NCBI GenBank assembly: GCA_038874475.1
Contig: JAVZCJ010000004.1
Coordinates: forward strand, 48,127-72,126
Length of the DNA: 24,000 bases
Source of the DNA: Nitrososphaerota archaeon
GTDB taxonomy: Archaea > Thermoproteota > Nitrososphaeria_A > Caldarchaeales > JAVZCJ01
Direction of reading: 5' to 3'
The notes under the pieces were generated by a model, which saw only the letters and a program-made list of their open reading frames with translations, made no database searches and was not told where the DNA came from. Positions 1-24,000 of the stretch are shown here, in pieces. Both the position numbers and the translations under genes were made by a program. Each line of letters opens with the position of its first letter. Position 1 is the first letter of the stretch.

Positions 1-722
1 AATTTTATCCCTTCTTTTACATAAAGTGCTCCTGCACCTTTTGGTCCATAAACTTTATGGCTACTAAAAGAAGCTAAATCTATATTCATTTTTCTTAAAT
101 CTATTTTAATTTTTCCAAAAGCATCACAAGCATCTGTGTGAACAAATGTTTCTGGATTTTTATCTTTAATTATATCAACCACTGCTTTCAAATATTGTAT
201 TGTTCCTATTTCATGATTTACAGTTGCTATACTTACTAAAAGAGTATCTTTATCAATATTTTTATCTATAAAATCTATATCTACGAACCCTTCTTTATCA
301 ACTGGAATTTTAATAACTTTATATCCATATTTTTGAAGATTATCAGCTGGAAAGATTACACTTAAATGCTCTATGCTTGATACAAATATCTTCTTCCTTT
401 CTTTATAAGATTCGGCTAATCCTAAAATAGCTAAATTATTAGCTTCAGTACCATTATGAGTATATACTATTTCTTCAGGATTACAATTTAAAGCATTGGC
501 TAATATATTGCTTGACTCATAAAGTTTTTCGTAAGATTCCCATCCAATTTTATGTGTTATAGATGGATGACCATATCCAATATTTTCATAAGCTTCGATT
601 AAAGCTTCTAAAGCTTCAGGAAATATTAATCCAGAATTTTCTGAATCAAGATATACTTCCTTTTTAGGTTTACCATGAGATTCTAAAAGAGAACGTACAT
701 CTTTAATTATGTCACTAGACAT
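1..722 (-). CDS. Cysteine desulfurase / class-V PLP aminotransferase (NifS/IscS-like); C-terminal part lies beyond the window edge
   Basis: This ORF is not in the supplied track, so I translated the minus strand by hand from the ATG (complement of 720-722). The product reads MSSDIIKDVRSLLESHGKPKKEVYLDSENSG...YTHNGTEANNLAILGLA...DACDAFGKIKIDLRKMNIDLASFSSHKVYGPKGAGALYVKEG. The SSHK-x-YGPKG-x-GALY block is the PLP-lysine signature of NifS/IscS enzymes. GGAGGT lies 9 nt upstream of the ATG, and the frame stays open to position 1. Confidence 0.85.
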   Translation of the reverse strand, partial: MSSDIIKDVRSLLESHGKPKKEVYLDSENSGLIFPEALEALIEAYENIGYGHPSITHKIGWESYEKLYESSNILANALNCNPEEIVYTHNGTEANNLAILGLAESYKERKKIFVSSIEHLSVIFPADNLQKYGYKVIKIPVDKEGFVDIDFIDKNIDKDTLLVSIATVNHEIGTIQYLKAVVDIIKDKNPETFVHTDACDAFGKIKIDLRKMNIDLASFSSHKVYGPKGAGALYVKEGIK

Positions 723-724
723 TA

Positions 725-952
725 TCATTTAACCTCCACATATATTTCATATACATCTCCATTCTTCTCAATTTTTAAAATATTATGCCCTACATTAGAA
801 GCCCATTCTTCTATATCAGAAGGAGCAGCTGGATCTGTAGCTAAGAGCTTAATTATTTGACCCGTTTTTGCTTTACTAATTGCTTCAACTAATGCTAATA
901 AAGGCCCTGGACAAAACTTAAATCTTGCATCAATTACTAAATCTACTTTCAT
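725..952 (-). CDS. tusA: TusA/SirA-family sulfurtransferase
   Basis: The 75-aa product has DARFKFCPGPLL, matching the TusA Cys-Pro-x-Pro active-site motif. The size is typical for the family. The gene sits between a DsrE-like gene and a cysteine desulfurase gene on the same strand. Confidence 0.85.
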   Translation of the reverse strand: MKVDLVIDARFKFCPGPLLALVEAISKAKTGQIIKLLATDPAAPSDIEEWASNVGHNILKIEKNGDVYEIYVEVK

Positions 953-968
953 AATTAATCTACTTTAT

Positions 969-1379
969 TTAAGAAATAAATAAGTTTACTTCAGAATCTT
1001 TAGCTTTGGATAGAAAAGTTGGAGCACCAACTATATTGTCTACAAAATCTTCAAGATTTCCTTTATTAATTCCAAGCAGTTCCATAGTAGTTGAACAAGC
1101 ATAGATTTTAAGTTTACCAGTATTTTTAAAAGATTTAATCATATTTTTCCATTCTGGAATTTTACCTAATTCTATCATTTTTATTAAAGATTCTTTATAT
1201 TCATTATAGTCTAAGCTTACATTTTTAGTTTCATATCCTTTCTTTAAAGCTAGTAAGCCCCAAAAAGTGAAAAATATTTCAGCATCCCATCCCATAGCAA
1301 CAGAACTAGTTGCAAGTATTATTGCTGGATAAATTTTATCTATTCTTTCAGAAGCTAATATGATAGATATTTTAGGCAT
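969..1379 (-). CDS. DsrE/DsrF-like (DrsE_2 / COG2210-type) sulfur-relay protein
   Basis: The 136-aa product matches the DsrE2-like pattern: KISIILAS...YPAIILA...AMGWD..IFFTFWGL..LKKG...KIYACSTTMELLGI...IVGAPTFL. The conserved Cys lies in YACS. It is the first gene of the dsrE-tusA-desulfurase array. Confidence 0.8.
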   Translation of the reverse strand: MPKISIILASERIDKIYPAIILATSSVAMGWDAEIFFTFWGLLALKKGYETKNVSLDYNEYKESLIKMIELGKIPEWKNMIKSFKNTGKLKIYACSTTMELLGINKGNLEDFVDNIVGAPTFLSKAKDSEVNLFIS

Positions 1380-1579
1380 ACTTTTTCAATAAAATAAATA
1401 TAACGCTGTTATATAAAGTTTTAAAAATATAATGGAAAAATTGAAAGAATTTTTAATTCTCTTCTATAATTTACTAATTATCGAATAAACCTTATTTAAA
1501 ATATATTTAATATATTGCCTAAGTAATAAGCGATTTTAAGAGCTTCTAAAATTCTCCAAAAGTTTTTTTTGAAGAATAT

Positions 1580-2185
1580 TTACTTCTTAGCTTCTTTTCT
1601 GTAAATAATTGAAGCTGCTAAACAGAGCAAACCTGAGAGCAAAGCTATCCAAAACCTAAATGTAAATTGAGATAAAACTTTGATCTTTAAGGTAGCATCA
1701 ATATACAATATTGGATAAAGATTTATAGTTAGAGATTGATTTGAATATGGCATTAATGCGTCTTTTAAGTTTGGTGAAACTTGAGATATGATTGGTATGA
1801 ATTGTTGTACTGAAGATATTATTACAATAATGCCGATCAAGATTATAACAATAAATACTACAGGAATTGTGAATGGTCTGAGATTGAAGAGCCTTCGTGA
1901 CCATGTTTTATTATATAACAATGAACCAACAATTATTGTAATCGATCCAATTATAGCGAGCAATCTTTCACATAAGAATAATCCTATCATAAAAGGTGGC
2001 GGCTTAATGAGTTCCAAACCTAAAAGCTCAAACTTAAAATCAAATGGAGAAAGCCCAATGTATAGGAAAGGTTTAGAAATTTCACCTCCAATAAATTCCC
2101 ACCAAGAACCACCAACTATAGATATTATTAGAAAAATAATTCCACTGATTAAATAGAGAATTCTAGATTTCTTCATTTTTCTCAC
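1580..2185 (-). CDS. Polytopic membrane protein, unknown function
   Basis: The 201-aa ORF has about 5-6 long hydrophobic segments and K/R-rich termini. Its ATG overlaps the stop of the upstream gene by 4 nt (2182-2185), which implies co-translation. Confidence 0.6.
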   Translation of the reverse strand: MRKMKKSRILYLISGIIFLIISIVGGSWWEFIGGEISKPFLYIGLSPFDFKFELLGLELIKPPPFMIGLFLCERLLAIIGSITIIVGSLLYNKTWSRRLFNLRPFTIPVVFIVIILIGIIVIISSVQQFIPIISQVSPNLKDALMPYSNQSLTINLYPILYIDATLKIKVLSQFTFRFWIALLSGLLCLAASIIYRKEAKK

Positions 2186-2694
2186 CTTGAAAAACTAAAA
2201 TTATTTAAAGAGAAATCGAGTGGAATTTCGATTAAATTTAAGACCAAAGTAGCGCTCCCTGAAAGATTAACAGGAGATCCTTGTGTGAATATCATTATAA
2301 AGTCTTCGACAGACCCTTTTTCTAATGAGAACAAAAATTGTACGCTTTCTTCCTCATTAGGTTCTAAAATAAATGGTGCTTGAAGAATTACTTTTCCATC
2401 AATATTTGATGAAGGAACGATTATTCTCACGTATAATTTATTTAAGCCAACTCTAGTATTCCCGCTATTAAACAATTTAACATTTAGTAAGTATTTTCCA
2501 TCTACAGCAAGATGCTCTATTGAGATTATGTGAATTGAACTTGGGTCAAATGATGGAAATTCTTGAGTTGAAATTAAATCTGGCATAACGAAATTTGTTA
2601 GAGATCCTGAAGTGAAATAGTAGAATGTTAAAGGTAATACAATTGCTATAATTGTAATAATTCTGAGCAACCATATTATAATTTTTTCACTCAT
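2182..2694 (-). CDS. N-terminally membrane-anchored beta-rich protein (possible LEA_2/WHy-like beta-sandwich), unknown function
   Basis: The 170-aa ORF has one N-terminal TM helix (IIIWLLRIITIIAIVLPLTFYYF). This is followed by alternating beta-strand-like sequence (LLNVKLFNSGNTRVGLNKLYVRIIV...FILEPNEEESVQFLFSL). The fold assignment is inference only. Confidence 0.55.
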   Translation of the reverse strand: MSEKIIIWLLRIITIIAIVLPLTFYYFTSGSLTNFVMPDLISTQEFPSFDPSSIHIISIEHLAVDGKYLLNVKLFNSGNTRVGLNKLYVRIIVPSSNIDGKVILQAPFILEPNEEESVQFLFSLEKGSVEDFIMIFTQGSPVNLSGSATLVLNLIEIPLDFSLNNFSFSR

Positions 2695-2826
2695 CTTTTT
2701 TAAATACTTAATGAAAACTTATAAACTTTTCGGAAAAATTTTTTAAGCTTTTACTATTGAGAGTCCAAAGTTTTTTAACTTATTTAATAACTCAAATTTA
2801 GCAAGTAATGAATTCTTTTTCCAATT

Positions 2827-3669
2827 TTATGTTTCCTGTATTACCTTTTTCCAATAATCGTTTAATTCATATACTTTTTCATCATCTCCAACTAAGCCTT
2901 CTTCAATCATTCTAAGCTTTACTACTTTAGGAGTAGGCATAGCTATATGTTTTTCTAAGATTGCAAGACGTTTATAATCTTTCAAAATTAATAATCTTAA
3001 TATTGTTTTACTTATATATTCAAGATGAGAACCACCTATTACTTCAAACCTTTTTGCATCAAAACCCAATTCTAGGTCTAATAATTCTTGTTTTTTCAAC
3101 ATTTTATTCCTTTCCCTATCTAAAAATGTTTTATATGCAGCACTTTTAGTCCAGGATACAAGAATGACAGGTACATCATATTTTATAGCTAAACTCATTA
3201 ATTTTCCAGATTGATATGCAAGCTTACCTTGTAATTCTCTAGCTTCACTTGCTAAAAAGGAAGTTTTGGCAGCTAATAGTTGTTTATGATATTGGTTTAC
3301 AAAACTATCAACTATAAAAGCTAGTGGCTGAAGTCCCTCATTTTTTATTATTTCTTCCCATTTATGAATAATAATTTTATGTTGTTCACTTAAGCTATCT
3401 ACACGAGTTATATACATGCGTTCCAAAATTGATTGATTAATATTAAGAGCCTTTGCCATTTGTAATAATCTAGATTCGTGAAAACCTTGTTCTGTATCTA
3501 AATAGAAAAATTCTCCCTCACAATTTTTAGATAAATTAAGTATTGTTTGAAGGATTATTGTTGTTTTTCCACTTCCAGGATCTCCATAAATAAGATTTAT
3601 TGCACTTGCTAAGAAACCTCCACCCATTAATTTATCTAAAATTTTACAACCAGTAGAAATATACCTCAT
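2827..3669 (-). CDS. RecA-superfamily ATPase, RadA paralog / KaiC-like (RadB/aRadC-type)
   Basis: The N-terminus ISTGCKILDKLMGGGFLASAINLIYGDPGSGKTTIILQ gives the RadA/RadB-type entry motif plus Walker A (GSGKT). Walker B is LAFIVDSF. The later IGGSHLEYISKTILRL block is typical of RadA paralogs. Its start overlaps the stop of the upstream 697-aa gene by 4 nt. Confidence 0.8.
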   Translation of the reverse strand: MRYISTGCKILDKLMGGGFLASAINLIYGDPGSGKTTIILQTILNLSKNCEGEFFYLDTEQGFHESRLLQMAKALNINQSILERMYITRVDSLSEQHKIIIHKWEEIIKNEGLQPLAFIVDSFVNQYHKQLLAAKTSFLASEARELQGKLAYQSGKLMSLAIKYDVPVILVSWTKSAAYKTFLDRERNKMLKKQELLDLELGFDAKRFEVIGGSHLEYISKTILRLLILKDYKRLAILEKHIAMPTPKVVKLRMIEEGLVGDDEKVYELNDYWKKVIQET

Positions 3670-5759
3670 CTCTCTCCCTTCCTTAAAATACTCATTAAGA
3701 CATTCTTTGCAATTTTTAATGCTCTTTCAGCTTCTTTTTCTCCTATGCTTAAGTCTGCTTTTTCAGCTTTATTCTTTATTTCTTCTAACCATTCAATATC
3801 CTCCATTTCTATTGGTTTTAGGCCTTCAATACATAAAGTTTCATACAATGCTTTAAATTTTTTCCATCTAGTTTTTTCTGGATTTGAAATTAATAATATC
3901 ATCACATGCCTAACTAGATTATAACTTAAAATAATTGATTGGCACCATTCTTGATGTAAAAATTTCTTCTCTATTTCGATTAATTTTTTAACAAGTTTTT
4001 CGTTAATTTTTAAATAAATTTCTTCTTCTTTAATATCTTCTTTCTTTTTTATAAAATTCCTTTCTTCCCATTCATTAATTGCAATAATTCCCTTTTCAGT
4101 TATTTCTATTTTTTCTTCATCATCTGAAGAAATTTTCAAATATTTTTTATCGATAAGTTCTTTAATCAATTCTCTTATATCATTTAATTCATATTTTTCT
4201 GAAAGATATGCTTGAATTGTTGCTATATTTACATTTTTTAATTGAAACATAAGCTTCATAATATTATATGCAACTTCACTTTTATTAAGGAAATCTTTTT
4301 TAAGAGTTGTAACATTTTCTCCTATTTCTTTTTCAAGTACATTTTCCATGTCTTTATCAATATCTATATTAAAATCTATTATAGGTGTAAGCATTAGAAA
4401 AGTTTTCATACCTTCATGTGTCATTACTTTCACAATACTTTCTTGAGGTGAAAGTTTTAATATAAAATTGTCTCCTTCTCTTCCTAATGCAAATACTTTA
4501 GATATTTCATTTGCAATATATGGATCTTCAATAGCTGTTATTATTAAATTTGGAGTTATACTATAAGCATAATTTGCTATCCATGTTGCAGAAGTATGCA
4601 ATAATAAACTAATATTCTTTGATGCTTCTTTAAGCATGTACATCAATCTTTCCATTACAGGTCTATAATCATATGGTAAAAGATGTATTTGGGGTAAAAG
4701 GTTTTGTAATTCATCTATAACTATAAGAATCTTTTCTTTCTTCCTTTTTAAAACTTGATGCAAAACACCTATAAACAATATTAGAAGGAAAGTTTTTTGT
4801 TCCCTATCTATTCCGCCTACTCTTAAGCATATTATTTCGCCTCTTTTTGGTAAAAAGTTTAAAATATTTTTTCCCTCATCAGAAAAAATTTTTGTTAATA
4901 AAAGCTTTTTAATATCTGCTTTTAAAATATCTGCTCTTCTCTTTTCAAAAAATCTATTTAAACCATCACTCCATAAATTTACTTGATCAACTCTTAATAT
5001 ATTTTCATATTCATATTGATTATAAAAGAAATCTGCTAATAAGCTTGCTTCTTCAATATCCAATGTGCATGCAACAGAAATGGCCATTGCTAAAATATTT
5101 GTCCAAATTTTTAAAGGTAATGGTTTCGCATCCATTGGATTAATTAAAGTATCAATACCAATATTATAAACCTTAGTTGAGGTAAAATTCTTAGGAACTC
5201 CAATGATATTAGATGAATCAAAAATAATTATTCCATTTTCTTTCATAGCAGCTTCTTTGATTATTTTACGCATAATGTTTAATCCATAAGATCCAAAAAT
5301 TGTTATGCCTCTTTCAAGATTTTCAAAATTAATTCCTGTTTTTGAAAAATATCCAAAAAAAGATTTGCCAATCCATTTATACCCTAAAATTATATCTGCT
5401 TTGATTTTATTATTAGAAGAAAAATTATTCATTTCTAAACTATCTTTAATAAATTTATTAATAATTTGCATTCTATTTTTTGAAAATAAGCTAGATATGA
5501 AAAGAGCTATTTTAAATGAAAAAATAAATGGTGATTTAAAAAAGTTTGCTATACTTTTTCTAATTCTTTTTGATATGAATGATAAAATTGCTATTATTGG
5601 TAATAAAAAAATTATGATTGTTAAGAAAGGAATAAACAATATAAAAATGAAAATTATTAAAAATATTGTAGTAAAAGGTAACATTTTTCCTATGAAATTT
5701 ATACTTTCTTCATCTAAAATTGTATCAAATTTTTCTCTTGATAAACTCTTTCCCATCAA
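3666..5759 (-). CDS. Membrane-anchored HerA/VirB4/FtsK-superfamily ATPase homolog with degenerate Walker A, plus C-terminal wHTH-like and helical domains
   Basis: Residues ~25-95 contain hydrophobic TM helices. The HerA-like core runs LERGITIFGSYGLNIMRKII (P-loop position, no GK[ST]), then LINPMD, then KILIVIDELQNLLP (Walker B, hhhhDE), then ISLLLHTSATW...NLIITAIEDPY. Residues ~495-565 look like a winged helix (ATIQAYLSEKYELNDIRELIKELIDKKYLKI...ITEKGIIAINEW). The first codon in the track is TTG (5759), but ATG at 5756 is the more likely start. Confidence 0.7.
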   Translation of the reverse strand: MMGKSLSREKFDTILDEESINFIGKMLPFTTIFLIIFIFILFIPFLTIIIFLLPIIAILSFISKRIRKSIANFFKSPFIFSFKIALFISSLFSKNRMQIINKFIKDSLEMNNFSSNNKIKADIILGYKWIGKSFFGYFSKTGINFENLERGITIFGSYGLNIMRKIIKEAAMKENGIIIFDSSNIIGVPKNFTSTKVYNIGIDTLINPMDAKPLPLKIWTNILAMAISVACTLDIEEASLLADFFYNQYEYENILRVDQVNLWSDGLNRFFEKRRADILKADIKKLLLTKIFSDEGKNILNFLPKRGEIICLRVGGIDREQKTFLLILFIGVLHQVLKRKKEKILIVIDELQNLLPQIHLLPYDYRPVMERLMYMLKEASKNISLLLHTSATWIANYAYSITPNLIITAIEDPYIANEISKVFALGREGDNFILKLSPQESIVKVMTHEGMKTFLMLTPIIDFNIDIDKDMENVLEKEIGENVTTLKKDFLNKSEVAYNIMKLMFQLKNVNIATIQAYLSEKYELNDIRELIKELIDKKYLKISSDDEEKIEITEKGIIAINEWEERNFIKKKEDIKEEEIYLKINEKLVKKLIEIEKKFLHQEWCQSIILSYNLVRHVMILLISNPEKTRWKKFKALYETLCIEGLKPIEMEDIEWLEEIKNKAEKADLSIGEKEAERALKIAKNVLMSILRKGER

Positions 5760-5889
5760 TTTTTCATTAATATTTCTAAGATTTATTCATATTGTAAAAC
5801 ATTTTTTGAAAAATTAGCTTAACTCTTCTTAAAAATTGTTAAAAAAGGAATATTTTTAATTAATTTATTTTAATTTTTCTTAACAATCC

Positions 5890-6342
5890 TTAACTTTTCT
5901 TAAATTTGCCTTTTAACCATAAAGCAAATATCCATAATGGAAATGCGATGATAAGCCCACCTATTATTCTTAAAGGCATGCTTTTTTCTATAGCGCTATA
6001 AATTGTATAAAGAAATATCGCCATTCCTATGAATATAAGAGCATATATTATTGTTTTTTCTAAAATATTTTTTATTTCAATTTTATGTTTAATTTCAATA
6101 CCTTTTATTTCTTCATGTTTTTCTTCAGGAATTTTTGATAAACAAAAAACAACTTTATTCTCAATTCTCTTTTTTACAATAACCCCTTTTGAAAGCAATC
6201 TATTAATCCTTACATAAATTGAAGGTTTTGAAACATTTAAAGCTAAACTTAATTCTGCTGCACTCATAGGTTTATTTTCTAAAAGCTTAATTATTTTTAC
6301 TTCTAAATCATCAATTATTCTATTTTTCTCTTCTGCATTCAT
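5890..6342 (-). CDS. Membrane-anchored winged-helix (MarR/ArsR-like) DNA-binding protein
   Basis: The N-terminal part is wHTH-like: LEVKIIKLLENKPMSAAELSLALNVSKPSIYVRINRLLSKGVIVKK. The C-terminal ~55 aa form two hydrophobic helices (IIYALIFIGMAIFLYTIY..., IIGGLIIAFPLWIFALWL). Confidence 0.7.
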   Translation of the reverse strand: MNAEEKNRIIDDLEVKIIKLLENKPMSAAELSLALNVSKPSIYVRINRLLSKGVIVKKRIENKVVFCLSKIPEEKHEEIKGIEIKHKIEIKNILEKTIIYALIFIGMAIFLYTIYSAIEKSMPLRIIGGLIIAFPLWIFALWLKGKFKKS

Positions 6343-6420
6343 CTATTAATAATATTTTCTCATAAAATAAATAATTATAAATAGAAATATTTTTAAGGAG
6401 AAAATAATAATTCTAAATTA

Positions 6421-6711
6421 ATGGAAATGTCTAATGAAGAAATAAAAAATAATATTGTAGCTGTAGGTCATAAACCAATAGATCGCTATATTACAGCATG
6501 CATAACCTTGTTTAATGAAGGGAAAAAAGAAGTTATTTTTAGAGCAAGAGGGAAAGCAATTCCAAAATGCATAGATGTTGTTGAATCTCTTCGTAAAAGC
6601 TTTATGAAAGATGCTATTATTAAGAGGATTTCTATTGGAAGTGATGAAAAAATATTAGAAAATGGAGGAAAAAAATATATTAGCTATATAGAAATCGTAG
6701 TTACGCATTAA
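6421..6711 (+). CDS. albA: Alba (Sac10b family) DNA/RNA-binding chromatin protein
   Basis: The 96-aa product has NIVAVGHKPIDRYITACITLFNEGKKEVIFRARGKAIPKCIDVVESLR, which matches the Alba family signature (G-K-K-P-V-M-x-Y-V ... ARG-x-AI ... VDV-x-E). Confidence 0.9.
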   Translation: MEMSNEEIKNNIVAVGHKPIDRYITACITLFNEGKKEVIFRARGKAIPKCIDVVESLRKSFMKDAIIKRISIGSDEKILENGGKKYISYIEIVVTH

Positions 6712-6780
6712 ATAGTTTTATTTATAAAGAATTTAAACTACTTATAAATATGGATTTCTAGAAAAACTGGTGATTTTTAT

Positions 6781-8127
6781 ATGAAATATCCAAATATTAA
6801 AGTTCCACCTCCAGGACCAATTGCTAGAGAGATTTTAAAAAGAGATGAAGAAGTAATTTCTCAATCTTTCACAAGATATTATCCTCTTGTTGTAAAATCT
6901 GCAAAAGGAAGCATAGTAGAAGATGTTGATGGTAATCAATATATAGATTTTAATTCTGGAATACTTTGTTCTAATGTAGGGCATAGTCATCCATATGTAA
7001 TTGAAAGAATTAAAAAACAAATTGAAAAATTTCTAAATTATTCATTAACAGATTTTTATTTTGAAAATGCTGTAACGCTTGCTGAAGAACTTTCTAAAAT
7101 AACTCCAGGCTCTTTTAAGAAAAGAGTCTATTTTGGAAATAGTGGGACTGAAGCAATAGAAGCAGCTATAAAAATGTCTAGATGGCATACACGAAAATCA
7201 TATTTTATTGCTTTTATTAATAGTTTTCACGGAAGGACTATTGGGTCTTTAAGTTTAACTGCAAGCAAACCTGTTCAAAAGAAGTATTTTTCTCCACTTA
7301 TGCCAAATGTAATTCACGTTCCTTTCTCATATTGTTATAGATGTGCATTTAAACAAACATATCCTGAATGCAATTTATGGTGTGTTGATTATATAAAAGA
7401 ATATGTATTAGAAAAATATGTTCCACCAGAAGAAGTTTCAGCAATAGTTTTTGAACCTATCCAAGGAGAAGGTGGATACATATTTCCTCCAGACGATTAT
7501 TTTATAAGATTAAAGAAGCTGGCTGATGAATATGATATATTGCTTATAGACGATGAAATACAAGCTGGAATGGGTAGAACTGGAAAATGGTTTGCAATAG
7601 AACACTATAATATATCTCCAGATATTTTATGTATTGCAAAATCTTTAGCTTCTGGTTTACCATTAGGTGCTACTGTAGCAGAAGAATCTATAATGGATTG
7701 GGAAGTTGGAAGTCATGCAACAACTTTTGGAGGATGTCCTGTTTCTTGTGAAGCAGCTCTTGCAACGATCTCAATTATAAGAAATGAAAATCTTTTGGAA
7801 CGTGCCACTAGACTTGGAAGAAATGTTTTAAAAAGGCTTAAAGAAATGGAAGAAAAATATGAATTAATTGGTGATGTACGTGGAAAAGGGTTAATGATAG
7901 GGGTTGAAATAGTATCTAATAAAAAATCTAAAACTCCTGGTAAAAAAGAAGCTAAAGAAATTATGATGAGATGTTTTAAACAAGGGTTAGCGATTATTAG
8001 TTGTGGCATTTCTACTTTTAGAGTAGCACCTCCACTTAATATAGAAGAAGAATATCTTGAAACAGGTCTTAACATATTTGAAGATGTTATTAAAGAATAT
8101 GAAAATGAATTAAAAATAATGAAATAA
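6781..8127 (+). CDS. Class-III PLP-dependent aminotransferase (GabT / 4-aminobutyrate aminotransferase-like)
   Basis: The 448-aa product has GNSGTEAIEAAIK, FHGRT, LLIDDEIQAGMGRTGKWFA and ILCIAKSLASGLPLGA (PLP lysine in AKS). GGTGAT lies 6 nt upstream of the ATG. Substrate specificity cannot be read from the sequence. Confidence 0.88.
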   Translation: MKYPNIKVPPPGPIAREILKRDEEVISQSFTRYYPLVVKSAKGSIVEDVDGNQYIDFNSGILCSNVGHSHPYVIERIKKQIEKFLNYSLTDFYFENAVTLAEELSKITPGSFKKRVYFGNSGTEAIEAAIKMSRWHTRKSYFIAFINSFHGRTIGSLSLTASKPVQKKYFSPLMPNVIHVPFSYCYRCAFKQTYPECNLWCVDYIKEYVLEKYVPPEEVSAIVFEPIQGEGGYIFPPDDYFIRLKKLADEYDILLIDDEIQAGMGRTGKWFAIEHYNISPDILCIAKSLASGLPLGATVAEESIMDWEVGSHATTFGGCPVSCEAALATISIIRNENLLERATRLGRNVLKRLKEMEEKYELIGDVRGKGLMIGVEIVSNKKSKTPGKKEAKEIMMRCFKQGLAIISCGISTFRVAPPLNIEEEYLETGLNIFEDVIKEYENELKIMK

Positions 8128-8129
8128 AT

Positions 8130-9545
8130 CTATTTAATAATCTCAATTACACTATCTGAAGTAACTTCTATTTCAAAATCTTTAAATCTCCTTTTTATAT
8201 TAACCCATTTAAATTTAATTTTCTCTCCTATATTTATTTGATTTATTTTTAAAGCATTATCGTGCCAAGCAATACCACTAATTATTTTCTCATTTCCAGA
8301 AATCCAGAAATAAATTTTTTCAACTAATCCATATTTTGTTTCAACTAATGTTAAAGGAGATTTTGATTTTAAAAAACCATATATAATGATATCTTTTTCT
8401 TCTTTAATAATATCATCTGGATTGTATTCCTTTATTTTATAATATGGAATATCTTCTATATCTTTTTTAAGAATCAAATAATCTTTCTCTTTCTCAATAA
8501 TGATTTCTTCTCTATCACCTTTAATATTCTTTATTCCCCTTTTTATAACAATAATATCATCTTTATTAATATCTAAATTTTTTGTTAAAAAGCATTTAAT
8601 TCTTACAATTTTATTTCCATCATAACCAAGAATACTTTTAAAATTCATTCCACGATCAATTATTTCAATAATTCTCAATTTTAAATTATTAACTATATCA
8701 TATTTTTCTTCTTTCTCTTCTTCTATTTTATTTTTATTATCAATTTTTATTATCCATGTATTCTTAGTTGTATGTACTTCAGATTTTTTTAATCTCACTT
8801 CAAATAAAATTACTTCATCGTTTATCTCTATATCATTAAATATATCTACTTTATCTCTCCATGCAACCAATTTTGTTTCATATGAATTATCTACTATAAT
8901 TGCTTCCTTTACATTTACTATTTCATTTTTTATATTAACACTTCTTAAGGGTTCAATATATTTGATTTTACATTTAATGTCAAAAACCCCTTCTTTATCT
9001 ATGACTTCTTTAAGTGGAAGAATATGATACAATACATCTGGTTGTTCATAATCTTCTTCCAATTTTTCTATTTTACCATTCTTTCCTATATTTAATTCTA
9101 ATCTATCAAACCTTTGTTTTACATATCCCCCTTCTATTTTAATAATGTCTCCAGGCTTAAGATTTAATTTTTCTACATTTAAAGCATTCTCATTCCATAA
9201 AATTAAATTAATTTTTCCTGTTTTATCTCCAATTTTCCCAAAAATATATGAGTGTTGGCCAACTTTTTTTAAAGGAGTTATAAAAAGTACTCTTCCAATT
9301 ATTGCAACATTTTTTAATCCTGAGACTAAATCTATTATTCTTGTTGTTAAAGTTTCTTTTTCAAGATTTTCAATATTATAATCTGGAAAGATATTTAGTT
9401 CTTCAGCTAAGATGAGTGCTGCTCCAAGTTTATTAAGAAAACGACTTTCTTTAATTTTTTCTTCTATTTTCTTCTCTATTTCTTCCCTTGTTAAATCTTT
9501 TCTTTTACTAATTATTAAAGAAATAATTTCTTCATAATTTTTCAT
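8130..9545 (-). CDS. RPA-like single-stranded DNA-binding protein with multiple OB folds
   Basis: The N-terminal helical segment ends in LGAALILAEELNI, as in archaeal RPA. It is followed by repeated OB-fold patterns, for example VAIIGRVLFITPLKK...GKIGDKTGKINLILWNENA...LKPGDIIKIEGGYVK. There is no zinc-finger Cys cluster. Confidence 0.7.
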   Translation of the reverse strand: MKNYEEIISLIISKRKDLTREEIEKKIEEKIKESRFLNKLGAALILAEELNIFPDYNIENLEKETLTTRIIDLVSGLKNVAIIGRVLFITPLKKVGQHSYIFGKIGDKTGKINLILWNENALNVEKLNLKPGDIIKIEGGYVKQRFDRLELNIGKNGKIEKLEEDYEQPDVLYHILPLKEVIDKEGVFDIKCKIKYIEPLRSVNIKNEIVNVKEAIIVDNSYETKLVAWRDKVDIFNDIEINDEVILFEVRLKKSEVHTTKNTWIIKIDNKNKIEEEKEEKYDIVNNLKLRIIEIIDRGMNFKSILGYDGNKIVRIKCFLTKNLDINKDDIIVIKRGIKNIKGDREEIIIEKEKDYLILKKDIEDIPYYKIKEYNPDDIIKEEKDIIIYGFLKSKSPLTLVETKYGLVEKIYFWISGNEKIISGIAWHDNALKINQINIGEKIKFKWVNIKRRFKDFEIEVTSDSVIEIIK

Positions 9546-9572
9546 TCTGCTTATCCTATTTACTATATTTAT

Positions 9573-9692
9573 TTAAGCTTCTTCTTCTCCTCTAGAAGTA
9601 TAGAAAATATATATGATTATTAATATAAAAACTAAAACAATTAATCCATATAAACCAAAGTAAGCAGTATTAAAAAAATCGCTTATTGACAT
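9573..9692 (-). CDS. Possible small (39 aa) single-pass membrane protein
   Basis: This ORF is not in the track. By hand it reads MSISDFFNTAYFGLYGLIVLVFILIIIYIFYTSRGEEEA. It has one TM helix and an SD-like GAGATGA 7 nt upstream. It lies in the gap between the SWIM and RPA-like genes on the same strand. Short ORFs arise easily in AT-rich DNA. Confidence 0.3.
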   Translation of the reverse strand: MSISDFFNTAYFGLYGLIVLVFILIIIYIFYTSRGEEEA

Positions 9693-9724
9693 ATTTTTTC
9701 ATCTCTTTTTCATTATATAGAAAA

Positions 9725-10066
9725 TTATGATCTCCACTCCTTAATTAATTTTTCATACCATGTATCTTCTTCTATTATTTCTTCGTATAGATTATTTTTT
9801 AAAGCTATTTTAACTGCTAAAATATGATAGCAAAAATCATATTTTTTATCTAAAACATGAAAGAAAAAATCATTACATGAACAAAAATTAACTTCTGGTA
9901 AAACAAGATAATCTCGCGTATATCCAACTACTATCCAAAAACTAATATTACTAGGCTTAAAAATATATTTCTTTACTCTTTTCTCTTTAACACATTTAAT
10001 TGCTTCAATATATTTTTCTTCATACTTTTTCTTTAATTCTTCTGGGGCGCTTCTTTCTTCCTCCAT
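9725..10066 (-). CDS. SWIM-type zinc-finger protein
   Basis: FCSCNDFFFHVLDKKYDFCYHILAV fits the SWIM CxCx(n)CxH signature. The product is 113 aa and consists of that single domain. Confidence 0.75.
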   Translation of the reverse strand: MEEERSAPEELKKKYEEKYIEAIKCVKEKRVKKYIFKPSNISFWIVVGYTRDYLVLPEVNFCSCNDFFFHVLDKKYDFCYHILAVKIALKNNLYEEIIEEDTWYEKLIKEWRS

Positions 10067-10113
10067 TTTCTCAAATATTTAATAATAATCATAAATATAA
10101 AATATTATAAAGA

Positions 10114-10917
10114 GTGATGTTAAAAATAGTAGAAAATGAACCAGCTGCAATATTATCTATAAATAATAGAAAAATACTTTTAGTAGCAGATTTGCATATA
10201 GGATTTGAATACGAATTATATGAATTAGGAATTAGAATTCCCCCTCAATCAAAAATAATTTCACAAAATTTTTTAAAACTTATAGAAAAAACTTCTCCTA
10301 ATGAAATATTTATTTTAGGAGATTTGAAACATAATATCCCTAAAGCATCTAAATTTGAATGGAAAATCCTTCCAGAATTAATTGAATCGATAAATGAAAA
10401 AGTTGATAGAATAAATTTAATAATTGGAAATCATGATGGTACTATTAAAAAACTTATCCCATCAAAAATATTTTTTTATTCAAGCCAAGGAATATTAATA
10501 GGGAATAATGAAAAAATTGGTTTAATACATGGTCATGCATGGCCATCTAGAAAAATATTGCTTGAGGCTGATACTATAATTCTTGCTCATATTCATCCAA
10601 CAATACAACTTAAAACATCATTTGGTTTTTCTTTTAGACAAAAAGCTTGGATAAAAATAGTTTTAAAAAGAGAAAAAATTTTAAAAAAGTTAATGATAAA
10701 AAATAAAAAGGAAATTAAAAAACCATTAATTAAAATGATAATTTTACCTGCTTTTAATGATTTCCTTTCAGGGACTCCAATTAATGTTGCTCAAAAAAAT
10801 GAATATGTTAGTCCATTATTAAGAATTAATGAAAAAATTATGAATGATGGTGAAATTTTCCTTTTAGATGGAACATTTTTAGGAAAAATAAAAAATCTTA
10901 AAAAAATGATTATTTAA
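10114..10917 (+). CDS. Calcineurin-like metallophosphoesterase (COG1407 / PdeM-like)
   Basis: The ordered metallophosphoesterase motifs are present: LVADLHIG, GDLKHN, GNHD, HGH, then AHIHP. The track start is GTG at 10114, and an ATG follows immediately at 10117. Confidence 0.8.
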   Translation: MMLKIVENEPAAILSINNRKILLVADLHIGFEYELYELGIRIPPQSKIISQNFLKLIEKTSPNEIFILGDLKHNIPKASKFEWKILPELIESINEKVDRINLIIGNHDGTIKKLIPSKIFFYSSQGILIGNNEKIGLIHGHAWPSRKILLEADTIILAHIHPTIQLKTSFGFSFRQKAWIKIVLKREKILKKLMIKNKKEIKKPLIKMIILPAFNDFLSGTPINVAQKNEYVSPLLRINEKIMNDGEIFLLDGTFLGKIKNLKKMII

Positions 10918-10921
10918 AATA

Positions 10922-10997
10922 TGGGGTCGGCGAGATTCGAACTCGCGATCTCCTGGTTCCGAGCCAGGTATCTTAAACCATGCTAGACCACGACCCC
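10922..10997 (-). tRNA. tRNA-Pro (anticodon CGG), 76 nt, no intron, CCA not encoded
   Basis: The reverse complement folds by hand as GGGGTCG TG GTCT AGCATGGTTTA AGAT A CCTGG CTCGGAA CCAGG AGATC GCGAG TTCGAAT CTCGC CGACCCC A. All four stems are complementary. U33 precedes the anticodon CGG. A TATA-like TTTATTTA lies about 27 nt upstream on the minus strand. Confidence 0.9.
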
Positions 10998-11116
10998 ATA
11001 TTGTGTATAGTAATACTTAAATAAACTAAAAATATATTTTTAAATATAAAAGTTTAAACAATTGTTTGTTGTTAAATAATTTATCTTTTAAGTGGCAAAT
11101 ATAGGAGGGATAAAAG

Positions 11117-13111
11117 ATAAAAGACTTTAGATTAGAAAAAATTGAAAAATCACAATTTTTAACAAATATTTTAGATGCTTTATCTTCACCTGCAAGATTA
11201 AAAATTGTTAAATCTTTAAGAAATCAAAATTTAAGTTATACAGATTTAATGAAAGCTATTGGTTTATCTAAAGGCCAGGATGCTGGAAAATTTTCCTATC
11301 ACTTAAAAAAATTATTGAAAACAGGGATAATTACTATTGATAATGAAACAAAATTGTATGCTATAACTCGTTTGGGAGATACATTATTAAAAATTTTAGA
11401 AGAAATGGAAGAAATAGATACTACTCATTTATACGTAAGAAAATCTCAATTTGTAATAGAAGTTTATGATAAAAATAAAATTATAAATGCTTTAGTAAAA
11501 GAAGCTGGTGCTCCAGTATCTTTAGCAAAACAAGTAGCTGATGTAATAGATGAAAAAATTAAAAATTTAAAAATAGAATATCTTACAGCACCACTCATTA
11601 GAGAAATTGCAAATGCTGTATTAATAGATTTAGGACATGAAAAATATCGTCATAAATTAACTAGAGTTGGTTTACCATTATATGATATTTCAAAATTAAT
11701 AAATTCAATATCAATGAATGAAATTCATAATATAATAAAGGATACTTCTGGAGCAGTTTTAAGAGAATATACTTTATTAGAAATTCTTCCAAGAAATGTG
11801 GCTGATGCGCATTTAGCAGGAAAAATAAATATTGATAATTTAGATTTTTGGCTAGTAAAACCATATAGAGTATTTTATTCTTCTAATTTATTAAATAAAT
11901 TTATTAATGAAAATGATGAGATTTTAATTGAAAAATTTTTATTTTATATTAATGAAGAAGCTGAAAAAATTGATTATGAACAATCTATAAATAATTTTTC
12001 ATCATTTTTATTAAATTTAAATAAAAATTCAGGAGAATATAATTTTAAAAAGAATCTTTATAAAATATTTTATTTCCTTTTATCTCAAAGAAAAAAAGAA
12101 AATCCTAAATTATTCATTTCTTTAACAGACCAAAATCTTTATGAAAAAATAGATTTTTTCAAAGAAATAATGGAAACAATTAAAAAAATAAATAATGAAT
12201 TTTTAGATAAAATAAATCTTATAGATAAATGTAGATTTATGATTCCATTTGAAGAAATAAAAATAGAAGATGGAATAGAAAATATTCATTTGATAGATTT
12301 TCTTATTAGAAAAAATGAAAGAAAAGCACTTTATGGTGGAGGAGGCCTTACAATATATTCTGGTGAAAAAGTGTATGGGTCATTTACAATAAATATTCCA
12401 AGAATATTTTATGAAAGTAAAGGGAATGAGGAAAAATTTCATAGTGAAGTTGAAGAAGTTTTTAAAACATGCTATAAAGGATTTTTAAGTTTAGCTAAAT
12501 TATTAATCGATAAAGGTATAAAAGAAAAAATTAATTTTTCTATATCTTTAGTAGGAGTTTATGAAACAATAAAAGCATTAACAAATGGAAATCCTGCTGA
12601 AAATAAAGATTCATTAAATTATCTTATTAAGTTTTTTAGATGGATTGATACTTTTACACGTAAAAATTCTTCAAAAAATATAGAAATTCTTCTTTCATCA
12701 TCTTCTTCTATAGGAATAATGAAAAGATTTATTTTAAATGATATCCAACAATACGGTATTAAGAAAGTTAGTCAAATTGCTTATAAAGAAGAAAATTTAG
12801 CATATTCGAATTTTATTATACCTGCTGAAGAAGAAATCGATATAGAAAAAAGATTAGAAATGGAAGCTGTGCTTCATACTTATTTAAGAGGAGGACATTA
12901 TACAATTATTCCAGTAAATGATGTAGAAATTATACATAGATTTTTTGAAAGGAAAAATCTATTTTCAAGTTTAGAAACAATTAGTTTTGGTCACAATCTA
13001 TTCTTTTGTGAGAAATGTAAGCATTATAGTTTTTCTAGCAAATGCCAGTCATGCGATTCTGAGAAACAATTGAAATATATTAAAGATGGATCATATTTTT
13101 CATCTTCTTGA
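11117..13111 (+). CDS. wHTH (ArsR-like) + ATP-cone + divergent anaerobic ribonucleotide reductase (NrdD)-like protein
   Basis: The track ORF starts at ATG 11249, but the frame is open from 11114 and encodes the first wHTH helices (ILDALSSPARLKIVKSLRNQNLSYTDLMKAIG...). An ATP-cone-like block spans about 11429-11671 (YVRKSQFVIEVYDKNKIINALVKE...IREIANAVLIDLGHEKY). NrdD-like blocks follow: ADAHLAGKINIDNLD, GSFTINIPRI, ISLVGVYETIKALTNG, AYSNFIIP, HTYLRGGHYTIIP, and a C-terminal CEKC...CQSC ribbon. The 5' end at ATA 11117 is a proposal; see findings. Confidence 0.65.
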   Translation: MKDFRLEKIEKSQFLTNILDALSSPARLKIVKSLRNQNLSYTDLMKAIGLSKGQDAGKFSYHLKKLLKTGIITIDNETKLYAITRLGDTLLKILEEMEEIDTTHLYVRKSQFVIEVYDKNKIINALVKEAGAPVSLAKQVADVIDEKIKNLKIEYLTAPLIREIANAVLIDLGHEKYRHKLTRVGLPLYDISKLINSISMNEIHNIIKDTSGAVLREYTLLEILPRNVADAHLAGKINIDNLDFWLVKPYRVFYSSNLLNKFINENDEILIEKFLFYINEEAEKIDYEQSINNFSSFLLNLNKNSGEYNFKKNLYKIFYFLLSQRKKENPKLFISLTDQNLYEKIDFFKEIMETIKKINNEFLDKINLIDKCRFMIPFEEIKIEDGIENIHLIDFLIRKNERKALYGGGGLTIYSGEKVYGSFTINIPRIFYESKGNEEKFHSEVEEVFKTCYKGFLSLAKLLIDKGIKEKINFSISLVGVYETIKALTNGNPAENKDSLNYLIKFFRWIDTFTRKNSSKNIEILLSSSSSIGIMKRFILNDIQQYGIKKVSQIAYKEENLAYSNFIIPAEEEIDIEKRLEMEAVLHTYLRGGHYTIIPVNDVEIIHRFFERKNLFSSLETISFGHNLFFCEKCKHYSFSSKCQSCDSEKQLKYIKDGSYFSSS

Positions 13112-13477
13112 TTTTAAAAGTAAAATTGCTTTTGCTAAATCTCCATTAGTTTCTTGTAAAGCCTTTTTTGCTTCTTCCATAGAAACATTTGCTTGTTGAG
13201 CTACTAATATTACATCGTCTTCTTTAATTTCTAAAGCTATTTCTTCTTTTTCTTCTAAAGGAATTTCAGTTTTTTCTTCAAAAATTTCTCCTCCAACTAT
13301 TTGAAATACTTGTTCACCTTCTAATTTAAGAGATGTAACTGAAGGAGATTTTACAATTATTTTTTTATCATTAAAATTTATTATAACTTCATTAGCTATA
13401 CCATAATTTTTTAAATCTAATCCTTGAAGCATTTTTGATTGCAATCTTCTTAATTCTCTAGGAGACAATTTTTTCAT
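13100..13477 (-). CDS. nac: Nascent polypeptide-associated complex protein (NAC alpha, NAC + UBA domains)
   Basis: The N-terminus reads MKKLSPRELRRLQSKMLQGLDL. A NAC beta-barrel block follows (VIINFNDKKIIVKSPSVTSLKLEGEQVFQIVGG). The C-terminal UBA-like block is DDVILVAQQANVSMEEAKKALQETNGDLAKAILLL. Confidence 0.9.
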   Translation of the reverse strand: MKKLSPRELRRLQSKMLQGLDLKNYGIANEVIINFNDKKIIVKSPSVTSLKLEGEQVFQIVGGEIFEEKTEIPLEEKEEIALEIKEDDVILVAQQANVSMEEAKKALQETNGDLAKAILLLKSRR

Positions 13478-13554
13478 AAATATTAACTCCCTCTTTTTCT
13501 TTGAATAAATATATAAATAAAAAAATTGATACTTATACTTAACTCTTTACTTTT

Positions 13555-14718
<1,164 letters not shown>

Positions 14719-14848
14719 TATTATCCACTTTTTTATTTTTAATTAATCCCTCCATACTTTCTTTATAAAATAATTAAAACTTAAATAATTAATTTTTTCT
14801 AAACATTAATATTGAAAGTTTAAATATTAATAATTATAAAGAAAAATA

Positions 14849-15235
14849 GTGTTAGCAAATAAGGAAAAGAAGCAGAAAAAGAAAAAAGAGCATTTACTAA
14901 TAGGTGAAGATTTAGACCTTGTAGAAAATTATGGAGAAATAATTCGTAATGCAAGGATAAAAATGGGAATTTCTCAAGAAGAATTAGCAAAACAAATTTC
15001 AGAAAAACTTACAATAATAAAAAAAATTGAACAAGGAACATTTAAACCACCAATTGAATTGGCTAGAAAACTTGAGAAATTTTTAAAAATAAAAATTATC
15101 GAAAAAGTAGAAACTTTTCATCCTTCTACTCTAAAACCATATGTTCAATCTTCACATCCAACTAGTGTCCCTCTCGGATATTTAATTAAGAAAATAGAGG
15201 AGGAAAAAAATAGTGAAAGTAGCAATAGTGCATAG
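14849..15235 (+). CDS. mbf1: MBF1-like XRE-family HTH protein lacking the N-terminal zinc ribbon
   Basis: The cro/C1-type HTH is IIRNARIKMGISQEELAKQISEKLTIIKKIEQGTFKPPIELARKLEKFLKIKI, as in archaeal MBF1. The N-terminus is Lys-rich with no Cys. The start is GTG, and an in-frame TAA lies 12 nt upstream. Confidence 0.7.
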   Translation: MLANKEKKQKKKKEHLLIGEDLDLVENYGEIIRNARIKMGISQEELAKQISEKLTIIKKIEQGTFKPPIELARKLEKFLKIKIIEKVETFHPSTLKPYVQSSHPTSVPLGYLIKKIEEEKNSESSNSA

Positions 15236-16466
15236 AAGAGAGAAAGGAGAAGAATCAAATTTAGCTGAATTAAAAGAATTATGTAAAACAGCAGGTTATC
15301 AAGTAGTATATGAATTAACTCAAGTTAGAGAATCTCATCCAAAATATGATATTGGTCCTGGAAAAATTAAAATTTTAAAAGATGCTATAAAAAGATTTGG
15401 AATAGAAAAAGTAATTTTTGAAAATGATATTAAACCAGTTCAAGAATACAATTTGGCTAAGGTTCTTCAAGTTCCTATTATAAGTCGTATAAGACTTATA
15501 CTTGAAATATTTTCTAAACATGCTTCCTCAATTGAAGCTAAACTTCAAATAAAACTTGCAGAATTAATGTATGAATTACCAAGAGTAAAAGAAAAAGTTA
15601 GATTGGCTAAAAAAGGTGAGCAGCCTGGTTTTCATGGATTAGGAATGTATGATGCTGAAGTTTATTATCTTCATATTAAAAGAAGAATAGCTACAATTAA
15701 TAAAAAACTTGAAGTTATAAGAAAAAGGAGAATAAGATTAAGAGAAGGAAGGAAAATTAATGGAATACCACTTATAACAATAACAGGATATACCAACGCA
15801 GGAAAATCTACACTTTTTAAAGCTTTAACTAAAAGTGAAGTAAAAATTAGTCCTTTGCTTTTTACTACACTTTCACCTAAAACTAAAATGATAAAAATTG
15901 ATGGTAAACCAGTGTTTATTTCAGATACTATTGGTTTTATAAAAAATTTGCCTACATTATTAATTGAGGCTTTTCATTCAACATTAGAAGAAATATCCTA
16001 TTCAGATTTAATAATTTTAATTGTTGATGTTTCAGAAAGTATAGAAGAAATATTAAATAAAATATATTGTTCACTTTCGATTTTAAGAGAAATAAATGTT
16101 TTTGAAATTCCAATATTAGTAGTATTAAATAAAATAGATAAAATTTCTATAGAAGAATTAAGAGAGAAAGAAGAAAAATTATCAAATTTAAATTTACCTT
16201 ATGTAGCTATTTCAGCTCTTGAAAAAATAAATATTGAAGATTTAATTAATAAATTATCATTAATGCTTTCAAACAATTATGTAAAAATTCATGCAGTCTT
16301 GGAAAGTTTAAAAGAAAATTTCTCAATTTTATCAAATATTCTTAAATATAGTAAAATAATATCCTTTTCAAATAATGAAAAAGGTATAGAAGTAGAATTA
16401 GAAACATTACCTTTTTTTGCAGAAAAGCTTAGGTCTATGGCTACATCATATAATGTTAAATCTTAA
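15213..16466 (+). CDS. hflX: GTPase HflX
   Basis: The HflX N-terminal domain is followed by a coiled-coil linker. The GTPase motifs are G1 GYTNAGKSTLFKALT, G3 DTIGFI and G4 LNKID. The start is GTG, with GAGGAGG 9 nt upstream. The gene overlaps the mbf1 3' end by 23 nt. Confidence 0.92.
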   Translation: MKVAIVHRREKGEESNLAELKELCKTAGYQVVYELTQVRESHPKYDIGPGKIKILKDAIKRFGIEKVIFENDIKPVQEYNLAKVLQVPIISRIRLILEIFSKHASSIEAKLQIKLAELMYELPRVKEKVRLAKKGEQPGFHGLGMYDAEVYYLHIKRRIATINKKLEVIRKRRIRLREGRKINGIPLITITGYTNAGKSTLFKALTKSEVKISPLLFTTLSPKTKMIKIDGKPVFISDTIGFIKNLPTLLIEAFHSTLEEISYSDLIILIVDVSESIEEILNKIYCSLSILREINVFEIPILVVLNKIDKISIEELREKEEKLSNLNLPYVAISALEKINIEDLINKLSLMLSNNYVKIHAVLESLKENFSILSNILKYSKIISFSNNEKGIEVELETLPFFAEKLRSMATSYNVKS

Positions 16467-16588
16467 AAATTTTTAATATTTTCCTCTTTTTCATTTATAA
16501 ATATGAAAAGTAAATATTCTCCCTAAATTTTAACTTATTATATAAATTGTTGTAAAAAAGGAATATGGAAAGGTGATAGTTTCTGCTC

Positions 16589-17104
16589 ATTATTATAGAT
16601 GAGCCTACTGCTATAAAAACTATTGAATTAGCAGCAGGTAAAGGAGCTGTTGAAATTGTTAAATTATTAATGAAAAAACCATGGTTAACAGATGAAGAAA
16701 TAGCAAACATTCTTAAAATTGATATTAAAGAAGTTAGGAAGTTATTGCATAGATTACACGAATTATCATTAATATCATATGATGTTGCTAGGGATGTTAA
16801 GCTTGGTAGAAGAGTATTTAAATGGAATGTACAAACAAGCCAAATGATTGGATTTATTAAAGTTGCTCTTCAAAAAACTTTAGAAAGATTACGTTTAAAA
16901 CTTGAATATGAGCAATCTCATCAATTTTATTATTGTGGAACTCCTGGATGTAGAAAATATACATTTGAAGAAAGTGTGAATAAATTGTTTAAATGTCCAA
17001 ATTGTGGAAAAATATTAGAATTGTATGATAATAGTAAAATAATAGAAGCTATAAAAGAAAAAATTTCACAAATAGAAAAAGAATTAGTTGAAGAACCAGG
17101 TTAA
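16589..17104 (+). CDS. tfe: Transcription factor E, alpha subunit (TFE / TFIIE-alpha homolog)
   Basis: The wHTH reads LTDEEIANILKIDIKEVRKLLHRLHELSLISYDVARD...VFKWNV. The Zn ribbon reads YYCGTPGCRKYTFEE...FKCPNCG. The track start is ATG 16670, but the frame is open from 16580 and encodes the expected first helix (DEPTAIKTIELAAGKGAVEIVKLL). The 5' end at ATT 16589 is a proposal; see findings. Confidence 0.85.
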   Translation: MIIDEPTAIKTIELAAGKGAVEIVKLLMKKPWLTDEEIANILKIDIKEVRKLLHRLHELSLISYDVARDVKLGRRVFKWNVQTSQMIGFIKVALQKTLERLRLKLEYEQSHQFYYCGTPGCRKYTFEESVNKLFKCPNCGKILELYDNSKIIEAIKEKISQIEKELVEEPG

Positions 17105-17106
17105 AA

Positions 17107-17844
17107 ATGGAAATAGTATTATCGGAAAGAACAAATAGGAAAGATAAATATGAAGTTTTAAAAAAATTAATGGAAGAAATTAAAGAAAAATATTCAAAAA
17201 CAGATGTTGAAATAAAAAATATGTTTTTTAATGAAGATGGATGGCTAATAATAGATGTAAGTGAAGAAAAATTTTTCATAAATACTATAAATAAATTAAC
17301 TATTTTTCCTCTTACAGTTTTTAATAAACAATTTCTAATAACTGGGAAAATAGAAAATGTTAAAAATGATCATATAAGAATAATTTTTCCAAATGAGAAA
17401 GGAGAGACTTCCATATTAGATATTAAAATAAAAAATTTAATAAGAAAAATTGGTATTTCTAAAATAGATTTTAATAATTCTTTGAAAGAAATGCTTCATA
17501 TAAAAAAATTATCACCTATCCATGTTTATCTAGGAAGAGAGAAAAATATATCGTATTATCATGCAAATATGATTAATGAATGGTATAAGAAAGGGCTTAG
17601 TGCAGTAAATGTAAATGATGTAACAATGACAGAACTGAAAAATGTTATTTCTGAAAGAAATCTTGATAAAGTTATAATTAAAATTTATCCATTAACAATA
17701 TTATCATATAGATTAGTTTTAAGAATAGGAGCTACACCAGAAGTAGTAGAAAATGAAATAAAGAAAAGCTTTGAAGAAATTGGAATAGATATTGTTACAT
17801 CAAGCTTTAATTGGAGAAAGGCAATTTCAATTTTTTCTTATTAA
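17107..17844 (+). CDS. Hypothetical protein, probably co-transcribed with tfe
   Basis: The 245-aa ORF has its ATG 2 nt after the tfe stop codon. The composition looks coding-like, and I recognise no motif with confidence. Confidence 0.6.
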   Translation: MEIVLSERTNRKDKYEVLKKLMEEIKEKYSKTDVEIKNMFFNEDGWLIIDVSEEKFFINTINKLTIFPLTVFNKQFLITGKIENVKNDHIRIIFPNEKGETSILDIKIKNLIRKIGISKIDFNNSLKEMLHIKKLSPIHVYLGREKNISYYHANMINEWYKKGLSAVNVNDVTMTELKNVISERNLDKVIIKIYPLTILSYRLVLRIGATPEVVENEIKKSFEEIGIDIVTSSFNWRKAISIFSY

Positions 17845-17878
17845 AACTAAATTTTATAATAGATTTTAGATTTAAAAA

Positions 17879-17886
17879 TTTATATA
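17879..17886 (+). promoter_or_regulatory. TATA box of the tRNA-Val gene
   Basis: TTTATATA is preceded by an A-rich BRE-like AAAAA. It is centred about 30 nt upstream of the first tRNA nucleotide (17912). That spacing is typical of archaeal promoters. Confidence 0.5.
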
Positions 17887-17939
17887 CTTTCTTTTAAAGC
17901 ATAAAAAAGTGGGGCCGGTCGTCTAGCCTGGTTGGGATA

Positions 17940-17954
17940 AAAGTTTTCCCAAAA
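17940..17954 (+). other. Putative tRNA intron 1 (about 15 nt, near position 26/27)
   Basis: AAAGTTTTCCCAAAA lies between the D-stem 3' strand and the anticodon stem. Removing it gives GGAT-A-CCACC. GGGA (17934-17937) can pair with TCCC (17947-17950), flanked by unpaired A-rich triplets, as in a relaxed bulge-helix-bulge. The exact junctions are ambiguous because of the A runs. Confidence 0.4.
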
Positions 17955-17971
17955 CCACCCTGACGCGGTGG

Positions 17972-17989
17972 TTTTTAACCGTGGAATGG
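17972..17989 (+). other. Putative tRNA intron 2 (about 18 nt, in or next to the variable loop)
   Basis: TTTTTAACCGTGGAATGG lies between the anticodon stem 3' strand and the T stem. Removing it leaves a 5-nt variable loop, GGGTC. I could not draw a clean BHB for it by hand. Confidence 0.35.
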
Positions 17990-18020
17990 GGGTCGCCGGT
18001 TCAAATCCGGCCCGGCCCAC

Positions 18021-18025
18021 TTTTT
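18021..18025 (+). terminator. Oligo-T terminator after tRNA-Val
   Basis: A TTTTT run starts 2 nt after the discriminator base. This is the usual form of an archaeal termination signal. Confidence 0.4.
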
Positions 18026-18144
18026 AATGGAATATGTGGCGTTACACCTGCCCATAATCTAGTTAGCTTAACTCAAGTTAAAGTTGCTTTTTATGTGTAA
18101 AGTAAAAAGTGGTAAATGTGCGAAGATAATATACACTGTTGGGA

Positions 18145-18444
18145 TCAAATGCATCTTTTAATCATCACAACAGATAGCAATATCAATATGAGACTGTAGG
18201 TTAAGAAAAGTAGCAAAATCTTATCTGATAATAAAGATAACTCGTTTAGCCATTCATTCATAATCTTAACACCTTCGTAAACCGTCATGTTCGAGCCAGC
18301 TACACCCCATATAGCGTTCCCTATCATATGTCGAACAATGGAAGTTGTAACAGCTTTAAGTCCAAAAAGATAGAGCGATCCTAATACACCCAGAATACCC
18401 AATATCAAAACTACAAAGCTAAGTAAGCGATACGATCTGGACAC
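18145..18444 (-). CDS. Small two-TM membrane protein with atypical codon usage, unknown function
   Basis: The 99-aa ORF has a GTG start and a TGA stop. Hydrophobic helices sit at both ends. It uses CGC, CGA, TCG (3 times), CTG, CTC, GGC, ACG and several NNC codons that are rare in neighbouring genes. Local G+C is about 37-43% by hand count over 18241-18420. Confidence 0.5.
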   Translation of the reverse strand: MSRSYRLLSFVVLILGILGVLGSLYLFGLKAVTTSIVRHMIGNAIWGVAGSNMTVYEGVKIMNEWLNELSLLSDKILLLFLTYSLILILLSVVMIKRCI

Positions 18445-18597
18445 TTAAAACACCATGAATTTGTTTGTCTTATCTAATAAATAAATCTTTTAATATTAAA
18501 CTACTATAATTTTTGAATTTTTTAAAAAAACTTTATAATAAATAATTTATTTCTTAAAAATTCAATTTTTCTAATATTAGATCTTTTATTGATATAT

Positions 18598-19023
18598 TTA
18601 ATATAAGCTTAATGGTTCAATTCTTTTAATAAAATCAACTTTGTCAAGTTCTTTATCAGCTGATATTATTTCATGTATCATATTTAATTCCATAGAAGCT
18701 AAATGAATATAATCAATTCCACTTATTCTATATCTATATTCAGAAGCTCTTCTTATTATGGCAAAATTAAGCTCTATCCATTTTATTGGCAAAGATAAGA
18801 TGGCATCTATATTCTTTTTTATATCAAGCTCTTTTTCTTTTCTCTCTTTTAAAATTTCATTTATTTTCTTTAGAACATTTACAATTTCGACTAAAACCAA
18901 TATTGAAGCATAAGCCTCTAATTTCTTTTTTTCAATATTCTCTAAAATTTTCTTACAAACTTCTCCATATTTTGGATGATTTTCTATAGCATAAATAAAA
19001 ATATTTGTATCAATATATTTCAT
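18598..19023 (-). CDS. vapC: PIN-domain ribonuclease toxin VapC
   Basis: MKYIDTNIFIYA carries the first PIN acidic residue (IDTN). Further acidic positions follow (LVLVEIVN, ISADKELD). The product is 141 aa. Its start overlaps the stop of the upstream antitoxin gene by 4 nt. Confidence 0.85.
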   Translation of the reverse strand: MKYIDTNIFIYAIENHPKYGEVCKKILENIEKKKLEAYASILVLVEIVNVLKKINEILKERKEKELDIKKNIDAILSLPIKWIELNFAIIRRASEYRYRISGIDYIHLASMELNMIHEIISADKELDKVDFIKRIEPLSLY

Positions 19024-19250
19024 TTAAATTCTTCTCTCGTTTCTTTAACTAGCTTAACAGCATCCAAATTAAGTTTTGTTTGAGAAGTTAAAAATTTAAC
19101 AGGCTCTTTTACTTTTGGTGATGCTTGTAATATTATCTTTCCTTGAATAACGTACCATTCTACTTCTTCTCCTGGTTTTATATTCAATATTTCTCTTATT
19201 TTTTTAGGAATCGTAGTTTGATATTTTTGAGTTACCTTTGTTTTTTCCAT
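19020..19250 (-). CDS. vapB: AbrB/SpoVT-family antitoxin VapB
   Basis: KVTQKYQTTIPKKIREILNIKPGEEVEWYV is the swapped-hairpin AbrB/SpoVT signature. The product is 76 aa. The gene lies directly upstream of vapC and overlaps it. Confidence 0.85.
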   Translation of the reverse strand: MEKTKVTQKYQTTIPKKIREILNIKPGEEVEWYVIQGKIILQASPKVKEPVKFLTSQTKLNLDAVKLVKETREEFK

Positions 19251-19450
19251 ACAAGTAAGGAGAGTATTACTAGTATTTAAAATTTTACTTTAATAATAAT
19301 CGTAAAAACATTGTTCAAGTTTTTAAATATTTTTCAAATTCTTTATGAAAGCTTTTAAATGAAAAAAGCAAGTAAAGATATTCTAATTATGAATTTAAAA
19401 AATTAATTAATAAAAAGCTTATATTCTCAAAAATAGATAATTTATTTACA

Positions 19451-20161
19451 ATGAATAGTATAAAACCAAGTAAAGAATTAAGTCTTAGTGAAATACTAAC
19501 TATTTCATTTGATCTCTATAAAAAACATTTCATTAATTTAATAATACCTTTCATCGTATCAGGAGTAATTAGTTTTATTTTAATGGCATCTTTTGGATTT
19601 TTTGCATTTTTTGGATTTATGGGTCGAGGATTTGCTGCTCTTCCTGGATTGATTGGCTTAATATTTTTAGCTGGAATTGTTAGCTTTATTATCAATTTAA
19701 TTGTTGCAGGAATAGCTATAAAATATACTGGAGATGTAATTGAAGGTGGCTCTCCAACTTTAAATACTGCATTAAATTATACGATCAGTAGAATTGTAGA
19801 TTTAATAATTGCATCTATAATAGTATCAATAGTTGTTTTTATAGGGCTTATACTATTAATAATTCCTGGCATAATACTTGGCATAATGTTTATGTTAACA
19901 ATACATGTAGTAATGCTAGAAGGGAAAAGTGCAATTGAAGCAATGTCAAGAAGCAAAAATTTAGTAAATAAAAGATGGTTAAGTGCTTTCTTACTAATAA
20001 TTATAATACTTATAATTTCTATTATAATTTCTATGATACCATTAATAGGACCATTACTTATGATTTTAGCTTATCCTTATTTTGTAGTAGTTTTAACATT
20101 CTTTTATTATTCTATGAAAGCTAAAGAAGCAGTACAATTACCGCCACCAACTCAACTATAA
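19451..20161 (+). CDS. Polytopic membrane protein, unknown function
   Basis: The 236-aa ORF has about 6 hydrophobic helices with Gly/Phe-rich segments. A soluble loop reads YTGDVIEGGSPTLNTALNYTISR. I am not confident of any family assignment. Confidence 0.65.
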   Translation: MNSIKPSKELSLSEILTISFDLYKKHFINLIIPFIVSGVISFILMASFGFFAFFGFMGRGFAALPGLIGLIFLAGIVSFIINLIVAGIAIKYTGDVIEGGSPTLNTALNYTISRIVDLIIASIIVSIVVFIGLILLIIPGIILGIMFMLTIHVVMLEGKSAIEAMSRSKNLVNKRWLSAFLLIIIILIISIIISMIPLIGPLLMILAYPYFVVVLTFFYYSMKAKEAVQLPPPTQL

Positions 20162-20328
20162 TTACCTTTTTCTTTTACTCCCTTTTTTATTTTATTTAAT
20201 GAGTTATAATTTAAATAATTAAAAAATTTAATGCTTTTTTAAACTTTCATATCTAAAATTAAATAAGGATAAATTACTATTTTGTAGTTTTTTAGGTCTT
20301 TACTTTTATATTTTTTCTTTTAAATTTG

Positions 20329-20340
20329 AACGTTAACGTT
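20329..20340. promoter_or_regulatory. Perfect palindrome AACGTTAACGTT, candidate operator in the nrpR promoter
   Basis: The 12-nt self-complementary sequence contains two CG steps, which are rare in this AT-rich DNA. It lies about 20-30 nt downstream of a TATA-like TTTTATAT (20304-20311), over the expected transcription start. It is 35 nt upstream of the nrpR ATG. Confidence 0.35.
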
Positions 20341-20374
20341 AAATATTTTAAAGATTATTATTTTAAATAGGTTT

Positions 20375-21355
20375 ATGTCTGAAAAATATGAAATTTCAAG
20401 AAAAGAAATCGAGATACTAAAGATACTAAGCGAGTCAACAGAACCTATCGGATCAACAATTATTCGACGAGAGCTAGAGAAAAGAGGTTTTTTTCTTAGT
20501 GAAAGAACTATAAGATATCATCTTAAATTATTAGAATTAAAAGGTTTAGTTTCAGGACATGAGCGAAGTGGAAGAACTATAACTAGTAAAGGTTTAGAAG
20601 AATTAAGTAGAGCTTTAGTATCTTATAGACTTGGCTTTGTTATTACTCGCTTTTTATCAATGGCTTATTCAGTTACGTATGATCCAATTGCAGATTCTGG
20701 AATGGTGGTTGCTAATGTTTCAATTATAGATAAATCTTTTTATGATAAAACTATTGAAATATTAAAATCTTTACATAAAGAAGGCTTATTATTAGCTCCA
20801 TATATTAAGGTGCTAGATGAAAATGAAGAATATCAAAACATAGTTACTCCAGAAGGAAAAATAGCTCTTTTTACAGTTTGCGATTTAACTATAGATGGTG
20901 TTCTTATACGTTCAGGAATTCCCTTATTCTTTAAATATGGTGGATTGGTTCAAGTAGTGAATCGAAAACCAATACGCATTATTGAATTAATTTCCTATGA
21001 AGGAACTACTATTCCTCCGCTTGAACTTTTTGTTCGAAGTAATCAAACTTCGATTATTAAAGTAATGAAGACAGGATCTGGATTATTGCCTGCTGCTTTA
21101 AGGGAAATTGTTACTGAAGCAAGAGAGAAAACGCTTAAGATTCTTTCAACATTAAAGGATAGAGAATGGGGAGGTATTTTAGCTGTAGGCGTTCCTAATG
21201 AACCAATTCTTGGTGTTCCAATAGCTATGGATAGGTTTGGTTTGTGTATGATAGGTGGTCTTACTCCTAGTGCAGCTCTTTTAGAGGAAGGTGTAAAAAT
21301 TGAAACATTTGCACCTCATTGTTTAATCCCTCTTGAAGAAATGAATAAAATATAG
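20375..21355 (+). CDS. nrpR: NrpR-family nitrogen regulatory repressor (wHTH + one NrpR/DUF128 domain)
   Basis: The N-terminal wHTH is ILKILSESTEPIGSTIIRRELEKRGFFLSERTIRYHLKLLELKGLV...GRTITSKGLEEL. It is followed by about 230 aa matching the NrpR regulatory-domain pattern (RLGFVITRF...VANVSIID...LFTVCDLTIDGVL...). Confidence 0.8.
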   Translation: MSEKYEISRKEIEILKILSESTEPIGSTIIRRELEKRGFFLSERTIRYHLKLLELKGLVSGHERSGRTITSKGLEELSRALVSYRLGFVITRFLSMAYSVTYDPIADSGMVVANVSIIDKSFYDKTIEILKSLHKEGLLLAPYIKVLDENEEYQNIVTPEGKIALFTVCDLTIDGVLIRSGIPLFFKYGGLVQVVNRKPIRIIELISYEGTTIPPLELFVRSNQTSIIKVMKTGSGLLPAALREIVTEAREKTLKILSTLKDREWGGILAVGVPNEPILGVPIAMDRFGLCMIGGLTPSAALLEEGVKIETFAPHCLIPLEEMNKI

Positions 21356-21386
21356 CTATTTTTTATAAAAAATTATAATATGTTCT

Positions 21387-22769
21387 TTAATGTTTATTCA
21401 TTAAATAAATGTTTATTGACTTAGCAGCTCTCTTTCCAGCTTCTATAGCTTTTATAACAGATGCTGCACCACTAACTACATCTCCACCTGCAAAAATTCC
21501 ATTAGTAGCTTCCAATGTCTCTGGATTAACAAGTATGGTTTTTTGTTTATCTGAAATTTTGATTTTCCTTGAAGTATTTTTCGTTGCTATAATATTAGGA
21601 ATATGTTTTGTTGCTATAATAACAGTTTCTGTATTATAAAGAATTTTAGAATTTTTTTCTGGAATTAATTCAATTTCTCCAGTTTTATTATTTAGCATTT
21701 GCTTTAATCTTATAAGTTCAACTTGTTTTACCCATCTTTTTTCATTTCCAATTAATCTTACTGGCTTAGTAAATGGTTGAAGATTTACACCTTCTTCTAT
21801 CCCACGTCTAATATCATCAGCTCTCCCTACAATTTTATATTGATAGAATATGAAAACTTCTTCAGCTCCTAATCTAAGAGCACATCTTGCAGCATCCATT
21901 CCTCTAGCACCTAATACTGCAACTTTACCTTGAACCTTAATTGGAGTTTTGCTTTTATATGGAAAAGCATAAGCCCTCATTAAATTTATCCTAATAAGAA
22001 ACTCATTTAAAGAATAAACTCCACATAGATTTTCTCCTGGGATGCCTAAAAACTTGGGCAAACCTGCTCCTGTACCAAGAAAAATAGCATCAAATCCTTT
22101 ATTAAAGAGATCATCTATTGTTAGTGTTTTTCCTATGATAATATTCGTTTTTATTTCAACTCCAAGTTTTTTAATATATTCAATTTCTTTTTTAACAACC
22201 TTTTTTGGTAAACGAAATTCTGGAATTCCATAAATTAAGACTCCTCCTGCTTCATGTAATGCTTCGAAAATAGTTACGTGATGACCCATTTTTGCTAATT
22301 CCGTAGCTATACTTAAACCTGCAGGTCCACTACCTACAATCGCTATGCTTTTTCCAGTAAACGAAAAAGTTTCAAAAACATTCCTTTCTTTTTCTAAACA
22401 TTTATCAGCAACAAATCTTTCAAGAGCTCCTATATTAATTGGATCACCTATAGTATTTTTGCATCCCATAGCACATAATATTTCTTGTGGGCATACTCTT
22501 CCACAAATAGATGGTAAGCAATTTTTCTCACGAATTTTTTCATCAGCTTCTTCATAAGCACCTTTTCTAATGAGTTTTATGAAGCTTTTTATATCCACAT
22601 GCAATGGGCACATTTCAATGCATAATGGATTTTCACATTGAAGACATCTAGCTGCTTCAGCTAATGCTTGTTCTTCTGTATATCCTAATGCAACTTCATT
22701 AAAAGTTTTTAATCGTTCTTCTATAGGCAATTCTGGCATTGGGATTCTTTTTAATCTGATTTCCAACAT
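21387..22769 (-). CDS. nfnB: NADPH-dependent oxidoreductase large subunit, GltD-like (NfnB / SudA)
   Basis: The N-terminus carries two Cys clusters (CLQCENPLCIEMCP; CGRVCPQEILCAMGC). Two Rossmann GxGxxG motifs follow (VGSGPAGL and a second nucleotide site). The C-terminus has GIFAGGDVVSGAASVIKAIEAGKRAA. The product is 460 aa. The gene follows the small subunit gene after a 6-nt gap. Confidence 0.85.
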   Translation of the reverse strand: MLEIRLKRIPMPELPIEERLKTFNEVALGYTEEQALAEAARCLQCENPLCIEMCPLHVDIKSFIKLIRKGAYEEADEKIREKNCLPSICGRVCPQEILCAMGCKNTIGDPINIGALERFVADKCLEKERNVFETFSFTGKSIAIVGSGPAGLSIATELAKMGHHVTIFEALHEAGGVLIYGIPEFRLPKKVVKKEIEYIKKLGVEIKTNIIIGKTLTIDDLFNKGFDAIFLGTGAGLPKFLGIPGENLCGVYSLNEFLIRINLMRAYAFPYKSKTPIKVQGKVAVLGARGMDAARCALRLGAEEVFIFYQYKIVGRADDIRRGIEEGVNLQPFTKPVRLIGNEKRWVKQVELIRLKQMLNNKTGEIELIPEKNSKILYNTETVIIATKHIPNIIATKNTSRKIKISDKQKTILVNPETLEATNGIFAGGDVVSGAASVIKAIEAGKRAAKSINIYLMNKH

Positions 22770-22775
22770 TTGTAT

Positions 22776-23603
22776 TTAAACTCCTCTCATAATTTTTAAA
22801 GCATTTCTTTCATCTTCATCATACATATGAACCCTGGCTCTAAGTTCCTCAAAATCCACAAGATGAGCATCAAATTCTGGTCCATCTATACATGCAAACT
22901 TAGGTTTTCCTCCAATAGTTACTCGACAACATCCACACATACCTGTCCCATCAATCATTAAAGGGTTAAGATTGACGATCGTTTTCATTTTGTAAGGTTT
23001 TGTAACGCTTGAAATATTTCTCATTAATGTTATTGCTCCTACAGCGTATACTAAATCGAATTTTTCATTTGATTCAAGCAATTTTTTAAGAATATCATTA
23101 GCATATCCCTTAATTCCCTCAGAACCATCATCAGTGACTATGTAAAGTCTATCACTAATTCTTTCAAATTCTTCTTTATAAATTAATAATTTAGAGGTCC
23201 GTGCACTTATAATAGATGTTATGTTATTACCAACTTCTTTAAGTTTTCTTGCTCTTTCATAAGCTGCTGCAATAGCTACTCCTCTACCAATAATGCATAC
23301 TTTTCCATAAAATGAGATCTTGCTTGGTTTTCCCAAAGGGCCTACTATATCATGAATCGTATCTCCAACTTCTAATTCTCCAAGTTCTTTTGTTGATGCT
23401 CCAACTTCTTTAAAAACAAGCGTTATTGTTCCTTCTTGAGAATTCCAATCTATAAGAGTTAATGGAATTCTTTCACCATCTTCATTTACTCTTAGGATTA
23501 CAAATTGTCCAGATTTAGATTTTTCAGCAATTAATGGTGCTTTAACCTTTATAATTTTAATACTTGGAGCAATTTCCTTTTTAAAAATTATCTCATTTTC
23601 CAT
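22776..23603 (-). CDS. nfnA: Ferredoxin-NADP reductase-like FAD/[2Fe-2S] small subunit (NfnA / SudB, PyrK-like)
   Basis: The FNR-like fold shows PGQF-type GQFVILRV and RIPLTL blocks. The C-terminal cluster motif is GTGMCGCCRV...FACIDGPEF, as in PyrK/SudB. The product is 275 aa. AGGAG lies 9 nt upstream of the ATG. Confidence 0.85.
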   Translation of the reverse strand: MENEIIFKKEIAPSIKIIKVKAPLIAEKSKSGQFVILRVNEDGERIPLTLIDWNSQEGTITLVFKEVGASTKELGELEVGDTIHDIVGPLGKPSKISFYGKVCIIGRGVAIAAAYERARKLKEVGNNITSIISARTSKLLIYKEEFERISDRLYIVTDDGSEGIKGYANDILKKLLESNEKFDLVYAVGAITLMRNISSVTKPYKMKTIVNLNPLMIDGTGMCGCCRVTIGGKPKFACIDGPEFDAHLVDFEELRARVHMYDEDERNALKIMRGV

Positions 23604-23620
23604 TTTATATAACTCCTATA

Positions 23621-24000
23621 CTACTTTTTATAAATACCAATAGAAATTTCTTTAATAATTTCTTCAGGTTTTTTTATAGAGTAAACCATATCTAAGAAAA
23701 CTTTTTTCAAATCTATTCTTTCACCATAAAGGTTAAATCTTTCTAAAGCTACGTCAAGGATTTCTGATATAAGAGGCATTTTCTTTTTGTATATTCTTCT
23801 TACGTTACTCCAACATCTACAAAAATTAGAATAATCTAATTCTATATTAAAATACTCTATTAAAATTGCGTATGCAAGCTCTTGAATTGAAAGCTTTTTA
23901 GAAAATTTCTTCTCAAAATAATCTTTTATCCCTTCACTTTTACCAATGCTGCAGATATAACTCCAATAAATATAATTATAGAATATATCTGTAGTTCTAT
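23621..24000 (-). CDS. Hypothetical protein, C-terminal 126 codons only (start lies beyond the window)
   Basis: This ORF is not in the track. By hand the minus strand is open from 24000 to TAG (complement of 23621-23623). It reads ...WSYICSIGKSEGIKDYFEKKFSKKLSIQELAYAILIEYFNIELDYSNFCRCWSNVRRIYKKKMPLISEILDVALERFNLYGERIDLKKVFLDMVYSIKKPEEIIKEISIGIYKK. I recognise no motif. Confidence 0.45.
   Translation of the reverse strand, partial: RTTDIFYNYIYWSYICSIGKSEGIKDYFEKKFSKKLSIQELAYAILIEYFNIELDYSNFCRCWSNVRRIYKKKMPLISEILDVALERFNLYGERIDLKKVFLDMVYSIKKPEEIIKEISIGIYKK

What the first reader, a model, noticed from the sequence alone, without database searches (positions are those of the whole stretch)
1580..6342. 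Five-gene co-directional membrane module: TM-wHTH, TM-anchored HerA/VirB4-like protein, RadA/KaiC-like ATPase and two membrane proteins
Five genes lie head-to-tail on the minus strand. They encode (1) a wHTH protein with two C-terminal TM helices (5890-6342); (2) a 697-aa protein with N-terminal TM helices, a HerA/VirB4/FtsK-type core and a C-terminal wHTH (3666-5759); (3) a RecA-superfamily RadA-paralog/KaiC-like ATPase with an intact GSGKT (2827-3669); (4) an N-anchored beta-rich protein (2182-2694); and (5) a polytopic membrane protein (1580-2185). Genes 2/3 and 4/5 overlap by 4 nt (ATGA-type coupling), which argues for stoichiometric co-production. I know no named system that pairs a membrane-tethered HerA-like scaffold with a recombinase-family ATPase, DNA-binding wHTH domains and dedicated membrane partners. 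Plausible readings are a membrane-associated DNA-handling machine (a Ced/Ted-like DNA import relative, or a conjugation remnant), a defence module, or a KaiC-type signalling hub. All functional readings are inference. The domain calls come from motifs I can see in the translations.
Basis: partly seen in the sequence, partly recalled or inferred. Interest (0 to 1): 0.7.

Follow-up and report, generated by a model that had tools for sequence, protein, structure and literature searches.

The report
Membrane-anchored dead HerA-like protein plus RadB-like ATPase
Only two of the five genes form a conserved unit: a rare archaeal operon pairing a membrane-anchored, catalytically dead HerA-type protein with an intact RadB-like recombinase-family ATPase, a combination I found no description of and whose role is unknown.

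Summary
All five minus-strand ORFs exist at the stated coordinates and are under purifying selection. They are not one conserved five-gene module.

**Conserved core.** It is the translationally coupled pair g2 (3666-5759) and g3 (2827-3669), joined by an ATGA overlap. The pair recurs in six divergent archaeal lineages, down to about 20% (g2) and 40% (g3) identity. These include Nitrososphaeria and Bathyarchaeia MAGs.

**g2.** It has two TM helices, a HerA/TrwB/VirB4-like P-loop fold with the Walker A GK[ST] deleted in every member, a wHTH, and a HEPN-fold tail without the Rx4-6H motif.

**g3.** It is RadB-like, with all ATPase motifs intact and a conserved insertion of about 25 aa at the L2 position.

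**Variants.** Where the g2 homologue lacks TM helices, an extra upstream polytopic membrane protein is present (in one of the two lineages a DUF87/HerA-like ATPase). Membrane tethering is therefore conserved.

**Other genes.** A homologue of g1 (wHTH plus 2 TM) sits beside the pair in one Bathyarchaeia lineage, so g1 is a facultative partner. g4 and g5 occur only in the window's close relatives and have their own conserved TATA-like block.

**Rarity.** The g2 family has 12 clusters among 1.84 billion representatives. It gave no hits in plasmid or phage records or viral contigs.

**Best reading (0.45).** A membrane-tethered DNA-handling complex with a dead scaffold and a RadB-like engine. Defence and signalling remain open.

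The parts
3666..5759 (-). g2, 697 aa (696 aa from the ATG at 5756): core component 1. Domain order is 2 TM, pseudo-HerA/TrwB-like P-loop domain, wHTH, HEPN-fold tail.
   Evidence: ORF. The family has only 12 clusters in 1.84e9 representatives. Family alignments are. hhalign to DUF87 is.
5559..5705 (-). g2 N-terminal TM hairpin (residues ~19-67).
   Evidence: Hydropathy peak of 3.35. Also present in the L001/L017, L002 and L006 homologues.
5271..5294 (-). g2 degenerate Walker A position, GSYGLNIM (residues 156-163). The GK[ST] tripeptide is missing.
   Evidence: hhalign places a 3-residue gap opposite the GKS of GSAGVGKS in the DUF87 protein. No [AG]x4GK[ST] occurs at this position in any member.
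4710..4730 (-). g2 Walker-B-like strand ILIVIDE (residues 344-350). The Asp is kept in most members. The following Glu is not conserved.
   Evidence: Alignment (VIDDLQ, VIHEFN, LIDEAH, MIDSAE) and the L011 465-aa sequence (VLDCAE).
4050..4307 (-). g2 winged helix-turn-helix domain (residues ~485-570).
   Evidence: The C-terminal model has pLDDT 84. Foldseek hits CggR and MarR-family wHTH proteins.
3684..4028 (-). g2 C-terminal HEPN-fold helical domain (residues ~578-692), without the Rx4-6H motif.
   Evidence: Foldseek top hits are HEPN proteins 2hsb (TMt 0.62), 1wol, 1ufb and 1o3u. Pfam HEPN gives E 0.001, below cut-off, for the P0009 tail. No conserved Rx4-6H motif appears in the alignment.
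2827..3669 (-). g3, 280 aa: core component 2. RadB-like RecA/Rad51-core ATPase with no N-terminal HhH domain and a conserved ~25-aa insertion at the L2 position.
   Evidence: Pfam Rad51 7.7e-15. TIGR02237 RadB scores 106.5 bits, below the 172.4 cut-off. PDB RadB 2cvf gives E 2e-33 in two segments. dN/dS is 0.04.
3559..3585 (-). g3 Walker A, GDPGSGKTT (residues 29-37). It is intact, and G29, G32, G34, K35, T36 and T37 are invariant in the family.
   Evidence: Alignment A3; coordinates.
3304..3321 (-). g3 Walker B, AFIVDS (residues 117-122). The DTE.G motif lies at 3484-3504.
   Evidence: D121, S122, D58, T59 and E60 are invariant; coordinates.
3666..3669 (-). ATGA stop/start overlap of g2 and g3, preceded by the SD-like GGAAGGGAGAGAG.
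   Evidence: The same overlap occurs in L001, L017, L006 and L011.
5890..6342 (-). g1, 150 aa: wHTH plus a C-terminal 2-TM hairpin. Facultative third component and probable regulator or partner.
   Evidence: Pfam TrmB and HTH_24 and TM segments. A divergently transcribed 216-aa protein with the same architecture and a similar hairpin (PLWI[FL]ALWL; 40% identity over 43 aa, E 2e-07) sits next to the pair in Bathyarchaeia L006. It is absent in L017, L002 and L008.
5760..5889 (-). g1-g2 spacer. It is 89% conserved among relatives and contains the inverted repeat ATTGTTAA (5880-5887) / TTAACAAT (5835-5842) and GTTAAG repeats. Candidate promoter/operator of g2-g3.
   Evidence: The function is inferred only.
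2182..2694 (-). g4, 170 aa: N-anchored protein. A lineage-specific neighbour, not part of the conserved core.
   Evidence: Found only in L009 and L013-15, at 69-74% identity. No family hits.
1580..2185 (-). g5, 198-201 aa: ~4-TM membrane protein (probable start at ATG 2176). A lineage-specific neighbour, not part of the conserved core.
2716..2731 (-). Invariant BRE/TATA-like block GAAAAGTTTATAAGTT about 30 nt upstream of g4. Candidate separate promoter for g4-g5.
   Evidence: The block is invariant in five relatives, while the rest of the spacer has large indels; coordinates.

Best explanation
**The unit.** The functional unit is a two-gene operon, g2 plus g3, not five genes.

**g2.** It is a membrane-anchored pseudo-ATPase. 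It keeps the HerA/TrwB/VirB4-type P-loop fold but has lost the Walker A lysine and the catalytic glutamate. It carries a wHTH and a catalytically dead HEPN-fold tail.

**g3.** It is a RadB-like RecA-family ATPase with every ATPase motif intact, and it is made in fixed proportion by translational coupling.

**Proposed mechanism (inferred).** g2 oligomerises at the cytoplasmic face of the membrane, as HerA-superfamily proteins do. There it acts as a scaffold that holds DNA through its wHTH and docks g3. g3 supplies the only ATP-driven, DNA-directed activity: binding, remodelling or pulling of DNA. The result would be a membrane-tethered DNA-handling complex.

**Variants.** Where g2 homologues lack their own TM helices, a separate polytopic membrane protein encoded just upstream supplies the anchor. 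In one of those two lineages it is a DUF87/HerA-like ATPase.

**Other genes.** g1 is a membrane-tethered wHTH protein. It is a facultative partner, most simply a local regulator. g4-g5 are an unrelated, lineage-specific membrane gene pair with their own promoter.

**Shown versus inferred.** Shown: the architecture, the motif status, the conserved adjacency, the conserved membrane anchoring and the rarity. Inferred: oligomerisation, the g2-g3 contact, DNA as substrate and the biological role.
For: - The pair is adjacent, mostly with a 4-8-nt overlap, in six lineages spanning 87% down to ~20% (g2) and 96% down to ~39% (g3) identity: L001, L002/3, L004/5, L006/7 and L008, L011 and L016/17.
- g2 has the HerA fold. 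hhalign gives prob 84%, E 7.6e-6, with the Walker A GKS falling in a gap. Foldseek hits HerA-NurA 9x1m, TrwB 1gl7 and VirB4 7o42.
- No member has a canonical Walker A at that position.
- wHTH and HEPN folds are supported.
- g3 has its Walker A, DTE and Walker B motifs invariant, is RadB-like and is strongly constrained, with dN/dS 0.04.
- Membrane anchoring is conserved either in cis or through an upstream TM protein.
- DNA link: in L002/L003 an ERCC4-HhH2 (XPF-type) nuclease gene overlaps the RadB-like gene by 4 nt, with PCNA nearby.
- The g1-like wHTH-2TM protein lies next to the pair in Bathyarchaeia.
- g4/g5 are absent from all distant loci and have their own conserved TATA-like block.
Against: - There is no direct evidence for a g2-g3 complex, for oligomerisation or for DNA binding.
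- The full-length g2 model is poor (pLDDT 55). Fold matches have low TM-scores (0.2-0.3).
- The XPF link is seen in one lineage only.
- The family is extremely rare and patchy (12 clusters; three archaeal species representatives, a lower bound). This fits an accessory role such as defence better than a core repair pathway.
- A HEPN fold, wHTH and HerA-like scaffolds are common in defence systems.
- RecA-family proteins of the KaiC/ArlH type act as regulators rather than DNA enzymes, so DNA need not be the substrate.
Confidence: 0.45

Rival explanations
1. Anti-virus or anti-plasmid defence module. The HerA-like scaffold, as in HerA-Sir2 or HerA-DUF4297 systems, assembles an effector or sensor complex at the membrane. 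The wHTH/HEPN part senses invader nucleic acid, and the RadB-like ATPase acts on it.
For: - The family has a very rare, patchy distribution across TACK archaea.
- The architecture is modular and variable, with fusion and fission and with accessory genes gained or lost.
- The upstream DUF87 partner's Walker A has decayed in L008 but not in L005.
- g2 has a HEPN-fold domain.
- Foldseek matches include the HerA-Sir2 and DUF4297-HerA defence complexes.
- The L002 locus is flanked by two MNT/HEPN-type pairs.
Against: - No PADLOC model matches beyond generic P-loop similarity to mad8 (E 4e-4 and 9e-8).
- The HEPN domain lacks the Rx4-6H RNase motif, and no obvious effector is present.
- Neighbours in the window and in most loci are housekeeping genes. 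No RM, CRISPR, integrase or transposase genes were seen.
- The family is absent from the phage and plasmid records (g2, tblastn) and the viral contigs (g2 and g3 pattern scans) searched.
Confidence: 0.25
2. Signalling device. The RadB/KaiC-like ATPase acts as a nucleotide-dependent switch on a membrane scaffold, as ArlH does on ArlI. It would control the membrane-tethered transcription factor g1 or the wHTH of g2, and through them gene expression.
For: - g3 also matches the KaiC Pfam family above its cut-off (32.2 vs 26.6 bits). It weakly matches FlaH/ArlH models.
- Two membrane-anchored wHTH proteins (g1 and g2) are present. A g1-like gene is transcribed divergently from the pair in Bathyarchaeia, a typical regulator arrangement.
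- L011 has an upstream wHTH gene.
- The g1-g2 spacer is more conserved than synonymous sites and contains inverted repeats.
Against: - g3 is much closer to RadB/RadA than to KaiC or ArlH (RadB E 1.7e-30, against 3.8e-06 for KaiC and 5.6e-05 for FlaH).
- It keeps the whole Rad51 core.
- No sensor domain was detected.
- g1-like genes are absent in most lineages.
- The L011 wHTH is not homologous to g1.
Confidence: 0.12
3. All five genes together would build a Ced/Ted-like DNA import apparatus or a conjugation remnant, with g4/g5 as the channel or pilin-like parts.
For: - The genes are co-directional, and the order is conserved in five close relatives.
- The '2 TM plus HerA/T4CP-like domain' architecture recalls VirD4/TrwB. 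The Ced system uses two HerA/VirD4-like ATPases (CedB, CedD) plus membrane proteins (PMC11868833, PMC11823120).
Against: - g4/g5 are missing next to the pair in every lineage beyond ~87% identity.
- They have a separate conserved promoter-like block behind a variable spacer.
- g2 lacks the Walker A needed by a translocase.
- Ced has no RadA paralogue. It is described from Sulfolobales, Desulfurococcales and Acidilobales, not from Nitrososphaeria or Bathyarchaeia.
- No mobile-element genes are present in the window.
Confidence: 0.07
4. Chance adjacency. g3 would be an ordinary housekeeping RadA paralogue that merely sits next to an unrelated membrane protein.
For: RadA paralogues are common in archaea (general knowledge).
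Against: - Every g3-type orthologue found whose upstream flank is on the contig has a g2-type gene immediately upstream. The spacing is overlapping or near-abutting across six lineages with very different GC content, 26-58%.
- g3 falls below the RadB equivalog cut-off and forms its own small family.
Confidence: 0.03

Closest known systems
HerA-partner complexes (HerA-NurA; HerA-Sir2 'Nezha'; DUF4297-HerA)
   Same: A HerA-fold protein is encoded next to, and presumably works with, a second enzyme. These are the best fold matches for g2 (9x1m, 8uae, 8zir). The family is profile-related to DUF87/HerA proteins.
   Different: Here the HerA-like protein is membrane-anchored, has lost Walker A, and carries wHTH and HEPN-fold domains. 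The partner is a RecA-family ATPase, not a nuclease or Sir2. No NurA is nearby.
Type IV coupling proteins and Ced ATPases (TrwB/VirD4, VirB4, CedB/CedD)
   Same: An N-terminal 2-TM anchor is followed by a HerA/FtsK-superfamily P-loop domain. TrwB is among the top fold hits. In Ced, two such ATPases cooperate at the membrane in DNA import (PMC11868833, PMC11823120).
   Different: g2 cannot hydrolyse ATP in the canonical way. No pilins, CedA-like channel or relaxase are conserved with it. No RadA paralogue is known in Ced or T4SS. The phyletic range differs. Sequence comparison with CedB/CedD could not be run.
FtsK/SpoIIIE
   Same: The domain order is the same: N-terminal TM segment, FtsK/HerA-superfamily motor fold, then a C-terminal winged-helix DNA-binding domain (FtsK gamma). 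This rests on general knowledge of FtsK.
   Different: FtsK is an active translocase. No FtsK structure appears in the top 50 fold hits. g2 has an extra HEPN-fold tail and an obligatory RecA-family partner.
RadB (euryarchaeal RadA paralogue)
   Same: g3 is a Rad51/RecA core without the N-terminal HhH domain and with intact Walker A and B motifs. RadB is its best full-length PDB match (2cvf, E 2e-33) and its best NCBIfam match (TIGR02237, 1.7e-30).
   Different: g3 scores below the RadB equivalog cut-off (106.5 vs 172.4 bits). It has a conserved ~25-aa insertion at the L2 position. It occurs in Nitrososphaeria and Bathyarchaeia MAGs rather than Euryarchaeota. It is always coupled to the g2-type gene.
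ArlH-ArlI (archaellum motor)
   Same: A small RecA/KaiC-type ATP-binding protein works on a larger oligomeric P-loop protein at the membrane. The analogy rests on general knowledge and PMC8978795. g3 gives weak FlaH/ArlH hits.
   Different: ArlI is an active secretion-superfamily ATPase, not a dead HerA-like protein. There are no archaellum genes here. g3 is far closer to RadB than to ArlH.

Membership tests
HerA/FtsK-superfamily ATPases (for g2) | HerA/TrwB/VirB4-type P-loop fold | tested here: met
   hhalign A2 vs the DUF87 protein gives prob 84%, E 7.6e-6, over 308 columns. Foldseek top hits are HerA, TrwB and VirB4 (E 2.6e-4 to 5e-3) on a low-confidence model. There is a weak HerA_C hit for the L006 homologue.
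HerA/FtsK-superfamily ATPases (for g2) | Walker A GxxxxGK[ST] | tested here: not met
   The position reads GSYGLNIM, with a 3-residue gap opposite GKS. No canonical motif occurs at this position in any of seven family members. The string GYKWIGKS at residues 126-133 is upstream of the fold's P-loop and is not conserved.
HerA/FtsK-superfamily ATPases (for g2) | Walker B hhhhDE with catalytic Glu | tested here: not met
   The Asp is kept in most members, but L002 has His. The Glu varies: E, D, E, E, S, S, C.
HerA/FtsK-superfamily ATPases (for g2) | Ring (hexamer) assembly | not testable with these tools
   No multimer prediction was available.
Ced/Ted DNA-import systems | Active HerA/VirB4-like ATPase(s) CedB/CedD | tested here: not met
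   g2 lacks Walker A. Direct comparison with CedB/CedD sequences was not possible.
Ced/Ted DNA-import systems | CedA-type polytopic protein and CedA1/A2 pilin-like proteins associated with the ATPase | tested here: inconclusive
   g4 (1 TM) and g5 (~4 TM) match no family in Pfam, NCBIfam, PADLOC or PHROGs. They are not conserved with the pair. Homology to CedA/A1/A2 was not tested because no Ced sequences were at hand.
HerA-NurA end-resection complex | NurA nuclease gene adjacent to herA (often with mre11/rad50) | tested here: not met
   No NurA, Mre11 or Rad50 family hit was found in the window neighbours scanned or in the precomputed or scanned Pfam annotations of the related loci that have them. 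L011 and L017 neighbours were read only as translations.
RadB (TIGR02237 equivalog) (for g3) | Score above the curated cut-off | tested here: not met
   106.5 bits against a cut-off of 172.4.
RadB (TIGR02237 equivalog) (for g3) | Rad51/RecA core without the N-terminal HhH domain, with Walker A/B intact | tested here: met
KaiC-like ATPases (for g3) | Best match to KaiC models, typically with duplicated domains | tested here: not met
   The KaiC Pfam family passes its cut-off (32.2 bits) but scores well below Rad51 (55.3 bits). KaiC NCBIfam models give E 1e-5 to 1e-6, against RadB at 1.7e-30. g3 has a single domain.
HEPN domain (g2 C-terminus) | HEPN helical-bundle fold | tested here: met
   The model has pLDDT 84. 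Foldseek hits HEPN proteins 2hsb, 1wol, 1ufb, 1o3u and 7ae8 with prob 0.7-1.0 but E 0.08-0.5. Pfam HEPN gives E 0.001, 19.7 bits, below the 22-bit cut-off, for P0009.
HEPN domain (g2 C-terminus) | Catalytic Rx4-6H motif | tested here: not met
   The equivalent stretches are KNKAEKAD, SRRAKVSD, AARKGRV and RRYAKYG. No conserved Arg...His is present.
Known anti-phage defence systems (PADLOC) | Match to a system-specific model | tested here: not met
   There are only weak P-loop-restricted hits to mad8 and generic wHTH hits to Csa3/CARF models.

The most novel reading that the evidence does not exclude
This would be a previously undescribed archaeal machine. A HerA/T4CP-type membrane ring has lost its own motor activity and has recruited a RecA-family (RadB-like) ATPase as its engine. 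Possible roles are to capture, pull in, anchor or recombine DNA at the cytoplasmic membrane. That would link recombinase chemistry directly to a membrane DNA portal.
Probability: 0.3. Interest if true: 0.8.

Novelty: new variant of a known kind. Interest (0 to 1): 0.55.

Why it matters
- **A new design.** HerA/FtsK-superfamily proteins and RadA paralogues are both central to archaeal DNA transactions. A conserved operon that couples a dead, membrane-anchored HerA-type scaffold to a live RadB-like ATPase has not been described, as far as my searches show.
- **If it handles DNA at the membrane.** It would be a new solution for DNA import, tethering or repair in Nitrososphaeria and Bathyarchaeia, lineages in which the described Ced and Ted systems have not been reported.
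- **If it is a defence system.** It would add a RecA-family engine to the HerA-scaffold defence theme.
- **Either way.** It is a clean example of a pseudo-ATPase retained under selection next to an active partner.
- **Practical limits.** The family is very rare and is known only from uncultured archaea.

Tried and rejected
1. A third homology search with the enlarged alignment A2 returned only the same nine proteins, because the candidate cap was filled by low-complexity words. No deeper alignment could therefore be built for structure prediction.
2. The search for related loci with A2 failed for lack of a conserved stretch. A3 and A1 were used instead.
4. The PDB profile hit of g2 to designer PPR proteins is a short repeat-like match to residues 96-147. 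I rejected it as spurious.
5. The PADLOC mad8 hits cover only the P-loop region and were rejected as generic.
6. The sigma-70 promoter and terminator scan found fewer sites than shuffles and is irrelevant for an archaeon.
7. The Polyangia locus L012 (28% identity to g3) has no g2-like neighbour and is not an orthologue.
8. The 601-aa TM protein of L011 is not detectably related to the g2 family or to the DUF87 partners.
9. The L011 wHTH protein is not homologous to g1.
10. The literature searches on KaiC-like/HerA, Ced, RadA paralogues and archaeal dark matter found no description of this pairing. Iyer et al. 2004 was not held.

Full report
**Observation.** The window is a very AT-rich (about 25% GC) archaeal chromosome segment. 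NCBI names the identical 696-aa protein as from a 'Nitrososphaerota archaeon' MAG. Five ORFs lie on the minus strand at exactly the coordinates given.

- g1 (5890-6342) has an N-terminal wHTH (TrmB 2e-07, HTH_24 2e-06) and two C-terminal TM helices.
- g2 (3666-5759) has an N-terminal TM hairpin.
- g3 (2827-3669) is a Rad51/RecA-family protein with GDPGSGKTT.
- g4 (2182-2694) has one N-terminal TM segment.
- g5 (1580-2185) has about four.

All five are real genes. Against 87-96%-identical relatives (L009, L013, L014), dN/dS is 0.04 for g3, about 0.2 for g2 and g5, 0.2-0.34 for g1 and 0.26-0.37 for g4.

The g2/g3 junction is a true ATGA overlap behind an SD-like GGAAGGGAGAGAG. The g4/g5 overlap is doubtful. 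An ATG 9 nt downstream with an AGGTGA in front fits better, and that ATG opens the longest ORF in the close relative L009.

**What g2 is.** No Pfam or NCBIfam family matches g2. Its family is tiny: 12 clusters at E<=1e-3 among 1.84 billion representative proteins.

A profile of the family aligns to a DUF87/HerA protein with probability 84% (E 7.6e-6, 308 columns). GITIFGSYG---LNIM sits opposite hivvvGSAGVGKSnfv, so the GK[ST] of Walker A is simply missing. ILIVIDE sits opposite the Walker B strand. No family member has a canonical Walker A at this position, and the residue after the Walker B Asp varies. The string GYKWIGKS at residues 126-133 fits the regular expression, but it is upstream of the P-loop and is not conserved.

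The AlphaFold model of full-length g2 is poor (pLDDT 55). Its best PDB matches are nonetheless coherent: HerA-NurA, TrwB, VirB4/TrwK, HerA-Sir2 and DUF4297-HerA.

A separate model of the last 220 residues is good (pLDDT 84). It resolves into a MarR/CggR-like wHTH followed by a helical bundle. The bundle's best matches are HEPN proteins (2hsb with TMt 0.62, then 1wol, 1ufb, 1o3u). The tail of the 34%-identical homologue also gives a sub-threshold Pfam HEPN hit (E 0.001). The Rx4-6H motif is absent.

g2 is therefore: 2 TM, pseudo-HerA/T4CP-like domain, wHTH, inactive HEPN fold.

**What g3 is.** The family profile matches Thermococcus RadB (2cvf) best, at E 2e-33. It does so in two segments that bracket a family-specific insertion of about 25 residues at the L2 position. 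TIGR02237 (RadB) is the best NCBIfam hit but falls below its cut-off (106.5 vs 172.4 bits). KaiC and ArlH models score far lower. Walker A, the DTE.G motif, Walker B and many other positions are invariant across members down to 39% identity. g3 is an active-looking RadB-like paralogue that forms its own small family.

**Conservation of the neighbourhood.** This was the decisive test. I recovered relatives through g2 and g3 searches and looked at their contigs.

| Lineage (loci) | g2-type protein | g3-type protein | Other features |
|---|---|---|---|
| L001, L016, L017 (GC ~57%) | 709-717 aa, 34% identity, 2 TM | 300-303 aa, 57-58% identity, overlapping start | Flanks are alanyl-tRNA synthetase and an opposite-strand amidohydrolase. 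No g1, g4 or g5. |
| L002, L003 | 699 aa | 306 aa | An ERCC4-HhH2 (XPF-type) gene overlaps by 4 nt. PCNA lies 4 kb away. MNT/HEPN-type pairs sit on both sides. |
| L006, L007, L010 (Bathyarchaeia) | 725 aa | 289 aa | A divergently transcribed 216-aa protein has the same architecture as g1 (wHTH, linker, 2-TM hairpin) and a similar hairpin sequence: 40% identity over 43 aa, PLWI[FL]ALWL. |
| L004, L005, L008 | 499-502 aa, no TM helices, no HEPN tail | 285-294 aa | Preceded by an 854-872-aa protein with 4-5 TM helices and a DUF87 domain. Its Walker A is intact in L005 (GSAGVGKS) and degenerate in L008 (GDDNAGKE). |
| L011 (Bathyarchaeota) | 465 aa, hhalign prob 99.7% | 295 aa | Preceded by an unrelated 144-aa wHTH protein and a 601-aa TM protein. 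|

Together with the window group, three points follow:
- The g2-g3 pair is invariant.
- Membrane anchoring is conserved, either in cis or in trans.
- A g1-like protein is facultative.

g4 and g5 occur only in the window's near relatives. In those relatives the g3-g4 spacer ranges from 132 to about 290 nt with large indels. It keeps an invariant GAAAAGTTTATAAGTT block about 30 nt before g4, which is most simply a separate BRE/TATA promoter. The g1-g2 spacer is 89% conserved, more than synonymous sites, and contains an ATTGTTAA/TTAACAAT inverted repeat.

**Context.** The window's other genes are housekeeping. They include TusA and DsrE, Alba, an aminotransferase, an RPA-like OB-fold protein, tRNA-Pro, an NrdD-like reductase, NAC, threonine synthase, HflX, TFE-alpha and NrpR. 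There are no integrase, transposase, RM or CRISPR genes.

g2 has no relatives in the plasmid or phage records, and neither g2 nor g3 was found in the viral contigs scanned. A pattern-based scan of 185,579 species genomes found the g3 family in only three archaeal species.

**Mechanism.** Shown:
- a dead HerA-fold protein with a DNA-binding-type wHTH, always tethered to the membrane directly or through a partner;
- tight coupling to a RadB-like protein that keeps all catalytic motifs and is under strong constraint.

Inferred: g2 oligomerises like other HerA-superfamily proteins and serves as a membrane scaffold and DNA holder, while g3 provides the ATP-dependent activity on DNA.

The XPF coupling in one lineage and the RadB/Rad51 core argue for DNA as substrate. 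The domain order (TM, motor fold, wHTH) parallels FtsK. The 2-TM-plus-P-loop layout parallels TrwB/VirD4 and, by published description, the Ced ATPases. I give this reading 0.45.

The main rival is defence (0.25). Rarity, modular variability, the HEPN fold and HerA-scaffold precedents favour it. The lack of any effector, of defence neighbours and of PADLOC matches count against it.

A KaiC/ArlH-style signalling role that controls the membrane-tethered wHTH proteins is possible (0.12).

**Comparison and novelty.** By fold, g2 belongs to the HerA/FtsK superfamily, but it fails the catalytic-motif tests. g3 is RadB-like but falls below the equivalog threshold. The pair is not HerA-NurA, not Ced/Ted as described and not any PADLOC system.

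I found no paper describing a pseudo-HerA plus RadB-like operon. That search was limited, and Iyer et al. 2004 could not be read.

I classify the pair as a new variant of a known kind, namely HerA-scaffold-plus-partner modules and RadA paralogues. Its interest is moderate: the design is unusual and conserved, but the family is very rare, known only from MAGs, and its role is unresolved.

Noticed in passing
L002:4446-5243 (also L003:4297-5094): An ERCC4-HhH2 (XPF-type) nuclease gene overlaps the RadB-like gene by 4 nt in this lineage. PCNA lies about 4 kb downstream, and MNT/HEPN-type pairs flank the locus on both sides. This is the only direct genomic link of the pair to DNA repair.
   Followed up: partly
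L005:314-2932 and L008:3895-6459: In the three-gene variant, the upstream 4-5-TM DUF87/HerA-like protein has a canonical Walker A in one genome (GSAGVGKS). In a 50%-identical relative it is degenerate (GDDNAGKE). This suggests ATPase sites in this system are being lost repeatedly.
   Followed up: partly
window 5818-5887: The g1-g2 spacer is 89% identical among relatives, more than synonymous sites. It holds the inverted repeat ATTGTTAA...TTAACAAT and GTTAAG repeats. It could be an operator for g1 or for the g2 wHTH.
   Followed up: partly
window 5361-5387: g2 residues 126-133 read GYKWIGKS, which fits the Walker A regular expression. The string lies upstream of the fold's P-loop and is not conserved in homologues. 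A motif scan alone would call g2 an active ATPase.
   Followed up: yes
window 4653-4667 (g2 residues 364-366 and context LLPYDYRP): D364 and R366 are invariant across the whole g2 family, even at ~20% identity. They are a candidate functional site, possibly an arginine finger offered to a partner ATPase.
   Followed up: no
window 2695-2826 vs L009:10844-11130, L013, L014, L015: The g3-g4 spacer differs by up to ~160 nt among 87-96%-identical relatives, while the promoter-like block next to g4 is invariant.
   Followed up: yes
window 725-1379: A TusA (75 aa) and DsrE_2-family (136 aa) sulfur-relay gene pair lies directly downstream on the same strand. It is also present after g5 in L009.
   Followed up: no
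window 17107-17844: A 245-aa ORF starts 3 nt after the TFE-alpha gene and has no Pfam match. It could be a lineage-specific partner of TFE-alpha.
   Followed up: no
window 18598-19023: A PIN-domain (VapC-like) gene lies here. I did not look for a cognate antitoxin.
   Followed up: no
window 8130-10066: A 471-aa protein with an OB-fold domain (RPA-like) and a 113-aa protein with a sub-threshold SWIM zinc-finger match lie on the minus strand just beyond Alba and the aminotransferase. They add to a loosely DNA-related neighbourhood.
   Followed up: no

Follow-up and report, generated by a model that had tools for sequence, protein, structure and literature searches.

A catalytically dead, winged-helix-bearing relative of the anaerobic ribonucleotide reductase as a candidate nucleotide-sensing regulator in a Nitrososphaerota archaeon

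The window, a stretch of 24,000 nucleotides from contig JAVZCJ010000004.1 of a Nitrososphaerota archaeon, carries a gene whose product is labeled in databases as an anaerobic ribonucleoside-triphosphate reductase, and the locus raises the question of whether that label describes what the protein does. The sequence-only reading had found a winged helix and an ATP-cone fused to a divergent body resembling the class III ribonucleotide reductase (RNR) NrdD, and had left it undecided between a regulator descended from the enzyme and an enzyme that regulates itself. The loss of the residues needed for catalysis, with DNA-binding and nucleotide-sensing domains present, makes a nucleotide-sensing gene regulator of an undescribed kind the most likely answer. 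We therefore read the gene, with a likelihood somewhat above even, as encoding a catalytically dead, enzyme-derived, nucleotide-sensing transcription factor, the targets of which are predicted. The features on which the analysis builds are as follows.

11104 to 11109, + strand: Shine-Dalgarno-like GGAGGG, read from the sequence, 7 nt upstream of ATA 11117
11117 to 13111, + strand: whole gene, 664 codons, from ATA 11117 to the TGA stop at 13109-13111
11168 to 11416, + strand: ArsR/SmtB-type winged helix-turn-helix (residues 18-100; Pfam HTH_5, DUF7347, and HTH_20)
11249 to 11251, + strand: first canonical start codon, ATG (Met45), inside the winged helix
11426 to 11701, + strand: ATP-cone and linker (residues 104-195), VRKSQFVIEVYDKNKI ... 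YLTAPLIREI ... YRHKLTRVGLP
11702 to 13108, + strand: NrdD-like barrel body, reduced in length and lacking radical chemistry (residues 196-664)
11858 to 11878, + strand: KPYRVFY, with Arg aligned at the position of the second catalytic Cys (E. coli C175)
12224 to 12247, + strand: DKCRFMIP (residues 370-377), not homologous to the finger loop in alignments
12329 to 12367, + strand: finger-loop equivalent LYGGGGLTIYSGE (residues 405-417), with Leu at the thiyl-radical Cys (E. coli C384)
13007 to 13054, + strand: retained C-terminal Zn ribbon, CEKC (631-634) ... CQSC (643-646)
13082 to 13108, + strand: glycyl-radical remnant KDGSYFSSS, with Gly one residue out of register in the alignment

The frame is open from 11114 up to the TGA at 13109-13111, so the open reading frame proposed earlier (11117-13111) stands as a frame, but its first codon is ATA, and the next canonical start is only ATG 11249, with no ATG, GTG, or TTG in frame ahead of it. 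Because this ATG lies inside the winged helix, a start there would remove helices 1-2 and truncate the domain; the public model of the identical protein begins instead at ATT 11168. Across the genus the winged helix lies 5' of the first ATG, and its translation therefore requires a non-canonical start codon, which on the sequence would be either ATA 11117, behind a GGAGGG that probably serves in ribosome binding, or ATT 11168. The arrangement GGRGGG-ATAA-AAR-ATA was kept in both genus mates, G001 and G002, and the 665-codon open frame was intact in all 3 genomes. Over the 44 codons 5' of ATG 11249, we counted 6 synonymous and 1 non-synonymous change relative to G001, and dN/dS for this 5' extension was 0.04-0.48. 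For the whole gene, dN/dS was 0.16-0.21, and it stayed below 0.5 region by region, in the barrel and the 5' extension as elsewhere, a pattern of substitution that shows purifying selection along the whole length of the gene. Coupling to an upstream open reading frame was considered as a way to account for the lack of a start codon and rejected, as the short frames differ in frame and spacing among the 3 genus genomes. A crude count of the codons 3' of GGAGG, uninformative on this point, did not show ATA to be enriched as a start.

The N-terminal ArsR-like domain proposed from the sequence was confirmed by Pfam search (HTH_5/ArsR at residues 24-72, E 2.7e-8; DUF7347 at 19-90), by a search of PDB sequences, which returned the DNA-binding ArsR-family repressors NolR and NmtR, and by the AlphaFold model, the secondary structure of which is that of an ArsR-type winged helix with helices 1-5 and a beta wing. 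The NCBIfam model HTH_metalloreg also matched (E 4.5e-8), below that model's cutoff. The recognition helix is GKFSYHLKKLLKTG (residues 57-70), and R27, L34, H62, L63, L66, Y81, and G87 were nearly invariant among 147 family members. The ATP-cone-like domain expected behind the winged helix was likewise recovered, both by the Pfam ATP-cone (PF03477) at residues 106-177, which fell just short of its 25.8-bit cutoff in hmmscan (24.6 bits) and passed it when the genome was searched (29.7 bits), and by alignment with the ATP-cones of RNRs; in relatives the same domain reached 34-35 bits. It is divergent in that the canonical KR pair has Ser in place of Arg, and the variant is the same as in working archaeal NrdDs. 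Together with its linker, the ATP-cone forms the most conserved segment of the family and carries the signature blocks YLTAPLIRE (within residues 155-164) and YRHKLTR(L/V)GLP (residues 177-187).

Behind these 2 modules, Pfam NRDD (PF13597) was identified at residues 388-655 (E 5e-20, 72 bits against a cutoff of 26.2), whereas the NCBIfam NrdD equivalog TIGR02487 scored 71.5 bits, below its cutoff of 326.35. The AlphaFold model is confident (pLDDT 90.8, pTM 0.82), and its best PDB matches in Foldseek were all class III RNRs (9d3x, 8p2c, 4coj, and 1h79; E 3e-21 to 8e-14), at an identity to solved NrdDs of only 13-15%. The NrdD blocks picked out in the sequence-only reading all lie where it placed them and align with their NrdD counterparts, including ADAHLAGKINIDNLD (residues 229-243), TINIPRI (424-430), LVGVYE (478-483), YSNFIIP (563-569), and GGHYTIIP (592-599), and the terminal CxxC...CxxC ribbon that it described is the CEKC and CQSC pair of the list. 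H232, G235, N426, P428, R429, G480, E483, R537, D542, Y563, G592, and G593 are kept as in real NrdDs. The invariant barrel residues of the family are those of working NrdDs, and comparison of conservation across the family yielded no new invariant residues in the barrel. The barrel is nonetheless the least conserved part of the family, shortened and partly deleted in the order, and the 4 Cys of the Zn ribbon were kept in approximately 96 of 145 members, about a third having lost the ribbon.

The residues of the radical chemistry were compared in an alignment with E. coli NrdD and 3 archaeal NrdDs that keep their catalytic residues. At the column of E. coli C175, Cys was absent in all 145 family members aligned, and the finger-loop column of C384 held I, L, Y, or V, never Cys, whereas control NrdDs (P0048 and the second genes of L081 and L082) kept both Cys in the same alignment. 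DKCRFMIP had been suggested as the only candidate for the thiyl Cys; this did not hold, as the homologous finger loop is LYGGGGLTIYSGE and the Cys of DKCRFMIP is not conserved in close relatives, being Tyr in P0003 (90% identical) and Ile in P0006 (76% identical). At the C-terminus, Ser aligns with E. coli G681, and the neighboring Gly of KDGSYFSSS (codon 13088-13090) is followed by 6 more residues and the stop, so that the radical domain is cut off; in relatives 76-90% identical, this Gly is replaced by S, V, or E. The impression of eroded radical machinery, including the position of that Gly codon and the 6 residues behind it, was thus borne out. Alignment shows the protein to be without both catalytic Cys and the radical Gly of a class III RNR, and, on the same comparison, loss of this Cys, Cys, Gly triad is shared by the family as a whole.

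We searched the genome (97.5% complete, 27% GC) for the genes with which such an enzyme would work. No NrdG activase scored above cutoff anywhere in it, the best values being 56.7 bits for TIGR02495 (cutoff 131) and 30.4 bits for TIGR02491 (cutoff 126), which agrees with the earlier observation that none lies in the window. Genome-wide, we found neither a match to the NrdR model TIGR00244 nor a second NRDD match. Two other RNRs are encoded in the genome, a class I enzyme (the nrdAB pair) and a further large subunit of class I/II type that is class II-like (nrdJ), and each of them has an ATP-cone. A search for AmoA gave no match, but its control was silent as well, so that nothing follows from it for ammonia oxidation. 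Across 41 genomes of the order, NrdG was identified in 4 and was missing from 37, and an ortholog of the winged-helix NrdD-like gene was identified in 38, so that the gene is kept independently of the activase.

The family combining winged helix, ATP-cone, and dead NrdD body was identified in 268 of 401 genomes and 107 of 161 genera of our sample of the phylum; among representatives of clusters at 50% identity, it gave 988 matches at E<=0.001, 142 of them at E<=1e-30. These sequence surveys show the family to be phylum-wide and usually single-copy, and our literature searches found no paper describing its architecture. A form of 692 aa is carried by ammonia-oxidizing Nitrososphaeria. Outside this genome, members were found directly upstream of an intact nrdD, in many cases separated from it by an nrdH-like gene. 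Out of 80 Bathyarchaeia loci, 28 had a real nrdD downstream and 9 had a class I/II RNR within 4 kb, so that 37 adjoin working RNR genes and the adjacency is frequent in the family, not universal. No RNR gene was identified within 8 kb at this locus or at 20 ortholog loci of the order (20 genomes), where the gene keeps a fixed housekeeping setting, convergent with NAC and near HflX and MBF1 (20/20 loci). A Metallophos gene adjoins it here and in distant family members.

We also looked for an operator. A perfect 12-nt palindrome in the gene's promoter, AAACAATTGTTT (11056-11067), was rejected as such, having 3 copies in the genome against approximately 1.4 expected, with the other 2 copies intragenic and none in the G002 promoter. 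In Bathyarchaeia, the family's own promoter contains a strongly conserved element, TACTYTAATTTTTTAAACT. In 28 loci its core, ATTTTTTAAAC, lay between -38 and -59 relative to the regulator start, with only 3 further copies elsewhere in 669 kb. As an operator, this element does not transfer to the present genome, where a weight matrix built from it found nothing above 9 bits at the gene's own, nrdA, and nrdJ promoters. CAAC-A-GTTG was noticed by eye upstream of nrdA. Inspection of the nrdJ upstream regions and of the upstream regions of orthologs across the order gave no common element, and no motif common to the own, nrdA, and nrdJ promoters was found with a method that is weak at 27% GC.

We propose that an archaeal, ATP-cone-bearing class III RNR gained an N-terminal ArsR-type winged helix and lost catalysis. 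In the descendant, the winged helix would bind DNA, probably as a dimer like ArsR proteins and NrdD, and the ATP-cone, possibly together with the barrel's former substrate and specificity sites, would bind ATP, dATP, NTPs, or dNTPs without turnover. Bound nucleotide would alter DNA binding and thereby control transcription, a role in which the protein would be functionally analogous to NrdR of bacteria. Its most probable targets would be the genes that supply dNTPs, in this genome nrdAB and the class II-like RNR, as well as its own promoter, a step that is the weakest one for this genome. Taken to the scale of the phylum, the family could be what has long been missing in Thermoproteota (Nitrososphaeria, Bathyarchaeia, and relatives), a master regulator of deoxyribonucleotide supply, reading ATP/dATP through the ATP-cone and NTP/dNTP through the fossil sites, acting on transcription of RNR and related genes through the winged helix, and kept where the anaerobic enzyme was discarded. 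We offer this wider view tentatively, at somewhat less than even odds.

Several other readings have to be weighed against a nucleotide-sensing regulator of dNTP supply. A working class III RNR, regulating itself through the winged helix, would account for the public annotation and for the NrdD fold with its Zn ribbon. It is already contradicted by the sequence and in our view scarcely credible, because Arg, Leu, and Ser stand at C175, C384, and G681, the C-terminal domain is cut off, the protein reaches 71.5 bits against a 326-bit equivalog cutoff, and the 97.5% complete genome has 2 other RNRs and no NrdG. With the Cys, Cys, and Gly absent, no activase, those 2 RNRs, and a large family showing the same losses, the self-regulating enzyme of the sequence-only reading is virtually eliminated, and its other option, the regulator derived from the enzyme, is the one that we favor. 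The eroded and shortened barrel, with its radical machinery lost, could instead mark a decaying, functionless nrdD relic. The conservation data already contradict this: dN/dS was approximately 0.2 in all regions, the 665-codon frame was intact in 3 genomes, an ortholog stood at the same chromosomal position in 20 of 20 fetched loci of the order and was present in 38 of its 41 genomes, and the family occurs in two thirds of the phylum sample, all of which leaves a relic exceedingly improbable.

The readings that grant the protein a function divide over what that function is. The regulator may bind DNA and sense nucleotides, with a regulon in this lineage that lies outside the RNR genes, for example in replication, repair, or growth-related genes such as that of the conserved neighboring metallophosphoesterase. 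Such a regulon would fit the 20 of 20 order-level loci without an RNR gene within 8 kb, the strictly conserved NAC, HflX, and MBF1 setting, the Metallophos gene adjacent here and in distant members, and the absence of a motif common with the RNR promoters. Regulators can sit away from their targets, however, the sensor modules are those of an RNR, and elsewhere in the phylum the family repeatedly adjoins RNR genes of 2 classes; we consider this alternative unlikely, if still a serious one. Action at the protein level, in which the protein would, for example, partner working RNRs by buffering nucleotides or acting allosterically while its winged helix made protein contacts, appears improbable. 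ATP-cones do drive oligomerization in RNRs and NrdR (PMC9110341), and the non-radical conserved residues of NrdD are kept along with the ATP-cone, but the recognition helix is nearly invariant in the family, as expected for DNA contact, and the genome offers no NrdD partner, its RNRs being class I and class II-like. Equally a matter of long odds is a new, non-radical enzymatic activity of the barrel in a protein that would be both enzyme and regulator. The barrel does conserve polar residues, and GlyXL, which has an NrdD-like fold in which the glycyl radical and catalytic cysteines are not conserved, is nevertheless implicated in metabolism, namely in glycine synthesis (PMC13759103). Against such an activity, the conserved residues are the same as in real NrdDs with no new invariant ones, conservation is lowest in the barrel, which has been shortened with partial deletions in the order, and the Zn ribbon is lost in about a third of members.

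To our knowledge, control of RNR transcription in archaea has been little described, and the conserved DNA-binding domain joined to RNR-type nucleotide sensors makes the family a concrete, testable candidate for it. The family would illustrate clearly how a radical enzyme can become a ligand-sensing module, with a series running from full-length forms beside nrdD in Bathyarchaeia to the shortened form here, which has outlived the enzyme. As the family occurs in approximately two thirds of the sampled genomes, its database label can mislead on anaerobic metabolism in metagenome-assembled genomes.

Among known systems, the nearest counterparts of the protein are archaeal NrdDs with an N-terminal ATP-cone, with which it shares the fold, the ATP-cone variant and linker, the ADAH..G, NLPR, and GLxE blocks, the conserved R, D, Y, and GG residues, and the Zn ribbon. 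It differs from them in lacking the radical Gly and both catalytic Cys (the thiyl Cys and the second one), in its truncated C-terminal domain, in having no NrdG partner, and in its extra N-terminal winged helix. Regulators of the MocR/GabR type, in which a winged helix is fused to an aminotransferase-like domain serving as effector sensor, offer a parallel in design: an N-terminal winged helix precedes a full-size enzyme fold that binds a ligand and does not catalyze the ancestral reaction, although folds and ligands are unrelated (a PLP aminotransferase fold as opposed to an RNR barrel and ATP-cone). GlyXL, compared here by its description only, is also distantly NrdD-like, with the glycyl radical and catalytic cysteines not conserved, but it is described without winged helix or ATP-cone, with an ACT-domain partner, and as an enzyme, not a regulator (PMC13759103). 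NrdR, composed of a Zn ribbon and an ATP-cone, likewise joins a DNA-binding module to an ATP-cone, and members of the present family often lie beside RNR genes. In contrast to NrdR, the window protein has an ArsR-type winged helix in place of the Zn ribbon, has no match to the NrdR model, and carries a whole dead reductase body of approximately 470 residues; an NrdR-box-like operator was not found here in a search that is weak at 27% GC. NrdR is rare in archaea, this phylum included (PMC9110341), and by analogy the family is a plausible functional counterpart of NrdR in such a phylum and in a genome without NrdR.

The architecture that the sequence-only reading had assigned to the open frame at 11117-13111 (P0001, 664 residues when read from 11117), a winged helix (wHTH), an ATP-cone and an NrdD-like body, was borne out by Pfam, an AlphaFold model and alignments, and the NrdD blocks it had quoted were all present where it had placed them, each aligning with the corresponding block of NrdD.

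Features of the window protein and its surroundings
11114 to the TGA stop at 13109-13111, plus strand: open frame of the window protein (sequence reading)
P0001 residues 24-72: ArsR-type winged helix (Pfam HTH_5, E 2.7e-8; DUF7347 at 19-90)
P0001 residues 106-177: ATP-cone (Pfam, 24.6 bits vs a cutoff of 25.8)
P0001 residues 388-655: NRDD domain (Pfam, E 5e-20)
11056-11067: perfect 12-nt palindrome AAACAATTGTTT, about 50 nt upstream of the gene, conserved in genus mate G001
10921-10998, minus strand: tRNA-Pro(CGG), between the metallophosphoesterase gene and the family gene
13100-13477, minus strand: NAC gene, convergent with the family gene
2827-3669: RadA/KaiC-like ATPase
3666-5759: unannotated 697-aa ORF
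8130-9545: 471-aa OB-fold protein

The ATP-cone reached 29.7 bits in a genome-wide search, and the NCBIfam NrdD equivalog model gave only 71.5 bits, its cutoff being 326. The AlphaFold model was confident (pLDDT 90.8, pTM 0.82; input 147 relatives), with top PDB matches exclusively to class III ribonucleotide reductases from S. thermophilus, P. copri, T. maritima, and phage T4 (E 3e-21 to 8e-14, identity 13-15%). The DNA-binding repressors NolR and NmtR were matched by the N-terminus in sequence only.

We aligned the window protein with approximately 145 relatives, E. coli NrdD, and bona fide archaeal NrdDs, after verifying reference residues C175, C384, and G681 in the E. coli sequence. These positions are occupied by Arg (KPYRVFY), Leu (GGGGLTI), and Ser (KDGSYF), respectively, which substantiates the earlier impression of eroded radical machinery. 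The Gly of KDGSYF is off register by one residue, lies six residues before the end of the protein, and is replaced by S, V, or E in relatives with 76-90% identity. The Cys of DKCRFMIP, previously put forward as the thiyl Cys, was rejected, because it lies approximately 35 residues N-terminal to the true finger loop and is replaced by Tyr or Ile in close relatives. The protein retains an intact Zn ribbon. Judged from these alignments, the window protein cannot be a glycyl-radical enzyme.

Genome-wide searches of the source genome (1.92 Mb, 97.5% complete) identified no second NRDD match, no NrdR, and no NrdG activase above cutoff, extending to the whole genome the absence of NrdG already seen in the window. 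The genome does encode class I nrdA and nrdB, as a pair, together with a second large subunit that is class II-like, and ATP-cones are present in both classes. Since the Cys/Cys/Gly positions are lost, NrdG is missing, and other RNRs are encoded in the genome, the window protein is not the cell's reductase. The choice previously left between an enzyme-derived regulator and a self-regulating enzyme thus shifts toward the former, for which DNA and nucleotide binding are inferred, the latter being all but excluded by the absent radical residues and NrdG.

The nrdA-nrdB pair lies at G000:C15:6011-10564 (L002) in the source genome, whereas a single RNR large-subunit locus was seen in each of the genus mates G001 and G002, so nrdAB may have been acquired recently, or these two assemblies may lack it. 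Large-subunit open frames in the genus mates (L029-L031; G002:C20, G001:C43) span 1298 and 1736 aa vs 890 aa in the source genome, with a split Pfam match, which suggests inteins. In order relatives (family f2; L069-L075, L079), a GC-rich hairpin, GAGGCCCACGTAGTGGGCC, is conserved in the 5' region of nrdJ, the class II-like RNR gene, where the upstream sequence has otherwise diverged; it may be a regulatory element acting as RNA or DNA.

No ATG, GTG, or TTG occurs between the TAA at 11111-11113 and the ATG at 11249 (Met45), which falls within the winged helix. The 44 preceding codons encode helices that hardly vary across the family (R27, L34) and differ from G001 by 6 synonymous and 1 nonsynonymous changes, the calculated chance of such a stop-free run is approximately 0.02 at this base composition, and GGRGGG-ATAA-AAR-ATA (11092-11130) is kept in all 3 genus genomes. 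Hence translation almost certainly covers the winged helix, starting at either ATA 11117 or ATT 11168. The public model of an identical protein begins at ATT 11168. A 76%-identical relative reads ATG-GAG-GGA-AAA where the window's genus has TAG-GAG-GGA-TAA, with TAG and TAA in frame. Short upstream frames near 11092-11130 are not conserved in register.

A functionless relic of nrdD was considered and rejected: the same 665-codon open frame is kept in both G001 and G002, pairwise dN/dS ranges from 0.16 to 0.21 over the whole gene and stays <0.5 in all seven regions compared, barrel included, and 38 of the 41 genomes of the order Caldarchaeales have an ortholog, whereas only 4 of the 41 have NrdG. 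The gene position was identical in all 20 order-level loci fetched, convergent with the NAC gene and with HflX and MBF1 beyond. The 3' ends of the family and NAC genes overlap by 12 nt (13100-13111). A calcineurin-like metallophosphoesterase gene (10114-10917) is the upstream neighbor in the window, genus mates, and family mates, and also in distant members P0055 and P0060 (L080, L083); it may be functionally linked to the family gene. Elsewhere in the window (20375-23603), an NrpR-type nitrogen regulator (HTH_12 and NRD1_2) adjoins a GltD-like Fe-S flavoprotein and a PyrK-like electron-transfer subunit.

In a full HMMER search against 1.8 billion cluster representatives, 988 matches fell at E<=0.001, with 142 of these reaching E<=1e-30; most of the top matches listed start in the winged helix. 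With the first 260 residues as query, the family was identified in 268 of 401 sampled phylum genomes (107 of 161 genera), and within each genome family of this sample either all members carried it or all lacked it. A pattern scan of species-representative genomes matched at least 600 stretches, 589 of the 600 listed encoding a relative; named members belong to Nitrososphaerota, Nitrososphaerales, and Bathyarchaeia. Across the approximately 145 aligned relatives, no Cys was found at either catalytic position, and most sequences have a gap or a different residue in the column of the radical Gly, with Gly retained in a few members (RRLGY in P0109). The invariant barrel residues (H232, G235, N426, P428, R429, G480, E483, R537, D542, Y563, G592, and G593 in P0001) are those conserved in working NrdDs. 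Best conserved are the ATP-cone, of the archaeal NrdD variant (VRKS..., (Y/F)(L/V)(T/S)APLIRE), and the linker YRHKLTRxGLP. Read from its sequences, the family fits an origin in which a duplicated ATP-cone-NrdD gained a winged helix, lost the chemistry, and kept the ligand-binding scaffold.

The link to ribonucleotide reduction is direct in distant family members, whereas it is not visible in the window and order. Members P0053 and P0074 are each followed directly downstream by a second ATP-cone-NRDD gene retaining C175, the CCR finger loop, and RITGYY, and locus L081 has nrdD followed by a thioredoxin-like gene. A real nrdD is downstream in 28 of 80 Bathyarchaeia loci, usually with an nrdH-like gene between, and a class I/II RNR is within 4 kb in 9 of the 80. 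None of the 20 order-level loci had an RNR gene within 8 kb of the family gene, the nearest conserved upstream neighbor in window and order being the metallophosphoesterase.

We propose that the winged helix would bind DNA, that the ATP-cone, perhaps along with the relict substrate and specificity sites, would bind nucleotides, and that nucleotide occupancy would control DNA binding, by analogy with NrdR (PMC9110341), with targets that would include dNTP-supply genes. Rival readings are a regulator of other genes or a protein-level modulator of RNRs. A third, a new enzyme that works without radicals, for which the NrdD-like GlyXL is the reported precedent (PMC13759103), is rated low because the family shows no new invariant residues and the barrel is its least conserved part, shrunken in the window's order.

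Returning to the proposed nucleotide-responsive regulator, Bathyarchaeia members (L087-L166) carry in their own promoter a strongly conserved imperfect inverted repeat, TACTYTAATTTTTTAAACT, which includes a TATA-like run and lies 38-59 nt before the family gene; of the 31 occurrences of its core, ATTTTTTAAAC, in 669 kb, 28 are at that distance. This element may act in autoregulation, as an operator that overlaps the promoter. It was not identified at the relevant promoters of the source genome, and no operator was found for the window gene. The palindrome AAACAATTGTTT was rejected as an operator, being not conserved in G002 and having its other two genomic copies within genes.

No description of a winged helix, ATP-cone, and dead NrdD in one protein was found in the literature searched. 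The window protein represents a shortened end-member of the family that outlived nrdD and nrdG, and the window adds a chromosomal location that is fixed and has no relation to RNR genes, and a non-canonical start codon. The protein has the NrdD fold but falls outside NrdD on every chemistry-related test of membership. With NrdR, it shares the logic of a DNA-binding module and an ATP-cone, although the architecture differs. In MocR/GabR-type regulators, a winged helix is fused to a dead enzyme acting as a sensor, and the window protein would follow the same design.
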